DNA of 64,000 bases, from contig OZ253553.1 in assembly GCA_965262715.1 (NCBI GenBank), positions 2,624,001 through 2,688,000 of the forward strand, read 5' to 3'. Origin of the DNA: Bdellovibrionales bacterium. GTDB lineage: Bacteria; Bdellovibrionota; Bdellovibrionia; Bdellovibrionales; JAUICD01. How positions within the stretch are numbered: position 1 is the first letter of the stretch; every line of letters begins with the position of its first letter. Shown here piece by piece: positions 1-64,000 of the stretch. The notes below the pieces were generated by a model. The model was not told the DNA's origin. It saw only the letters and a list, made by a program, of their open reading frames with translations, and ran no database searches. The translations under genes and the position numbers were made by a program.

Positions 1-87
1 TCGACCACTATTATAGATAAACCCTAAGATACAAATAACAGCTATCGCTAATAAATAAAATAACCTCCTTGGTTTTGTTTTTCTCAT
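1..87 (-). CDS. 5' end of a membrane or secreted protein, truncated by the window edge, downstream of the pilins
   Basis: ATG at 87-85 overlaps the pilin TGA (ATGA). Reads MRKTKPRRLFYLLAIAVICILGFIYNSGR, open to the window edge. Confidence 0.6.
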   Translation of the reverse strand, partial: MRKTKPRRLFYLLAIAVICILGFIYNSGR

Positions 88-806
88 AATCCACCAGCTT
101 GTGCATTCTTTAAATCTTTATGATGGGATATAGTCCATACATCATCTACATCACCTCCTAAATTGCCAATGGCTGTAATGACAAAGACGGGACTAAACGC
201 ATTCTGATTGTCAATTCCAGCATTTGGTGTTACCCATGTTCCGCTTGCTGATGTACAGTCAGCTTGATTAGCTACATTTCTTATTGAGCAGGCCCCTGCA
301 TGACTTGGAACTAATGAAAAATCAAGAGTACTTCCACTGACATTTAAATCAGCACCTACTTTGATAAGACATGTTTCAGTCCCAGGTTTGCACAGTTCAT
401 GTGTATTGGTTAGGTCCACATCAGTAGTAGGAGGACCATCAAACCAACTAGGGGTAGTGGTTAGATTTATGTTTTTACCTGTTGGGTTGACTGTGGTGCC
501 TTTAGGCCAACCAACCAGATAGAGCAGATCTCCTTGAGCACTAAAACCTATCTGTTGAAGGTTTTGTGAGGCATACCGCCATTCTGATGCAAATGCAATT
601 TCACTAGTGTAAATGCCAGAGAGCATTGTTTTAGCTTCTACCTGCTTTGCCTTGCGCACATAACCTTGATAGCTTGGAACAGCTATTGCCGTTATTACAC
701 CTATAATAGCCACAACAATCATAATCTCTAATAAAGAAAAACCTTTGTTGGATAAATACATCTTTTGATCACCTACAATAAAATGCCCATGCTTGAACAT
801 GGGCAA
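84..806 (-). CDS. Type IV pilin (PilA/PilE-like); true start probably MYLSNKGF
   Basis: Prepilin motif KG|FSLLEIMIVVAIIGVITAIA with Glu5, then KAKQVEAKTMLSGIYTSE; C-terminal Cys pairs. Confidence 0.92.
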   Translation of the reverse strand: MPMFKHGHFIVGDQKMYLSNKGFSLLEIMIVVAIIGVITAIAVPSYQGYVRKAKQVEAKTMLSGIYTSEIAFASEWRYASQNLQQIGFSAQGDLLYLVGWPKGTTVNPTGKNINLTTTPSWFDGPPTTDVDLTNTHELCKPGTETCLIKVGADLNVSGSTLDFSLVPSHAGACSIRNVANQADCTSASGTWVTPNAGIDNQNAFSPVFVITAIGNLGGDVDDVWTISHHKDLKNAQAGGL

Positions 807-810
807 TTAA

Positions 811-1581
811 TCACTCAACTCCATTCTGTACATTTGTTATCCTTTTACTTTCAGTCATAGTCCATTGATCTGTTAGGTCACCTCCAATACTGGCAACTGC
901 TCCAATAGTAAATATTGTCCTATTCCTTGCTACATTATTAAGTTTGGGGCCAGCTTTTTGACAACCTGTAGCTCCTGGTGGTGTAGGATCACAAGCTTTA
1001 GTTGCTAGATTATAATTACAGCCAGTTGCCGTGCCAGTTCCTAAAGTACAACTTTTAGTTACATCGGCTAAAGATAAAGAAGTTCCATCTGCTTCTTTAT
1101 TTGCACCAAGTGGAACATGACATGAGTTAAGAAGTGTTCCTGTTGTATGATGTGGCCCGCTACAAATAAAGGTGTTGATATCATCTTCATTTTTAGCTGC
1201 AGGACCATAATAACCTAGAGGTGCTGTTGTTAAATTTAGATTTATGCCAGTATCTACTTTCTCTGAAAAACCTGTTAAATATGTCACTTGACCACTAGGT
1301 GTAAAACCAATTTGCAGTAAGTTAGACGAGCCTAAGGCATGTTCTGCCATAAAAGCAATCTCTGCTGTGTACAAAGATGCCAGCATTGTCTTTGCTTCTG
1401 ATTGGCGTGCCTTTCGTTGAAATTTCTGGTAACTCGGTATGGCAATGGCTGCTAATATACCAATGATGGCCACCACAACCATTAACTCCACTAATGAAAA
1501 CCCTTTTTGACTTTTTAATAATTTATTTCTTTTAATAAACTTAAACACTCTTGATAATGATTTCATTTTTATTCTCCCCAT
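811..1581 (-). CDS. pilA: Type IV pilin, probable major pilin
   Basis: [49 protein letters not shown]; paralog of 84..806. Confidence 0.9.
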
Positions 1582-1734
1582 TTATCTTTAAAGATTGTTA
1601 AAAACACCTCACTACTTGCTTTTTTGTTTCTTATGTATTCTCAAGCTGACTGTGAAAGGTAAAAAAACAGCTAAAAATATCAAAAATGAAAATCTTCAAA
1701 GCCACATCAAAAGACTAGTTTTTGAACTAACTGG

Positions 1735-1897
1735 ACTGTAACTTACGTACATAAGTTACAGTATCAAGTTATTAAAATGATTACCGATATAATAAATTGG
1801 AAGGTCTTAGACAGTGATGGTAGTTGGTCTGGAAATGGCCAAAAACGTCAATGATTCTAAAGGAACAGGACTGTAACTTATGTACGTAAGTTACAGT
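1735..1897. repeat. Two 28-bp near-palindromic sites (1735-1762, 1870-1897) that are exact reverse complements of each other
   Basis: ACTGTAACTTA-CGTACA-TAAGTTACAGT and ACTGTAACTTA-TGTACG-TAAGTTACAGT. Confidence 0.9.
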
Positions 1898-2324
1898 GCT
1901 AAGTATTTGAAATCATTGAGTTGCTGGACTGTCTAGTCTAGCATTGAAACAACACCTAAGCTTAGAAAACCATAAGAATGTTGCAAAACGATAAATAATT
2001 TGTATCTAAGCAGGACAATTCTCTATATTTTCATTTTAGTGAAAGAAAAATGCAAAGAAAAGTTTTCCTTATTACCACTCGAGTTCAATCTTTCTATTTG
2101 TAAGCACTTTATTTTGAATGCCAAACAAGTAAGAAGAGCTAATGATAAAAATGAGAAAAAGCTTGCTTCATGAGTCTGACTTTTGGGCAATGGTTTTGAA
2201 ATTAGCTAGATAAATTGAAGGTAAATGTTATTGAACACAGCGCGCTTAAAGTTTTTATTGCTTTTTTGAACAATATATAATATTATATATAGTAACTTCC
2301 CTATTAATTTCGATTGGTAGGTGC

Positions 2325-2360
2325 AAGCCACTACATTTTTGTAGTGGCTTTTGCTTTTTT
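2325..2360 (+). terminator. Intrinsic terminator-like hairpin upstream of the NYN remnant
   Basis: AAGCCACTACA-TTTT-TGTAGTGGCTT followed by TTGCTTTTTT. Confidence 0.7.
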
Positions 2361-2542
2361 ATGAAATATTGGTAAGTCATGAAATGAACAATTATAAAAA
2401 ATACGGTATATATGTTGATGGTTTTAATCTTTATTACCGTCTTCTCAAAAAGTTTCCACGATATAAATGGCTAGATGTAAAGTTGCTTTTTATGTCTTTT
2501 AATTTTGAGCCTCGTCCAATTAAGGTTATTAGATATTTTTAA
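2351..2542 (+). pseudogene. Truncated NYN-domain (PIN-fold) protein
   Basis: YGIYVDGFNLYY...YKWLD...VIRYF is the N-terminal NYN signature; the ORF stops after about 50 aa. Confidence 0.7.
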
Positions 2543-2728
2543 AAATTATATCAGATTAATATTCCAAGGTTTTAATTGTAGTGCCTATGGTGCAATGTAT
2601 CATCTAATGATTCCAGTAACTTATAAGTTTAAACCGTCGAAGTCAGGATTATAGTAAGGAATTTAATTTGACATCTTAGATGCTCATCGATTATAGAACC
2701 TTGTAAAGTCAGGTTTTTAAACTTAATT

Positions 2729-3391
2729 GTGGGGAGATGTGTAATGTATAAATTGAGTCAATATTTACTAGGTTTTATAATAACTATGTCGCTGGGTTCT
2801 TTTGCTTCAGCACAAGGGAATTTATTTTGTAGTAGTTCATGGTGGAGTGGGATCACCTTTGATGGTGCTACTCGTACTATAGAACTCTATCGTGACTCCT
2901 TAGATTTTGCTATGACACAAACTTGTAATCAACAAGGAGATACTCCTTTCATGATCGCTTTAAGATCTATACCAGAACCTATATCGTCAGATCAAGTCAA
3001 AGCTTTGGTACCTTTCTTTGCTTTTTTAGATGAGCATAATCTTCATCATGTCACTAATAGAGATGGCTACACAGCTTGGATTATAAGTCAACTGCGATGG
3101 CAAAGAGCACTTCGCAGATGGAATGATTATGCTCAAAACCATCCTATGAGTCAGTGGGGAAATAATCTTAACGGAGAGGTATTTGAAGCTACGCTTTTTA
3201 TTCTTCTTATGCAGGCAGATCGAGATGTTTCATTCAGTGAAGTCTTAAGTACAGTGATAGATGATTTAACTGAACACACAAGCGATGTTAACACTACTCT
3301 AATGGAAGAATTAGAAAGATTAGAGGAGCTATTGGAAAGAGGATTCGAAGAAAATTTATTACCCGAATCTCAAGGTAATGAAAACAGGTAA
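2729..3391 (+). CDS. Secreted hypothetical protein with ankyrin-like motifs
   Basis: Signal peptide (..SFASAQ); NQQGDTPFMIA and NRDGYTAWII motifs. Confidence 0.6.
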   Translation: MGRCVMYKLSQYLLGFIITMSLGSFASAQGNLFCSSSWWSGITFDGATRTIELYRDSLDFAMTQTCNQQGDTPFMIALRSIPEPISSDQVKALVPFFAFLDEHNLHHVTNRDGYTAWIISQLRWQRALRRWNDYAQNHPMSQWGNNLNGEVFEATLFILLMQADRDVSFSEVLSTVIDDLTEHTSDVNTTLMEELERLEELLERGFEENLLPESQGNENR

Positions 3392-3472
3392 TAAAATAAC
3401 TTCTTATTCCCAAAGTTGTTTGTTAAAGCATTTCAAGCTATATTTGTATTGCATCCTTATGAGGAATAGGGC

Positions 3473-3640
3473 ATGAGCAAAGTTATTAGCATATTGTTAA
3501 TGTTATAGTTACAGCCAACTTTTGTATTGGCTGTAACTTCCCGTATCGTAAGTTTCTCACCAGCGACAACAGAAATGCTCTTTGATTTAAACTTAAGCCA
3601 TCTCATTGTGGGAAAACACAATATTCTGACATATCCCTAA
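3473..3640 (+). pseudogene. btuF: Remnant of a BtuF-like periplasmic binding protein
   Basis: MSKVISILLML*LQPTFVLAVTSRIVSFSPATTEMLFDLNLSHLIVGK: RIVSxSPxxTEMLF motif with an in-frame TAG and truncation. Confidence 0.65.
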
Positions 3641-3842
3641 TTTTAACTCAAATATTAGAATTTTGACGTTTTGACCGGATGCATTTCGAAACAAAATTTA
3701 AATCTCATCATTATTTTGCACATTCTCTCTGCCAATGTATCTGGCAATCAGGAATCGGTTTCCGGGATCAGTTCCCGAATACTGCATGCCCGATTGCCAG
3801 TCTGCCTGTTTGCCGGAAAAGAAAAAGCTTAGACACTTAACC

Positions 3843-4736
3843 TTATTCAGAAGATGTTATCAGTTTCATGCTGATGTTGAAAGATATTAAAGGATGCCAT
3901 GTGCTACTGTCTTGTTCTACTGTACCTACTGGTTCAAGAGCAAGAGCTGCTTTAATATCTGTAATCACAGATTTAGGAACCATTAGGAGCTTGCTTGAAA
4001 TGCTTAATTCAGTTGGAATTTCATCACTAGAGGATGGTTGGCCTAGATCAACTAAGTAAATCATAACTTGATCTGGAAGAGTTTGGATATCAGCATCTAA
4101 ATCATCTTTAAGAGCTAACAGTGTATAATTTGTATTTTCAACTTGAACCACCCTATTTATATCATACTCATCCTCATCCTCTTGATCGAGTTGTATATAA
4201 TCATTATTGAAACGATGAAAAGTAATTGTAAAAGACACATCTTCTAGGAGAAATGTAAACTCTTTAGCATCTATAGTTGACTGTTCTATTTCTTTAGGAT
4301 CGGAAGCAATGGCTTGTTTAATATCTGTGATTAAAGATTTCTGAGTAAGAAGAACTTCTCCTTCAAATGTGACATCACCATTGCTTTGATCTGCTCCTCG
4401 AGTAACCAGTATAATACTTATATATTCAGGGAGACTTGTAAGCTCAGTATCTAAATGCGCTTGATCAACTAGAAGTGTTTTACTTGTTCCTTTAACTGTC
4501 ACTTGACTATTGAGGTCTTCCGGAAAAGCCCCTGCAATATCATCGCTATTACTATCGTCATTATTATTATTACTGAAAGCTATTTTCATAGACTCTAAAA
4601 AGTCATCAAAGGTTACATCTGGGTTTTGAATGTTAGGGTTAGGTTGGTTAGGTTCTTCTTGTTGAACCTCTGCACGGCAACCTAAAAAAAGAAATGTACA
4701 AGATACTATAATAAACAGTCTCATTTTTTGACACAT
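3843..4736 (-). CDS. Lipoprotein with an internal two-fold repeat
   Basis: Lipobox FLGC; repeats TLL..LD..L.SLP...I.LV..KSLITDIKQAIA and KSVITDIKAALA. Confidence 0.7.
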   Translation of the reverse strand: MCQKMRLFIIVSCTFLFLGCRAEVQQEEPNQPNPNIQNPDVTFDDFLESMKIAFSNNNNDDSNSDDIAGAFPEDLNSQVTVKGTSKTLLVDQAHLDTELTSLPEYISIILVTRGADQSNGDVTFEGEVLLTQKSLITDIKQAIASDPKEIEQSTIDAKEFTFLLEDVSFTITFHRFNNDYIQLDQEDEDEYDINRVVQVENTNYTLLALKDDLDADIQTLPDQVMIYLVDLGQPSSSDEIPTELSISSKLLMVPKSVITDIKAALALEPVGTVEQDSSTWHPLISFNISMKLITSSE

Positions 4737-4835
4737 CGTATAGACTCCTTGAAAGTATCAATAATTAAGTAAGAATACCTTTATGATTTATCGGTAGAAT
4801 TTATTTCCTTGTAAAGGTTATTAGAAGCCATCTCA

Positions 4836-5063
4836 AAAATGCTGCTTGCCTCGAAAATCCGTTTATTTTTAGTAGGAGGATATCTTCTTTCTTTTACATC
4901 ATGTTAAGGAAGTTTTCTCTCATTACTGTTTTACTCAAAATGAATAGCCTTTCTAGGCATTGATCTAACCATCGAATCAGCGCTAGAAAGCGCGCCAGAG
5001 GCTCGCCTCGAGAGGTTCACCTCGAGAGGTTCACCTCGAGAGGTATATGTATTTTAGTGAAAC
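4836..5063. repeat. Dispersed hairpin repeat family, copy A, containing tandem 14-bp units
   Basis: Shares AAAATGCTG..TGCCTC.AAAATCCGTTTATTTTTAG..ATGTTAAGG with 26003-26080. Hairpin at 4927-5063; CCTCGAGAGG x3 at 14-bp period. Confidence 0.85.
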
Positions 5064-5075
5064 AGAGAGCCTATT

Positions 5076-6122
5076 TTAAATTTCTATTAAATGATTATAA
5101 GAGCATAAAAGCCCTTGAAGAGCTAACCTGTCAATCTGCTTTGGAACAGTAATGTTCTCAAAAAAATTAGGTATTAAAGTGATTTTAAATCCACTATGCA
5201 TTAAACTATTTAGTACATTATTATGCTTTAATCCAAGTGCGTGTCCAAACTCATGAAGTATATTATTACTTAATAAAACAGTACTATTAAGGATACTTGC
5301 AAAGTTTGAGGAAAGCCCTTCAATCATTAAAGCTTGGAGATCTTCAAAAGAGGTAAGTTCAATATCTTTTAATTGTGCATTTATTTGTGAAATAACCCAA
5401 GATTGGGCAGCTTTTTTATTCATCAAAATAATACCTTTATCTTTTAACATTTGAGCAACCATCTCATAGAAATTATCACTACTCATATTTGATAACCTAT
5501 CAATAAAAAACCTTTGAAAGTCCATAACATTCATATTTTCAGAAGGTTCAATACCCGCTCTTTTTAAATGTCGAGTAAATACCTGGTGAATGTATTCGCT
5601 AATAACATTTTGCTCCTCATATATAATAATATCAACATCAGCAATGAATATATAGGATGATGAAGGATCCACAGGATGTACTTCAATAAATGTTTCTGCT
5701 GCTACTTTGGCTGCTCCGTTCTGTAAAGTAATATCTTCTAAATTATATTGATCGTCATTTAGCCAATAAATAACATTTTTAAAGTCTCGACTTCTTACAT
5801 CGCTATGATCAATTTCATCACTTATACGAATCATTTCAGAGTTAGCTGCTATATTCCATTCTGAAGCGGATTCACCAAAGACATCTCTATACTGCTGTGG
5901 GATGCTATCATTTAAGTGAAATTCTATCGGAAGGTTATCAAAATATAAAGGATTACTGGGTATGTTACCAGGTATAGGTGTATCAGGGTTCTGGCTTTCA
6001 TATAAACTTCTACCATTATGCATAAGATAACATGAATTAATTGGAAGATATGGTTGTCCATCTAAATATTGAAAATGAAGTACAAATATGAAAAACACGG
6101 CTAATTGACAGGCTTTATTCAC
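5076..6122 (-). CDS. Secreted matrixin-like (M10) zinc metalloprotease
   Basis: Signal peptide; HEFGHALGLKH plus Met-turn (NSLM). Confidence 0.85.
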   Translation of the reverse strand: MNKACQLAVFFIFVLHFQYLDGQPYLPINSCYLMHNGRSLYESQNPDTPIPGNIPSNPLYFDNLPIEFHLNDSIPQQYRDVFGESASEWNIAANSEMIRISDEIDHSDVRSRDFKNVIYWLNDDQYNLEDITLQNGAAKVAAETFIEVHPVDPSSSYIFIADVDIIIYEEQNVISEYIHQVFTRHLKRAGIEPSENMNVMDFQRFFIDRLSNMSSDNFYEMVAQMLKDKGIILMNKKAAQSWVISQINAQLKDIELTSFEDLQALMIEGLSSNFASILNSTVLLSNNILHEFGHALGLKHNNVLNSLMHSGFKITLIPNFFENITVPKQIDRLALQGLLCSYNHLIEI

Positions 6123-6381
6123 AATAATTCCTTAAGTTGCTTGAATTTTGACTCTATATACAAATTAGATCTTTTAGTGTGTGAGCTTGTAAATAAAAAA
6201 TATAAAAAAAGGATTATAGTCGATTTTATCTTTTGATCTATATTTATAACTGTGTAATAAGATCAGTACTTTGAACCTGTGTATGATTTGGATTTTTTAG
6301 AATGTTTTTGCGTATTCTAGAAGTTTTTATTGCAACTGCATAATATAGTCATATCTATTTTTTTAAAAAGGTGTATGAGAT

Positions 6382-7425
6382 ATGAAAAAGTTTAATATTA
6401 AACAATTATTGATCTATTCATTAATTTTTGGCATTTCAATTACATGGCCTACTACAAGTAGCTCTTTTAAGTTTAGAGTATTTCAATCTTGTGCCGATGT
6501 TCTTCTAGGAGAATTACCTCAACCACTGATTGAAACTGAACAGCAAATGAGAGATGAAGGGTATGAAGATAGATATATTGTAGGCCTTGATCATGCTAGA
6601 GACAATCTTCAGTTGGCTGAGAAATTACGCTCAAACTCTGTTGATCCTAAAACCACTCATATACAAGAATTTGCTGATCTCATTGAAAAATATACCGACT
6701 TTATTGAAGAAGGTATTCACTTGCAAAAATATGGTGATGAAGATTTTAGATTACAACAACTGGAGTTATTAAAATCTGAAGCTCAAGCACGTAAAAATTC
6801 AAAGACTGTAACTCTTCGTTGGTGGTTTTTCTTTAACTTACGTCTTTCTATTGTTGCAAGTCCATGGAGAGAACACATGAAAGGATATTTTAATTCAGAA
6901 GAACCATTAGAAGAAGTAATGATTCATGAGGGAATAGAAAGTTTTTGGGCACAGAAGGAGCCTAATTTTTTTTTAATGATGGATCGTTTTCCTGAAAGAA
7001 TTATGATTCCTACAATACAAGACTTAGGGAAGATTTCAATCAATAGTACTTATGGAACCGGAGTGCATCTTATTGGTCTTAGTGATCGTTTTCAAACAGC
7101 TGATGGTGTATGGATGTCTCCTTTTTTATTTTTCAAACACGATCTCGTACATGCCTTAATAAGAAATGTCGATCAGTTACTAAGAACTAAAAGAGTTATG
7201 CAGAAAATAGCAAATCTCCAAGGACAGTTAAGACAAAACGTTGAAAATCTTTTTTTTGAGTTAACTCATGAACAAGGATATGGATTAGATAGATCACTAT
7301 CTTTTAATATTGGACGTATCAATCATATGCGTATTAATGAACCAGAAGGCAAGAGAATATTTATTAAGATTCTTAAAGATGCAACATGGGGATATCGCCT
7401 ATCAAATTTTTTTCCATGGTTTTAA
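6382..7425 (+). CDS. Secreted hypothetical protein, lineage-specific family (paralogs at 61270 and 63283)
   Basis: Signal peptide; shared motifs YIxGLDH, THIxEFADLI, WWFxFNLRLS, FPERIMIPT. Confidence 0.8.
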   Translation: MKKFNIKQLLIYSLIFGISITWPTTSSSFKFRVFQSCADVLLGELPQPLIETEQQMRDEGYEDRYIVGLDHARDNLQLAEKLRSNSVDPKTTHIQEFADLIEKYTDFIEEGIHLQKYGDEDFRLQQLELLKSEAQARKNSKTVTLRWWFFFNLRLSIVASPWREHMKGYFNSEEPLEEVMIHEGIESFWAQKEPNFFLMMDRFPERIMIPTIQDLGKISINSTYGTGVHLIGLSDRFQTADGVWMSPFLFFKHDLVHALIRNVDQLLRTKRVMQKIANLQGQLRQNVENLFFELTHEQGYGLDRSLSFNIGRINHMRINEPEGKRIFIKILKDATWGYRLSNFFPWF

Positions 7426-7549
7426 TATAGTGTAAGTTCAAATCGCAAGAGCAACATTGTTTAAGATTATAGATATTTTTAAAATTTGTATTTGTATTTC
7501 AGTTCAAGACAAATCCATATCAAAAAAGGTAATATTATATGACAATTAT

Positions 7550-9607
7550 TTATGGATTTGAAGTGTTGGTATTGGATAGCACTTGGCTTATTCTTTGTTG
7601 TTGTTGCATCAACTTCTCTCTTCTTCTTCTTGAATATTGTATCCACCATCTCAGCTCACTCTTGCAGAAAGATATATCAACCTCATTGGAACTACACATG
7701 AACTCTTGGCCATTCACATCCCCTGTTTGAATAGCTGCCTGCTCTAATGTAATTAAATTTCTGCTCATTCTGTTTATTAAAGCATTCGTTGACCGTATTT
7801 GAAAATTTAAAACTCTATGTTCTTTTTCAATTTGTTCCTGGCTTTTACCAAGTACATTTTGATTTTCACATTGGTTTTTCAAGTCAGGACAGTCTTCGTT
7901 GGAAGTTAAACCTTGATAACCTGTTTGACGTGCTAATGCAGCACAGGTTCTATAGAGTTGAACGTCCTCTCTGTTTGCGCAATTCCCATACAGGATAGCA
8001 TTGAAATGAACTGGATCTAGTAAGGAATACTCACTAAAATCTGATGGTTTGATATGAGCATTGGAAGGTAGTCCTGGCATTGCGTATCCAATACGAAGGC
8101 TTTCACCATAGGGAAAAACTTTTTGCCATCTTTCTTTCTGATTTGACATAATGCTATTTTCTTGTGTCACACGGCAATTGTATTTTGGGCGAAAATCAAA
8201 TTCTTCTTTTTGAGGTGGTTGTTCTTTATATCGACTTGATACCTTTATGACTTCCCCTGTTTCAATATTGACATATTCTCCCATCGAGCCTTCTTCATAA
8301 CCATCATTCAATCCTCCTACTTCATGTAATAGTTCATGCGCTGTGGTAGGGCAATCAATGTCTGCTTCATAACTTCCTGAATTAGAACGTCCAGTGCTGG
8401 ATTGAATTGTAATATCGAGCTGAGGGAGACAGGAATCAGCTTGAGGATCTGCAATCACAATATTTAATCGCTCTCCATTAGGACCTAGCATTTTAGGATT
8501 AGCCTGGTTTAAACAATCTGTGGCTCGCTGCCTGTAATGGGCATTTACTTGGTCTTTTGGAACATTTTTTTCATTGTCATAATCATCAGCAGGAGAAAAT
8601 GTCATGGCGATAGAAGCTGTATAACTTCCATCAGTTTCTTTTTTGATCCTATAGTGAGTCCAAGGATCTGTAGAAACATCTCTTTCTTCCCCAGGTTGAT
8701 AATCACTGCAAGCCATCTCCTTGTCTAAATCTTCTAAAAAATCTCCTAAGACAAAAAAAGAAGGCTCACTTTCTAAACAAGTACCTAAAGACTCTACTGC
8801 CTGTGATGAAGATTGTGACATGACCAAATCGGTAAGACTTGAAAGTCGCCCTATAATCAGTTCTTGATCACGTTTTAACCTATTACAAATATCCCTTTGA
8901 CGACCAGTTTCACCTTCACAGCTATCAGGTAAGTTGAAAATATCGTTTGCTTTTTGAATTTCCCGGCCTAAAGTTGCCAGAGCATTTTTAAGGCAGGAAG
9001 GACCTATTTCAGATAATCTGTCAACTGTCTTCTCATATTGTTCTTGATTTCCATGACTTAACATTGATGAAACTGCTTGATCACTACAAATGCTTAGACA
9101 ATCCAAGCTAAGCTTCTCATGCGCATCTTTGACTCTGTAGCTTGAAATATCTCCAATAGCATAATGAGCATCTGGTAATAAGAGCCGACCTGCCTGTGCC
9201 TGTCGCAGTTCTACTTCAGCCTCGTCAAGAGATCTTTCAGCACGTTCTTCACATAACTGGATTTGATGATCAGGAAGTCCAGCCATGCTAGTACGACATC
9301 CTCCTTTAACTGCCATTGCAAATAAGCCATGTAGGTTTTCAAAAAATTTCTGATTTTGATAATCAGACTGTTGCAGCAGAGTTTTTGCGCGATCAACAAA
9401 AGCCGAAATATCCACCTGTCCATCTTTGAATGTGATGATGCCACCTGAGTAAGGATCATCAGGACAACTTTTTTTCATACAAGGTGGTAATTTGATAGCA
9501 CTTAACCATGCGCTTAAATTCCTTTCAGAAGCTAGACAAATACGTAAGTCCCATGTTATTAAAGTGATAATCCATATCACCCATAAAGTAGTTCTCATAA
9601 GCTTCAA
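7550..9607 (-). CDS. Secreted Cys-rich zincin metallopeptidase-like protein
   Basis: Signal peptide; TAHELLHEVGGLNDGY and later NSIM Met-turn. Confidence 0.7.
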   Translation of the reverse strand: MKLMRTTLWVIWIITLITWDLRICLASERNLSAWLSAIKLPPCMKKSCPDDPYSGGIITFKDGQVDISAFVDRAKTLLQQSDYQNQKFFENLHGLFAMAVKGGCRTSMAGLPDHQIQLCEERAERSLDEAEVELRQAQAGRLLLPDAHYAIGDISSYRVKDAHEKLSLDCLSICSDQAVSSMLSHGNQEQYEKTVDRLSEIGPSCLKNALATLGREIQKANDIFNLPDSCEGETGRQRDICNRLKRDQELIIGRLSSLTDLVMSQSSSQAVESLGTCLESEPSFFVLGDFLEDLDKEMACSDYQPGEERDVSTDPWTHYRIKKETDGSYTASIAMTFSPADDYDNEKNVPKDQVNAHYRQRATDCLNQANPKMLGPNGERLNIVIADPQADSCLPQLDITIQSSTGRSNSGSYEADIDCPTTAHELLHEVGGLNDGYEEGSMGEYVNIETGEVIKVSSRYKEQPPQKEEFDFRPKYNCRVTQENSIMSNQKERWQKVFPYGESLRIGYAMPGLPSNAHIKPSDFSEYSLLDPVHFNAILYGNCANREDVQLYRTCAALARQTGYQGLTSNEDCPDLKNQCENQNVLGKSQEQIEKEHRVLNFQIRSTNALINRMSRNLITLEQAAIQTGDVNGQEFMCSSNEVDISFCKSELRWWIQYSRRRREKLMQQQQRISQVLSNTNTSNP

Positions 9608-9653
9608 TTTTTCCTTTAAAAGTAATTTTTTTTAAGTTCACTGAGTTTAAATT

Positions 9654-10346
9654 TTATTCCATTTCAAACAGACCAAATTGATGGTCTAAACATTCCAAAC
9701 GTTTTTGGCTTAAGTTCAGGCATTGAAGTTTATTTTTGGAAAAAAGCATAGAAGCAGGTTTTCGTCCTTTCTTTTTAAAAATTCTTACAATGTCTTTTCC
9801 TTTTTTCTTGTACTCAGCGCAGGACAGGCACTCCCATTTATGTTTTTGGGCATCAAGTAATATCCTATGTAGGGACTTAAAATAAGGATTGGATTCTCTG
9901 ACTTCAATACTTTGTCCATTCATACCCACACGAATAATGGAGGCATGAGGATCTGTATCAAAATCGTTAATACCTGTGGCTTTCTTTACTTTGGCCAAAT
10001 CAATCCCTTTTCCTCTTTTTTTCAAGAGCTTTTGATAGACTTATATCTTCCTTTTTAGGAGTTTAAATCGGTCACTTAAGGGGGTGTGAAAATGACCTAA
10101 ACGGATAGAAGTATTTTCATTGTTTGGGTCTTGAATAGATATTTGAGAAACATTTGTGACTAGTTCCACTGTTTTGTTTCTAAAGATCAGAAATGTTTGA
10201 TCTGTGTTCCTCGTATGAGAAGCCTGAAATTGAAGGATGATAGGTTTGCCTGTCGTTTTAGCAAAAACCTGCTTATGAAAACTTCCCAACAGAAGCACTA
10301 CATAAAAATATCTTATCAAAATTTTTAAAGTCATCTTCCCCTTCAA
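9654..10346 (-). pseudogene. Secreted hypothetical protein split by one in-frame TAA
   Basis: ORFs 10041..10346 and 9654..10025 are in the same frame: ..LLKRKI*VYQKLLKKRG.. Confidence 0.75.
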
Positions 10347-10546
10347 TACGTTTGTCTAGACAAAATTCCTTGTCGTTTGACTTTAAATAGGTCGGAAAAA
10401 AATCACTTTGGCTTTAAAAATTTGCCCTACCTCACTTAAATGGCTATCTGCTCAAGCTGTCAATGAAATGACAACAGTTGCTAGTGATGTCTTTTCTTAT
10501 TTTTTTACATTTTGTAACTTTAAATCGCAAGTGCAACACTTTTGGA

Positions 10547-10719
10547 TTAACTCATGAACAAGGGTATGGATTAAATAGATCGCTATCTTTTAATATTGGA
10601 CGTATCAATCATATGCGTATTAATGAACCAGAAGGCAAAAGAATATTTATTAACATTCTTAAAGATTCATCATCAAGAAAGGCTTGTTTATTAGCTTTTT
10701 TCCCATGGTTTTAATATAG
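10547..10719 (+). pseudogene. Duplicated 3' fragment of the gene at 6382..7425
   Basis: Closely matches 7261-7430 (LTHEQGYGL..INEPEGKRIF..FFPWF) apart from one divergent patch. Confidence 0.85.
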
Positions 10720-10805
10720 CATTAATTTATATCTAAAGGTTGTTGCCATTTCGCAGGAATTATAAAGACTTAAGTGTTTTGATATAGCCGTAAGCGTTTA
10801 ATTTA

Positions 10806-11900
10806 TCACTGAGTTTGGAATATAGACATTAGAGGCTGTTTTAAGTGGTCTAACTCTTCATAAGAACATAAAAGCCCGTAAAGAGCTAAGTTATCAACAG
10901 GCTTTGGGATTACAATCTGTCTAGGGAGTTTAGGTATTGGAATGCGATTAAAACTGTTATACATCAGAGTATTTGGTGTGTAATTATGACGTAATCCAAA
11001 CGCATGTCCAAATTCATGAAGTATATGGGTTTTTAAGAAACCATGGTTATCGAAGATAGTTGTAAGATCAAAAGAGTATTCTTTAACTATTAAAGGCTGA
11101 AGGTCTTCAAAGTATGCAAGAGGCTCAATGTCCTTTACTCTTGCATTTACTTCTGTGAGGATCAAAGATTGAATATCCTCTCTACTGAGGTCAGGATTGA
11201 AAGTAGTACCACTATCTTTTATCCACTGAATCATCATTTCATAAAAATCGTCACTGCTCATACTTGATAGTTTATTAACAGCTAAACTTTGAAGATCTAA
11301 AACATCCATATCTTCAGAAGGACTGATACCTGCTGCTTCTAAAAGACTGGTAAATATCCAGTGAGTGTGTCCTCTGACAGTATTTTGCTCCTCATATATG
11401 ATAATATCAACATCAGTAATAGGTATGTAATAGTCCGGAGAAATCACATGATTTACTTCAATAAATGTTTCTGTTGCTGTTTTAGTTGATCCGTCTGGTG
11501 AAGTGATACTTTCTACGTTATATTGACTGCGCCAGTAAATGACATTTTTAGAATCTTCTTGATTTCTTGCTGCACTGTGATCAATTTCATCACTTATGCG
11601 AATCATCTCAAGTTCAGCTTTTGTATTCCATTCTGAAGCAGATTCTCCAAAGACATATCTATATTGTTCTGGAATGCTATCATTTAAATGAAATTCAATT
11701 GGTAAATCGTCATCCAAAGATAAAGGATGGCTGGTTATGTGTTTTGGTATGGGTATATTAGGATACTGATCCATATATAAGGTCCTGCCATTATACATAA
11801 AATGACATGGAGGCAAAATAAGATTTGGCTGATTGCTTAAAGCGTGTTGAAAATAAAGGGCAAATACTAAAAATACCACTGACCTACAAGCTTTATTCAT
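10806..11900 (-). CDS. Secreted matrixin-like (M10) zinc metalloprotease, paralog of 5076..6122
   Basis: HEFGHAFGLRH, NTLM; shares LPIEFHLNDSIP..GESASEWN. Confidence 0.85.
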   Translation of the reverse strand: MNKACRSVVFLVFALYFQHALSNQPNLILPPCHFMYNGRTLYMDQYPNIPIPKHITSHPLSLDDDLPIEFHLNDSIPEQYRYVFGESASEWNTKAELEMIRISDEIDHSAARNQEDSKNVIYWRSQYNVESITSPDGSTKTATETFIEVNHVISPDYYIPITDVDIIIYEEQNTVRGHTHWIFTSLLEAAGISPSEDMDVLDLQSLAVNKLSSMSSDDFYEMMIQWIKDSGTTFNPDLSREDIQSLILTEVNARVKDIEPLAYFEDLQPLIVKEYSFDLTTIFDNHGFLKTHILHEFGHAFGLRHNYTPNTLMYNSFNRIPIPKLPRQIVIPKPVDNLALYGLLCSYEELDHLKQPLMSIFQTQ

Positions 11901-12087
11901 GGCAACACCTTAACTGGTTAGAACCCATCCACATTAGAACTTCTATTTTGAGTTTGTAAACCTTTAGCTGAAAGAATACAAGAAGAATATCACATTTAGT
12001 CAATGCCATCACTTGGTTTGCAAAAAAAGACTGTTTAAACCTGCATCCTTTATGTCTAAAGGCATTTTAAATTGTTAAAAGGATAAT

Positions 12088-13557
12088 TTAAATGACAGAC
12101 CCATAATTAGGGGCTTCTTTTGTGATAGAAACATTATGGACATGAGATTCTTTTAAACCGTGTGAAGTGATTTGAACAAATTTAGCCTTCCTTTGTAATT
12201 CTTTAATAGAGTCTGCACCCAAGTAACCCATTCCTGATCTTAATCCTCCAACCATTTGATAAAGAATACCTGTTGTGGGTCCCTTATAAGGCACTCTAGC
12301 TTCTATACCCTCTGGTACAAGCTTATCACTAGAAACATTGGTTTGTTGATAACGTCCTTTAGAACCTTTTTTCATTGCAGCTAAGCTGCCCATACCATGA
12401 TAGACTTTGTATGTTCGACCTTGATAGAAAATAAATTCTCCAGGGCATTCATCTGTTCCTGCTAAAACGCCTCCCAACATAACCGTGTTTGCACCTAGAG
12501 CAAGAGCTTTTGTTATATCACCTGAATACTTAATACCGCCATCAGCTATAATAGCTTTTCCTAGCTTTTTGGCTTTAGCGGCACAACCTAAAATAGCAGA
12601 TACTTGAGGCAGGCCTATGCCAGCAATCACACGAGTTGTGCAAATACTTCCAGCACCTATCCCGACTTTAACAACATCAGCACCCGCTGTGACTAAAGCT
12701 GAAACACCTTCTTCTGTCACTACATTTCCAGCAACAATCACAATGTCTTTTTTCACTTCTTTCACTCTGTTTTTAATCTGCTGCACAAGAGATAAGACAG
12801 CTTTAGAGTGTCCATGTGCTGTATCTACCACTAAAATATCTACACCTGTGTCAATAAGAGCTTCTATTCTTTGTGATGAGTTTTCCTCAATATTCACAGC
12901 AGCAGAGGCAATAAGTCGTCCGTGGCTGTCTTTAGCTGAATCAGGATAAGCTTGAGACTTTTCAATGTCTTTTATTGTAATTAAACCTTTTAAATATCCC
13001 TTATCATCTACAACTGGGAGCTTTTCAATACGATGATTTTGCAACTCTACTTTTGCTTGTTTTAAGTCAGTACCTACTTTTGCAGTGATAAGATTATCTT
13101 TTGTCATAATATTAGAAATAGGCTGATCTAAACACACCTCAAACCTAAGGTCTCTATGAGTGAGTATTCCGACTAATTTCCCTTCTACTATAATAGGCAC
13201 ACCACTAATAGATTGCCTTTCCATTAACAGCATAGCTTCAGAAACAGGTGCGTCAGGAGAGAGAGTTATTGGATCTAAAATCATACCGCTTTCAAATTTT
13301 TTGACTTTTTTCACTTCTGCAGCTTGTTCTTCTACTTTTAGGTTTTTATGTATAACCCCAAACCCACCTGCTTGAGCCATAGCAATAGCCATCTTGTGAT
13401 CAGTCACAGTGTCCATTGCTGCAGAAATAACTGGAATTTTTAAATAAATGTTCTTGGAAAAACAAACTGATGTATCCACCTGGGAAGGAAGCACTTCGGA
13501 ATATTGCGGAACCAGCAAAATATCATCAAAAGTTAAAGCTTGATCAAACTGTTTCAT
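12088..13557 (-). CDS. guaB: IMP dehydrogenase
   Basis: [22 protein letters not shown] pair, [11 protein letters not shown] catalytic Cys. Confidence 0.98.
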
Positions 13558-13604
13558 AATTTATTGACCATAAACTTATTGATACTGTCAACTGGTTTAT
13601 GTGT

Positions 13605-14126
13605 TTAATTATACCAAGAAGAAATCAAGATATAATTCTTTGCAGATTCTTCTAAATAGTTAAGTTCTTTTTCAGTTAATTTTCGAATCATACGGCCTGG
13701 TCGTCCTAAAATTAAATGCCCAGGTTCAAATTGAGTTCTCGGTGTAATTAATGTTCCTGCCCCTATAATGCAGTTTGTGGGAATCATAGCCTCATCCATG
13801 ACACAAGAGCCCATGCCAATAAGCGTCTTATCACCAATTTGACATCCATGTAAAACCACAGCATGACCGATTGTGACATCATTGCCTACTACAACTCCAT
13901 AAGAAGATGTGCCATGAAATACACAGTTATCTTGAATATTAGATCTCTCACCGACAATAAGAGGTGCTATATCACCTCTTAAAACAGCTCCATGCCAAAC
14001 AGAAGATTGCTTACCAATACTTACGTCTCCAATAATCTGAGCCGTTTCAGCAATAAATGCTGTTTTATGGATCAGAGGTGATTTCCCTCTACATTCAAAA
14101 ATAAAAGGCTTTTGTCTCTCATTCAT
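13605..14126 (-). CDS. Gamma-class carbonic anhydrase family protein (YrdA-like)
   Basis: AVLRGD, SNIQDN, VTIGHAVVLHGC hexapeptide repeats. Confidence 0.92.
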   Translation of the reverse strand: MNERQKPFIFECRGKSPLIHKTAFIAETAQIIGDVSIGKQSSVWHGAVLRGDIAPLIVGERSNIQDNCVFHGTSSYGVVVGNDVTIGHAVVLHGCQIGDKTLIGMGSCVMDEAMIPTNCIIGAGTLITPRTQFEPGHLILGRPGRMIRKLTEKELNYLEESAKNYILISSWYN

Positions 14127-14150
14127 AGTTCATGCTACTATAAGTAAGAA

Positions 14151-14504
14151 ATGTTGGCAAATTTATTACGTGTATGTAATACAGGTCATAATAATTTGCA
14201 ATATGACCTATTTTTTGATATAGTTTATAGGGAGAAGTGGAAAGTAGAGATTTCAAAAAGAATAGCAAAACAGGTGATTAAACTTCCCAAAATAGTTAAA
14301 GAGAATCTCATTAAGCTTATATTAGAGATCGAGATATTGGGTCCTGTTAGAGGTCATTGGAAAAATTATGGCAAATTGGGAAAAAATAAACATCATTGCC
14401 ATATAAAGGTGGGACATCCCACTTACGTTGTTTGTTGGAAGATAAAAAAAGAAAAAATAATTGAGGTTTATTATGTCGGAACCCGTGAAAAAGCACCTTA
14501 TTAA
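14151..14504 (+). CDS. RelE/ParE-superfamily toxin; start codon uncertain
   Basis: WKVEISKR..GP....WKNYGKL...HHCH.....PTYVVCW..IEVYYVGTREKAPY; overlaps the downstream XRE gene. Confidence 0.75.
   Translation: MLANLLRVCNTGHNNLQYDLFFDIVYREKWKVEISKRIAKQVIKLPKIVKENLIKLILEIEILGPVRGHWKNYGKLGKNKHHCHIKVGHPTYVVCWKIKKEKIIEVYYVGTREKAPY
14183..14224 (+). promoter_or_regulatory. Sigma70 promoter with overlapping operator for the TA module
   Basis: TTGCAA-17-TATAGT (14196-14224); inverted repeat AGGTCATA..TATGACCT (14183-14209). Confidence 0.7.
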
Positions 14505-14850
14505 AGACGGAAGAGTCTCTATTTGGATTGGAGATAAAAATGCAAAATTATATCTTCTCCCTAAAAAAAAGGCAAAAGCTCTTTCTTCTATGTTAGAAGA
14601 ATATGAAAGTAAAGGATCTATACCCTGGAGAGATGTTTTAGGTGATTTTATTAATGAAACAAGTCAACAGGCAGTTGTTTTAAGAGCTTCAAGGCGTGAG
14701 AAAAAGATATCTCAAAAAGAGCTAGCAAAGATATTAAAGGTTGATCAATCATTCATTTCTAAGATTGAAAGTGGTACAAAGAGTATAAGCAAACCTCTTG
14801 CTAAAAAATTGGCAAAAATTTTTAATACAAGTTATAAAATCTTTCTTTAA
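14461..14850 (+). CDS. XRE-family HTH antitoxin
   Basis: LRASRREKKISQKELAKILKVDQSFISKIESG. Confidence 0.85.
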   Translation: MRFIMSEPVKKHLIKDGRVSIWIGDKNAKLYLLPKKKAKALSSMLEEYESKGSIPWRDVLGDFINETSQQAVVLRASRREKKISQKELAKILKVDQSFISKIESGTKSISKPLAKKLAKIFNTSYKIFL

Positions 14851-15014
14851 TTTTCTAATTTGCAATTATTTGAAATAGTTTAGGTGAGTGCTTATGACAT
14901 ATAATCGATATTTTTTTGTTCTATAAAATTTGATAATGCTAAGAGGTTTTCTTAGTAGATGTGAAATATAAGCTCTAAGTTTTTGTTGGTACAGTTTGCT
15001 TATCTAGGAGTATT

Positions 15015-15986
15015 ATGATAAAGAAGTGCATTATGAAAAAATTATTTATTTTTAATAGTTTGGTTATTTTAAGTTTACACACTCTAACTTTCAGTGCTGA
15101 GATGACTGATCAGGAACTTGATCAATTTGTCTATAGATATTTAAATGATTATAATGAAAAAGAGTCCCATTGTCGTGATGGATATTGCTATTATCTTTCT
15201 TTAGAAGGTATGATTAAGATAGAAGAAAATGCCGCAAAAGCAATTGTCAAATCTTTATTAAGGGAACATGAGGTACTTGAGGACTTGGCAGAGATTAGAA
15301 CAAGCCCTGAACTTTTACCTTATCTAGAAAAGTATAGATCTTTAAAGGTAGAATCAACAGGGAGACCAATACAACCAGATATTAAAATAGTTTTTGCAGG
15401 AGATGGATCACAAGTAGGTGGTTTTTGTGATTTTTCAAGCGGTTTAGTTTTTATTCAGCCTATTATTGGAAGTTGTTTTCAAAATGATGCTTATTCTACT
15501 GAGTTTTTAATTTTTCATGAATTAACGCATTGTGATTTAGGGAGGCATCATAGTGATTATTATGATGATGCCAAAGATGATAATATTGATTCTTCTGGTT
15601 TTTTCTCTTTTATGAATTTAAAGTTACTGGATATCTTAAGCAACAATTCATGTGATGAAAGATTCAGTATAGAAGATGACAGTCAACGGCATTTGCTATC
15701 AAATATTGATAGAAATCATGTTGAAGCAAACTTTGGACAGCTTTATGCAGAACTTTTTACGAAAGATCAATTCTATCATGATGATGGTTTCCATATACGT
15801 TATTACTCTTATTTGTCATACTCCTCCTTCACAGATGATTATAGAAGCGAGGCAGAAAGCTATGCAGAAAGAGATATAGAAGAGGAAAGGGCAATAGAAG
15901 AAGAGAAGGACTTAAGTGAATTCACTAATATTGTTAGGAATGATCTTTTGAGGTATAAGCAGTTATTTCAACAACTTGCTGAATAA
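15015..15986 (+). CDS. Secreted zincin-like metalloprotease
   Basis: Signal peptide; LIFHELTHCDLGRHH, SFM. Confidence 0.7.
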   Translation: MIKKCIMKKLFIFNSLVILSLHTLTFSAEMTDQELDQFVYRYLNDYNEKESHCRDGYCYYLSLEGMIKIEENAAKAIVKSLLREHEVLEDLAEIRTSPELLPYLEKYRSLKVESTGRPIQPDIKIVFAGDGSQVGGFCDFSSGLVFIQPIIGSCFQNDAYSTEFLIFHELTHCDLGRHHSDYYDDAKDDNIDSSGFFSFMNLKLLDILSNNSCDERFSIEDDSQRHLLSNIDRNHVEANFGQLYAELFTKDQFYHDDGFHIRYYSYLSYSSFTDDYRSEAESYAERDIEEERAIEEEKDLSEFTNIVRNDLLRYKQLFQQLAE

Positions 15987-16095
15987 CAAAGGCGGTAATT
16001 TGACTGATGACCTTATAAAAACCCATCTAATCATTTGATTAAAACTTGTAGTTAAATATCATTTAAAAGTAATAAGACTTAATAAAGAAAATAGT

Positions 16096-17409
16096 CTATG
16101 CTATTTTTTCGCCTTTAAAAGTTTGTGGGAAGGCTTGGTGAATTTTGACACGTAAGGTTTGACCAATTAAGCTTTTATCTCCTTTAAAATGTACAATTTT
16201 GTTTTGAGTGGTACGCCCTGACGCTATTTGATTTTTCTCCTCAAAACTTTCAACAAGTACATTCTCAGAAGTATTTTCATAACGTTTCACCAGTTGAAAT
16301 GCTATTTTATTGTGTTTTTCAAAGAGTCTCTGAAGCCTTTCTGACTTTTCCTCTTCTGGAACTTGATTGTCATATTGAGCAGCTTTGGTAAAAGGACGTG
16401 GACTGTATTTAAAAGCAAAAATAGATTCAAAAGGCACATGATCTAATAATGTAAGTGTATCTTGAAATTGAGCGTCTGTTTCTCCAGGAAACCCTACGAT
16501 TAAGTCTGTGGATAGAGCAACTCCAGGCAATTCATCTAAAATCATCTCAATTTTTCTCAGATATTCCTCCCTAGTATAACCACGATTCATTCTTTTAAGA
16601 ACCTCAGAGTTACCTGATTGTACTGGTAGGTGAATGTAATCACAAATGCGAGGTCGATATTTGGCCATAACCTTCACAAGGTCCTTGTCAAAATCTTTTG
16701 GATGACTTGTTGTATAGCGAATGCGTTCAATAGTGGTTTTTTCACAAATCTCTTTTAAAAGATCTGCAAAACCTGTATTTGAATCTGCACAGTAAGAATT
16801 AACATTTTGACCTAGAAGCGTTACCTCTGAGATTCCTCTTTGAATCAAACTGTTAATATCCTCTACTATGTGGGAGATAGGACGGCTTCGGAGTCGTCCT
16901 CTGGTAAAAGGTACGACACAAAAAGTACAGAAATTATCACATCCTTTTGTAATATTGATAAAAGTAGAAACACCTGGATTTTTAATCAATGTTTGAATTT
17001 CATAAGGCTTGCGAGGATAAAGACGAGCGCCGCAAACACGCTCCTTTTGAGATAATATTTCTGGAAGTTCATCAATATTGTCCGGCCCAAAAACAAAATC
17101 TAAAAGAGGAATATCTTTAAGTAGCTTTTTCTTTTCTTGCTGACCAACACATCCTCCCACACCAATACGTAAATTCTTATTTATTTTTTTTAATTGTTTG
17201 TATCTTCCTACTTCACTGTGAACTTTGTGAACAGGTTTCTCTCGAACACTACAAGAGTTGATGATGATCAAGTCAGCCATATTAGGAGATGGTACAGGCA
17301 TGTAATTTTGCATTTCTAAAATAGCATACATGCGATCTGTATCATTGACATTCATCTGACATCCATAGGTGGAAATATAGACGCCCTTATATAAACTTGG
17401 AGAAGTCAT
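16096..17409 (-). CDS. miaB: tRNA-i6A37 methylthiotransferase
   Basis: TYGCQMN, CDNFCTFC radical SAM motif, C-terminal TRAM (GRT). Confidence 0.97.
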   Translation of the reverse strand: MTSPSLYKGVYISTYGCQMNVNDTDRMYAILEMQNYMPVPSPNMADLIIINSCSVREKPVHKVHSEVGRYKQLKKINKNLRIGVGGCVGQQEKKKLLKDIPLLDFVFGPDNIDELPEILSQKERVCGARLYPRKPYEIQTLIKNPGVSTFINITKGCDNFCTFCVVPFTRGRLRSRPISHIVEDINSLIQRGISEVTLLGQNVNSYCADSNTGFADLLKEICEKTTIERIRYTTSHPKDFDKDLVKVMAKYRPRICDYIHLPVQSGNSEVLKRMNRGYTREEYLRKIEMILDELPGVALSTDLIVGFPGETDAQFQDTLTLLDHVPFESIFAFKYSPRPFTKAAQYDNQVPEEEKSERLQRLFEKHNKIAFQLVKRYENTSENVLVESFEEKNQIASGRTTQNKIVHFKGDKSLIGQTLRVKIHQAFPQTFKGEKIA

Positions 17410-17429
17410 AGCTTTAAACCTCTATCTTT

Positions 17430-18518
17430 TTATGTCTCAGACCTTTCATCAGAAAATGGAATATGATCATCTTCCAAATGGGCATCTTTATGACTGTCCT
17501 GATAATCTGATGTATGCTCTGAAGCATGAGCGATTTCTAACTCTTGAAGGGTTATAGTAAAATCTCTTTCTGTACTTAAGTTTTTTCTTATCATGTCTAA
17601 AAACTTGTCAGGGTATCTGTTTGTGATCTCTTGAATAAACTTTTCTAGCTTACTACCTTCTAGAATCTTCTTTTTACGCTGTATGAGATCCCATAATGAA
17701 ATATAGTGATGACGGCAATAAATACCTGTTGTGGCGACTTGATCACACTCTTTATGGTGGCAAAATTGTTTGCCCTCTGCATTTGTTAAAACCACTTGTT
17801 CATTATGGAAAGCAGCTTCAATAGCATCATAAGATGTTTCTTTGTCTTTCTTTTTCTGTGATATAGAGTCAGTTTTTGGCTGAGAAGTTATTAAAGCTTC
17901 TGCTTTTGGAGATACAGTTTGTTCACTCTTCTTAGGTAAGTGGCTTAAATGTTTCTGAGTAGCTTTTTGTGGACTTTTATGTATAACTTTTGATTTGCTT
18001 TCATGAAGTTCTTTCTTTGTCTTTTTTAGTTTGTCTTTAACTTTAGGTGATGCAGTCTTTTTCAGTGGAGCTTTTTTTGGAATTGTTTTTTGAGTTGTTT
18101 TTTGAGTTGTGGCAAGAGTTTTTTTCAATGACTTTGTATCACTTTTGGATACCTTGGTTAAAGTGGATTTCTTAATACTTTTAGGTTTTGCAAGGTTAGC
18201 CTTTTTAGCTTTGACAGTGGTTTTTTTAGATGAGGCTTTTTTAATATTAGATGTTTGTATTTTTTTCGTAGTTTTAACCTTCTTTTTAACAGAAAGAGCT
18301 TGAGAAGTCTTTGACTTATGAGGTTTTGCTACCTGCTTTTTTTTGTGTTTTGATGAAGATGTGACTTTTTTGCTCTTAGCCTTTTTAGATGCTGTGGTTA
18401 CAACTTTGTTTGTTGATTTAGACTGAGCCTTTTTTATCTTTTGTTTTTTTTTGCTAGATTGGGCCATATTAAGTGATCTCCCTAATAAATATACATTATT
18501 ATGGTAACTCATTACCAA
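17430..18518 (-). CDS. Lys/Ser/Thr-rich histone-H1-like protein with a C-terminal Cys/His domain
   Basis: About 200 aa of K-rich low complexity, then FCHHKECDQ..YCRHHY. Confidence 0.7.
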   Translation of the reverse strand: MVMSYHNNVYLLGRSLNMAQSSKKKQKIKKAQSKSTNKVVTTASKKAKSKKVTSSSKHKKKQVAKPHKSKTSQALSVKKKVKTTKKIQTSNIKKASSKKTTVKAKKANLAKPKSIKKSTLTKVSKSDTKSLKKTLATTQKTTQKTIPKKAPLKKTASPKVKDKLKKTKKELHESKSKVIHKSPQKATQKHLSHLPKKSEQTVSPKAEALITSQPKTDSISQKKKDKETSYDAIEAAFHNEQVVLTNAEGKQFCHHKECDQVATTGIYCRHHYISLWDLIQRKKKILEGSKLEKFIQEITNRYPDKFLDMIRKNLSTERDFTITLQELEIAHASEHTSDYQDSHKDAHLEDDHIPFSDERSET

Positions 18519-18706
18519 AAATACAAGAACAAATCAATAAATATCTAAAACTTAAATAACTAACTTTATGCAACTTTTGTAATTTTAAGAGATTTGTTGT
18601 TGTTTATTGATTTATCTAAGTTAAATCTTGATGAATTGCCATCTTTTGAAATCTGGGAAACCGGGAGATCGAAGAACCGGAATACCGTGAAATAAGATGA
18701 TGTTTT

Positions 18707-21700
18707 TTATAACATATCCACTGAAACCATCTTGGAAATACCTTTTTCTTCCATAGTAATGCCATATAACTTTTCACAGACCTCCATCGTGTGTTTATTG
18801 TGGGTCACTAGTATGACTTGTGAATACTTGGACATTTCTCTTACCAAGTCATTAAACCGGGAGACATTTGCATCATCAAGAGGAGCATCTACCTCATCTA
18901 ATATGCAATAAGGGGAAGGTTTCACTAGAAATATAGCAAAAATGAGTGAGACAGCTGTTAAAGCTTTTTCTCCTCCTGAAAGCAGGCTCACATTTTGCAA
19001 TCTTTTACCAGGAGGACGTGCTGTGATGGTGATGCCTATGTCTTCCTTCTCTTTTAAATCTATCAAGCCTAATGAAGCTTCTCCTCCACCAAATAAAGTG
19101 GGAAATACCTTTTGAAATCTCATATTTACAGCTTCAAATGTATCTTTAAATCTCTGGCTGCAAATTTTATTGATTTTATCAATAACCTTACCCAGCTCGT
19201 CCTTTGCTAATATCAGATCTTCTTTTTGTTGTGATAAGAACATATATCTGCTATTGACTTCATCATATTCTTCAATGGCACCGAGATGAACAGTTCCCAT
19301 TTTATTCAATTGAGCGCGTAGAGATTCTAATTTTTCCTTTGTTTCATCCCAATCAATATCATCCCATTTTATGGATTCATTTTGTTGCTCGTCTTTTTGA
19401 TGAATCCCTTTATCTAAAATATCATTATTTTCACCATTTTTATACTTTATTGCTATACTTTGGATATCCACTAAATAACGCTCTTGAATGGTTTCTGTAA
19501 GCGTGTTCATCTTGAGTTCTAATGTGTTTATTGTCAGAGATAAGTCATTTCTCTTAGATTGTATTTGATTAGATTCTTTTCTTAAATTTGATAATTGCTT
19601 GTCTATTTCCTCTATTTCTGATCTTGATATTTCATATTGATTTTGAATTTTAGAAAGGGTTTCTTGCTTGTTTTGCTGTTCTGTTAGAAGCCCTTGTAAG
19701 GTAGCTTGTTCCTTTTTATGTTTTTCTTGATTGTCAGTATAAGTCTGAGTATTTTTTTGCTCTTCTTCTATCAGATGAGTCATTCGATCTGATGTTTCAT
19801 CGAGTTGTTTTTGTATTATCTCTTTTTGATGGCTTTTGCCTTGTGCTTCTTGAGTGCGAGCTACAGAATCAACACGTAATTGATGAACCTCTTGCCTTAA
19901 AGCATCTAGATGCTTCTGGCTCATAGATATATGTTCAGTCAGTTTTTGAATTTCAGAGTCTATATCTTGTTTCTGGTAGTTTGATGTTTCTAGTTCCTTT
20001 GTTAAAGAGTCTATTTGTTCTTTTTGTGATAACTTTTGTGTGAAGAGACGGTCGACTTCTTTATTTTGCTTTTCAAGGAAATCTTTACTATCTGTTAATT
20101 GTTTAGATATTCTTTCTAAGTCCTTTTTTAATTCGACAACCTTTACTTCTTGTTGCAGATGACTTTTTTGAGTCCGTTCAAAATCCTTTTCCAAATCATT
20201 AAGTCGCTTTTCTGTTGTTTTTAGCTGAGCCTCTTCTAATGTTAACTGTTTTTCATAAGTTGTTTTTTGCTCTAAGACTTCTTTCATTTCTCTACGTAGT
20301 TTTAATCGACCAGAATCTAAATCATCAGATGTACCTCCCATCACTATGTGATTTGGAAAAATTGTATCTCCATCCAAAGTTACAAAAGTCCAATCAGGGT
20401 ATTTTTGAGATAAGTCTAATGAAATAGAATTGACAATAGCTACTTTGTATAAAAGTGTATCAACACAGGGCTTATATTTTTCATCTGTTGAGACAAAGTC
20501 TTTTAATAAACCAATGACAGAATCTTCTTTGATCATATCAAAAGAAGGTCTGTCTATTGATGTGTGTAAGAAGCTAGCGCGTCCACATTGATTTTGCTTT
20601 AGAAAATCTAGTGCCCTGAAAATGTCGTCCATAGATTTTGCTAGAACTGTTTGCAGATTTGTTCCTAAAACAGCTTCTAATGCAAGCTCGTATTTAGTAG
20701 GAACATCTATAATATCTGCTACTGGAACAAAAGGTGATTCTTTTGGTTGTTCTAAAGCGTTTGGGTCTTGTATCTGTTGTTGTTTCCATATCAATATCTC
20801 TTTGACTCCCTTCTGAAACCCTTCAAAGTTTCTATATAAGTCTTCTAGTGCATTTAACTTACTTGCTAGTTCATTCTTGCTATTTTTCAATTGATCTGTT
20901 TTTTCTTTTTGCTCTGTAAGAGAACTTAGCAAGTGATCTTTATCTGTTTTAAAACCTTCTATGTCAGATGTTAGGTTTAATTGAAGTTGCCTGGCACCTT
21001 CAAGCTCGCGCTCAACAGAATTTTGAACCTTTGCAAATTCTTTATCTTTAGTTATAAGATTTTCTAAAAGAGATTGAGCTTCATCTTCTTGTATTTGATA
21101 CTCTTCTTGTTTTGTTTGAAGAGATTGAATTTGCACTTCGAGCTGAATATTTTTTTGCTGAAGTTTCATTAATTCTTCTTGTTTTTGCTTAAGACTTTTT
21201 TCATCTTCCTGCAATTGTGATTGATTGTTCTCATATTTGGTATTCAATGTGTGGTAAAGAGATTCTATACGATGAGCTTCTTTTTGAAGGGTTTCATGAG
21301 AGTTACTCAGTTCTTGGAGGTTTTTTTGTAAGACTTCTTTTTTGCTTTGAGTTTCAGATATAAGATCAGAATGTAGGATTTCTTGTTTTTGAGATTGCTC
21401 TATGTGAAACTCTAGCCCTTGAATAAGGGTTTCTTTTTCTCTCACAATCTTTCTTGTATCCTCAATAGATTGTTGTTGTGTTTCTATTTTCTTTTCACAT
21501 TCTAATTGGGAAAGTTTTTTTATTTCTCTTTGCTTTTCAGCTCCTAATATTTGATTTTGAAAGTGCATTTCTTTATCACTTATGTCTTGTGATAAAGATT
21601 GAGTTGATGTGTATTTTTCTTTTAAGTCTAAAAAGTCTTTTGAAGAAATTAATATATCTTGTTTTTCTACTTTTTCCTGAAGTCTCTTATATTGATTGGC

Positions 21701-22342
21701 TTTTTTAGATTGACGTTCTAAGGATGATAAATGTCTTTTTAATTCATTTATGATGTCATTTAATCTTGTAAGATTTTCTTCTGTTGCTATAAGTTTTCTT
21801 TGAGATTCTTTTTTTCGAGCTTTAAATTTGGTGATCCCAGAGGCTTCTTCTATAAGTGCTCGCATTTCTTCTGGTTTGGCTGTTACCATCCTGCTGATAG
21901 CACCTTGTTCTATAAGACTAAAACCTCTAGAGCCTGCACCTGTGTCCATAAATATGTCATAAATGTCTCTTAGTCTGACAGGTTCCTGTTGGATTAGATA
22001 TTGTGACTCTCCTGAGCGGTGTAGTCTTCTTGTGATTTGAATTTCAGAGTAATTAAGGTATTTTACTGGAAAATGTTTGCCATCATTCTCTAATATAAGT
22101 GATACTTCAGCTAGTCCGCCAGGGACATATCCTTGAGAACCTTGAAAGATCACATCCTCCATAGAAGAGCCTCTAAGGCCTTTTGCAGACATTTCGCCCA
22201 TAACCCATTGAAGAGCGTCTACTATATTTGACTTTCCACAACCATTTGGTCCAACTACAGCTGTGATATTTGCATCAAAATGGATCACTGTTTTGTCTTT
22301 GAAAGACTTAAAGCCTGTAATCTCTAATCTTTTTATCCTCAA
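18707..22342 (-). CDS. smc: Chromosome segregation protein SMC
   Basis: GFKSF, GPNGCGKSN, coiled coils, hinge (GRASF), LSGGEK, LDEVDAPLD. Confidence 0.98.
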   Translation of the reverse strand: MRIKRLEITGFKSFKDKTVIHFDANITAVVGPNGCGKSNIVDALQWVMGEMSAKGLRGSSMEDVIFQGSQGYVPGGLAEVSLILENDGKHFPVKYLNYSEIQITRRLHRSGESQYLIQQEPVRLRDIYDIFMDTGAGSRGFSLIEQGAISRMVTAKPEEMRALIEEASGITKFKARKKESQRKLIATEENLTRLNDIINELKRHLSSLERQSKKANQYKRLQEKVEKQDILISSKDFLDLKEKYTSTQSLSQDISDKEMHFQNQILGAEKQREIKKLSQLECEKKIETQQQSIEDTRKIVREKETLIQGLEFHIEQSQKQEILHSDLISETQSKKEVLQKNLQELSNSHETLQKEAHRIESLYHTLNTKYENNQSQLQEDEKSLKQKQEELMKLQQKNIQLEVQIQSLQTKQEEYQIQEDEAQSLLENLITKDKEFAKVQNSVERELEGARQLQLNLTSDIEGFKTDKDHLLSSLTEQKEKTDQLKNSKNELASKLNALEDLYRNFEGFQKGVKEILIWKQQQIQDPNALEQPKESPFVPVADIIDVPTKYELALEAVLGTNLQTVLAKSMDDIFRALDFLKQNQCGRASFLHTSIDRPSFDMIKEDSVIGLLKDFVSTDEKYKPCVDTLLYKVAIVNSISLDLSQKYPDWTFVTLDGDTIFPNHIVMGGTSDDLDSGRLKLRREMKEVLEQKTTYEKQLTLEEAQLKTTEKRLNDLEKDFERTQKSHLQQEVKVVELKKDLERISKQLTDSKDFLEKQNKEVDRLFTQKLSQKEQIDSLTKELETSNYQKQDIDSEIQKLTEHISMSQKHLDALRQEVHQLRVDSVARTQEAQGKSHQKEIIQKQLDETSDRMTHLIEEEQKNTQTYTDNQEKHKKEQATLQGLLTEQQNKQETLSKIQNQYEISRSEIEEIDKQLSNLRKESNQIQSKRNDLSLTINTLELKMNTLTETIQERYLVDIQSIAIKYKNGENNDILDKGIHQKDEQQNESIKWDDIDWDETKEKLESLRAQLNKMGTVHLGAIEEYDEVNSRYMFLSQQKEDLILAKDELGKVIDKINKICSQRFKDTFEAVNMRFQKVFPTLFGGGEASLGLIDLKEKEDIGITITARPPGKRLQNVSLLSGGEKALTAVSLIFAIFLVKPSPYCILDEVDAPLDDANVSRFNDLVREMSKYSQVILVTHNKHTMEVCEKLYGITMEEKGISKMVSVDML

Positions 22343-22611
22343 GTGTAAATCTCCCTTTAAGAGTTTTTTCCTTTTTTATCATACATAAGGTATAAATAAC
22401 TAAAAAATAAATTTAAAGATTGTAATTTTAGCGTAAATAAGGTTAAACTAAGATTAGTATTTCATGCTAGATATTTTTTTTTAATGAGATGAATAAAAAG
22501 TATGTCATTCACTACTTACTTAATCATTAAACAAAAAAGATATAAAAAGGGCTAGCTTTTATTAATTAATAAAATGAGTAAAAATTATTAAAATTTTTTA
22601 AGGAGGAACGT

Positions 22612-22794
22612 ATGCGTTATTTTTATTTTTTATTTGCATTTGTTATATCAGCAGTCATAGGCAATTACTCAGCATTTGGCTGTGGCGGTGATGACAATAA
22701 TAATGGGGGTTCTGGTGACTATATGGACAACTCATCAATTATTGTTAGTTGCGGCGGTGATGATAGTAATAACAATGGGGGTTCTAATAACTAA
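22612..22794 (+). CDS. Small secreted or lipidated peptide with a duplicated CGGDD(S)NNNGGS motif
   Basis: Strong RBS AAGGAGG, signal peptide, downstream terminator. Confidence 0.7.
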   Translation: MRYFYFLFAFVISAVIGNYSAFGCGGDDNNNGGSGDYMDNSSIIVSCGGDDSNNNGGSNN

Positions 22795-22830
22795 GCTCAT
22801 ATAAATATTTGCTTAGTTATTTTAAAAAGC

Positions 22831-22866
22831 AAAGGCTCTTAAGGTTTTAAGAGCCTTTTGTTTTTC
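22831..22866 (+). terminator. Intrinsic terminator
   Basis: AAAGGCTCTTAA-GGTT-TTAAGAGCCTTTT plus T tract. Confidence 0.85.
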
Positions 22867-23153
22867 GTTATTTAGCTTTGTTATCTGAATAGCAGAGTGG
22901 TTTTATAGAATAGTGCGTCACCTCATGACAATTTTTGATGCCTTCATTTTGTCATATTGAGCATAATATATGTATGAATCATATATTATGCTTGAGGAGT
23001 TCTAATTTTTTGGATAAAAATCCAAAAATTGGCATGAAAAATAAAGTGTTTCAGTATTATTCAAAAAATGATACATTAAATATTCTCTCCTAGGATTTAC
23101 GCATCAAATTGAATCAGTCAAATCAAATTTAAACTATAAATTATGAGGTCCTT

Positions 23154-23717
23154 ATGGCTCTAGCCTTATGGCATTTTGAGGTATTTAGATACCATCTTTT
23201 ACTTGCTTTTGTTTTCTTTTTATTATGCATGCATTACACCAACTTTGCTTATGCTAGTTATCAGCAGGTAAGTCTTCCAGGTGATAATTATATTTCACCA
23301 TTACAACTACAGAATGAACAGGGAGTTCAAGATACAGCTTGTAAGTATTCTCCAGATTTATTGGATATGGAAATTAGTAAAGTCAATCTTTCTACTCAAC
23401 AGGAAGATATTTTCCAGTTTTACGTAGAAATGAGTGATCTTCAGGTAGAACCTAGTCATCTTAGTTATACATGGGTGATAGAGTTTCCTTCTGGTGCTAT
23501 AGTAAGGCAGCAGCCTGTTTTAGATGAAAATGAAGATAATAGATTGTTGTTGAAACTTGATCAATGGGGCACTTATAGTATAACACTTATTCTAGAAGAT
23601 TCTTTTCAAAACTGCAATTACAGAGTTTATATTTTTCAATATCCTGCAGTAGATCATGATAATGCTGAGTTTATTCCTAGTATACATGCTGAATTTGGGG
23701 ATACGTGGATGTTTTAA
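23154..23717 (+). CDS. Secreted protein with a PKD/Ig-like domain
   Basis: LSYTW..P.G and GTYSITLILED motifs. Confidence 0.6.
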   Translation: MALALWHFEVFRYHLLLAFVFFLLCMHYTNFAYASYQQVSLPGDNYISPLQLQNEQGVQDTACKYSPDLLDMEISKVNLSTQQEDIFQFYVEMSDLQVEPSHLSYTWVIEFPSGAIVRQQPVLDENEDNRLLLKLDQWGTYSITLILEDSFQNCNYRVYIFQYPAVDHDNAEFIPSIHAEFGDTWMF

Positions 23718-23839
23718 TAGATTTTCAAATGAGGTATATACTGTTTTTTTATGAAAAGCTTCCATAAAAACCTTGATGTGCGCTACATTTATGTTCTAGC
23801 ATTTTTATAAGTGTTATCTAATTGTGAGCAAGATGTGGG

Positions 23840-25195
23840 GTGCTTATGTTTAAAAGAGAGAAGTGGAGCAGTCAATTAGGATTTATTTTAGCCACAACAG
23901 GTTCTGCTGTTGGGCTGGGTAATATTTGGAAATTTCCTTATATCGCGGGTGAAAATGGCGGGGGCGCATTTGTCCTTGTTTATTTAGGCTGTATCTTGCT
24001 TATTGGTATTCCTATTTTTATGTCAGAGTTATTTATAGGCCAGAAAGGGCAATCAAATGTCGTTGATTCTTTTGAGAAGTTAGATAAAAAGGACAGCCCA
24101 TGGCAAGCATGTGGATGGTTATTGTTTGTATCACCTATATTGGTTTTATCTTTCTATAGTGTCGTTGGTGGGTGGTGTTTAGATTTCGCATTTAACTCAG
24201 TGATGAACAGATTTTCCGGTATGTCCCAGGATCAAGCTTTAGGTGTATTGGGCGGTCTTTTTGAAAATTCGACAAGGCAAATCTTATGGCATGGTATTTT
24301 TATGAGTATTTGTATATTTATTGTTTATAATGGAGTTCAAAAAGGATTAGAGCGTTGGAATAAAATATTGATCCCTTTATTAATATTGATTTTGGGAGGT
24401 CTTTTTATCAAATCATTTTTCCTTGAAGGGTTTGGTGAAGCTTTAAAATTTTTATTTGTACCTGACTTTACACAGATTTCAGTTGAGGGTGTATTAGTTG
24501 CTATAGGGCATTCTTTTTTCACTTTAAGTATTGCGCTTGGAACTCTTCTTACTTATGGCAGCTACTTATCTACTAAGCAAAAGCTACCTAAATTAGCAAT
24601 AACTGTTGCAGTTTTAGATACATTGGTAGCTTTAGTTGCTGGTGTTGTTATATTTTCTGTGGTTTTCTCTTTTGGTCTAGAACCAGGAGCAGGACCTACT
24701 CTGGTTTTTGAGACTTTGCCTTCTTTATTTGTACAAATGACTGGAGGAGCTTTATTATCTGTTGCTTTTTTTGTGCTTATATCTTTAGCAGCTATCACTT
24801 CTGCTGTTTCTATATTTGAAGTACCTGTTGTCTTGGTGAGCGAAAAGTTTTGCATCAAACGTGGAACGTCTACCTTTATGTTAGGTGGAGTTGTTTTCTT
24901 GCTTGGTATCTTATGCGCTTTATCTTTCAATCATTTAGCCGATTTTAAAATAATAGGTTATAATATTTTTGATCTTTTTGATAAAGCGACCACTAATTGG
25001 TTGATGCCAATTGCTGGAATACTTATAGCCTTATTTGCAGGGTGGAAGCTAAAACCGTCTGTTATCAATGAGCTTTTAAAGCAACTTCCAGGTGATTATA
25101 TCAGATGGATATTTTTATGGACAATTCGTATTGTTGCTCCTATAGCTATATTGCTTGTCATGCTCAATACCATTATAAAGTTTATCAGCAGTTGA
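23840..25195 (+). CDS. Sodium-dependent transporter (NSS/SNF family)
   Basis: REKWSS..GSAVGLGNIWKFPY..GENGGGAF. Confidence 0.95.
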   Translation: MLMFKREKWSSQLGFILATTGSAVGLGNIWKFPYIAGENGGGAFVLVYLGCILLIGIPIFMSELFIGQKGQSNVVDSFEKLDKKDSPWQACGWLLFVSPILVLSFYSVVGGWCLDFAFNSVMNRFSGMSQDQALGVLGGLFENSTRQILWHGIFMSICIFIVYNGVQKGLERWNKILIPLLILILGGLFIKSFFLEGFGEALKFLFVPDFTQISVEGVLVAIGHSFFTLSIALGTLLTYGSYLSTKQKLPKLAITVAVLDTLVALVAGVVIFSVVFSFGLEPGAGPTLVFETLPSLFVQMTGGALLSVAFFVLISLAAITSAVSIFEVPVVLVSEKFCIKRGTSTFMLGGVVFLLGILCALSFNHLADFKIIGYNIFDLFDKATTNWLMPIAGILIALFAGWKLKPSVINELLKQLPGDYIRWIFLWTIRIVAPIAILLVMLNTIIKFISS

Positions 25196-25204
25196 TAAGT
25201 AAGG

Positions 25205-25690
25205 TTAGACTGAGACAACTAGCGTTTTATGCACACAATCAATAATGTGTTTCATGTCTTTTCTTAGCCAAATATCATCAACAACTTTTCCAATCAGTCC
25301 ATAACCGACAGTGTATTCTATATGGTTCATCATTAATGTATTTTGATCACCATGGTCTTGAAGTTGACATTCATGCCTCCAGTTTTGAAAAACAAAAGAA
25401 GTCTCGCATTCTACAAAGCATTCATTTTTTTTAAAGGCCTCAATCTTAGTCGTCCAACTGCGAGAAAAGCCAAATCGCTTTATTTGAAATTCATATTCTA
25501 CTCCTACTTTCATTTTTTGAGCAGTGGTGACTAGGGAGAGTGAAATATCATTAGGGAGTAATGTGATATATTTGTTCATATCCGTAATATAATTGAAAAT
25601 TAGCGCTCTTTTTTGTGGAATTATTGAGGAAAACTGTATATATGCCATAACTAACCTCTTCATTTTTAAAATAACATTTTTAGCTGTCAA
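25205..25690 (-). CDS. SRPBCC family protein
   Basis: W.TKIEAF..NECFVE....F..WRHE.......TLMMNHIEY pattern. Confidence 0.75.
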   Translation of the reverse strand: MTAKNVILKMKRLVMAYIQFSSIIPQKRALIFNYITDMNKYITLLPNDISLSLVTTAQKMKVGVEYEFQIKRFGFSRSWTTKIEAFKKNECFVECETSFVFQNWRHECQLQDHGDQNTLMMNHIEYTVGYGLIGKVVDDIWLRKDMKHIIDCVHKTLVVSV

Positions 25691-25858
25691 AAAGGATGAC
25701 TTTTTTAATATTTCGGAGAAAGTCTTTTTTATCTTGTAGATTTTTCAAAATATTCTTACCTTTAATCTATTAGCTTGTTTTTGATCTATAGCCAATCTAT
25801 AGCAAGTTTGATACAATAATAAAACCATGACTATGAATAGATGTCTCATAGTTTATGA

Positions 25859-25935
<77 letters not shown>

Positions 25936-25939
25936 TTTC

Positions 25940-26080
25940 CCTAAAAATAAACCTGCCTCTGGCAGTTTTTGGGCAGTCAGCCTGAAGATTTACATCTTCA
26001 AGAAAATGCTGACTGCCTCAAAAATCCGTTTATTTTTAGGAAGGAGACTCCCTTCGTTTTTTAACATAATGTTAAGGGAA
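25940..26080. repeat. Dispersed hairpin repeat family, copy B
   Basis: Nested inverted repeats CCTAAAAATAAAC/GTTTATTTTTAGG, GGCAGTCAGC/GCTGACTGCC, TGAAGAT/ATCTTCA. Confidence 0.85.
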
Positions 26081-26160
26081 TTGTATTTTGCTGATTTCTA
26101 TAAAATGAACTTGTTTATCTTATTACCACTATATTGCATAAAAGTTTTAAAGACTATGTT

Positions 26161-26224
26161 GGCCTGTCACGCCGGAGGCCCGCCTCGAGAGGCCACGGGA
26201 CTCGAGCCGAAGTCCACTCCGCCA
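26161..26224 (+). pseudogene. Degenerate copy of the tRNA-Asp 3' half (att-like scar) with a 14-bp insertion
   Basis: GGCCTGTCACGCCGGAGGCC identical to the tRNA, then CGCCTCGAGAGGCC inserted, then a decayed T-arm and GTCCACTCCGCCA. Confidence 0.85.
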
Positions 26225-26278
26225 TACACAGAAACTCAAAGCTTTTGATGTTTTAGTATAACATATTAAAATTGTTGC

Positions 26279-26515
26279 AGTTTATGATTATGTCAAAAGC
26301 TCGTAGTCCTCGGATAATTGCTTTTGCAATTATCTTGCGGAAGAACTCGCCCATTTGGCATAATCATTACACCTTTTTCTTTATGATGAACAGAATTAGG
26401 CTTGTCAATTTAGGTAAATACTTTACAGATATAGGGATTTATCCGGTAATCATATCAGCGACTAGTGTCAATCGCTCCTTTAGTGATTGTCCCTTTTGGG
26501 ACTGGTCGCTCCTTA
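26279..26515 (+). ncRNA. Candidate structured ncRNA next to the retron RT 3' end
   Basis: Multiple stems whose non-Watson-Crick pairs are G-U on the + strand; upstream TTGATG-16-TAAAAT. Confidence 0.55.
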
Positions 26516-26521
26516 AAATGG

Positions 26522-28294
26522 TTAGTTGATATCATGAAATAATTCGCGATATTGTTCTTTATCTTTGTATTTATTATGTAAACGATCCCAAAGTTCTTTT
26601 TCTATATTTTTTATAAAACATAAATGCCCTTGGATATGAAATTTTTTCTTATTTTCTCCTTCCTCATAATTCCTTAATAATTTTTTTATATAGTTCTTCT
26701 TATTTCTTCCTATAGATATTTTACCTTCAGGGGTAAGATACAAACCTGTTATTTTTCTTTGACCTTTTTTTGACATGTGGACTGTTTTCTTATTGTTAAT
26801 TTGTAAATCAGATGGGTAAGGTATCTCTTTTATAACTTTTTGTACCTCACTTTCCATAATGGACAGTTTATTAGGTTGATCATGAGAAAAAGCAAGATCA
26901 TCAGCATATCTTGTATAGGTTATACCCAAAGAATGACTATATTCTGATATTTTTTCATCAAAAGAATAGAGCAGAATGTTTGATATAATTGGAGAAGTAC
27001 TAGCTCCTATAGGCAATGAAAAATCTTCATTCGTTATTGAGTCATCTTTAAAAGCTATATCACAAATGAATTCAATATATGTATTAAGCTTTTGACATTT
27101 AAGGTTTATATTTTTTAAATATGCAAAAAAATCTTTTCTTTTTATAGAGTTAAAGAAAGATTTAAAATCCAATTTAAGAATGAATTGATTCTTATAATGT
27201 TTTTCTACATTTTTTCTTATATTACTTCCTTTTACATAAGCCATAGCGGACTCATGTATGGGAAATATGTCTTTGTTATCCAGTATTCTCGTTTTTAAGA
27301 CTTTTTGTAATACATCTAATTGTGGTTGTGGCTTTTTATAACATTCAGAGGGATACTTCTTAGAATAAGAATATGAAAAATAGTCTTCATCTGCAAAAAT
27401 TTTCATGTATTTTAATAAAACTAGGTTACTCATTGTTTTGTCAGCGTCAGCAACCTGCTTAAAAATATCTCTATTATGAAATTCGTTTCTTGAAGCTGAA
27501 GGAGAGATTGCAGATAGAGAACAGTCTGCTCTTATCAAACTTAAGAATTTTATTTTATTAAAATCTGGTTCTTCAATTATCAAACCTAAAGATTTTAGTA
27601 TTTTTAAGTGATTACCTAATTTTTCTGTATATCTTTTAAGTTCATTATTTTTATTCAGTTCTTCAATTATTTGTTCTTCAGTCTTCCATGTACAAAGAAT
27701 TTCCAAAAGAGAAAAATATAAACTTGTGGGATTATTTTCTTGCGTCTCTATTCTATAGTCCTTGTCTCTAAAAGAAAAAATCTCTTGAAATATCTTTTCA
27801 TTGTGATTTGTTTTTTCAATATCATAATATATAATCCTGCCCTCAGAAAGACAAGGATCTTTAATAATGGCTCTTTGTATAAATGAGTCTTTATTAAAGT
27901 GTTTCTCATTTAAAATAATCAATAATTTTTTTTTAAGGCTTGGTTCACAAAGGAAGGCTCCAGCTTCAATCATAGCACCACATCCTTCTAAAAAAATAGG
28001 GATAACTGAAGCTAATCTTGCTATATCCATTTCAAAGTCTAATAGGTTATTATAACCACTATTGGTCTCTGTTAAACATGTCTCCCACAAATGTTGTACC
28101 TTTTCTGCGATAATAATTCGTTCATCAGAAAAAATATTTTTAGTTGCTTTCCCACTAACAAAAATATGATTATATTGGTACTCAACATAATCAAGAAACT
28201 TAGACCTCATAGAGTCTTTCTTATTAGCTCCACACAAAAAGGCCATATTGGGAAGTCTGCCTAAGATATATTTTTTTTGGTCCATGACATCCAT
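26522..28294 (-). CDS. Retron effector (NDT-like plus wHTH, Ec86/St85 type) fused to a retron reverse transcriptase
   Basis: N-terminus: FLCGA, NLLDFE..IA, IFLEGCGAMIEAGAF, SFI. C-terminus: AMAY..G.NI.KNVEKH (region X), LKLDFKSFF, LPIGASTSP..SN, YTRYADDL, KITGL (region Y). Confidence 0.9.
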   Translation of the reverse strand: MDVMDQKKYILGRLPNMAFLCGANKKDSMRSKFLDYVEYQYNHIFVSGKATKNIFSDERIIIAEKVQHLWETCLTETNSGYNNLLDFEMDIARLASVIPIFLEGCGAMIEAGAFLCEPSLKKKLLIILNEKHFNKDSFIQRAIIKDPCLSEGRIIYYDIEKTNHNEKIFQEIFSFRDKDYRIETQENNPTSLYFSLLEILCTWKTEEQIIEELNKNNELKRYTEKLGNHLKILKSLGLIIEEPDFNKIKFLSLIRADCSLSAISPSASRNEFHNRDIFKQVADADKTMSNLVLLKYMKIFADEDYFSYSYSKKYPSECYKKPQPQLDVLQKVLKTRILDNKDIFPIHESAMAYVKGSNIRKNVEKHYKNQFILKLDFKSFFNSIKRKDFFAYLKNINLKCQKLNTYIEFICDIAFKDDSITNEDFSLPIGASTSPIISNILLYSFDEKISEYSHSLGITYTRYADDLAFSHDQPNKLSIMESEVQKVIKEIPYPSDLQINNKKTVHMSKKGQRKITGLYLTPEGKISIGRNKKNYIKKLLRNYEEGENKKKFHIQGHLCFIKNIEKELWDRLHNKYKDKEQYRELFHDIN

Positions 28295-28877
28295 AGATTG
28301 ATTTTTTATTAATATTAAATATAAATCCCCTTCTTAATAAAGAAGGGGAAATATATGTAAACATAGCTGTATTTTAAAACTGTTTGCAGATATATTCTAC
28401 CAACATAGTAAAGGATATTATCATTATATAATGGTAGTCAAATAAATTATTTCCCTCTATTTTATATAAGTGTTGCTGCCTCCGTTACAGAGACTAACAG
28501 TATATATGATACTATTTAGTGAATGGTTTCTTATCCAATAAAAACCTTTTAGAGGACTTATCTTGTTTGTTTCTATTATTTCCTGAAATATTGTTTTCCA
28601 GATTTTTAAGTAAAAATAAATGGTCGCTGGCTTATTAAAGTTATTTTCATATTTTTAAAACAATCTCAAAATAAGATCAAGGATGTCACATTTGCGTCGA
28701 TCAAATGTCATTTACACTGATTTTGTCTAGCAAAGGAGTTATGAGGGGTTTGGCCGCATAAATTTGATTAAATTCTCAGGCTTTTCTATAATTAAATAGT
28801 AATTTAGAGTTTATAAATATTGATAGGTAGTTTACAAATAAAGACATAAGGGGAATAAGAAAACACTTATTTATAGA

Positions 28878-28979
28878 CAAATAGGATAGTTAAACATGAT
28901 AAAAGATCATATTGCCAGCTCACCTGATATAGAGGAGGATGATTTTAGAAGAACTCCATTTGATGAAAAAATAACTTAA
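28878..28979 (+). pseudogene. C-terminal remnant of a type I restriction subunit HsdR (EcoEI_R_C-like)
   Basis: QIG*LNMIKDHIASSPDIEEDDFRRTPFDEK resembles Q..WL.MIKDHIASS..I..DDF...PF...G, with W replaced by TAG. Confidence 0.6.
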
Positions 28980-29016
28980 GAGAATTATAAATAAAAGTAA
29001 ATGAAGAGTTGTTTAT

Positions 29017-30399
29017 ATGACAGATAAAAAAATTAAAGATCTCATTTTAACTGGTGAAGGATATCATATAGAGTTTAAACAGGCTTTAGATAAATCTCTT
29101 ATTGATGAAGCTTGTGCTTTTGCTAACTCATCTGGTGGAGATATTCTAGTTGGAGTCACTGATGATGGAATAGTAAAAGGCATTGATATAGACAATCGCC
29201 TTCGCTCTCAAATTCAAGATGTATTGAACCAATTGCAACCAAAATTAGATATTACTATTGAGTCTACAGAAAATCTCATTATTATTCATGTTCCTGAAGG
29301 CCAAGAAAAACCTTATGGGTGTTCAAGAGGTTTTTTTATGAGAGTTGGAGCAAATTCTCAGAAAATGACGAGGAACGAAATCATTGCTTTTTTTAAAAAA
29401 GAGGGACGTGTTAATTTTGAAGAGTTAATTAATGAAAAATCCAGTTTTGAAAAGGACTTTGATTCTAAAGCTTTTAAATATTTTTTAAAGCTTTCAGGTA
29501 TTACTTCGACCATTAAAAAAGAAACTCTTTTACAAAATCTGGATTGTCTAACATCTGATAAAAAACTTACAAACTTAGGGGTTTTGTTTTTTGCTAAAGA
29601 TATAGATCTTATTATGAATTATGCCCTTGTGGATTGTATTTTATTCAGAGGAGCAGATAAAGTTAAGATTTTAGATAGAAAGCAGTACAAAGGAAACCTC
29701 ATTGAAAATATTGAAAGTGCTTTGGCTTTTGTTCAAAGGCACACAAATACCGAATATGTGATTACAGGTAAACCTCGCAGAGAAGAAATTCCTGATTATC
29801 CTGAAACTGCTTTGCGAGAAACCATTGTCAATGCTGTTTGCCACAGAGATTATTTTGAGAAACGGTGTCATGTTGTTATAGAGATTTTTTCTGATAGGGT
29901 GGAGATTTATAACCCAGGTGGATTACCAAGTGGACTTAATCCAAAAGATTTTGGAACGAAAAGTGTTCCGCGAAATCTTTTTATTGCTTCAATGCTACAT
30001 AGAGTAAATTATATAGAGCAAGCAGGAACAGGGATTGGCCGTATCAAAGAGGCACTTGCAAATCATAAAAAGAAGGTGGGACTGGATATTCAGTATAGTG
30101 ATGACAGTATGTTTTATAAGGTTATTTTTAAGAAAGGTAAATTGGTAGAAACTACCCAGAAAACTACCCAGAAAACTACCCAGAAAACTACCCAGAAAAT
30201 TTTAGATCTAATTGATAAAAATCCTTATATTACAAGGAGAGAATTATCAGAGCAAATTAAAAATATCACTCCTGATGGTGTCAAATATCATATAGAGCAA
30301 TTAAAGAAACAAGGGGTTTTAAAAAGAATTGGGGCTGATAAAGGTGGTTATTGGAAAGTGATTAAAAACAATCAGAAAACTTCAAAAATCAAAAATTAA
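29017..30399 (+). CDS. AlbA_2 (Schlafen-like) + HATPase_c_4 + HTH protein
   Basis: GEGYHIEFK, ACAFANSSGG.ILVGV.DDG, ALRE.IVNA.CHRDY, NPGGL, EQAGTGI. Confidence 0.9.
   Translation: MTDKKIKDLILTGEGYHIEFKQALDKSLIDEACAFANSSGGDILVGVTDDGIVKGIDIDNRLRSQIQDVLNQLQPKLDITIESTENLIIIHVPEGQEKPYGCSRGFFMRVGANSQKMTRNEIIAFFKKEGRVNFEELINEKSSFEKDFDSKAFKYFLKLSGITSTIKKETLLQNLDCLTSDKKLTNLGVLFFAKDIDLIMNYALVDCILFRGADKVKILDRKQYKGNLIENIESALAFVQRHTNTEYVITGKPRREEIPDYPETALRETIVNAVCHRDYFEKRCHVVIEIFSDRVEIYNPGGLPSGLNPKDFGTKSVPRNLFIASMLHRVNYIEQAGTGIGRIKEALANHKKKVGLDIQYSDDSMFYKVIFKKGKLVETTQKTTQKTTQKTTQKILDLIDKNPYITRRELSEQIKNITPDGVKYHIEQLKKQGVLKRIGADKGGYWKVIKNNQKTSKIKN
30149..30199 (+). repeat. 12-bp tandem repeat x4 encoding TTQK
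   Basis: (AAACTACCCAGA)4. Confidence 0.9.
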
Positions 30400-30511
30400 G
30401 AAAAATCTTTTAATGATCTTTTGAGGAATATAATTATCGTTATAAAAAGATATTTAGAGTTCTTATATACTGTGTTCAGTTAAATTGGAGAATTCTCAAA
30501 GTGATATCTAG

Positions 30512-31381
30512 ATGAAGACTACGATTCTAGTAACATTGATCTTATTGCTCATTTTTGAACTTGCGATAGCTAAAATTCACGTTCAAGGACATCGCGGTGC
30601 AAGGGCAATTTTTCCTGAAAGTGCTCTCGAAGGGTTCCACTACGCTCTTTCCTTAGGAATCGACTTCTTGGAGTTTGATCTAGCAGTTAGCAAAGATATG
30701 CAGGTTATTATCAGTCACAATCTTGCCGTCAATACGACATTGTGTCGTTTTGATCAGGAACAAACTCCCTTTTTTACTTTAATCCTACGAAAGATTAAAG
30801 AGATAGGCTGTGGGTTACTGCTCAGTTTTCTCTTTCCTCAACAACAACAGGTTGCAGGTGCCAAAGTTCCCACTCTTAGTGAATTGTTCGAGTTGGTAAA
30901 AGAATCCCAACTCCCCTCTGCGCAAACTGTTCAGTTTAGCATTGAAATAAAAACATCTCTCCTAAGTTCTAGCCTTACCCCTGAAGTAGGGGAGTTTGTC
31001 CAATTAGTTTACGAAGTCATCAGACAACATGATATGGTGAAACGATCCATTATTCAGTCCTTTAACCACAGAGTATTACGATTAGTTAAAGCAATCGACC
31101 CCGAACTGCGTATTGCTGTTATCCTCTATCCACTGCCTTATTCTATATCCGACCTTGTTAGAACTGCAAAATACCTCGAAGCGGAGTACATTTTCCCGAA
31201 CTACCGATGGATTACACAAAGACAAGTCGAAGAGCTTCAATATATTGGAGTAAAAACGGTGCCGTGGACCGCTAATACTTTCAAACAATGGGATCGAATG
31301 ATAGATTTAGGAGTTGATGGTATTATTACCGATGATCCACAGGCACTCATCGAATATTTGAAGGAAAAAAGACTGCGCTAA
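30512..31381 (+). CDS. Glycerophosphodiester phosphodiesterase
   Basis: QGHRGAR..PES, LEFDL, IISH, IEIK, IIQSF, GVDGIITDDP. Confidence 0.93.
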   Translation: MKTTILVTLILLLIFELAIAKIHVQGHRGARAIFPESALEGFHYALSLGIDFLEFDLAVSKDMQVIISHNLAVNTTLCRFDQEQTPFFTLILRKIKEIGCGLLLSFLFPQQQQVAGAKVPTLSELFELVKESQLPSAQTVQFSIEIKTSLLSSSLTPEVGEFVQLVYEVIRQHDMVKRSIIQSFNHRVLRLVKAIDPELRIAVILYPLPYSISDLVRTAKYLEAEYIFPNYRWITQRQVEELQYIGVKTVPWTANTFKQWDRMIDLGVDGIITDDPQALIEYLKEKRLR

Positions 31382-31476
31382 ATACATATGATATTGAAAG
31401 ATTGTCCTTGTGAGTGTTCTTTCCAAATAACGCTTAATATAATCAATAGATTGCGGCTATAGCACCATCTCCGCAA

Positions 31477-32586
31477 TTAACCTTTGATGCAGACCACTTG
31501 TTTTAAGGTGTGTAAGATTTCAACAAGGTCTTTTTGGGCTTCCATCACTTTGTCAATATCCTTATAGGCTTTAGGTGATTCATCTAAAACACCTTTATCT
31601 TTTCTGCACTCTACTCCTTTTGTGGCTCTGCGATGTTCTTCAAGAGAGATCAATTGCTTAGCTTTAGTTCGGGACATCACTCTGCCTGCGCCATGAGAGC
31701 AGCTATGAAAACTCTCTTCGTTTCCAAGCCCTCTGACAATATAGGATTTAGCTCCCATACTGCCAGGTATAATTCCTAAATCGCCTACCCTCGCTCGAAC
31801 AGCACCTTTCCTAGTTATATATACATTTTGATCATAATGATGTTCAATTTCTACATAGTTGTGATGACAGTTGATAGCTTGCTTTTCTACTTTCATAAAT
31901 GGAAAATCTTTCAATAACACTTCTAAAATATGTTTCATCATGATCTCTCGATTGATACGAGCAAACTCTTGTGCCCAGCTAACAGCTATCATATATTCTT
32001 CAAAATGTTCTGTTCCTTGAGGAAAATATGCGAGGTCTTTATCAGGAAGTTGAATCATATACTTTTCCATATCTTTTTTAGCTAAACTGATAAAGTAATT
32101 TCCGATTCTATTGCCTAATCCTCTAGATCCACTATGAAGCATCACCCAAAGACTTTCAGATTCATCAAGGCAAAGCTCTATAAAGTGATTTCCTCCACCG
32201 AGAGTTCCTAATTGAACCTCTCGCTTTTTTGCAGCAGCCAAAGGCTTTTCTTCAGTAAGTTTTTGTAACCCTTCCAGCTCCTTAGCCTCCTTTTTTTGCA
32301 ATAACATCATCCATCTATTAAATTCAATTTGCAATTTTTTGAGTTCTTTCATAACCATTTCAACGCCAGATATAACTCGAACATGTTTAAAATCCTCAAA
32401 GGTTTGAAACTCAAAACCTCTCTTGACATCCACTAAGATAAAGTCCATATTTCTATCTCTAGGATATAAACTTGTAATAACGTCTTTAACAAAATTAGAC
32501 TTGTCACCTGCTGTCTGATTTACAACTAGAAGATGAAGCATCTCAATGAGATTGCAAAAAACTTCATTTATACAACTTTCTCCCAT
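31477..32586 (-). pseudogene. Chimeric ORF: degenerate FtsK/SpoIIIE-like fragment fused to the 3' two-thirds of rtcB
   Basis: HLLVVNQTAGDKSNF..ITSL..FILVDVKRGFEF (decayed Walker A). 31477-32244 aligns to 37324-38091. Lacks the RtcB N-terminal MPDVH and VGVDIGCG motifs. Confidence 0.8.
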
Positions 32587-32656
32587 TTGAAGCCTCTCTA
32601 GCCTCCTTGTTCAACAGAAGTGTGAAAAAATAGACTTGACTCTCTATAATGTCGCT

Positions 32657-32806
32657 GAGGAAGATATGGACGTGAGATCATGTCAGTACTGGTAGAAGAT
32701 TGAAAGCGGGCAGAAGAATAAAAACCTAACGACATTCTTTAAGGTTTGCCAAACTTTGGATATATATCCGAGTAGGATATTGAAGCAATTTAGTATTGAT
32801 CAATGA
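32657..32806 (+). pseudogene. XRE-type HTH remnant
   Basis: ..QYW*KIESGQKNKNLTTFFKVCQTLDIYPSRIL, with TAG at 32693. Confidence 0.6.
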
Positions 32807-32869
32807 GGTATTAGTGTATAATTTTAATTAATGTTATTTAAGGTCACCAATGTATTTTACTGATCACTC

Positions 32870-35317
32870 ATGAGGGTACCAATGGGCATTGACCTAGCAA
32901 AGATACGATTTGACCAGTTTTTCGTCGAATGGAAAGCGTCACAATCTGCCATAATTAACGAGAGTGACACTCGCTTTCAGATGATTGATCGTATGTTAAT
33001 TGAGGTTATGGAATGGAAGCACTTAGATATACGCACAGAAAGGCATAGCTCATCTGGCTATGCTGATTATCTTTTATCTCGAGACAATAGGAGTTATTTA
33101 GTCATCGAAGCAAAAAAGAAAGATAACCTTCTCATCGATACAAGAAATCCCAATGTGGCTCACTACAAGGTGGGAGGATCTGCGCTTAAAAGTGCGGAAG
33201 AAGGCATAAAACAAGCTCGTAAATATTGTGTGGACGTTGGGGTCTCTTTTGCTGCTCTTACCACAGGAATTGAGTGGATATTCTTTACCGCTATTAGAAC
33301 AGATGGGCGACCTCCAGCAGAGGGGAAAGCTATTGTATTTCCGAATCTACAGTCCATAAATAAAAATTTTGCCAAGTTCTATGACCTCCTTTCTAAGTCT
33401 GGTTGTGATAAGGAACTAATAAGAGTTCGGCTACAAGAAGCTGAGGGGCTAGAGATAATATCTGAAGAGGAACTGTACTCAATCCAAGATCCTCAGAAAG
33501 CTCGATTCATGAAAAAATCTCAGATCGCACAAGACCTGAACCGAGTGTTTGACGAATTCTTCGGCACAATATCAGGAAATAATGATACAGAAATGCTCTC
33601 TAAATGTTTTGTTGAGACGAAGGAAAGCCGTGAAGCAGATACAACATTAGACAAAATTACACGAAAGTTGACGAACGATATTCAAGTCGTTAATAGCCGA
33701 GGAGTAGCTCTTGCAAAACGCATTGAAGCAGCAGTTGAATCTCGTAGAGGGGAATTTGTTCTCGTTATCGGAAATAAAGGAGCAGGTAAATCGACATTTA
33801 TTGATCGATTCTTCAAATTAGTACTTGAAAATAGTTTACGAAAACAATGTTTAGTTGTTAAAGTTGATCTAACGAGTGCTTCTAGCAGTCTTGATACACT
33901 AGATAGTTGGCTTACGAACTGTCTGAAAAAAGTTCTAGAACGGGAATTGTTTGATTCTTCTGCACCAAAATATGAAGAGCTACAAGGAATATTTTGGAAA
34001 GATTATCAAAGGTGGAAAGTGGGAGAACACAAGTTTCTTTATAAGACAAATCGAAATGAATTCAAAATTAAATTTGGAGAATACATATATAACTTAGCGA
34101 AAGAACAACCTAAAAAATACATAATTGAATTGTTGAGACATTCCATTAAGTCGCGACAGCTTTTGCCTTGCTTAATATTTGATAACACAGACCATTACCA
34201 ACAAACATATCAAGAACATGTGTTTCAATATGCACAATCAATCTTCCAAGAAGTTCTTTCATTCGTTATTTGCCCAATTACAGATCGAACCATTTGGCAG
34301 CTTTCAAAACAAGGACCATTACAGAGCTATCGAACTACGCAGTTTTACCTTCCAGTCCCTTCGACCAAGGAGGTTTTGCATAAAAGAATAAACTTTATCA
34401 AACAAAAAATAGAAGGTAAGTCTACAAGCGGAGAGTACTTCTCACAAAAAGGGATTCGCTTAAATCTTTCTGACATAAAAGGGTTTGCTCTCTGTCTTGA
34501 AGAGATTTTTATCAACACAGAGTATTTAGGGAAAATCGTCGGTTGGTTGTCTAATCATGATATTCGCAGAGGATTAAGAATTTCACAGGATATAATCACA
34601 TCACCAATCTTGAATATAGAGGAGCTTCTAAAGCTATACATTTTTAAAGGAAAATCGATACAAAAACAATCAATCAAAGAAAGAAAAATACGTCAAGCCT
34701 TAATACTAGGAAACTACAATACCTTTATAAAGAAAAATAGTAGTTTTATTTTAAATGTGTTTCAGGTAATTGGTACTGATATTACCACTCCTATGGCAAC
34801 ACTATCAATACTTCAGTTGTTAATGGATAAAGAAGTGTCAGCAAGCTCACCAATAGAGCCATACATGACAATTGATAAAATTGTGAATTATTGTGAACCA
34901 ATGGGTATTAGTCGCTCAGCCACAATTAAGCATTTAAAAGAGCTTTTGGAGTATAGGCTAATAGAACCGTATGACCCAACAGATTCAGATATATATATGG
35001 AGCAGAGGGTTAGAATTACATATGCAGGGCGTATTCACATGGATTTTGCTCTTAAGGATGAAACTTACTTTATACAAATGGCTCTTGCTACACAGATTCG
35101 ATCATCAGATATTGCGGTTCAAGGTCGAGGTATATTTTACAGTGGTGATAAAATGACTCGAAGTGACTGGCTTGAAATTGCTTGTCTTTTTGCAAACTAT
35201 TGTGATCAGCAAGATAGGCTTTTCGTGAATATACCAACTGTAGATTCATACTTAGGACAAAAAGAGCTTCGCAACCAATTTAGGCAACGTTGGATCAATA
35301 AAGATGAAATACTCTGA
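32870..35317 (+). CDS. HsdR-N-like PD-(D/E)XK nuclease fused to a P-loop ATPase, putative defence protein
   Basis: NESDTR..ID, GYADYLL..LVIEAKK, QARKYC, LTTG.EW; GNKGAGKST; LIFDNTD. Confidence 0.8.
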   Translation: MRVPMGIDLAKIRFDQFFVEWKASQSAIINESDTRFQMIDRMLIEVMEWKHLDIRTERHSSSGYADYLLSRDNRSYLVIEAKKKDNLLIDTRNPNVAHYKVGGSALKSAEEGIKQARKYCVDVGVSFAALTTGIEWIFFTAIRTDGRPPAEGKAIVFPNLQSINKNFAKFYDLLSKSGCDKELIRVRLQEAEGLEIISEEELYSIQDPQKARFMKKSQIAQDLNRVFDEFFGTISGNNDTEMLSKCFVETKESREADTTLDKITRKLTNDIQVVNSRGVALAKRIEAAVESRRGEFVLVIGNKGAGKSTFIDRFFKLVLENSLRKQCLVVKVDLTSASSSLDTLDSWLTNCLKKVLERELFDSSAPKYEELQGIFWKDYQRWKVGEHKFLYKTNRNEFKIKFGEYIYNLAKEQPKKYIIELLRHSIKSRQLLPCLIFDNTDHYQQTYQEHVFQYAQSIFQEVLSFVICPITDRTIWQLSKQGPLQSYRTTQFYLPVPSTKEVLHKRINFIKQKIEGKSTSGEYFSQKGIRLNLSDIKGFALCLEEIFINTEYLGKIVGWLSNHDIRRGLRISQDIITSPILNIEELLKLYIFKGKSIQKQSIKERKIRQALILGNYNTFIKKNSSFILNVFQVIGTDITTPMATLSILQLLMDKEVSASSPIEPYMTIDKIVNYCEPMGISRSATIKHLKELLEYRLIEPYDPTDSDIYMEQRVRITYAGRIHMDFALKDETYFIQMALATQIRSSDIAVQGRGIFYSGDKMTRSDWLEIACLFANYCDQQDRLFVNIPTVDSYLGQKELRNQFRQRWINKDEIL

Positions 35318-35491
35318 TCTTAAGGTGTGTCGGGATTTATTTTTCAGGGGATAAAAGGATAAGAATATAGAGCATATACCCTCTGTTAATGATGTAGAGT
35401 TCAGAAAGTGCTATCTGTCACCTATCTGTTGGAATTCTATAATGTTGTTTCGAATTTATTTTTAATATTTTGACATATAAGGAGATACATT

Positions 35492-36964
35492 TTGAAACAA
35501 AATCATATCCAAAACCATTTCAATATCAGGCTGTTGAAATTTTTACTGAATCAAGGTAGAGAATGCGAATGGATAGAGTTCAAAGAAAATAACTTTGACC
35601 CAGTTATTATTGGCAAGACACTTTCGGCTCTTTCCAACTCCGCATTTCTTCATGATGAAGCCTATGGGTATTTGATCTATGGCATCAAAAATGAATCCCT
35701 TGAAATTATTGGTACCAGCTATAAACCCAAAATACATAAGGTTGGCAATCAAGAAGTTGAAAATTGGCTAGCTACTCAATTAGATCCTCGGATTGATTTC
35801 CGTATTATTGAGTTTGATACCTCTGAAGGTAGAGTAGTATTCTTTAGAGTAGATGCGACAAGGGTGAGGCCCGTTTCATTCAAAGGAAATGAGTTCATAC
35901 GTATCGGGTCATACACAAAGAGACTGAAAGAACACCCTGAAATGGAAAGAAAAATCTGGGGGAAGGCATCAAGAGAATCTTTTGAAACTCAGAAATCTGA
36001 AGTTAACCTTACAGATGATCAAATCCTCAGCCTCCTTAATTATACGACATACTTCGATCTTACAGAACAACCCTTGCCCTCCAATAAAGAGTCCCTTCTT
36101 ACAAAATTAGAAGAGGAGAAGTTAATTGTCTCAGAAAAAAACGGAACTAAAGCAATTACAAACCTAGGAGCAATCCTATTTGCTAAAGACTTGAAACATT
36201 TTACCTATCTTCAAAGAAAAGCTGTTAGAGTGATTATATATAAGGGAAAAAATCGCTTAATTACTATAAAAGAGCTAGAAGAGAGAAAAGGCTATGCAGC
36301 AGGTTTTGAAGAGCTTGTTCATTATATTAATGACCAACTTCCTACTCATGAACAAATAGAAAAAACCTTGCGTAAGAAGATTCATGTCTTTCCAACAATA
36401 GCTATAAGAGAATTAGTAGCTAACATGCTGATCCATCAAGATTTCGACATTTCTGGTACTGGTCCAATGGTAGAAATTTTTTCAGATAGAATAGAGGTTT
36501 CTAACCCTGGTAAGCCTTTGATCAATACTCTACGACTTCTTGATCACAATCCTCGCTCAAGAAACGAAAAATTAGCTTATTTTATGAGAAGAATTAAAGT
36601 ATGTGAAGAAAGAGGGAGTGGGATTGATAAGGTTGTAGCTGCAACCGAGACAAACAATTTGCCAGCACCTAATTTCATTTATGAGGATCAGTATTTTAAA
36701 ACTATCCTTTATGGTCCTAAATCTCTTAAACAAATGACCAAACGAGATAAAGTACGAACAACTTATTTACATAGTTGTTTAAAATATATCTCTAGCGAGG
36801 TCATGACCAATGAGTCTCTGAGGAGTCGGTTGGGCATAAAGAAGGCAAATTATCCCTTGGCCTCAAGAATTATTAAGGAGACTCTCAAAGAAGAATTGAT
36901 TAAACCCAGTGATCCGGATAATAAAGCACCAAAGCATTCGAGTTACATTCCTTTCTGGGCTTAG
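35492..36964 (+). CDS. AlbA_2 (Schlafen-like) + HATPase_c_4 protein
   Basis: ECEWIEFKEN, SALSNSA, AIRELVANMLIHQDF, SNPG, CEERGSGIDK, YIPFWA. Confidence 0.9.
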   Translation: MKQNHIQNHFNIRLLKFLLNQGRECEWIEFKENNFDPVIIGKTLSALSNSAFLHDEAYGYLIYGIKNESLEIIGTSYKPKIHKVGNQEVENWLATQLDPRIDFRIIEFDTSEGRVVFFRVDATRVRPVSFKGNEFIRIGSYTKRLKEHPEMERKIWGKASRESFETQKSEVNLTDDQILSLLNYTTYFDLTEQPLPSNKESLLTKLEEEKLIVSEKNGTKAITNLGAILFAKDLKHFTYLQRKAVRVIIYKGKNRLITIKELEERKGYAAGFEELVHYINDQLPTHEQIEKTLRKKIHVFPTIAIRELVANMLIHQDFDISGTGPMVEIFSDRIEVSNPGKPLINTLRLLDHNPRSRNEKLAYFMRRIKVCEERGSGIDKVVAATETNNLPAPNFIYEDQYFKTILYGPKSLKQMTKRDKVRTTYLHSCLKYISSEVMTNESLRSRLGIKKANYPLASRIIKETLKEELIKPSDPDNKAPKHSSYIPFWA

Positions 36965-37323
36965 TTACATTAAGTAGAAATATAAATTATTGAAATTATT
37001 ACATTTATAAGTTAGCCCCTTTAGTAGAGTTACATTAACAACACATAAAGAAATTAATGCAATGTCTTTTTTTGAGACCTTCTAGGCCAATATTTTCTTG
37101 GAGGTGAATTCCCCACTATTTAGATCAAAAAAACTTTTCTCGCTCACTTTTTTACTTGCCCATTCCACCAGATTCAAATTTGTCCGTTTCCAGACCATCG
37201 AGTACATCTTTTCGACAATTTGAAGATGTTCGACCACCCCTACCACTTCCTATATAGAAATGCTGACTTTGTTAGCCTATCACGTCGAAGACCGAGGGGT
37301 TTGAGCCAAAACGATCTGTGTGT

Positions 37324-38520
37324 TTAACCTTTAACACACACAATTTGCTTTAAAGTATATAAGATTTCAACAAGGTCTTTTTGGGCTTCCATCACTTTGT
37401 CAATATCCTTATAGGCTTTAGGTGATTCATCTAAAACACCTTTATCTTTTCTGCACTCTACTCCTTTTGTGGCTCTGCGATGTTCTTCAAGAGAGATCAA
37501 TTGCTTAGCTTTAGTTCGGGACATCACTCTGCCTGCGCCATGAGAGCAGCTATGAAAACTCTCTTCGTTTCCAAGCCCTCTGACAATATAGGATTTAGCT
37601 CCCATACTGCCAGGTATAATTCCTAAATCGCCTACCCTCGCTCGAACAGCACCTTTCCTAGTTATATATACATTTTGATCATAATGATGTTCAATTTCTA
37701 CATAGTTGTGATGACAGTTGATAGCTTGCTTTTCTACTTTCATAAATGGAAAATCTTTCAATAACACTTCTAAAATATGTTTCATCATGATCTCTCGATT
37801 GATGCGAGCAAACTCTTGTGCCCAGTGGACAGCTATCATGTACTCTTTAAAATGCTCTGTCCCTTGAGGAAAATATGCGAGATCTTTATCAGGAAGTTGA
37901 ATCATATACTTTTCCATATCTTTTTTAGCTAAACTGATAAAGTAGTTTCCGATTCTATTGCCTAATCCTCGAGATCCACTATGAAGCATCACCCAAAGAC
38001 TGTCAGGTTCATCAAGACAAAGTTCAATAAAGTGATTTCCTCCACCAAGAGTTCCTAATTGAACTTCACGCCTTTTTGCAGCAGCCAAAGGATGTCTTTC
38101 AATAATACCATTGTAAATTTCTGCAAGTCCTGCCCACTGAGCTTCCACAGTTTTTGGCAGCTTGTTATGAGCAGATTGCCCCACAGGAACAACTGATTCG
38201 ATAGAAGATCGGATATTGGATAAAGAGTCAGGTAAATCTTTCGCTAGAAGATTGGTCTTTACAGCCATCATACCACAGCCAATATCTACACCTACAGCAG
38301 ATGGGATAACAGCTCTCATTGTAGGGATCACACTACCGATTGTAGCACCTTTTCCGAGATGAACATCTGGCATAGCAGCAATCCATTTATAAATAAAAGG
38401 AAGTCCTGCAATATTCTGAAGTTGCTTTTTAGCTTCCTGTTCAAATGGCACACCTCTAGTCCAAGACTTAATCATCTTTTTTGAACTACTGGTTAATATT
38501 TCATAGTTGGGTTTTTTCAT
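37324..38520 (-). CDS. rtcB: RNA ligase RtcB
   Basis: MPDVHLGKG, VGVDIGCG, GTLGGGNHF, HSGSRG, HHNY, PGSMG, HGAGR, terminal KG. Confidence 0.97.
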   Translation of the reverse strand: MKKPNYEILTSSSKKMIKSWTRGVPFEQEAKKQLQNIAGLPFIYKWIAAMPDVHLGKGATIGSVIPTMRAVIPSAVGVDIGCGMMAVKTNLLAKDLPDSLSNIRSSIESVVPVGQSAHNKLPKTVEAQWAGLAEIYNGIIERHPLAAAKRREVQLGTLGGGNHFIELCLDEPDSLWVMLHSGSRGLGNRIGNYFISLAKKDMEKYMIQLPDKDLAYFPQGTEHFKEYMIAVHWAQEFARINREIMMKHILEVLLKDFPFMKVEKQAINCHHNYVEIEHHYDQNVYITRKGAVRARVGDLGIIPGSMGAKSYIVRGLGNEESFHSCSHGAGRVMSRTKAKQLISLEEHRRATKGVECRKDKGVLDESPKAYKDIDKVMEAQKDLVEILYTLKQIVCVKG

Positions 38521-38955
38521 AATTGCTCTTGTTATTATTGTTTTGAATTGAATATTTATATTTCTTTTTTTAAGTATAGCATTTTTCGAGTTTTACATCT
38601 TAATAATTAAGACCATTCAGTATTTAACAGAGCCTAAATCGATGAAAATGAGCTAAAAAGAAGAGCTTCTGGTAAAATAGGCTCTGTAATATTTTCTTTT
38701 CTTCTGTAATCTCTAATTGGACAATAGGTAAATAATTAAGGTTTATGACACTTACAATGGCAAAGACTTTTAGAAATTATACAACAACGCCGTTTCGTCG
38801 TAGTAAATCTCCACAATTTTTAACTTTTTATCCATAACTTTCCAACAAGCAGCATAAGTTGGCCGTCCACTGACAAAAATAGTTATCTCTTTCCTTCTAG
38901 AGAGCATTAACCCCCCTTTTTTCGCGCTTTTATTTAAAAAACCTCATTTTTTATA

Positions 38956-38971
38956 TGGCATCTTTTTTGCT
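38956..38971 (+). promoter_or_regulatory. Putative sigma54 (-24/-12) promoter
   Basis: TGGCAT-CTTTT-TTGCT with correct GG-N10-GC spacing, about 60 bp before the ATG at 39029. Confidence 0.6.
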
Positions 38972-39028
38972 CTGTTATATATATGTTTTTTTAATTTGTA
39001 CTTTCAATAATTTTAACAAGGAAGCTTC

Positions 39029-39901
39029 ATGAACCTATTATATAAATTAACTATTGCAGTATGCTGTTCAGCAATGATAGTGGCATGCTCTAACAATGCA
39101 GACTATCCATTAACTGAAGAACCAACTCAGTTGTCGGAGATGACTCAAGTGCACTTTCGACATGACACATCCCTTCCTCCTACATCAAAGACAATTTTAG
39201 TTCCACTATCTTTACATGAAGAGGACCATGACGAAGGAGAGGTTTATATAAGAGGTTCACAAGAACACAGTCATAAGCTAGAAGTGGCCCTTGTTCAGAA
39301 GTTAGAAGTGGTCTTTGTGATTGATACAGGAGCAAATATGCAAAGATATAGAAATGTGATTACAGATAGTGTGAGATATCTTAAAGATGAATTAGAAAAA
39401 CATCAAGTTTATCCCGAGTTCTGCCTTGTGACATTTAAAGATTCAGTAGAACAAACATGCCGTAGTTTTATTAATAATAATAATTTTACAGCTTTTCAAA
39501 GTTATATCTCTAATTTGAGATTGACTGGAGGAGGCGGAACAAATACACAAAACCCACTAGCAGGGTTAGACGCAGCAGCAGACATACCTCGTTCTCACAG
39601 TCAACGTATAATTATTCTGATCACAGACGCTTTACCTTGGTTAGAGGTCCATAGCTCACACAGACGTAGAGTTCCTCAGTATTCTAGAGTTCTTGATAAG
39701 CTTCACTCTCAATCTGAAACACCAGTTTTTGCTTTGACTCGCAGTCATGATTTATTTTTTGATCTTACAGAAGATACACTTGGTCAATGGTTTGACATCA
39801 GAAAGATTGAAAAGGAAGAGATTAGTATAGATTACGTTTTCAATCAAATTGGAGAATATCTCAATACATTGTATGATGGAGAACTTATTATTGCAGATTA
39901 A
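39029..39901 (+). CDS. vWA-domain lipoprotein
   Basis: Lipobox IVAC; VVFVIDTGANM (degenerate MIDAS), LVTFKD, IILITDA. Confidence 0.85.
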   Translation: MNLLYKLTIAVCCSAMIVACSNNADYPLTEEPTQLSEMTQVHFRHDTSLPPTSKTILVPLSLHEEDHDEGEVYIRGSQEHSHKLEVALVQKLEVVFVIDTGANMQRYRNVITDSVRYLKDELEKHQVYPEFCLVTFKDSVEQTCRSFINNNNFTAFQSYISNLRLTGGGGTNTQNPLAGLDAAADIPRSHSQRIIILITDALPWLEVHSSHRRRVPQYSRVLDKLHSQSETPVFALTRSHDLFFDLTEDTLGQWFDIRKIEKEEISIDYVFNQIGEYLNTLYDGELIIAD

Positions 39902-40123
39902 CAAAAACAACAAGAAGCGGTATCAAAACCCTATACAACTCAATACATTTTAAAAAATAAAATATCTACTTATATTAAAGGTTTTTTCTTTGTTTGAAAA
40001 TATTTTTTTACTTTTTTAAATTCTGCTGCAAATGAACTCATAATGAAAGATATGTGAGTGCAGGACAAAGGTGGGGTGGGGCTAGGGAGATAAATAGAAG
40101 AATTGAACTTGAATGGTAATGTT

Positions 40124-40402
40124 TTAGTCATTAAAAGTTAAAGACACATTGTAATCAGTAGCTATATTTTTTAGGCAATGTTTTACTGCTAGATTGGCAT
40201 TAGAAATGTGAAAAGGCGGCTTTTGCTTAATTTTTATCACATTGATAATCTCATCACCAAAAGAAGAACCTAATGCAATCACATCTGTAAAATCTAATGC
40301 CACAGGAAATTCTTCTGTCTTTAATAGCTCTTGCGCCATTTGTTTCCCATATTGACGATCTGTCAAGGTTTTACCAAAACGCTTCATCAAAATAACATTC
40401 AT
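40124..40402 (-). CDS. STAS-like (DUF4325-type) protein
   Basis: LTDRQYG, VALDFTDV..LGSSFGDE. Confidence 0.8.
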   Translation of the reverse strand: MNVILMKRFGKTLTDRQYGKQMAQELLKTEEFPVALDFTDVIALGSSFGDEIINVIKIKQKPPFHISNANLAVKHCLKNIATDYNVSLTFND

Positions 40403-40560
40403 AGTTTCCTCAAAATATTATCTAACATTTTGTTTATAGATATACGACTCACACTTTTTATATTGTTATCTAAAAATTCCCCTTATAAGGGTATTTTACA
40501 TCTCTTTACAAATCTTTACAAGCTTTTACATATTAGTATATTTCATCTAACTGTTGATTT

Positions 40561-41105
40561 TTATTTATTTAATCGAAGTGACTTAGGATTGCCTGTAAAT
40601 ACTTTATAATTTTTCACTAATTTTGAGAAATCATAATCATCTGTGAGTATATTTATTCCCTTACCTTTAATCAAATTAGATACATAGGCATCATTAAAAT
40701 CACTTCTGCGAGAATCACACAGTACTTGATCAAATGACATCTTACTCATTTCATCATCGAGGCATTTGACTTGCTTTAATATTTTTCTTTTACTGTTTGT
40801 TCAATAATTTTAAAGGTTTCTGAAAAAGCCTGTGAAGGTCTATAATCACTCTTGTATTTTTTTATGTGAACATTATTGAAACGACAATCTATTCTTAAAT
40901 ATCTATTTATAAATTCAGACAAAATAAGGCTTGTAGTGTAGAGTGTTGAATCGGCTTTAAGTAATTTATTATAAAAGGAGCTATATTTTTTTATAGTACT
41001 TCTTTTATAATTTCCAATCGAGCAATAAAGAAATAACCAAATATTTGTGTCCAAAATATAGTGTTCTGATTTTGAAGGCGTATGTGTTTGTATATCAATG
41101 ATCAT
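40561..41105 (-). pseudogene. PIN-domain (VapC-like) nuclease split by a 1-nt frameshift
   Basis: ILDTNIW, ILSEFINRY in one frame; DFNDAY, ILTDDYDF in another. Adding one A to GAAAAAT near 40785 restores EKILKQVKCLDD. Confidence 0.8.
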
Positions 41106-41520
41106 TGCCTAACTCTTCATCAATACTTTTTTCAACTTCTTCTGGATTTTCAAAATATTTTTTTGCAACGCTTATAACTCTTTTTAAAATTTCCATATCT
41201 GTTGGCTCAAGATCAAGAATTTCAAGTTTTTCATTAAGCTGATCACTTGTATATTTCTTATATAATTGACCTATAGCTGCATTTAAAAAAGCCGTAGTTA
41301 TAAGTTGAATGTTTTTAAAACTAACTTGTACGGAGATTTCTTTATCTAAAGCTTTTTCAATTCTCTGGTATAGACTATCACCTTCTTCAGTTGATATGGC
41401 TGAACTTTCTCCTATACATTCATAGACAGAGATAAGTAATTTTTTATTGTTCATATAATCTCCTTTAAAATAAACTTTCTTGTGATTCTTCATTTGAAAG
41501 AATATAAGAGTTTTTATCAT
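41095..41520 (-). CDS. STAS-like (DUF4325-type) protein; probable start MNNKK at about 41454
   Basis: AISTEEGD..Y..I, VSFKNIQLITTAFLNAAIGQLY; RBS AAGGAG. Confidence 0.85.
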   Translation of the reverse strand: MIKTLIFFQMKNHKKVYFKGDYMNNKKLLISVYECIGESSAISTEEGDSLYQRIEKALDKEISVQVSFKNIQLITTAFLNAAIGQLYKKYTSDQLNEKLEILDLEPTDMEILKRVISVAKKYFENPEEVEKSIDEELGNDH

Positions 41521-42370
41521 TTACATTAAACTCTATATTAACAATTGTGCCATCAAAATAGTTAGCAAACAAATTTTTATAAGATCCTGATTGGCTATTG
41601 TCCCAATAACCATCTCCTGAAATAATTTGAACCCTTCCTTTGTTTAGTTTTATAAATGAAAGCAGAGTACTAAGACCCATACCTCCAGGTATTTGATAAC
41701 TACGAGTAGTATTTCCCTCTTGGATAGCCCACTCAATAGCCTCAAAGGAGGAAATCTTTGATTGTCTATGTCTACTATAGTGTGACACATTTTTTTGGAT
41801 TGTAGAACCCAAGTTAACAATTGAAAAATCTACCTTACCTTTCTTAGGATAAAATTGGCCACAACTAAAGATATTTTTTGTATTACCGTGAGTTTGCGCA
41901 TTCATAAAAACTTCTAACATATTTTCTGTAACTTTCTTCTTCAAAAGAGGGGACATTTTAGGAAGATCGTGTATAGAAAATAATTTATCAGAGAGATATT
42001 TTAAGAAAACTTTGTGATCATCTTTTCTAAACTTTTTGTAGGGAATAGTCGTTCCCCAAATATCAGAAACATACCATCCTCCAAAATTGCTTAAAAAAGA
42101 ATTTCTAGAGAGAATCGACTCTATATTAAGAGGTAATTTTGAGACAGCTACTGAGTTTATAGCATTTTGTAGTTTTGTTATAATGGCTCCCAATACAGCA
42201 CTTAGATTTGCTTCAAACCAAATACAATCAGAAAAATCAATATCAATCTCATCAAGCATCAAATTTTTTGTCTTTGAATAAAGATCTAGTAGTTGTTCAT
42301 AACCTAAAAAGTTATTTTCAACTCTGTAGTCAAATTTATATGTATAATTCATCTGTTTATTCCCTACCAA
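41465..42370 (-). CDS. STAS-like + GHKL (anti-sigma-kinase-like) ATPase
   Basis: IDFS...WFEAN; EVFMNAQTH (N box), NLGSTI, GNTT, PGGMGL, GTIVNIEF. Confidence 0.85.
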   Translation of the reverse strand: MVGNKQMNYTYKFDYRVENNFLGYEQLLDLYSKTKNLMLDEIDIDFSDCIWFEANLSAVLGAIITKLQNAINSVAVSKLPLNIESILSRNSFLSNFGGWYVSDIWGTTIPYKKFRKDDHKVFLKYLSDKLFSIHDLPKMSPLLKKKVTENMLEVFMNAQTHGNTKNIFSCGQFYPKKGKVDFSIVNLGSTIQKNVSHYSRHRQSKISSFEAIEWAIQEGNTTRSYQIPGGMGLSTLLSFIKLNKGRVQIISGDGYWDNSQSGSYKNLFANYFDGTIVNIEFNVNDKNSYILSNEESQESLF

Positions 42371-42598
42371 TATGTTTCAATTAGTCTAAAATAGACTTTG
42401 AACAGCTAATCTTTATCTATTTAGACTTTATAACTCTTTTCAAATAAAAAGATAGATTTTTGAACTCTTTTCCAGTTTCTTTGAGGTATTTTTTGTTTTC
42501 GCGCCTTTTTCAACTCCAAATTGCATTTTTCTTGTTTGTTCGTAATTTCTGCTAAAACAAAGCTATTGAAGGATTGTCAATTTTTAAAGGAGAAAGTC

Positions 42599-43281
42599 TT
42601 GTCTAACACTTCTTGTCCTTTAGGTCAACATTATGTGAAGGAGAACACACTCGTAGAACTAAAAAAAGTGGGATTGTTCCTGTATCTGAACATTGTCGAG
42701 TTAATCCTAAAGGTAAAGAAGATTTACTCTATGCGTCCAATATAAGACATCTCTACTATAACCGCTTGCAAAAAAAGTATCCCAAAATGCCAGCTATTAG
42801 AGGTTTTAGAGGATTTCATGAGTATGATCCGATGATTCAATTTTGGACAGAGTATTGGAAAGATAAAAAAAGATTGCCCAGAGAAGTAGATCCTTTGTTG
42901 ATTAAAGCTATGATTGCAGCTGAGTCGAGCTTCAGGCCTAGAGTGAGGACAAGTGATCCTAATAGCACAGCAGCTGGATTGATGCAACTAACAGGCAGCA
43001 CATTAAGAACTCTTAGAGGCAATCCAGATAGAAAAGATTATATTGAAGTTAGACATTATCCTGTCTATTTAGAGGATGATGAACATTTGGATCCACTCGT
43101 AAATATTGCAGCAGGCATTCGTTGGTTAGGGCATAAAATAGAGAAATCTCGTAAGAGAAACTCAAAAGATATAGCTGAAAGAATATTTGCAGGAGTTAAA
43201 TTTTATCATTCGTGGGATCAAGAAGGGGAGAATTATGCAAAAAAAGTTTATAGATATTACAATGCAACACTTAGTCAATAA
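42599..43281 (+). CDS. Lytic transglycosylase (SLT) domain protein with an apparent frameshift near the 5' end
   Basis: DPLLIKAMIAAESSF, AAGLMQL, DPLVNIAAGIRWL. RBS AAGGAG and TTG at 42599 (MSNTSCPLGQHYVK) are out of frame with EHTRR.. at about 42640. Confidence 0.75.
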
Positions 43282-43933
43282 GTATGTAATCATTATTATG
43301 ACTGTAAGTTTAATGTCATGCAGCCATATTGTATATGATGAAGATCAAAATTCAGAAAATTCTGATGAAGAAGTGTATGTAGAAGAATATTCTGCAATGA
43401 ATCCGCCTCAGAAAAAATACAAAGAAATTTACTGCACTCCAGAAGATGAGAAAAAAGGTATAAAGGCAACTATTGACAATTTGTATGTTGCTTGTGGTCG
43501 TTCCAAAATTCAACCTATAAAAAGCAGAACTTTAGAAATTAAGCGTATTTTTTTAGGCGTAGAAAAATTGCCTAGTGGTGATTTGTTATTAGGACATCAT
43601 CTTTTAATTTTAAAAGCTGGTGATAAAATTTTACAGAAAGTGCAAGTCGAAAAAGAAGGTTATGATCCATTTTGGAGAGAAGTTGTTTTTGTCAAAATCA
43701 GAAAGGGTGTTTATTGGCAAGACCTTAACAATGATGGATATCCTGAGTTTGCTATGTTAAAAACAGATACAGGCAATGCAATTTATAGGCGAGTTGATAG
43801 ATACACCCTCAAAGGGGACTCTTTTCATTTTTATGGGTATGGAAAGTATGTTTGGCATACGGGCCAGCATGTTTTATTGAATTGTATGAAATGTTGGAAA
43901 TTTGATTTGGATGAATGTAAAAAATGCACATGA
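43187..43933 (+). CDS. Putative lipoprotein with an FG-GAP-like DLNNDG motif; true start probably further downstream
   Basis: Lipobox LMSC; WQDLNNDGYPE. Confidence 0.6.
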   Translation: MQELNFIIRGIKKGRIMQKKFIDITMQHLVNKYVIIIMTVSLMSCSHIVYDEDQNSENSDEEVYVEEYSAMNPPQKKYKEIYCTPEDEKKGIKATIDNLYVACGRSKIQPIKSRTLEIKRIFLGVEKLPSGDLLLGHHLLILKAGDKILQKVQVEKEGYDPFWREVVFVKIRKGVYWQDLNNDGYPEFAMLKTDTGNAIYRRVDRYTLKGDSFHFYGYGKYVWHTGQHVLLNCMKCWKFDLDECKKCT

Positions 43934-43981
43934 TTATTGTATTAATAGGTCATATTCTTTGAATATATACAAAAAACTTTT

Positions 43982-44380
43982 GTGGTGGAACTCATGAAAA
44001 AGCTACCTACTAACGCTTTAAAGATTATTATAGAAAAAGATAAGAGAAAGCATCGCATGTTTTTAGTACCTAAAAACAAAGCACAAGGAGTTATTGCTTT
44101 AATTAAACAGTTTGAAATTGATAATAAGATCAATAAAGATAAGGCAGATATAGATACAATGGGTATTTTTTCTAATTTGAATCAAAAGTACAGTAAGCCA
44201 GGAGCTATTTTGAGAGGAGCTAGACTGAAAGAAGGTTTATCTCAAAAAAAGTTAGCTGATCAAATGAAAATTGCGCAAACCCATATTTCAGAAATGGAAC
44301 ATGGTAAAAGACCTATTGGTAAAAAAATGTCTCAGAGATTTTCTAAAATCCTTAAAATTAATTACAAAGTTTTCTTATAA
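43982..44380 (+). CDS. XRE HTH antitoxin, orphan paralog of 14461..14850
   Basis: GAILRGARLKEGLSQKKLA..HISEMEHGKRPIGK..YKVFL. Confidence 0.85.
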   Translation: MVELMKKLPTNALKIIIEKDKRKHRMFLVPKNKAQGVIALIKQFEIDNKINKDKADIDTMGIFSNLNQKYSKPGAILRGARLKEGLSQKKLADQMKIAQTHISEMEHGKRPIGKKMSQRFSKILKINYKVFL

Positions 44381-44724
44381 TTATCCTTTTAAAACCAGTG
44401 AGAATTTACGAAGTTGTTTACCATTCTAATCATGGCAGGCTAGTTGCCAATAACTTCATTTAGTAAAAAGCTATAATAACTTCAAAAAACGAATCTTATG
44501 AAAACTGTTTTTGTGGTTTTATTCAGGCCTTTTTAATGATGATTAAAAATTGTGCATCATATTATTAAATGAATTTGTAAAAATATTAAAAATATATATT
44601 GACTTGTATAAAAATCTTTTGATAGACTTATACAATTTAACTAATATTTTGATAAAAGGATTTGACCATATTATAAGGTCGTTAGCTTTTTATAAAAAGG
44701 AGGTGAAAGATAAATAGTAAAAAA

Positions 44725-45468
44725 ATGAAAATTATGTGGGGAGGGATATTTGCCTTCTCTGTGTTGGTTAGTTACAGAGTGTTTTTCCAGGAACCAGGAT
44801 CAGATAGAAGAATCAATACTGTCCTTTGGTTTCAAAATGCTGGGGAGATGCGAGCACTCTGCTACCAGGCTTTTAACTTAGCTCGCATAAAACTTGAGCA
44901 GGACTTCAATTCTCAACAAGTAGATCAAAAACAAAAACGGGCTATAGTTGTAGATGTGGATGAAACAGTTTTGGATAATAGCCCTTATACAGCTAAAAAT
45001 ATCCTTACTGAAAGAAGCTATCCTAATGGTTGGCAGAAGTGGATTGAGATGGTCGAAGCTCAGGCTTTACCAGGAGCAGTAGAGTTTTTACAATATGCTA
45101 CCAGTAAAGGAGTTAGTATCTTTTACATCACAAATCGTAAAAATGCAGTGCGAGCTGCTACCATCGAAAATCTCAAAAAAATAGGAGCTCCGGTAAAAGA
45201 AGAATATGTGATGATGAGAGAAACAGATTTTTCTAAAGAAACTAGACGGCAGCAGGTTTTGAAAGATCATCGCATAGTTCTGCTTATAGGAGATAATCTT
45301 GGAGATTTTGATAGAGTGTTTGATGTTCCAGATCAAGAGGCTCGCAATAATACTGTAGATAAAATGCAAGAGGAGTTTGGTAGAAAATTTATTGTTTTAC
45401 CTAATCCTATTTATGGTAATTGGGAGAGAATTATTTCTAATTACAGAGAAGCTCTTCGTTCCTATTAG
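44725..45468 (+). CDS. 5'-nucleotidase, lipoprotein e(P4) / class C acid phosphatase family
   Basis: VDVDETVLDNSPY, YITNR, IGDNLGDF, LPNPIYGNWE. Confidence 0.93.
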   Translation: MKIMWGGIFAFSVLVSYRVFFQEPGSDRRINTVLWFQNAGEMRALCYQAFNLARIKLEQDFNSQQVDQKQKRAIVVDVDETVLDNSPYTAKNILTERSYPNGWQKWIEMVEAQALPGAVEFLQYATSKGVSIFYITNRKNAVRAATIENLKKIGAPVKEEYVMMRETDFSKETRRQQVLKDHRIVLLIGDNLGDFDRVFDVPDQEARNNTVDKMQEEFGRKFIVLPNPIYGNWERIISNYREALRSY

Positions 45469-45588
45469 TTAATAGAAAATGGCTTTGATATTAAGATGGG
45501 TATTGGTAAATACAGCATCTTATTTGAGGACTCCTTCCTTTAAATAATTCATTTCATTAATAAACATGACTTTTGTAGATAAAATTAA

Positions 45589-45691
45589 AAAAGAAAAGTT
45601 AAGGCTTTATCTTTTCTTTTCAAAGGATTGTAAGTAAAAATAGCTTTCTTTATTTATTTACAAAGAAAACTTAACAGGTTATCTTTTCTTT
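45589..45691. promoter_or_regulatory. Two related palindromic operator-like sites upstream of the Fic gene
   Basis: AAAAGAAAAGTTAA..TTATCTTTTCTTTT (45589-45620) and AAAGAAAACTTAA..TTATCTTTTCTTT (45662-45691). Confidence 0.6.
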
Positions 45692-45730
45692 TATAGGTCT
45701 TCATCATGACCTTAGTTGTGAGTATTTTTT

Positions 45731-46879
45731 ATGAAAAAAGCAAATTCACGTTTAGGAACTTATATACGTTGTAATGTTGCAGGAGAGAGTTATCAAGCTT
45801 TTATTCCACCTCCTCTCCCACCACAAATAGATTTGTCTCAATTACAAACATCTTTATCAAAGGCAAATCAAGCATTAGGGAAGCTCAGTGCCATTTTAGA
45901 GACTTTACCTGATGGTGATTTATTGCTTTACTATTATATTCGCAAAGAAGCTGTGTTGTCTTCCCAAATAGAGGGAACACAATCTTCTTTATCTGATTTA
46001 TTGCTATATGAAAGTACTGGAGAGGCGGTTCCTATTCGTGATGTTGTTGAAGTTTCGTCCTATGTGGCTGCTTTTTATCATGGTTTAAAGCGAATAGATA
46101 AAGGGTTTCCATTGTCTTTACGTCTTATAAAAGAAATGCATGAAATTTTACTTTCAAATGATTTTGGCAAAGGCAAACAGCCTGGGCAATTTCGCTCTTC
46201 CCAAAATTGGGTGGGTGGTAGCCGGCCAGGCAATGCCTTTTTTGTTCCTCCTCCAGCAAGCCACCTCATGGAATGTCTTGATCATTTTGAAAAGTATCTT
46301 CATGTTAAGCAGCGTCCTTATACCTCTTTGATTGATGCTGGTCTTATTCATGTACAATTTGAAACCATTCATCCTTTTTTGGATGGTAATGGTCGTATAG
46401 GTCGATTGCTTATCTCATTTTTTCTTATTTTGATGGGAGATTTACAAAAACCCATTCTTTACTTGAGTTTGTTTTTCAAAAATCATCGTTCTGTATACTA
46501 TGAAAAGCTCAATGCTGTGCGAACAGTAGGTGATTGGGAGGATTGGTTGGAGTTTTTCTTAACAGGTGTTATAGAAACATCTCATCAAATTATTGAAATT
46601 AGTAAAGCTATCTCTAATTTATATAAAAACGATTTTGCAACAATAGAACGTCTAAAACGCGCAAGGCTTTCTGCACACTTAGTTCATAATCTCTTACAAA
46701 AAAAAGCCATTGTTTCAGCAACTCATACAGCTAAGATATTAAATATTAGTACACCCACTGCACGAGCTGCTTTAAATAACTTAAAAGATCTGAATATTGT
46801 AAAAGTCAAACCTATTGGTAAAGAGCAGTTTTATATTTATACAGAGCTGATAAATCTTCTTGAAAAAAATGTTACTTAA
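45731..46879 (+). CDS. Fic family protein with a C-terminal HTH
   Basis: EAVLSSQIEG inhibitory motif; HPFLDGNGRIGR. Confidence 0.95.
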   Translation: MKKANSRLGTYIRCNVAGESYQAFIPPPLPPQIDLSQLQTSLSKANQALGKLSAILETLPDGDLLLYYYIRKEAVLSSQIEGTQSSLSDLLLYESTGEAVPIRDVVEVSSYVAAFYHGLKRIDKGFPLSLRLIKEMHEILLSNDFGKGKQPGQFRSSQNWVGGSRPGNAFFVPPPASHLMECLDHFEKYLHVKQRPYTSLIDAGLIHVQFETIHPFLDGNGRIGRLLISFFLILMGDLQKPILYLSLFFKNHRSVYYEKLNAVRTVGDWEDWLEFFLTGVIETSHQIIEISKAISNLYKNDFATIERLKRARLSAHLVHNLLQKKAIVSATHTAKILNISTPTARAALNNLKDLNIVKVKPIGKEQFYIYTELINLLEKNVT

Positions 46880-47004
46880 TAAAACTTTGATTATTCACCA
46901 TAAATAAGCATCATAAATAAATAGATTACTTTATGGAATGAATTTTAATAGCTCATCTGCAAATTGAACTTTAAGTTATTTTTTAAAACTGCTTCATTTT
47001 TACT

Positions 47005-47478
47005 CTAGTCACTTAAGACATCAACTCCTCTGTCGATGGGCTGATCAAGGCAGATAAAAGATTCTGTTGATTGAATTTCTTCAATACTCTGTAGTTTGTC
47101 AGATAAGAGTTGATATAACTTTTTAATGGAAGAAACACAAACTTTGATCACTAAAGCATATTTTCCAGTTGTGTAGTAAGCTTCAATAATTTCTGGAAAT
47201 GCTTTTAACTGTGACATTACATTCTGATTGCCTTTTGCACTTGTTAGGTGAATTCCGACAATAGCCTGGACATCCATCCCTAATACCCTAGAGTCAATGA
47301 TGATTCTAGACCCTTTTATTATGCCTAAATTGTTCATTTTTTGAATACGTTGATGAACCATGCCACCACTCACATTCAGCATACGGGCAATTTCCAAATA
47401 AGGCATACGGGCATCTTGGGAAAGAAAATAAAGGATCTTTCTGTCAATGGTATCAATTTGATAGTTTTCAAGGTTCAT
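47005..47478 (-). CDS. asnC: Lrp/AsnC transcriptional regulator
   Basis: IDTIDRKIL..L..DAR.PY.EIA, EAYYTTGKY; divergent from asnB. Confidence 0.9.
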   Translation of the reverse strand: MNLENYQIDTIDRKILYFLSQDARMPYLEIARMLNVSGGMVHQRIQKMNNLGIIKGSRIIIDSRVLGMDVQAIVGIHLTSAKGNQNVMSQLKAFPEIIEAYYTTGKYALVIKVCVSSIKKLYQLLSDKLQSIEEIQSTESFICLDQPIDRGVDVLSD

Positions 47479-47659
47479 AACTGCTCCAAATTAACAATTT
47501 AATACTTTATACCTTAAATTATAATGAATTCATTATAATTTCAACAAATATTGTAATATTTTACAATTATTGGTATGATAAAAATATTAAAATAGTATTA
47601 ACAGGCACTTAAAGTGTCATAATTATTAGAAGCACCAAGTCGTGAGGTTTAATTAAAAT

Positions 47660-49270
47660 ATGTGTGGATTTGTAGTCAATACTGGAACAACTACTCGTCA
47701 ATCAAAGCTGATTAAAGAGTTTCAAAAACTGTTACACCGAGGCCCAGATTCAAGTGTGATAAAGCATCCTTATCAAGATACTTCTATGCTTTTTCATCGG
47801 CTTGAAGTTCGAGGACTTAGCGAAACTGGTAATCAACCTTTTGATACAGATTTTGCCATGTTAGTTTGCAACGGTGAGATTTATAATAATGAAACGCTCA
47901 AGCAAAAACACTGTGCTGATTACAATTTTATTGGAACTTCAGATTGTGAGGTTCTTCTTCCTTTATTTAAGAAGTGGGGAATACATCAACTTTGTCTTGA
48001 AATAGACGCAGAGTTTGCTTTTGTTCTTTATGATAAAATAACTAATGAATTTTTTGCTGCTAGAGACCCTATTGGTATTCGGCCTCTTTTTTATGGTACT
48101 GATCAGAAGGGAGAGTTTTTATTTTCTAGTGAAGCCAAAGCTCTTCACAAGATTTGTAAAGACATTAAGCCTTTTCCTCCAGGACATTATTGGAGTCAAA
48201 AACAAGGATTTGTATGTTATCTTGATATCACACAAGAAACTTCACAAAAAATTGAAACAAATCGGCAAGAAGCCCTTATTAAAATTAAAAAGTATCTTAT
48301 AGAAGCCGTAGAAAAAAGATTGGAATCTGAGGTTCCAGTAGGCTTTTTATTAAGTGGAGGACTTGATAGTTCACTTATTTGCGCTATAGCTAATGAACTT
48401 TTACCAGGGCCTATTACCACTTTTGCTGTGGGTATTGATAAGAATCCTATTGATATCAAATATGCTCGTCAGGTAGCTGACTTTCTAAAGAGTGATCATC
48501 ATGAATATCTTTTTTCTTTTGAAGAGGTTCTTAAAGAGCTGCCTAATGTGATTTATAATTTAGAAAGCTATGATGTAACGACTATTAGAGCAAGTATTGG
48601 TATGTACTTGCTTTGCAAGTATATTAGGCAAAATACAGATACTGTTGTTTTACTTACTGGTGAAGTGAGTGACGAACTATTTGGATACAAGTACACTGAT
48701 TTTGCCCCTTCACCTTTGGCTTTTCAGATGGAATCTCAAAAAAGGATCAAAGAGCTTTATATGTATGACGTTCTGAGATGTGACCGTTGTATCAGTGCGC
48801 ACTCGCTTGAAGCAAGAGTTCCTTTTGGAGATATAAAGTTTGCTTCATTTATTTATAATCTTCATCCAGAGATGAAAATGAATCGTAATGGTGTTGGCAA
48901 ATCTTTATTACGAGAGGCATTTAGTTTAGGCGTTGGTCAAAATCAAATTCCTGTATTGCCACATAATATTCTTTTTCGTGAAAAAGCAGCTTTTAGTGAT
49001 GCTGTCGGGCATGCCTTAGTGGATCAACTTAAAGCTTATGCTGAGAAAAAATATTCTAAGGCTGATCTTTTAAAAGCACAGCTAAAATTTCCTCATTGTC
49101 CTCCACTGACTGAGGAAGCTTTACTTTATAGAGAAATTTTTGAAAATTTCTTTCCAAATCGAAGTCAGCTCATTAAAGCATTTTGGATGCCAAATCAGGA
49201 ATGGTCAAATTGTCAGGTAGGTGATCCGTCAGCTAGATGTCTTCCTAATTATGGAGCAAGTGGATTTTGA
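47660..49270 (+). CDS. asnB: Asparagine synthetase (glutamine-hydrolysing)
   Basis: MCG N-terminus, HRGPD, NGEIYN, LSGGLDSS, LEARVPF. Confidence 0.96.
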   Translation: MCGFVVNTGTTTRQSKLIKEFQKLLHRGPDSSVIKHPYQDTSMLFHRLEVRGLSETGNQPFDTDFAMLVCNGEIYNNETLKQKHCADYNFIGTSDCEVLLPLFKKWGIHQLCLEIDAEFAFVLYDKITNEFFAARDPIGIRPLFYGTDQKGEFLFSSEAKALHKICKDIKPFPPGHYWSQKQGFVCYLDITQETSQKIETNRQEALIKIKKYLIEAVEKRLESEVPVGFLLSGGLDSSLICAIANELLPGPITTFAVGIDKNPIDIKYARQVADFLKSDHHEYLFSFEEVLKELPNVIYNLESYDVTTIRASIGMYLLCKYIRQNTDTVVLLTGEVSDELFGYKYTDFAPSPLAFQMESQKRIKELYMYDVLRCDRCISAHSLEARVPFGDIKFASFIYNLHPEMKMNRNGVGKSLLREAFSLGVGQNQIPVLPHNILFREKAAFSDAVGHALVDQLKAYAEKKYSKADLLKAQLKFPHCPPLTEEALLYREIFENFFPNRSQLIKAFWMPNQEWSNCQVGDPSARCLPNYGASGF

Positions 49271-49283
49271 CTTTAATCCTGAT

Positions 49284-49700
49284 TTAAGAAGGTTCTGATA
49301 TAATAGTAACGAGTTGAGGTAGAATAGATTCATTGGCGGGTAGTAAGCGGTAATCTTTTAATTGAGAAGGTTCTATCCATTTCAAATCAGTGTGATAAAG
49401 ATTTTTTATTTCACCTCGCCAAGATATCACTTTATAAAATAAAAGCAGTACAGCGTGACTTGAGCTGTATGCATAATTATGAGCTAACTTGAGGCTATCA
49501 ATTTCAGCAGTGATACTCAGCTCTTCTTTAAGTTCTCTTTTAAGAGCATCTTTTGGAGTTTCTTCCCACTTGATCTTTCCTCCTGGAAACTCCCAATAAC
49601 CTGCTGTACTTTGAGACTCTTCTGTCGGACGTAATCCTAGAAGTACTTTTCCATTTTGACATATCAGTCCGACAGCAACAGGAGTGTAATATCTATCCAT
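49284..49700 (-). CDS. mutT: NUDIX 8-oxo-dGTPase
   Basis: WEFPGGK....ETP..AL.REL.EEL, LLPAN. Confidence 0.85.
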   Translation of the reverse strand: MDRYYTPVAVGLICQNGKVLLGLRPTEESQSTAGYWEFPGGKIKWEETPKDALKRELKEELSITAEIDSLKLAHNYAYSSSHAVLLLFYKVISWRGEIKNLYHTDLKWIEPSQLKDYRLLPANESILPQLVTIISEPS

Positions 49701-49863
49701 AATTAAGATTCCTCTTAAAATTTATATGATGGATTTTTAAAAGAAAGTCTATGAGTTATTTTATTCAGATAATTCTAATTATTGATCGTGTTACCTCATA
49801 GTTTTCAGTTTCTTCTTAAGAATCTGCGGTAAATATGATTATAAACTTTGTTTTTAAATTATT

Positions 49864-50124
49864 TTAAGCAACTTTTTGGCGAATAAGATAAAGGTCCCAT
49901 TTAGCTTGCATTGTTACCCATGTTTCTGCACTAATACCAAACACTTTTTCTAATTGAATAGCAAAACTTGCAGAGATTCCTCTTTTATTATTACAGATCT
50001 CTGAAATCTTTCTTTCAGCACAACCTATCTTTTCTGCTAGCCATTTTTGAGTTAATCCACGCTCTTCAAGCACCATTGTTTTTAAAAATTCACCAGCTGA
50101 GTATCTAACTTTTAATTCAATCAT
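49864..50124 (-). CDS. higA: HigA antitoxin
   Basis: GEFLK..LEERGLTQ..LA, ISEICNNKRGIS, SAETWVTMQ. Confidence 0.9.
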   Translation of the reverse strand: MIELKVRYSAGEFLKTMVLEERGLTQKWLAEKIGCAERKISEICNNKRGISASFAIQLEKVFGISAETWVTMQAKWDLYLIRQKVA

Positions 50125-50410
50125 GATAATCCATTACCTCAACGTTTATAAATTCTTCCTTATTGTATTGAAATATTATACACCATGGCTTTTCTATTGT
50201 TATTGACCAGAACTTTTTTATATTTCCTTTAAGTTTGTGAATCTTTAATGAAGGAGGTTCACAAATATTCTTTAGGTCTTTAAAAGAACTGACATCACTT
50301 AAAGGTTGTAAAAGTAATATAGCTCTTTTATTTAGTCTTTCAGGAAAACGCTTTGAGCCACCCTTCATTATAAGATCTTTAGTTATTTTTCCATTAGTAG
50401 ACCTAATCAC
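50117..50410 (-). CDS. higB: HigB toxin
   Basis: MIRS.., PPSLKIHKLKG....WSITI...W.IIF, VMDYH; lies upstream of higA. Confidence 0.88.
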   Translation of the reverse strand: MIRSTNGKITKDLIMKGGSKRFPERLNKRAILLLQPLSDVSSFKDLKNICEPPSLKIHKLKGNIKKFWSITIEKPWCIIFQYNKEEFINVEVMDYHD

Positions 50411-50481
50411 ATTTACATATTAACACATTATGTAAATATGTCAACTATCTTTAATAGTATTTAACTTTAAATTGAAAGTTC

Positions 50482-52263
50482 TTATTTTAAAGCTTTTCTC
50501 ATTCTTTGAAGGAAAGCTTTAGGCCCTTCAAAGCTTGTGAGAGTTAAGTCTTTTTGAAGGACTCCATCTTTATTATAAAAAAGTAAAGTTGGAAGACCTA
50601 AAACTTCAAACTCAGAAATCCATCTTGCCACATTTTCTGTTTCAGTTGTAGCGTCTATTTGTAAAAGTAAGAAGTTTTTAAATTCTACCTGCACATCAAT
50701 ATTGGCAAATGTATTGGTTTCCAATGCTTTACATACAGCGCACCATTCGGCTGTAAAGTCTATAATGATAGGTTGTTTTTGAGCGACACCTTCTTTAAAT
50801 AACTGATCTGTAAATTCTTCCCAAGGTGTTGAATTCTCATCTTCTACTGCTTGAGTATCTTGTGTTAAGAAAGCTTTTTGGAAAGCTGTATTTATTTGGT
50901 GATCAAAAAAGGCAATAGATAAAAATAAAATACCTATTATATAACAAGTAAAAGAGATACTTTTTCTTTTATTAAGTATTTTCATTAAGATATTTTCAAT
51001 CTTTGAGTTAGGATGAAAAGAAGTAAGCACTTTAAACTTCCCGTAAAAATAAATGCCTGTGAGAATAAATAGGATACCTAAGAGAGCACTTAAATAATGA
51101 AAATTTACAACAAAATTGAGATAATAGAGTGCCATGGCAATCATGCTTGTGCCAAAGAGGAACTTTACACCATCCATCCACGGGCCAGATTTTGGAAGTC
51201 GATTGATGAGTTGACTAAATGTTCCTAATAATACAAATAAAACACCAAGTCCCATAGCAAATGTAAAAAGTAATAAAAAGCCCAAGACAGTGTCTTGGGT
51301 CTGACTCACATAGGTGAGTATTCCTATGAGGACAGGCCCCACACAAGGACTTGCAACAATTCCTGATATCAGTCCTGCAAGAAAGACTCCTTTAAATCCT
51401 TTTTTGATTTTTCCCTCACTTAATTGCTTTTGTATCCATAAAGGAGTTTGTAGTTCAAAAACTCCATACATACTCAATCCCATCAATACAAATACAATGG
51501 CAATGACAGAAATAACTATAGGATTTGCTAACATGGCTCCAAAAAAAGAACCTGTTTTAGCTGCCATCACACCTAGAAAAGCGTAAGTAATGCCTATTCC
51601 AAAGACATAGCAAAGACTAAGGGCGAGGCTTTTTGACCTGGATTGTCCAATGACTTGTGTACCTAAAATAGAAAGGGTAATAGGGATCATTGGAAAAATG
51701 CAAGGAGTTAAGCTTGTTAAAAAACCTGCTATAAAAACGAAGAAAAGTGCCCAAAAAATACCTTTATTAAGAGCTTGATGGAAACGAGAGATAGCATCTG
51801 GTTTTTGAATGTGATTGCTCATATCTAGAGAAAATGGAATTTTTTTAGGAAGTAGACAAAACTCATCTGTACAAGCTTGATAAACCATCCATCCATCTAA
51901 TGTATGAATATCTGTGTTTTGTGCAATCTGCATTTGAGCAGATAACTGACCTTGGCCAACAAAGCCTTCTTGTGTCTTATCAAAGAATTTATCATAAAAA
52001 ACAATAGTAGGTTCAACCTTCAGAGATGAAAAAGTCACTTGTTGAGGGTTTTTTGGTTTCAGTTGGAACTTATCAAGATAAGCCTTATAGCCTTCCATTA
52101 ACTCGAGTTGAAATATAATTTGGTTCTTTTGATCATCTGTATTGTCAATTTGTTCAGCAGAAATAGATAAAGGATTTGGATGAGGAGTTGGCAATTGTGC
52201 TTGAGATGAGGTGCTTAAAACAAAATAAGTAAGACAGCAAATAAGGTATGGTAGTAACTTCAT
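50482..52263 (-). CDS. dsbD: Thiol:disulfide interchange protein DsbD
   Basis: YQACTDEFCLLP, SLTPCIFPMIP, ASPCVGP, DFTAEWCAVCK. Confidence 0.95.
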   Translation of the reverse strand: MKLLPYLICCLTYFVLSTSSQAQLPTPHPNPLSISAEQIDNTDDQKNQIIFQLELMEGYKAYLDKFQLKPKNPQQVTFSSLKVEPTIVFYDKFFDKTQEGFVGQGQLSAQMQIAQNTDIHTLDGWMVYQACTDEFCLLPKKIPFSLDMSNHIQKPDAISRFHQALNKGIFWALFFVFIAGFLTSLTPCIFPMIPITLSILGTQVIGQSRSKSLALSLCYVFGIGITYAFLGVMAAKTGSFFGAMLANPIVISVIAIVFVLMGLSMYGVFELQTPLWIQKQLSEGKIKKGFKGVFLAGLISGIVASPCVGPVLIGILTYVSQTQDTVLGFLLLFTFAMGLGVLFVLLGTFSQLINRLPKSGPWMDGVKFLFGTSMIAMALYYLNFVVNFHYLSALLGILFILTGIYFYGKFKVLTSFHPNSKIENILMKILNKRKSISFTCYIIGILFLSIAFFDHQINTAFQKAFLTQDTQAVEDENSTPWEEFTDQLFKEGVAQKQPIIIDFTAEWCAVCKALETNTFANIDVQVEFKNFLLLQIDATTETENVARWISEFEVLGLPTLLFYNKDGVLQKDLTLTSFEGPKAFLQRMRKALK

Positions 52264-52437
52264 AATTAGAGATTAACAGAATAAAGGAGAATATGCAGGA
52301 TATAATTAAAAATATTTTCAACAAATTTTGTATGTTTGTTAGCTCTAACTTTTTGGCCACATTCTTGCATTATTTTGAAAGTGAGATAGAAAAAAGTTTT
52401 GATTTTAATGAATATGATAAAGACAGATAGGTATGTG

Positions 52438-54054
52438 ATGAAGAAAAAGATATGTTTTAAAATTTTAATTATTGTCTCTTCGGGGTTATTTTTAACATAG
52501 CAAATGGTAGCTTGTGCACCAGCAAAAAATAGTCTTCCAGAAGATTCTAGAAGTCATGGTCGTTTAGATCCTGAAGCTCAAAAAAGACTTGCTAGTCCTG
52601 AAGAAACAGCTAAAGAACATAAAGATGAAATAAAAAAGTTACAAAATCAAATTAACAATCTTGAAGGTCAAACTGACGGAGAAAAATTAGGGAACGAATC
52701 TAATTAGTTTAAGGTGAAGCCTCCATTGTAAGGTTGTTTGCTAGAGAGTTTTGATATCTTGGAAAATCTAGTTTATGCGTTATAGCTTATAAGATATAAG
52801 ACGAAACTTTAAGAGCTTTATGGTTGCTTATTGAAGCCAGAGACATGTTGAGTAAGCCTCAAAGAAGCTTAAAATATCAACAGACTGTGGAAGGGGAATA
52901 TCAAATATGGCTTGAAGCACAGGAAGATGAAAGATTAGAAGCAGAGAGATTAGAGGCAGAAGCGCGAAGAGAGGAAAATGGAGAAAAAATCACTCATTGG
53001 AAAGGTTTATCTTTTGAACAAAGAGAAAATCGAAGAAGGTCAGACCAAAATATTACAGATCAAATTGCTTTACAAGAGTTACCCGACAACTTAAGAGAGC
53101 AGCTAGAAGATATTGAAAATAATGATTCCCTGGTTCGAAATCGGTTAGCCAGAACAGAGCTTAATAGGCGGATGAATATGAGTTATGAGGAAAGATCAAG
53201 GTTATAGAGATTTGGAAGATTGTTTGATACTTGGCGTTTATCAGAAGAATTGCAACGTGAGGTTAAGCAATTACTTGAAAGTGACAAAGAAACTAGAGAT
53301 ACGAGAAGAAAAGCCGGTCAATGGGCAGCGGCAAAAGCCAGGGAAAAACGCCTACAATCTGCTGAACAGAATATTCAAGACCAAAGCATAGTTAATTATC
53401 ACAGAGCGAAGAAGCAGTGATCGTCGTAGTGAATGGAGTTTGATCAATGAAGTTCCTGTAGAGTGGTACATGCGCTCAGTGGTAGGCAGTGAAGTACCAC
53501 GTAGTTATACGATCAATGCCCATTTGGCTCAGACAGTGGCAGCAAGATCCTATTTTTTTAACAAAGCTTTAGAAGATCGAGGTGTACAGGCAAGAGGTTG
53601 GGATATTGACCCTACCCAATGCAATCAGGTTTACAGAGGTGTTGAGCAAGAACGCCAAAAGGGTGATTTAGCGGTTTCAGAGACAGCAGGCTTGGTTTTA
53701 ACTTATAATAACCGTTTAGCTCAAGCACAATACTATGCGTGCGGCCGTATGACTACTAAGGATGGAACTACAAGAAATAAAAATCCTCTTGAGAAGCCTA
53801 GGAATATTCCAAGTAATATTACTTGTTCAATTTTTCCTGAGAGAATTATAGATAAGCATGGATATGGAATGCCTCAATACGTTGCCAATGAGTTAACGAA
53901 AAAAGGATGGGAAAATACCAACGATAATGCTCCAACAGAAGGCGCTAGAGTGCCTGAAGATATTCATAAGCCGTGGGAATGGAGAGATGTTCTTTATTAC
54001 TTTTATAGAGGAGAGCATCCAAATGTGGAAATACAAGATTTTCGTAATATTTAG
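52438..54054 (+). pseudogene. Fragmented lipoprotein with a C-terminal SpoIID/LytB domain
   Basis: MKKKICFKILIIVSSGLFLT*QMVAC (TAG in the signal peptide), several later stops and frameshifts; INEVPVEWY..VV.SE.P, AQTVAARSY, QVYRG, HGYGMPQ, VLYYFY. Confidence 0.75.
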
Positions 54055-54185
54055 ATTAGAATGTTTATTTTAAACTTGTTGTAAATATAAATAATTCATG
54101 TACTTGCATAAATATTAATTTTCCAATATAATAAACCTCACCTAAAAATCATATAACTGTATTTCAGCCAAAAAGGTCGTTAAAC

Positions 54186-55037
54186 ATGCAAGGACCAACA
54201 GGTCAATCAAAAAATTCTCCTTTGCCTGAGTCTTTTTTTGTAGCACTTGATATAGAAACAACTGGTTCATATCCTGTAAAATGGGAAACTTGTGAAATTG
54301 CAGGGGTGAAATGGAAAGATGGTCAAATTGTAGATGAGTTTTCTCAATTAGTGCGTCCGAGAGGGCCCATGCACCCTATTGCATATCAAATTCATGGTAT
54401 TTCTGCATCTGCATTAGATCATCAACCTTATATTGAGGAAGTTTTACCTGAGTTTTTAAACTTTATTGAAGATGCAGCTCTCATTGCGCATCATGCCCCT
54501 TTTGATATAGGTTTTTTATCTTATGATATTGAAGAGAGATGTGGATTGCCGCTTCCTACAAACAAAATTATATGCACCTCTCTTTTATCTCAAAAACTTT
54601 TCCCCCAAAGTTCTAATTATAAATTAAAAACACTCATGGAATATTTAAAACTAGAACAGCCAAAACCTTATCATAGGTCTTTGAACGACGCAAAAGCTTG
54701 TTTATTATTAGCTTTAGAATGTTTTAAAAAAGTTCAGCCTTTAACAATGGATTTGATGGAATCTCTGATGGGAGTTTCATTAAAATGGCCGTATTTTTCT
54801 TTAAAGCAGCTTGAAGCAAAATCAGATATGAAAGTTTTAATCGAAGCTATTTTAGATAAAAAGCAAATAAGCATTATATACCATAGAGGCTCGAGACCAG
54901 GAGCTTCTCGCACAATCCTTCCTATAGGGCTTGTCAGAAATCCTACAGGGGATTTTTTGGTAGCTGAAGATCAATCGTATAATAAATCTAAAAGGTTTTA
55001 CCTGAATTTTGTGACAGATATACGCTTAATTCATTAA
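54186..55037 (+). CDS. DEDDh 3'-5' exonuclease (DnaQ-like) with a C-terminal WYL-like domain
   Basis: VALDIETTG, AHHAPFDIGFL, HRSLNDA; ISIIY......R.I.P...........FL.A........RFYL..V. Confidence 0.85.
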   Translation: MQGPTGQSKNSPLPESFFVALDIETTGSYPVKWETCEIAGVKWKDGQIVDEFSQLVRPRGPMHPIAYQIHGISASALDHQPYIEEVLPEFLNFIEDAALIAHHAPFDIGFLSYDIEERCGLPLPTNKIICTSLLSQKLFPQSSNYKLKTLMEYLKLEQPKPYHRSLNDAKACLLLALECFKKVQPLTMDLMESLMGVSLKWPYFSLKQLEAKSDMKVLIEAILDKKQISIIYHRGSRPGASRTILPIGLVRNPTGDFLVAEDQSYNKSKRFYLNFVTDIRLIH

Positions 55038-55085
55038 AAAGACAAATATTAACTGCCTTTCCAATCAGAGTTACGAAATAATTAC

Positions 55086-56519
55086 TTGTTTATAAAAAAC
55101 AATAGAGATTATGATAAGATAATGAAAAACACTCCAAGTGAAAGAATACATCTCAAACTAGATCCTTTCTCTAACTTTGGCTTAAGTCATACTCAAAGAC
55201 ATTCTTTATTAGTCTTTTTAAAAAATATTGTAGGTAGTGGTATTCCTTTTCTGCTTGTGCTTTATTTGGCCTCTTCCACAGTAAATGTGACTGCGGCAAT
55301 GGTTCTGGGTTACTTAATAGCTTCTCTTACATTTATTTATATTCTTTTAGACCGCTTTGAAAAAACACAAGAGGTACCATTATTCTATATAGGAGGAGAT
55401 ATTTGGCTTTTTATATTGCTGATTGTTGCAGCCTTAGGATTGCTTATTAATGCTTCAGAGGTTAGTTTTGGAAAGCACTTTTTGGAATTACATTGGATAC
55501 TATTACTTTACACTTTTACTTATGCTTTTTACTTGTTTCCAGGAATTAAACGGTTTTTTCATATTATTACCATTTTTGGCATAGTTATCTCTACCTATGG
55601 TATCATACAACATTTTTTTGGAATTGATATTTTATATCAGATAGGGCTAACATCTCAGTCAGCTACTTACTTAGGACCTCCATTGAGAATTAATAATTAT
55701 TTAAACTTTCCTACTGAAGGTTATTATCAGGTTAGAGGTTTCTTTCAGAGTCATGTTGATTATGGGATATTTTTTAATATGGTCCTCTGTTTTCCTATTG
55801 CTGGGCTTTTCTTACTCAAAAATATAAGCTTAGGTTATCGAATTTTTTTAATGCTTACATCTGCTTTAATACTCTTAAGTGTATTATGGACTTATGACAA
55901 AGGTGTGTGGACTTCTACTATTGTAAGCTTGCTGGTTATGTCAGGATTTGTTAGCCGCAAAGTTTTTATAAAAACACTTTTAATCATTTCATTTGTATTT
56001 GGGATGTTTTATTATTTTGATAGCACCTTTCAAAAACAGAATATTGTTCTTGATAAACACTATCATAATGAAGAGACTAGGATGGACATTTGGAAAGCCA
56101 ACTTAGCAATGTTTCTTGATCATCCATGGATAGGCTTAGGACTTAAACAAGATGAAGTGTATATCAGACAATATTATCAAAAACTAAATATTGATAACTG
56201 GGAAGTCGATCATGCTAATAATACCTATATTTATTGGTTATCAACAACAGGCTCTTTAGGATTTATATCTTATATGCTATTTATATTGACTTTTTTATTA
56301 ATGACAGGACGTATTTGGATTGAAGTTCCTGCGTCTAATACATGGCATAAGGTTTTTATACTTGCTTTATTAGGTGTTCAGATCGTTATGCATGTGGGAG
56401 GATTAGCATATTGGAATATAAGATCAGCACAGTACTTCTTTGTTTTTTCTTTAGCAATGATAGCTTATATTTATAAGAAATACAATGAAGCTACTGTTTT
56501 TGATGATTATTGTCTTTAA
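55086..56519 (+). CDS. O-antigen ligase family membrane protein
   Basis: Multiple TM segments; RMDIW......F.DHPW.G.G, HANNTY..WL...G..G. Confidence 0.85.
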   Translation: MFIKNNRDYDKIMKNTPSERIHLKLDPFSNFGLSHTQRHSLLVFLKNIVGSGIPFLLVLYLASSTVNVTAAMVLGYLIASLTFIYILLDRFEKTQEVPLFYIGGDIWLFILLIVAALGLLINASEVSFGKHFLELHWILLLYTFTYAFYLFPGIKRFFHIITIFGIVISTYGIIQHFFGIDILYQIGLTSQSATYLGPPLRINNYLNFPTEGYYQVRGFFQSHVDYGIFFNMVLCFPIAGLFLLKNISLGYRIFLMLTSALILLSVLWTYDKGVWTSTIVSLLVMSGFVSRKVFIKTLLIISFVFGMFYYFDSTFQKQNIVLDKHYHNEETRMDIWKANLAMFLDHPWIGLGLKQDEVYIRQYYQKLNIDNWEVDHANNTYIYWLSTTGSLGFISYMLFILTFLLMTGRIWIEVPASNTWHKVFILALLGVQIVMHVGGLAYWNIRSAQYFFVFSLAMIAYIYKKYNEATVFDDYCL

Positions 56520-56551
56520 AAGCTTGGGTCTTTGTCTGCTCAACTAGCAGA

Positions 56552-57316
56552 TCAAATTTTGAAAAATAAATCTAGTGATAGTGAAATGTCAAAACTTCTA
56601 TGAATTTGACGATTGTTGAAAGATGTAAGGTTGCTACCAAAACCACCACCACCAAGACTTTGGCAATCAACTTGTGCTCCCTGTGTACATATGATCTCAC
56701 TAAATAAAAAAGTTCTTGCTTGCACACTTGGTCCTATACCGATCATATCACTAAAGAAATATACATATCCAAGTTGAATAATAGCCCCCATACCTTTATT
56801 TAAGCTAAGATCTAAAACCTCGCTCCGATTTATACCACTATTTATTGGGTTATAATTAATTCTATTAGATTCGAAATCTTGTCTTAGGCTGTGTTGGCCA
56901 GTTACAAAGAATAGATAAGTTGCATTAACATACCAACCTGAATGCATATATCCAAAGGTAACGCCTAGTCCAGATGTGTTTATATGTATGTAGTTATTAA
57001 TTTTTATAAAGTTCATGTCGTAAGTAACTCCAGCAAAAAAGCCAGCATCAAATTTAAAATAAATACCTAGATTACCAATTATACTAAGTGAACGAGCTGT
57101 AGGGTTTTGTAAGTCATTACCAGAAAAGTTACCATCTTGATAGCTTCTATATTCTAAAAAGTCGTTTTTATGGCTAATATGGGAAATTCCAAATGAAGGT
57201 TTAATAAGGATAGCACTATGTGCTAAATGTCCTAGATTTAAAATACAAAATATGAGTATTATAAATAATGACTTTTTTTCTATGAGGGCTTTGAACTTTA
57301 TAGACTGATATTTCAT
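56552..57316 (-). CDS. Outer-membrane beta-barrel-like protein
   Basis: Signal peptide; alternating aromatic/Gly beta-strand pattern. Confidence 0.55.
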   Translation of the reverse strand: MKYQSIKFKALIEKKSLFIILIFCILNLGHLAHSAILIKPSFGISHISHKNDFLEYRSYQDGNFSGNDLQNPTARSLSIIGNLGIYFKFDAGFFAGVTYDMNFIKINNYIHINTSGLGVTFGYMHSGWYVNATYLFFVTGQHSLRQDFESNRINYNPINSGINRSEVLDLSLNKGMGAIIQLGYVYFFSDMIGIGPSVQARTFLFSEIICTQGAQVDCQSLGGGGFGSNLTSFNNRQIHRSFDISLSLDLFFKI

Positions 57317-57580
57317 AGAGAACTCTCTTTTCTTGTTGTTATTTATAGGTTTTCAATAAACAAAAAAACTGTCAAGTCTATATTATGTCATCCTTAAGTG
57401 CAGTACACAATGTTTCTAATTTATCTAGAAGTTGTCTTATGACTTAAGTTTCTCGGCAAATGGACAGTTAGAGTCATTGGTTCGTATATCATTATTCAAA
57501 GTAATTTAAGAAGACATATACTAAAGAATTGAAGTTTGTTTTAGAAATACAATGAATTACCACTAATGACCTTTGGCAAG

Positions 57581-57860
57581 CTTCTTTTTCACTAAAATGC
57601 ATCTGACCTCTTGAGGCGAGCCTCTCGAGGCGAGCCTCTGGTCACTTTCTGGCAGTAAACCCGACGGCTCTTACGGTCGTCGGCAAACAGCTTACTGCCT
57701 AGAAAGTCTAATGCATTTTAGTAGGGAGGATCTCCTTATTTCTTAACACAATGTTAGGGAAATTTTATCCTTGCCATCAGGTCATTGTCTAGAAAACCTG
57801 TTCATTTTTAGGAAGGAGATATCTTTCGTCTTTTTACACCATGTTAAGGGAAATTTTTTA
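57581..57860. repeat. Dispersed hairpin repeat family, copy C, with tandem 14-bp units
   Basis: CTAAAATGCAT/ATGCATTTTAG, ACTTTCT.GGCAGTAA/TTACTGCCTAGAAAGT; the reverse complement of 57585-57650 matches 4985-5063. Confidence 0.85.
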
Positions 57861-58503
57861 TTTCTTTATTATCCACTACTTGACCTTCTGAGAGTGTAAT
57901 AATTTGATTGGCAACTTGATCAATGTCCTTTTTATTATGTGTTACCATAATGACAGGAATATCAAAATCCATTGCTACTTTTTTGATCAAAGATCTAGCT
58001 GCATCATGCCTTTTCTCATCTAAAGAACTAAATGGCTCATCTAATAATAGGACTTTGGGCTGGCTCATGAGGGCATTTGCTATAGCTAACCTTTGCCTCT
58101 CTCCACCAGATAAATGTAAGGCTCTTTGCTTTAATAAATGAGTCATATCTAAGGTATTTTCTAGATGATTAAAAATATTTTTTAGCTGTTCTTTTGACTT
58201 ATGGCGAGGTTTTCCTGCAAATCTCATGTTCTCCTCTACAGTCATGTGAGGAAATATGTCGCTATCTTGAAAAACAAAACCCAATTGCCTCTTCTCAGAA
58301 GGTAGTATCGCTAAATCCTCTCCTCTAAAATTCCAAAAAAAAGAAGGACACTTTTGAAGACCTAGCAAAACTCTTAGAAAAGTGGTCTTACCACTACCAC
58401 TTGGGCCTACAATGGCGGTAATACCTTTGTCAGATAAGGATAGCTTAGATATATCTAATTTAAAATGACCAAAGTCTACGAAAATATTTTTAATTAACGA
58501 CAT
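57844..58503 (-). CDS. thiQ: ABC transporter ATP-binding subunit (thiamine type)
   Basis: GPSGSGKT, LSGGERQR, LLLDEPF. Confidence 0.75.
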   Translation of the reverse strand: MSLIKNIFVDFGHFKLDISKLSLSDKGITAIVGPSGSGKTTFLRVLLGLQKCPSFFWNFRGEDLAILPSEKRQLGFVFQDSDIFPHMTVEENMRFAGKPRHKSKEQLKNIFNHLENTLDMTHLLKQRALHLSGGERQRLAIANALMSQPKVLLLDEPFSSLDEKRHDAARSLIKKVAMDFDIPVIMVTHNKKDIDQVANQIITLSEGQVVDNKEIKNFP

Positions 58504-59965
58504 AAGAACTTCTTTTTACTTTATTTACAATAAAAAAACAAAACCACATCAAAAATCCAGATAATAACATAAATAAAAGAACCCAAGCAGCTCCTGTAAA
58601 CCTATAACTGGATATCATACTATTAAGTAATAATCCCAATGTTGAACTACTATCTTTAAAAATCATTAAGGATAATGCAAAGTCGCCAGCAGCCCAAAAG
58701 GCAGCAAGCCCAGCTAAATGAAAGGCTAAAGATTTTGATTGAGGCCAGGTGACATGTAAAAAAATAGACCAAGATCCATGCCCCATTAATCTTGCAAGTT
58801 GTCTTTGCGAAGCTAATCTAAAAATTTCTCCTGACCATTTCCAACGATATAGTCCTCCTAAGAACAAAAGCGATAACCCTAATGAAGTCAAAAAAGAGGC
58901 TTGTACTAATGATCTTAGTTCCCATTGCCAGTAATAAGATAAGAACAAAAGTGAGAACCCCATTACAGCTGTACTTGGCATCATAAAAAGCAAATAAAAT
59001 TTATCTAAAAATGCACTAGGGCCTACAAAAGCGATAAGGCTTAGAAAAAATAAAATCACACACCCAGTTAAAAAGCTGATAAAAAGAGTTCCTCCAAATG
59101 ATTTTAATAACAATAAAGGGTTAGATAAAATGACAATAAAAGAAGACCATCCAGCAATAAGATCTACAAAACATGAAGAAAGTAATACGAACGTGATGAT
59201 AACAGGTAAACAGATAAGCCATTTAGAGCCTATATTTTGGTAATCCCATGTTGGTTTTTTCTCTTTGATACAAGGAATAAAATAAATAAAGAAAAGAAGA
59301 ATAAATATTTGATAAAAAGAAAGAAGCGCTGCTGAAGTTAGATTACCTTCAAAGCGAATCAATTCATAAATAGCCATCTCTGTTGTTACCCATTTGCCCC
59401 CACCTAAAAGTAAAGGAATAGAAAAAGAACCCAGACAAAAACAAAATAGAGTTAAAAAAATTGTAAATAGATCTCTTTTAATATTTGGGAGTAACACATG
59501 AAAAATAATATCTTTTTGAGAATGTCCAAAAATTCTTGCAAGAATTATTTGGGATCCACAGCTTTCTTTAAAGGTACGAGCAAGCATGATGGATACAAGG
59601 CCTGAATATATCACTACATGAGCTATTACAATACCAGATAGTCCATAAGGAAAATCAAAAGGGAGTAAAGAAAAAACTGTTAAAATAGAAAAAATCACAA
59701 ATAAAGATGGAAAAAAGCTTGGAAGTAAAATAAATATTTCTAAAAAGGGTTTATTCTTATACTTTATTAACCCTAAAGCTCCAAAAATACCAATAAAAAG
59801 ACAAGTCAAAGCACTCCAAAATGCTTGAACAAAGTTCCTATAAAAAACTATTAACGGAAAATGAGGTAGAGTTAAACTTTCAAAGTGATTGATGCTACCA
59901 AAAAACACAATGAGATATGGTAATAATAAAATCAATACTAAGAATATTTTAATCAATACTTTCAT
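58490..59965 (-). CDS. thiP: ABC transporter permease with two TM domains (thiamine type)
   Basis: Two degenerate EAA loops; SFSIPLLLGG...TTE.AIY, GDF. Confidence 0.75.
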   Translation of the reverse strand: MKVLIKIFLVLILLLPYLIVFFGSINHFESLTLPHFPLIVFYRNFVQAFWSALTCLFIGIFGALGLIKYKNKPFLEIFILLPSFFPSLFVIFSILTVFSLLPFDFPYGLSGIVIAHVVIYSGLVSIMLARTFKESCGSQIILARIFGHSQKDIIFHVLLPNIKRDLFTIFLTLFCFCLGSFSIPLLLGGGKWVTTEMAIYELIRFEGNLTSAALLSFYQIFILLFFIYFIPCIKEKKPTWDYQNIGSKWLICLPVIITFVLLSSCFVDLIAGWSSFIVILSNPLLLLKSFGGTLFISFLTGCVILFFLSLIAFVGPSAFLDKFYLLFMMPSTAVMGFSLLFLSYYWQWELRSLVQASFLTSLGLSLLFLGGLYRWKWSGEIFRLASQRQLARLMGHGSWSIFLHVTWPQSKSLAFHLAGLAAFWAAGDFALSLMIFKDSSSTLGLLLNSMISSYRFTGAAWVLLFMLLSGFLMWFCFFIVNKVKRSSYVVN

Positions 59966-59981
59966 TATGATAGAAAATTCC

Positions 59982-61055
59982 TTATTGGAATTGCTTCCAG
60001 TATCGAAGATAAGCTTTTTCCTCTTTTCGAAGAGAGTGATTCTTAGTCAGGGATATCTTTGGTAATTTTTCGAAAACTGTTTTTTCTTCTACAGATTCAA
60101 TAATAGGAAACATATAGTTTTTTGTCATAATTAACTTTTGAACCTCTTTGTGATGTAGAAACTTTACAAACTTTATTGCAACTTCTAGACGAGGACTATT
60201 TGCAACAACTCCTGCAAACTCGATTTGATAAGGATGACCTTTATCAAAACTCATGACTTGAAGTTCTGTGTCATTTTCTTCTATCCAGTGGTAAGCAAGA
60301 GATGTAAGGTAAGAAAAAGCTGTATGAGTTTGTTTCTTTGTAAATAAACCATAAGCTGCGCTCCATGAAGGAGAGATAAAATAGGCTTTTTTGATAAATT
60401 GGTGAAGTGTTTCCTCTCCAAACTGATGAATAATCCAAACCAAAAATTGAAAACCAGGAGAGCTGCTCCTAGGATCCATTAAAGAGTATTTCATATTAGA
60501 TGTGAAAATATCTTGAGGTGTTTTAAAGAATGTTTGTTTTTGAATATCTTCTTTCTGTCTGTAAATAAAGGTAAAGGGAGACCAATTATAAGGTACAAAG
60601 ACATTAAATGGGGTAATATCTTCTTTAGATAAATGTGTTTCACGTAGTCTTTTAGAAAGCTTGATATCTTCACTAAGTGGAGTCTCTTTCCATTTTAGAA
60701 GTTGATAAGCTTGCTTAAGAGAAAATTGATCAAGTCCTAAAACAACATCTGCATCAACACTATTTTTTATTTTTAATTCAGTTTTTAATCTTTGTACAAG
60801 CATTCTTGCATCGCCAATGTTCTCAAAATGAACGTCGCAATGAGTTTCTTCTTTGAAAAGCTTTTTTAGATCAGTGCCAGGACCTGTTGGACTGGCAAAT
60901 GAAGAATAAGTGTAGACATAAACTTCACATAAAATCTCTTGAGTTATCTTTGAAGTTATAAAATTGTAAATAATAAATGAAAATAATAGAAATACAACAG
61001 TAGTTAAAGCAATGATGTTTTTGAAGGTACAATAGGTTCTCATATATTTTACCAA
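59982..61055 (-). CDS. thiB: Thiamine ABC transporter substrate-binding protein
   Basis: VYTYSSF....GPG, ADVVLGLD, DPRSSSPG, WS.AYGLF, SYLTS.AYH. Confidence 0.88.
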   Translation of the reverse strand: MVKYMRTYCTFKNIIALTTVVFLLFSFIIYNFITSKITQEILCEVYVYTYSSFASPTGPGTDLKKLFKEETHCDVHFENIGDARMLVQRLKTELKIKNSVDADVVLGLDQFSLKQAYQLLKWKETPLSEDIKLSKRLRETHLSKEDITPFNVFVPYNWSPFTFIYRQKEDIQKQTFFKTPQDIFTSNMKYSLMDPRSSSPGFQFLVWIIHQFGEETLHQFIKKAYFISPSWSAAYGLFTKKQTHTAFSYLTSLAYHWIEENDTELQVMSFDKGHPYQIEFAGVVANSPRLEVAIKFVKFLHHKEVQKLIMTKNYMFPIIESVEEKTVFEKLPKISLTKNHSLRKEEKAYLRYWKQFQ

Positions 61056-61269
61056 ATGTGCTATTGATGCTTTTAGACAGAGTGATAGAATAGAGTATGT
61101 TATATATATAAGTATTTTATTTGATAGTCAAACCTCACTTATTTTCGAAGTTATAATAGAATAAACCAATACTTGCCTATTACAGTGTAATATTTATTTG
61201 CTTTTATTTGACTTATATCAAAAGTTCAAATATGAGATATATTGTTAAAACTGATGAGATATTAATAAG

Positions 61270-62949
61270 ATGTTCAAGGCATTATTGTTGTTTTTATTTG
61301 TATTTGGAGCTTCAACTTCCAAGGTTCACGGGATATCTAAAAAAGAAGATAGAGAATGTGCTATTGCACTTGTAAAGGCTGGAGAAATTGAGCCTTCTAG
61401 TAGGCAAGAACATTCTCCTAGTAATGATGAACTGAATGGAGATAATGCGAGTACTTTTAGATATTTCTGGCATAAAAATTCTACTAATATTTCTGTTTTG
61501 AAAACCTTTGCAGATAAAATACATATTATGAAAAGTCATGATGATGCCCTTCATATATATGCAAATCAATTGTTAATAACCGCTATTTTCTCATTTATGT
61601 TAAAAATGAAAGAACTCATAGAGGCAGGTACTATAGATATTGATATATTACCTGATTATATTAAAGAGACTATCTCTTCACTTGATGAATTTTCTCCTGT
61701 TGAAATGTTTATACGTGCTCATGTTATAAATAAAACTGCTGAGCAATTAGAAATCTCTGGTAAAATTGATTTTAAGTATCATGAACTTCGAAGTATGAAT
61801 GGAATAGAAGAAATAGCATTTCAGAATGAAAATAGTTATTTTAAAGAAGATGAAAAAAGCATGAGAGGTAAAAGATATAGTAGGTTTTATATTGCCGGTC
61901 TTGATCATGTTAGTGAAAGTCTAAACTTAGCTCAATCCCTATATTCAAGAGCTATAAGTTCAAGATCTATGAACCCTTACACTACACATATTCCAGAATT
62001 TGCAGCGTTGATTGATTCACATATAGCTTTTATTGAAGTGAGTATTGGGACTCAAAGGTCTTCTAGTAAGGCAGATAGACTAAGATTATTAAGTTTGTTG
62101 AAAGAAGAAGCAAACAAGCGTCGATATTTGAAAATCGTTACTTACTTCTGGTGGTTTAATTTTAATTTACGTCTTGCTATTCTTGTCACTCCTTCAGAGG
62201 AAAGAGATAGAGGTCATATCTTTTTTTCTGAGAGCATTGGAAGATTAATAGCTAATGATCAGCTAGAAGCTTTATATCTTGAAGCTATGTATAAATATTC
62301 CAGCCATGTAGAATCTGATAAGAATGATAGTTTATATACTCTACCTGAATTAATGGAATCTATTTGTAAAATATTTGATGAGTTTCCAAAAAGAATTCTA
62401 ATCCCTACAATAAGCAAATTGGGAATTATTTCTCTTAGCAAGACTGATGGAACTAAAGTGCAATTGATTCGCTTAAGAGATAAACCTATTAATGTTAATG
62501 GTATACTTATGTATCCTGATGAGCTTTTTATTGATGATATAAAGTTCGATAGTTCAAATAAGGAAACTGGCAGCACCGTACATGTTTTTGATTCTTATTT
62601 TAAGAAAAAATTAGGAACACTTAAGAAACCTGATAGACAGGCAGCTGAATATATTTATTTTAAGCTGACTCGTGAACATTTTAACTTTGTAACCATAATA
62701 AACCTCAAAGATACCATAGAAGAGGGTGACGATGAATATATCAATCTCTTAAGCTTTATTCCAAGTCGTTTAAACCGGACGCCTAATGATGTTAGGGAAT
62801 TTATAAATAGAGGTGAAAGAGTTATTATTAGACTGGTTTCAGAAATAGTCGAAGAACTTGATATAATTGACAAGTCTTCCCTGTCCGGCTTATCTGAAGA
62901 ACAAGTAACAAGGTTATACTATCTAATGATAGATTATTTTCTTAAATAG
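61270..62949 (+). CDS. Secreted hypothetical protein, extended paralog of 6382..7425
   Basis: YIAGLDH, THIPEFAALI, WWFNFNLRLA, FPKRILIPT. Confidence 0.8.
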   Translation: MFKALLLFLFVFGASTSKVHGISKKEDRECAIALVKAGEIEPSSRQEHSPSNDELNGDNASTFRYFWHKNSTNISVLKTFADKIHIMKSHDDALHIYANQLLITAIFSFMLKMKELIEAGTIDIDILPDYIKETISSLDEFSPVEMFIRAHVINKTAEQLEISGKIDFKYHELRSMNGIEEIAFQNENSYFKEDEKSMRGKRYSRFYIAGLDHVSESLNLAQSLYSRAISSRSMNPYTTHIPEFAALIDSHIAFIEVSIGTQRSSSKADRLRLLSLLKEEANKRRYLKIVTYFWWFNFNLRLAILVTPSEERDRGHIFFSESIGRLIANDQLEALYLEAMYKYSSHVESDKNDSLYTLPELMESICKIFDEFPKRILIPTISKLGIISLSKTDGTKVQLIRLRDKPINVNGILMYPDELFIDDIKFDSSNKETGSTVHVFDSYFKKKLGTLKKPDRQAAEYIYFKLTREHFNFVTIINLKDTIEEGDDEYINLLSFIPSRLNRTPNDVREFINRGERVIIRLVSEIVEELDIIDKSSLSGLSEEQVTRLYYLMIDYFLK

Positions 62950-63039
62950 AAATGGCCTTGTTGCACAAATCTCATCTTAAATCTTTATGCAACATATATG
63001 GATATGGATCCGTCTGTTAAGCAAGCAAAAAATGTAACA

Positions 63040-63200
63040 TGTTATAAGATAATGAAGATATCCTCTCTACTAAAATGCATCAGGCTTTCTAGGCAGTCAG
63101 CATTTTCTTGAAGGGGAGGTAGTAAATAGAAACTTTACTTAACATTGTGTTAAACAATGAGAGGAATCTTCTTCCTAAAAATAGACAGGTTCTTTAGGGA
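63040..63200. repeat. Dispersed hairpin repeat family, copy D (two arms, reverse orientation)
   Basis: CTACTAAAATGCATCAGGCTTTCTAGGCAGTCAGCATTTTCTTGAAG is the reverse complement of arms in copies B and C; TTAACATTGTGTTAA. Confidence 0.85.
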
Positions 63201-63282
63201 AACAATTTATTAGGATTTTCCTTGACTAATATCAGAAACTATTATATAAAGTATTTCCTTTAAAGTAATAGAAAGACATTAA

Positions 63283-64000
63283 ATGTTGAAGGTATTAGCA
63301 GGGATTATTTTTTTATTAGTAGGATCGCATTTAGAAGCTCAAGGAGTTACACCTCCTAATGAAAATGGTATAAATTCAACAGATCCATCTTGTATCCTTG
63401 CTCTTCAATGAAATAAATACTTTGCTGAGACTGAAGATCAACTGGAGGGATATGATAAATCCTACATTGCTGGTCTTGATCACGCCATGGAAAACTTGAG
63501 ATTAGTTCAATCTTTAAGAGAGAGGCTGCGTAATGATAAATCTATTGATGCTCATACTTTACATATTCCAGAATTTGCAGATTTAATTGATACACATATA
63601 ACTTTTATTGAGGACGGTATTAAATCTCAAAGATATGGTGACGAATCTGACAGGTTAGAGTTATTAGAAAGGCTTAAATCTGAAGGACAACAACAAAAAA
63701 CTTCAAGGACAGTGACTTATCGTTGGTGGTTTAATTTTAATTTACGTCTTTCTTTTTTTGCCACTCCTTATTCTATAGAATTTATAACAAATGATGAGTT
63801 AGAAGATATTTATAAAAACCCAGTATATTTCTCTCCTTATAAAGTCGAGATGATTGAAAAAATAAGATTTTTGTTGGATAAATTTCCAGAAAGGATCATG
63901 ATTCCTACAATACATAATTTGGGCATTATGTCTATAAATAAAGTCTATGGAACAGGAATACATCTTATTGGGTTAAGGAATAGACCTACTATAAATATGG
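63283..64000 (+). pseudogene. Third member of the YIxGLDH family with an in-frame TGA at codon 43; runs off the window
   Basis: MLKVLAGII..SCILALQ*NKYF..YIAGLDH..HIPEFADLI..WWFNFNLRLS..FPERIMIPT. Confidence 0.8.

Follow-up and report, generated by a model that had tools for sequence, protein, structure and literature searches.

A single-gene RcaT-reverse transcriptase fusion of Bdellovibrionales, probably derived from type II-A1 retrons, with a short structured RNA candidate upstream

The window, by which we mean the whole stretch of 64,000 nucleotides of Bdellovibrionales DNA analyzed here, carries on its minus strand (26522..28294) one unbroken ORF of 590 aa in which an RcaT effector, composed of an NDT-like domain and a winged-helix domain (NDT-wHTH), is joined to the N-terminal side of a retron reverse transcriptase (RT). 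A preliminary description had presented this gene as a single-polypeptide retron that keeps the catalytic Glu of its effector; profile searches and the alignment of homologs bear this out, and the motifs quoted there are all found in the translation. PADLOC NDT_II-A models match aa 4-253 (E 3e-31 to 2e-32), in a language-model atlas aa 1-260 fall among STM3845 effector clusters (score 0.91), and the score against the NCBIfam STM3845 model NF038232 is 96.8, marginally below the cut-off of 100. The best PADLOC model for the C-terminal half is RT_II-A (aa 300-579, E 7e-79), and the NCBIfam St85 RT model NF038233 is matched with 248 bits, exceeding its cut-off of 235. Ec86 and St85 had both been offered as comparators. 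The RT belongs with the St85 family, whereas Ec86 is the more distant RT (PDB matches of E 7e-24 vs 3e-43 for Ec78), even though the effector is homologous to that of Ec86 in a profile search (PDB 7v9x_C, E 5e-8).

If the two halves had been joined by an assembly artefact or a one-off read-through, other assemblies and other genomes should not contain the fused gene. Three runs of one sample, which may be the source sample, gave Logan contigs that reproduce 26020-29100 without any difference. In a second study, one contig is identical over 26434-29100 save for a 1-nt deletion at 27125, which falls within the RT and distant from the effector/RT junction. There is thus no stop or frameshift at the junction in these contigs, and since separate runs and studies reproduce the gene, the fusion is not an assembly error. 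The full-length homologs that the preliminary description proposed to look for also exist. A protein search that gave 225 matches out of 8000 scored candidates contained ten at 56-68% identity over 97-99% of the query; L094 and P0124 (32%) bring the intact fused homologs to twelve, at 32-68% identity, and together with the contig matches these rule out both artefact and read-through.

The NDT-like effector domain (aa ~7-185; 27740..28276, minus), delimited by PADLOC, the atlas score and the homolog alignment, is followed by a predicted winged-helix DNA-binding domain (aa ~186-257; 27524..27739, minus) that matches, by alignment, the C-terminal domain found in split effectors and has a mean identity of 65% among fused homologs. 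F19, E88 and E110 are invariant in all 13 intact fused proteins, the window protein included, and correspond, by motif and spacing and without use of the Sen2 sequence, to the Sen2 effector triad F28/E85/E107 (preprint 10.64898/2026.10.13.758329). Judging from its family, the NDT domain would deplete NAD+.

Between the halves lies a variable junction (aa 258-288; 27431..27523, minus), in which the homolog alignment has no invariant position among 31 and the spacing between the conserved flanking motifs ranges from 17 to 37 aa. It occupies the position that the final helices of the effector and the N-terminus of the RT would otherwise take, and nothing conserved in the alignment of fused proteins corresponds to the conserved C-terminal helices seen in split effectors. 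Fused proteins total 552-608 aa vs 603-637 aa summed for 15 split pairs, and the window protein is 30-50 aa shorter than II-A1 systems. In the Sen2 complex the C-terminal helices of the effector touch the RT N-terminus, which makes a fusion at this point geometrically natural; these last helices serve both in RT binding and in forming the toxic tetramer, and tetramers are needed for toxicity (available portions of 10.64898/2026.10.13.758329). The same complex is already 1:1:1:1, so the forced 1:1 stoichiometry proposed as a novelty of the fusion is not one.

The RT half (aa ~289-586; 26537..27430, minus) is a clade-1 retron RT by PADLOC, NCBIfam and PDB matches, with region X at N362-H366, D376, YADD at 463-466 and region Y at 515-517. 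The catalytic aspartates D376, D465 and D466 and the steric-gate Phe F380 are invariant (20-21 of 20-21 clade members), and the RNA-binding thumb is conserved to the same degree as the palm. Column comparison and PDB alignment point to a remodeled fingers hairpin (aa 305-322; 27329..27382, minus). Here an Arg five residues ahead of a conserved Pro, present in 118/118 stand-alone relatives and in 11/11 other long or fused RTs, is kept by only 1 of 21 members of the query clade; II-A1 RTs retain it, and the query lineage has lost it. By PDB alignment the lost residue is Eco7 R42, which we take, from its motif, to be the Arg known from RT1. That RT1 Arg stacks on the incoming nucleotide (PMC12337344). 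The residue matching Eco7 Q46 is likewise not conserved in the clade and Y308, the equivalent of Eco7 Y32, is retained; Y32A, R42A and Q46A each reduced Eco7 defense (PMC12673091). K320 is near-invariant in the clade and might replace the lost Arg. In all, 6 of the 39 columns that are at least 90% conserved across the 118 stand-alone relatives are lost in the clade, among them the Pro following the motif-B Gly (0/20).

The named sources of the fused homologs are Bdellovibrionales MAGs. Nine matches were found in 384 genomes of the window's order: 5 intact fusions, 2 ordinary split systems, one copy frameshifted inside the wHTH (L006, read at the DNA level) and one truncated at its 5' end, where the adjoining frame resembles a transposase by eye. 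Broken copies, frameshifted or truncated, are L006, L096 and the pairs P0011/P0269 and P0012/P0138. In a phage collection (32 records matched) and a plasmid collection (126 records matched), no fused form reached 80% coverage of the query, and there was none among the 26 ORF-parsed viral loci of 80. Single-protein scans of genome and metagenome contigs gave no match, and alignment scans recovered relatives. A shorter-protein search for close relatives with separate genes yielded 2 fragments among 176 candidates. Related loci have AbiE, KAP NTPase, TIR/SLATT, GmrSD, type I restriction and ApeA domains as neighbors, with no neighboring gene common to the fused loci.

Fusion of these two genes is seen outside this clade as well, in a family for which we likewise found no published description. 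A second fused RcaT-RT family of 598-684 aa (at least 28 clusters at 90% identity; P0132, P0136, P0144, P0147, P0155 and P0289-P0308) has the same domain order, an insertion of about 30 aa in its RT and, unlike the query clade, the canonical fingers motif in 27/28, so that fusion as such is compatible with a normal RT. A viral contig scan for this family returned distant loci only, at no more than 41% identity, and two further fused proteins, P0145 and P0165, were placed outside both families. In trees built by quick searches with midpoint rooting and duplicate loci left out, the query RT is nested among split II-A loci and the two fused families form separate, well-supported clades for RT and effector alike; a single origin of the fusion was not rejected (AU p 0.72 and 0.55).

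Measured against Ec86, the effector-first arrangement had appeared order-reversed. In our survey the effector gene precedes the RT in 36/36 loci with a separate NDT ORF, out of 84 loci examined outside the clade, and two annotated records show the same arrangement; the order msr-msd, effector, RT is also that given for Sen2, Eco3, Vch2 and Vmi1 in the available portions of PMC11701397. Survey and published order together rule out a reversal of an Ec86-like system, and since the RT groups with St85/Sen2 (II-A1, clade 1) and not with Ec86 (II-A3), the order is ancestral. With split II-A loci arranged in this way, the fusion amounts to a II-A1 operon read in frame, and the module very probably descends, as its sequence shows, from a Sen2/St85-like retron whose neighboring effector and RT genes became joined in frame.

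The window protein shares with II-A1 systems (Sen2/St85, Eco3/Ec73, Vch2, Vmi1) the clade-1 St85-family RT, the NDT-wHTH effector with its triad and the order RNA-effector-RT. It differs in being one ORF where they have separate genes and in its RNA, described below. Separate genes and a canonical RNA are two defining features of the type and both are missing here, for which reason we file the system as a putative variant derived from II-A1. The nearest published precedent is II-A2, in which the wHTH is joined to the RT N-terminus with the NDT upstream; there a frameshift parts the NDT from the wHTH-RT (PMC7736814, as available), whereas proteins of the query type are in frame in 13/13. Eco1/Ec86 (II-A3), whose homologous effector is the basis for expecting NAD+ hydrolysis, has a clade-9 RT more distant than the clade-1 RT here. 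Effector and RT likewise form one polypeptide in types I-C (Eco2/Ec67), VII-A1, XI and XII, but those effectors (Toprim, DUF3800, protease and TIR) are C-terminal, in contrast to the N-terminal NDT-wHTH of the window protein. The RT fusions in the available portions of Mestre 2020 (PMC7736814) are C-terminal only, apart from the frameshifted II-A2, and the full fusion is absent from the types listed there, consistent with the preliminary view that this is not known as a described retron type. Nor did we find a full NDT-wHTH-RT fusion in the literature searched, which had few subscription papers, or any paper there linking retron, Bdellovibrio and reverse transcriptase; the available portions of the review PMC8632793 and of two preprints describe none, and the words 'fused' and 'fusion' are absent from the Sen2 preprint (10.64898/2026.10.13.758329). 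An earlier mention in print is possible.

Directly ahead of the start codon lies a conserved structured RNA candidate of ~88 nt (28319..28406, minus), identified by cross-locus identity and fold z-scores and present in 6/6 fused loci with an intact 5' end. It consists of hairpin 1 (28382..28404, minus), a 25-nt linker, hairpin 2 (28319..28356, minus) and a U-rich tail. The upstream regions of fused loci have ~100 nt in common; the window's candidate is 75-85% identical to that of three other loci (blastn, E 2e-12 to 1e-22), and the fold z-scores are −2.4 to −3.7 in 4/4 loci folded. Across the six loci the linker is 22-25 nt, which is the linker length of canonical loci, hairpin 2 spans 33-45 nt, and 2 of 16 consensus pairs have a compensatory change. 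A sigma-70-like promoter candidate (28412..28441, minus; 9/12 matches) ends 6 nt ahead of the RNA, in a region with 18 sites of promoter type vs 17.5 expected by chance, and comparable boxes can be seen by eye at the equivalent place in relatives. Both hairpins therefore sit between the promoter candidate and the start codon. Hairpin 2, at the msd position, is also terminator-like and passes a terminator scan; an RNA terminating 7 nt past its stem would finish in a paired 5-bp helix. It contains no GATC, which makes Dam sensing of the Sen2 kind unlikely. No RNA dataset carrying the locus is listed among the sequencing runs.

The canonical II-A1 ncRNA has an a1/a2 stem, a branching G, SL1, SL2 and a long msd hairpin, and in eleven hand-picked split loci this layout occupies about 160-190 nt; II-A1 RNAs measure ~150-180 nt, vs ~88 nt here. 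A model built from these eleven recovered 10/10 held-out split loci and 0/6 fused loci, and it had no match in the window's own genome (92.7% complete, 150 of 309 candidates scored). A second model, covering SL2 and the linker, recovered 6/6 held-out canonical loci and again 0/6 fused loci, so that hairpin 1 is likened to msr SL2 only from its location and a visual comparison. A significant 5'/3' (a1/a2) stem was found in 0/6 fused loci with a test that detected 3/12 and 5/14 canonical loci (p<0.05) and whose pattern skipped 15-16 loci; in 8 of 12 scored split loci the best stem ends in TAC followed by G, and the six fused loci have no conserved instance of this branching-G context. Substitutions in hairpin 2 comprise 3 G-U and 0 A-C pairs, vs 4 G-U and 20 A-C in canonical msd hairpins (Fisher p 0.012; strand-symmetric count over 20 canonical hairpins and six related fused loci, the latter contributing three pairs). 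An excess of A-C in canonical msd hairpins is what would be expected if the DNA copy must pair. Hairpin 1 has 5 G-U and 1 A-C. A model of the fused-clade RNA had no match beyond its six training loci, and the sole Rfam match was to tRNA. In several split systems (L051, L057, L058, L069, L078 and L116) effector and RT are about 265-305 nt apart, and since the canonical SL2 pattern upstream of the effector is absent in those checked, their RNA may lie in this interval.

The RNA had earlier been sought downstream of the gene, at 26240-26520. Five such downstream regions have no mutual blastn match, and within that interval 26280-26372 is a copy of a dispersed repeat with 14-nt inverted arms and 10 genomic matches, so this candidate is ruled out and the conserved one lies upstream. 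Directly past the stop codon, 26440-26521 is a single-copy branched hairpin region that is not conserved in relatives and whose plus strand has a site resembling a terminator.

Taken together, we give a probability of about 0.5 to the reading, based on six loci, that this is a one-protein, II-A1-derived anti-phage module that operates without canonical branched msDNA. In this model the NDT domain, a latent NAD+-consuming enzyme by its family, probably dimerises, and the lineage probably ceased making canonical branched msDNA. The RT would hold the ~88-nt RNA with its thumb and palm, which would contact hairpin 1 and the linker; hairpin 2, as RNA, would substitute for the msd DNA hairpin gripped by the winged helix, keeping the tethered NDT inactive. 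The RT would act as a scaffold or would add only a short DNA tail primed by the RNA's own paired 3' end, 2 versions that we weigh about equally. A phage factor disturbing the RNA or the RT would then activate the NDT with no need for effector release, leading to abortive infection; phage defense through NDT activity is what family and neighborhood would predict. A stricter version, a DNA-free retron in which one protein holds a minimal RNA that imitates the end state of the mature RT-msDNA complex, its sensor being an RNA hairpin instead of DNA and perhaps extended by a short self-primed DNA tail, we put forward only tentatively.

In favor of the main reading are the 13 proteins in which the fusion is intact, at identities as low as 32% and with an invariant triad, the loss of the fingers Arg where R42A and Q46A cut Eco7 defense, and the fused loci themselves, which the canonical RNA model does not find and which have no significant stem and a wobble pattern opposite to that of msd; the lost Arg and the wobble pattern are the sequence signs against msDNA production. 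We also count in favor of this reading the canonical-length linker, the defense-type neighbors (AbiE, TIR/SLATT, GmrSD, type I restriction and ApeA) and the mature Eco7 complex, which contains neither SL1 nor the a1/a2 stem (PMC12673091, as available). Against it stand the invariant catalytic aspartates and steric-gate Phe, the possible replacement of Arg by K320, the three pairs and six related loci behind the wobble test, the weakness of the stem test, the failure of the SL2 plus linker model, the terminator-like hairpin 2 and the broken copies in the clade.

An alternative is an ordinary retron in a fused body, making a short msDNA from hairpin 2 with a short or unrecognised a1/a2 stem and with K320 compensating in the fingers. 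Catalytic residues, regions X and Y and Y308 are conserved, the RNA is at the canonical place with a canonical linker length, the stem test has low power, and the second fused family has kept its fingers motif in 27/28. We nevertheless consider this somewhat unlikely, given that neither 5'/3' pairing nor a branching-G context is conserved in the six loci, that the wobble pattern is opposite to that of msd and that the Arg position is variable. It is less likely still that the hairpins are regulatory, as a winged-helix operator, attenuator or terminator, and that the protein works without an RNA of its own or with one from elsewhere. Such a role would suit hairpins between promoter candidate and start codon that canonical models do not recognize, one of which passes a terminator scan, but the G-U-compatible changes in hairpin 1 favor RNA over a DNA operator, the fixed spacing equals that of canonical ncRNAs, the RNA-binding thumb is conserved like the palm, and no canonical RNA was found elsewhere in the genome at the coverage given above. 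A decaying lineage without present function would account for the broken copies and the patchy occurrence (7/384 genomes of the order) but is very improbable in view of 13 intact proteins at 32-68% identity in which the catalytic residues of both domains are invariant while the linker varies freely, and of the preserved RNA structure.

RcaT has been termed the most prevalent retron effector, and the Sen2 model requires msDNA modification, disassembly of the complex and RcaT tetramers (available portions of 10.64898/2026.10.13.758329). Since a covalently attached effector cannot be released and the conserved equivalent of the tetramer helices is missing, the fusion is a direct test of the need for release. 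Provided that the short RNA is not copied, the test extends to the DNA itself, and the system offers a one-gene, ~88-nt scaffold for structural work, with the second fused family and its normal RT as a natural control. Should the DNA-free version hold, this would be the simplest RcaT system, with retron sensing that dispenses with both branched DNA and effector release. The shrunken RNA and the remodeled RT fingers, overlooked in the preliminary description, are to us the more surprising features.

The flanking DNA had been described as a tRNA att-like scar at the head of a defense cluster. A tRNA-Asp (25859..25935, plus) is indeed followed by a degenerate copy of its 3' part (26161..26225, plus), but the two enclose only ~225 nt, so the retron gene lies outside the pair and is not bounded by it; the defense cluster rests on domain content only. 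Between them, 25936-26085 belongs to a dispersed repeat of ~145 nt, with inverted repeats at its ends, that has 334 genomic blastn matches, 283 covering at least half of it and many in tandem arrays, and is thus more common than the repeat at 26280-26372. Two genes with AlbA_2 and RecG C-terminal domains stand on either side of an 815-aa protein that has a P-loop domain and an N-terminus weakly resembling nucleases (29017-30399, 32870-35317 and 35492-36964), a set of possible uncharacterised defense genes without a full PADLOC match. Two RtcB RNA-ligase genes lie at 31477-32586 and 37324-38520, the former a chimera of an FtsK-like fragment and an RtcB C-terminal part near-identical to the latter copy. 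At 40776-42370 is a three-gene minus-strand set with a central STAS-like DUF4325 gene and flanking ORFs without a Pfam match. Four tandem tRNA-like copies stand immediately ahead of a tRNA-Trp at G000:C1:2198524-2198863, and in one of seven related loci scanned (L094, 1304-1380) a convergent tRNA-Met lies just downstream of the fused gene, as the tRNA-Asp does in the window.
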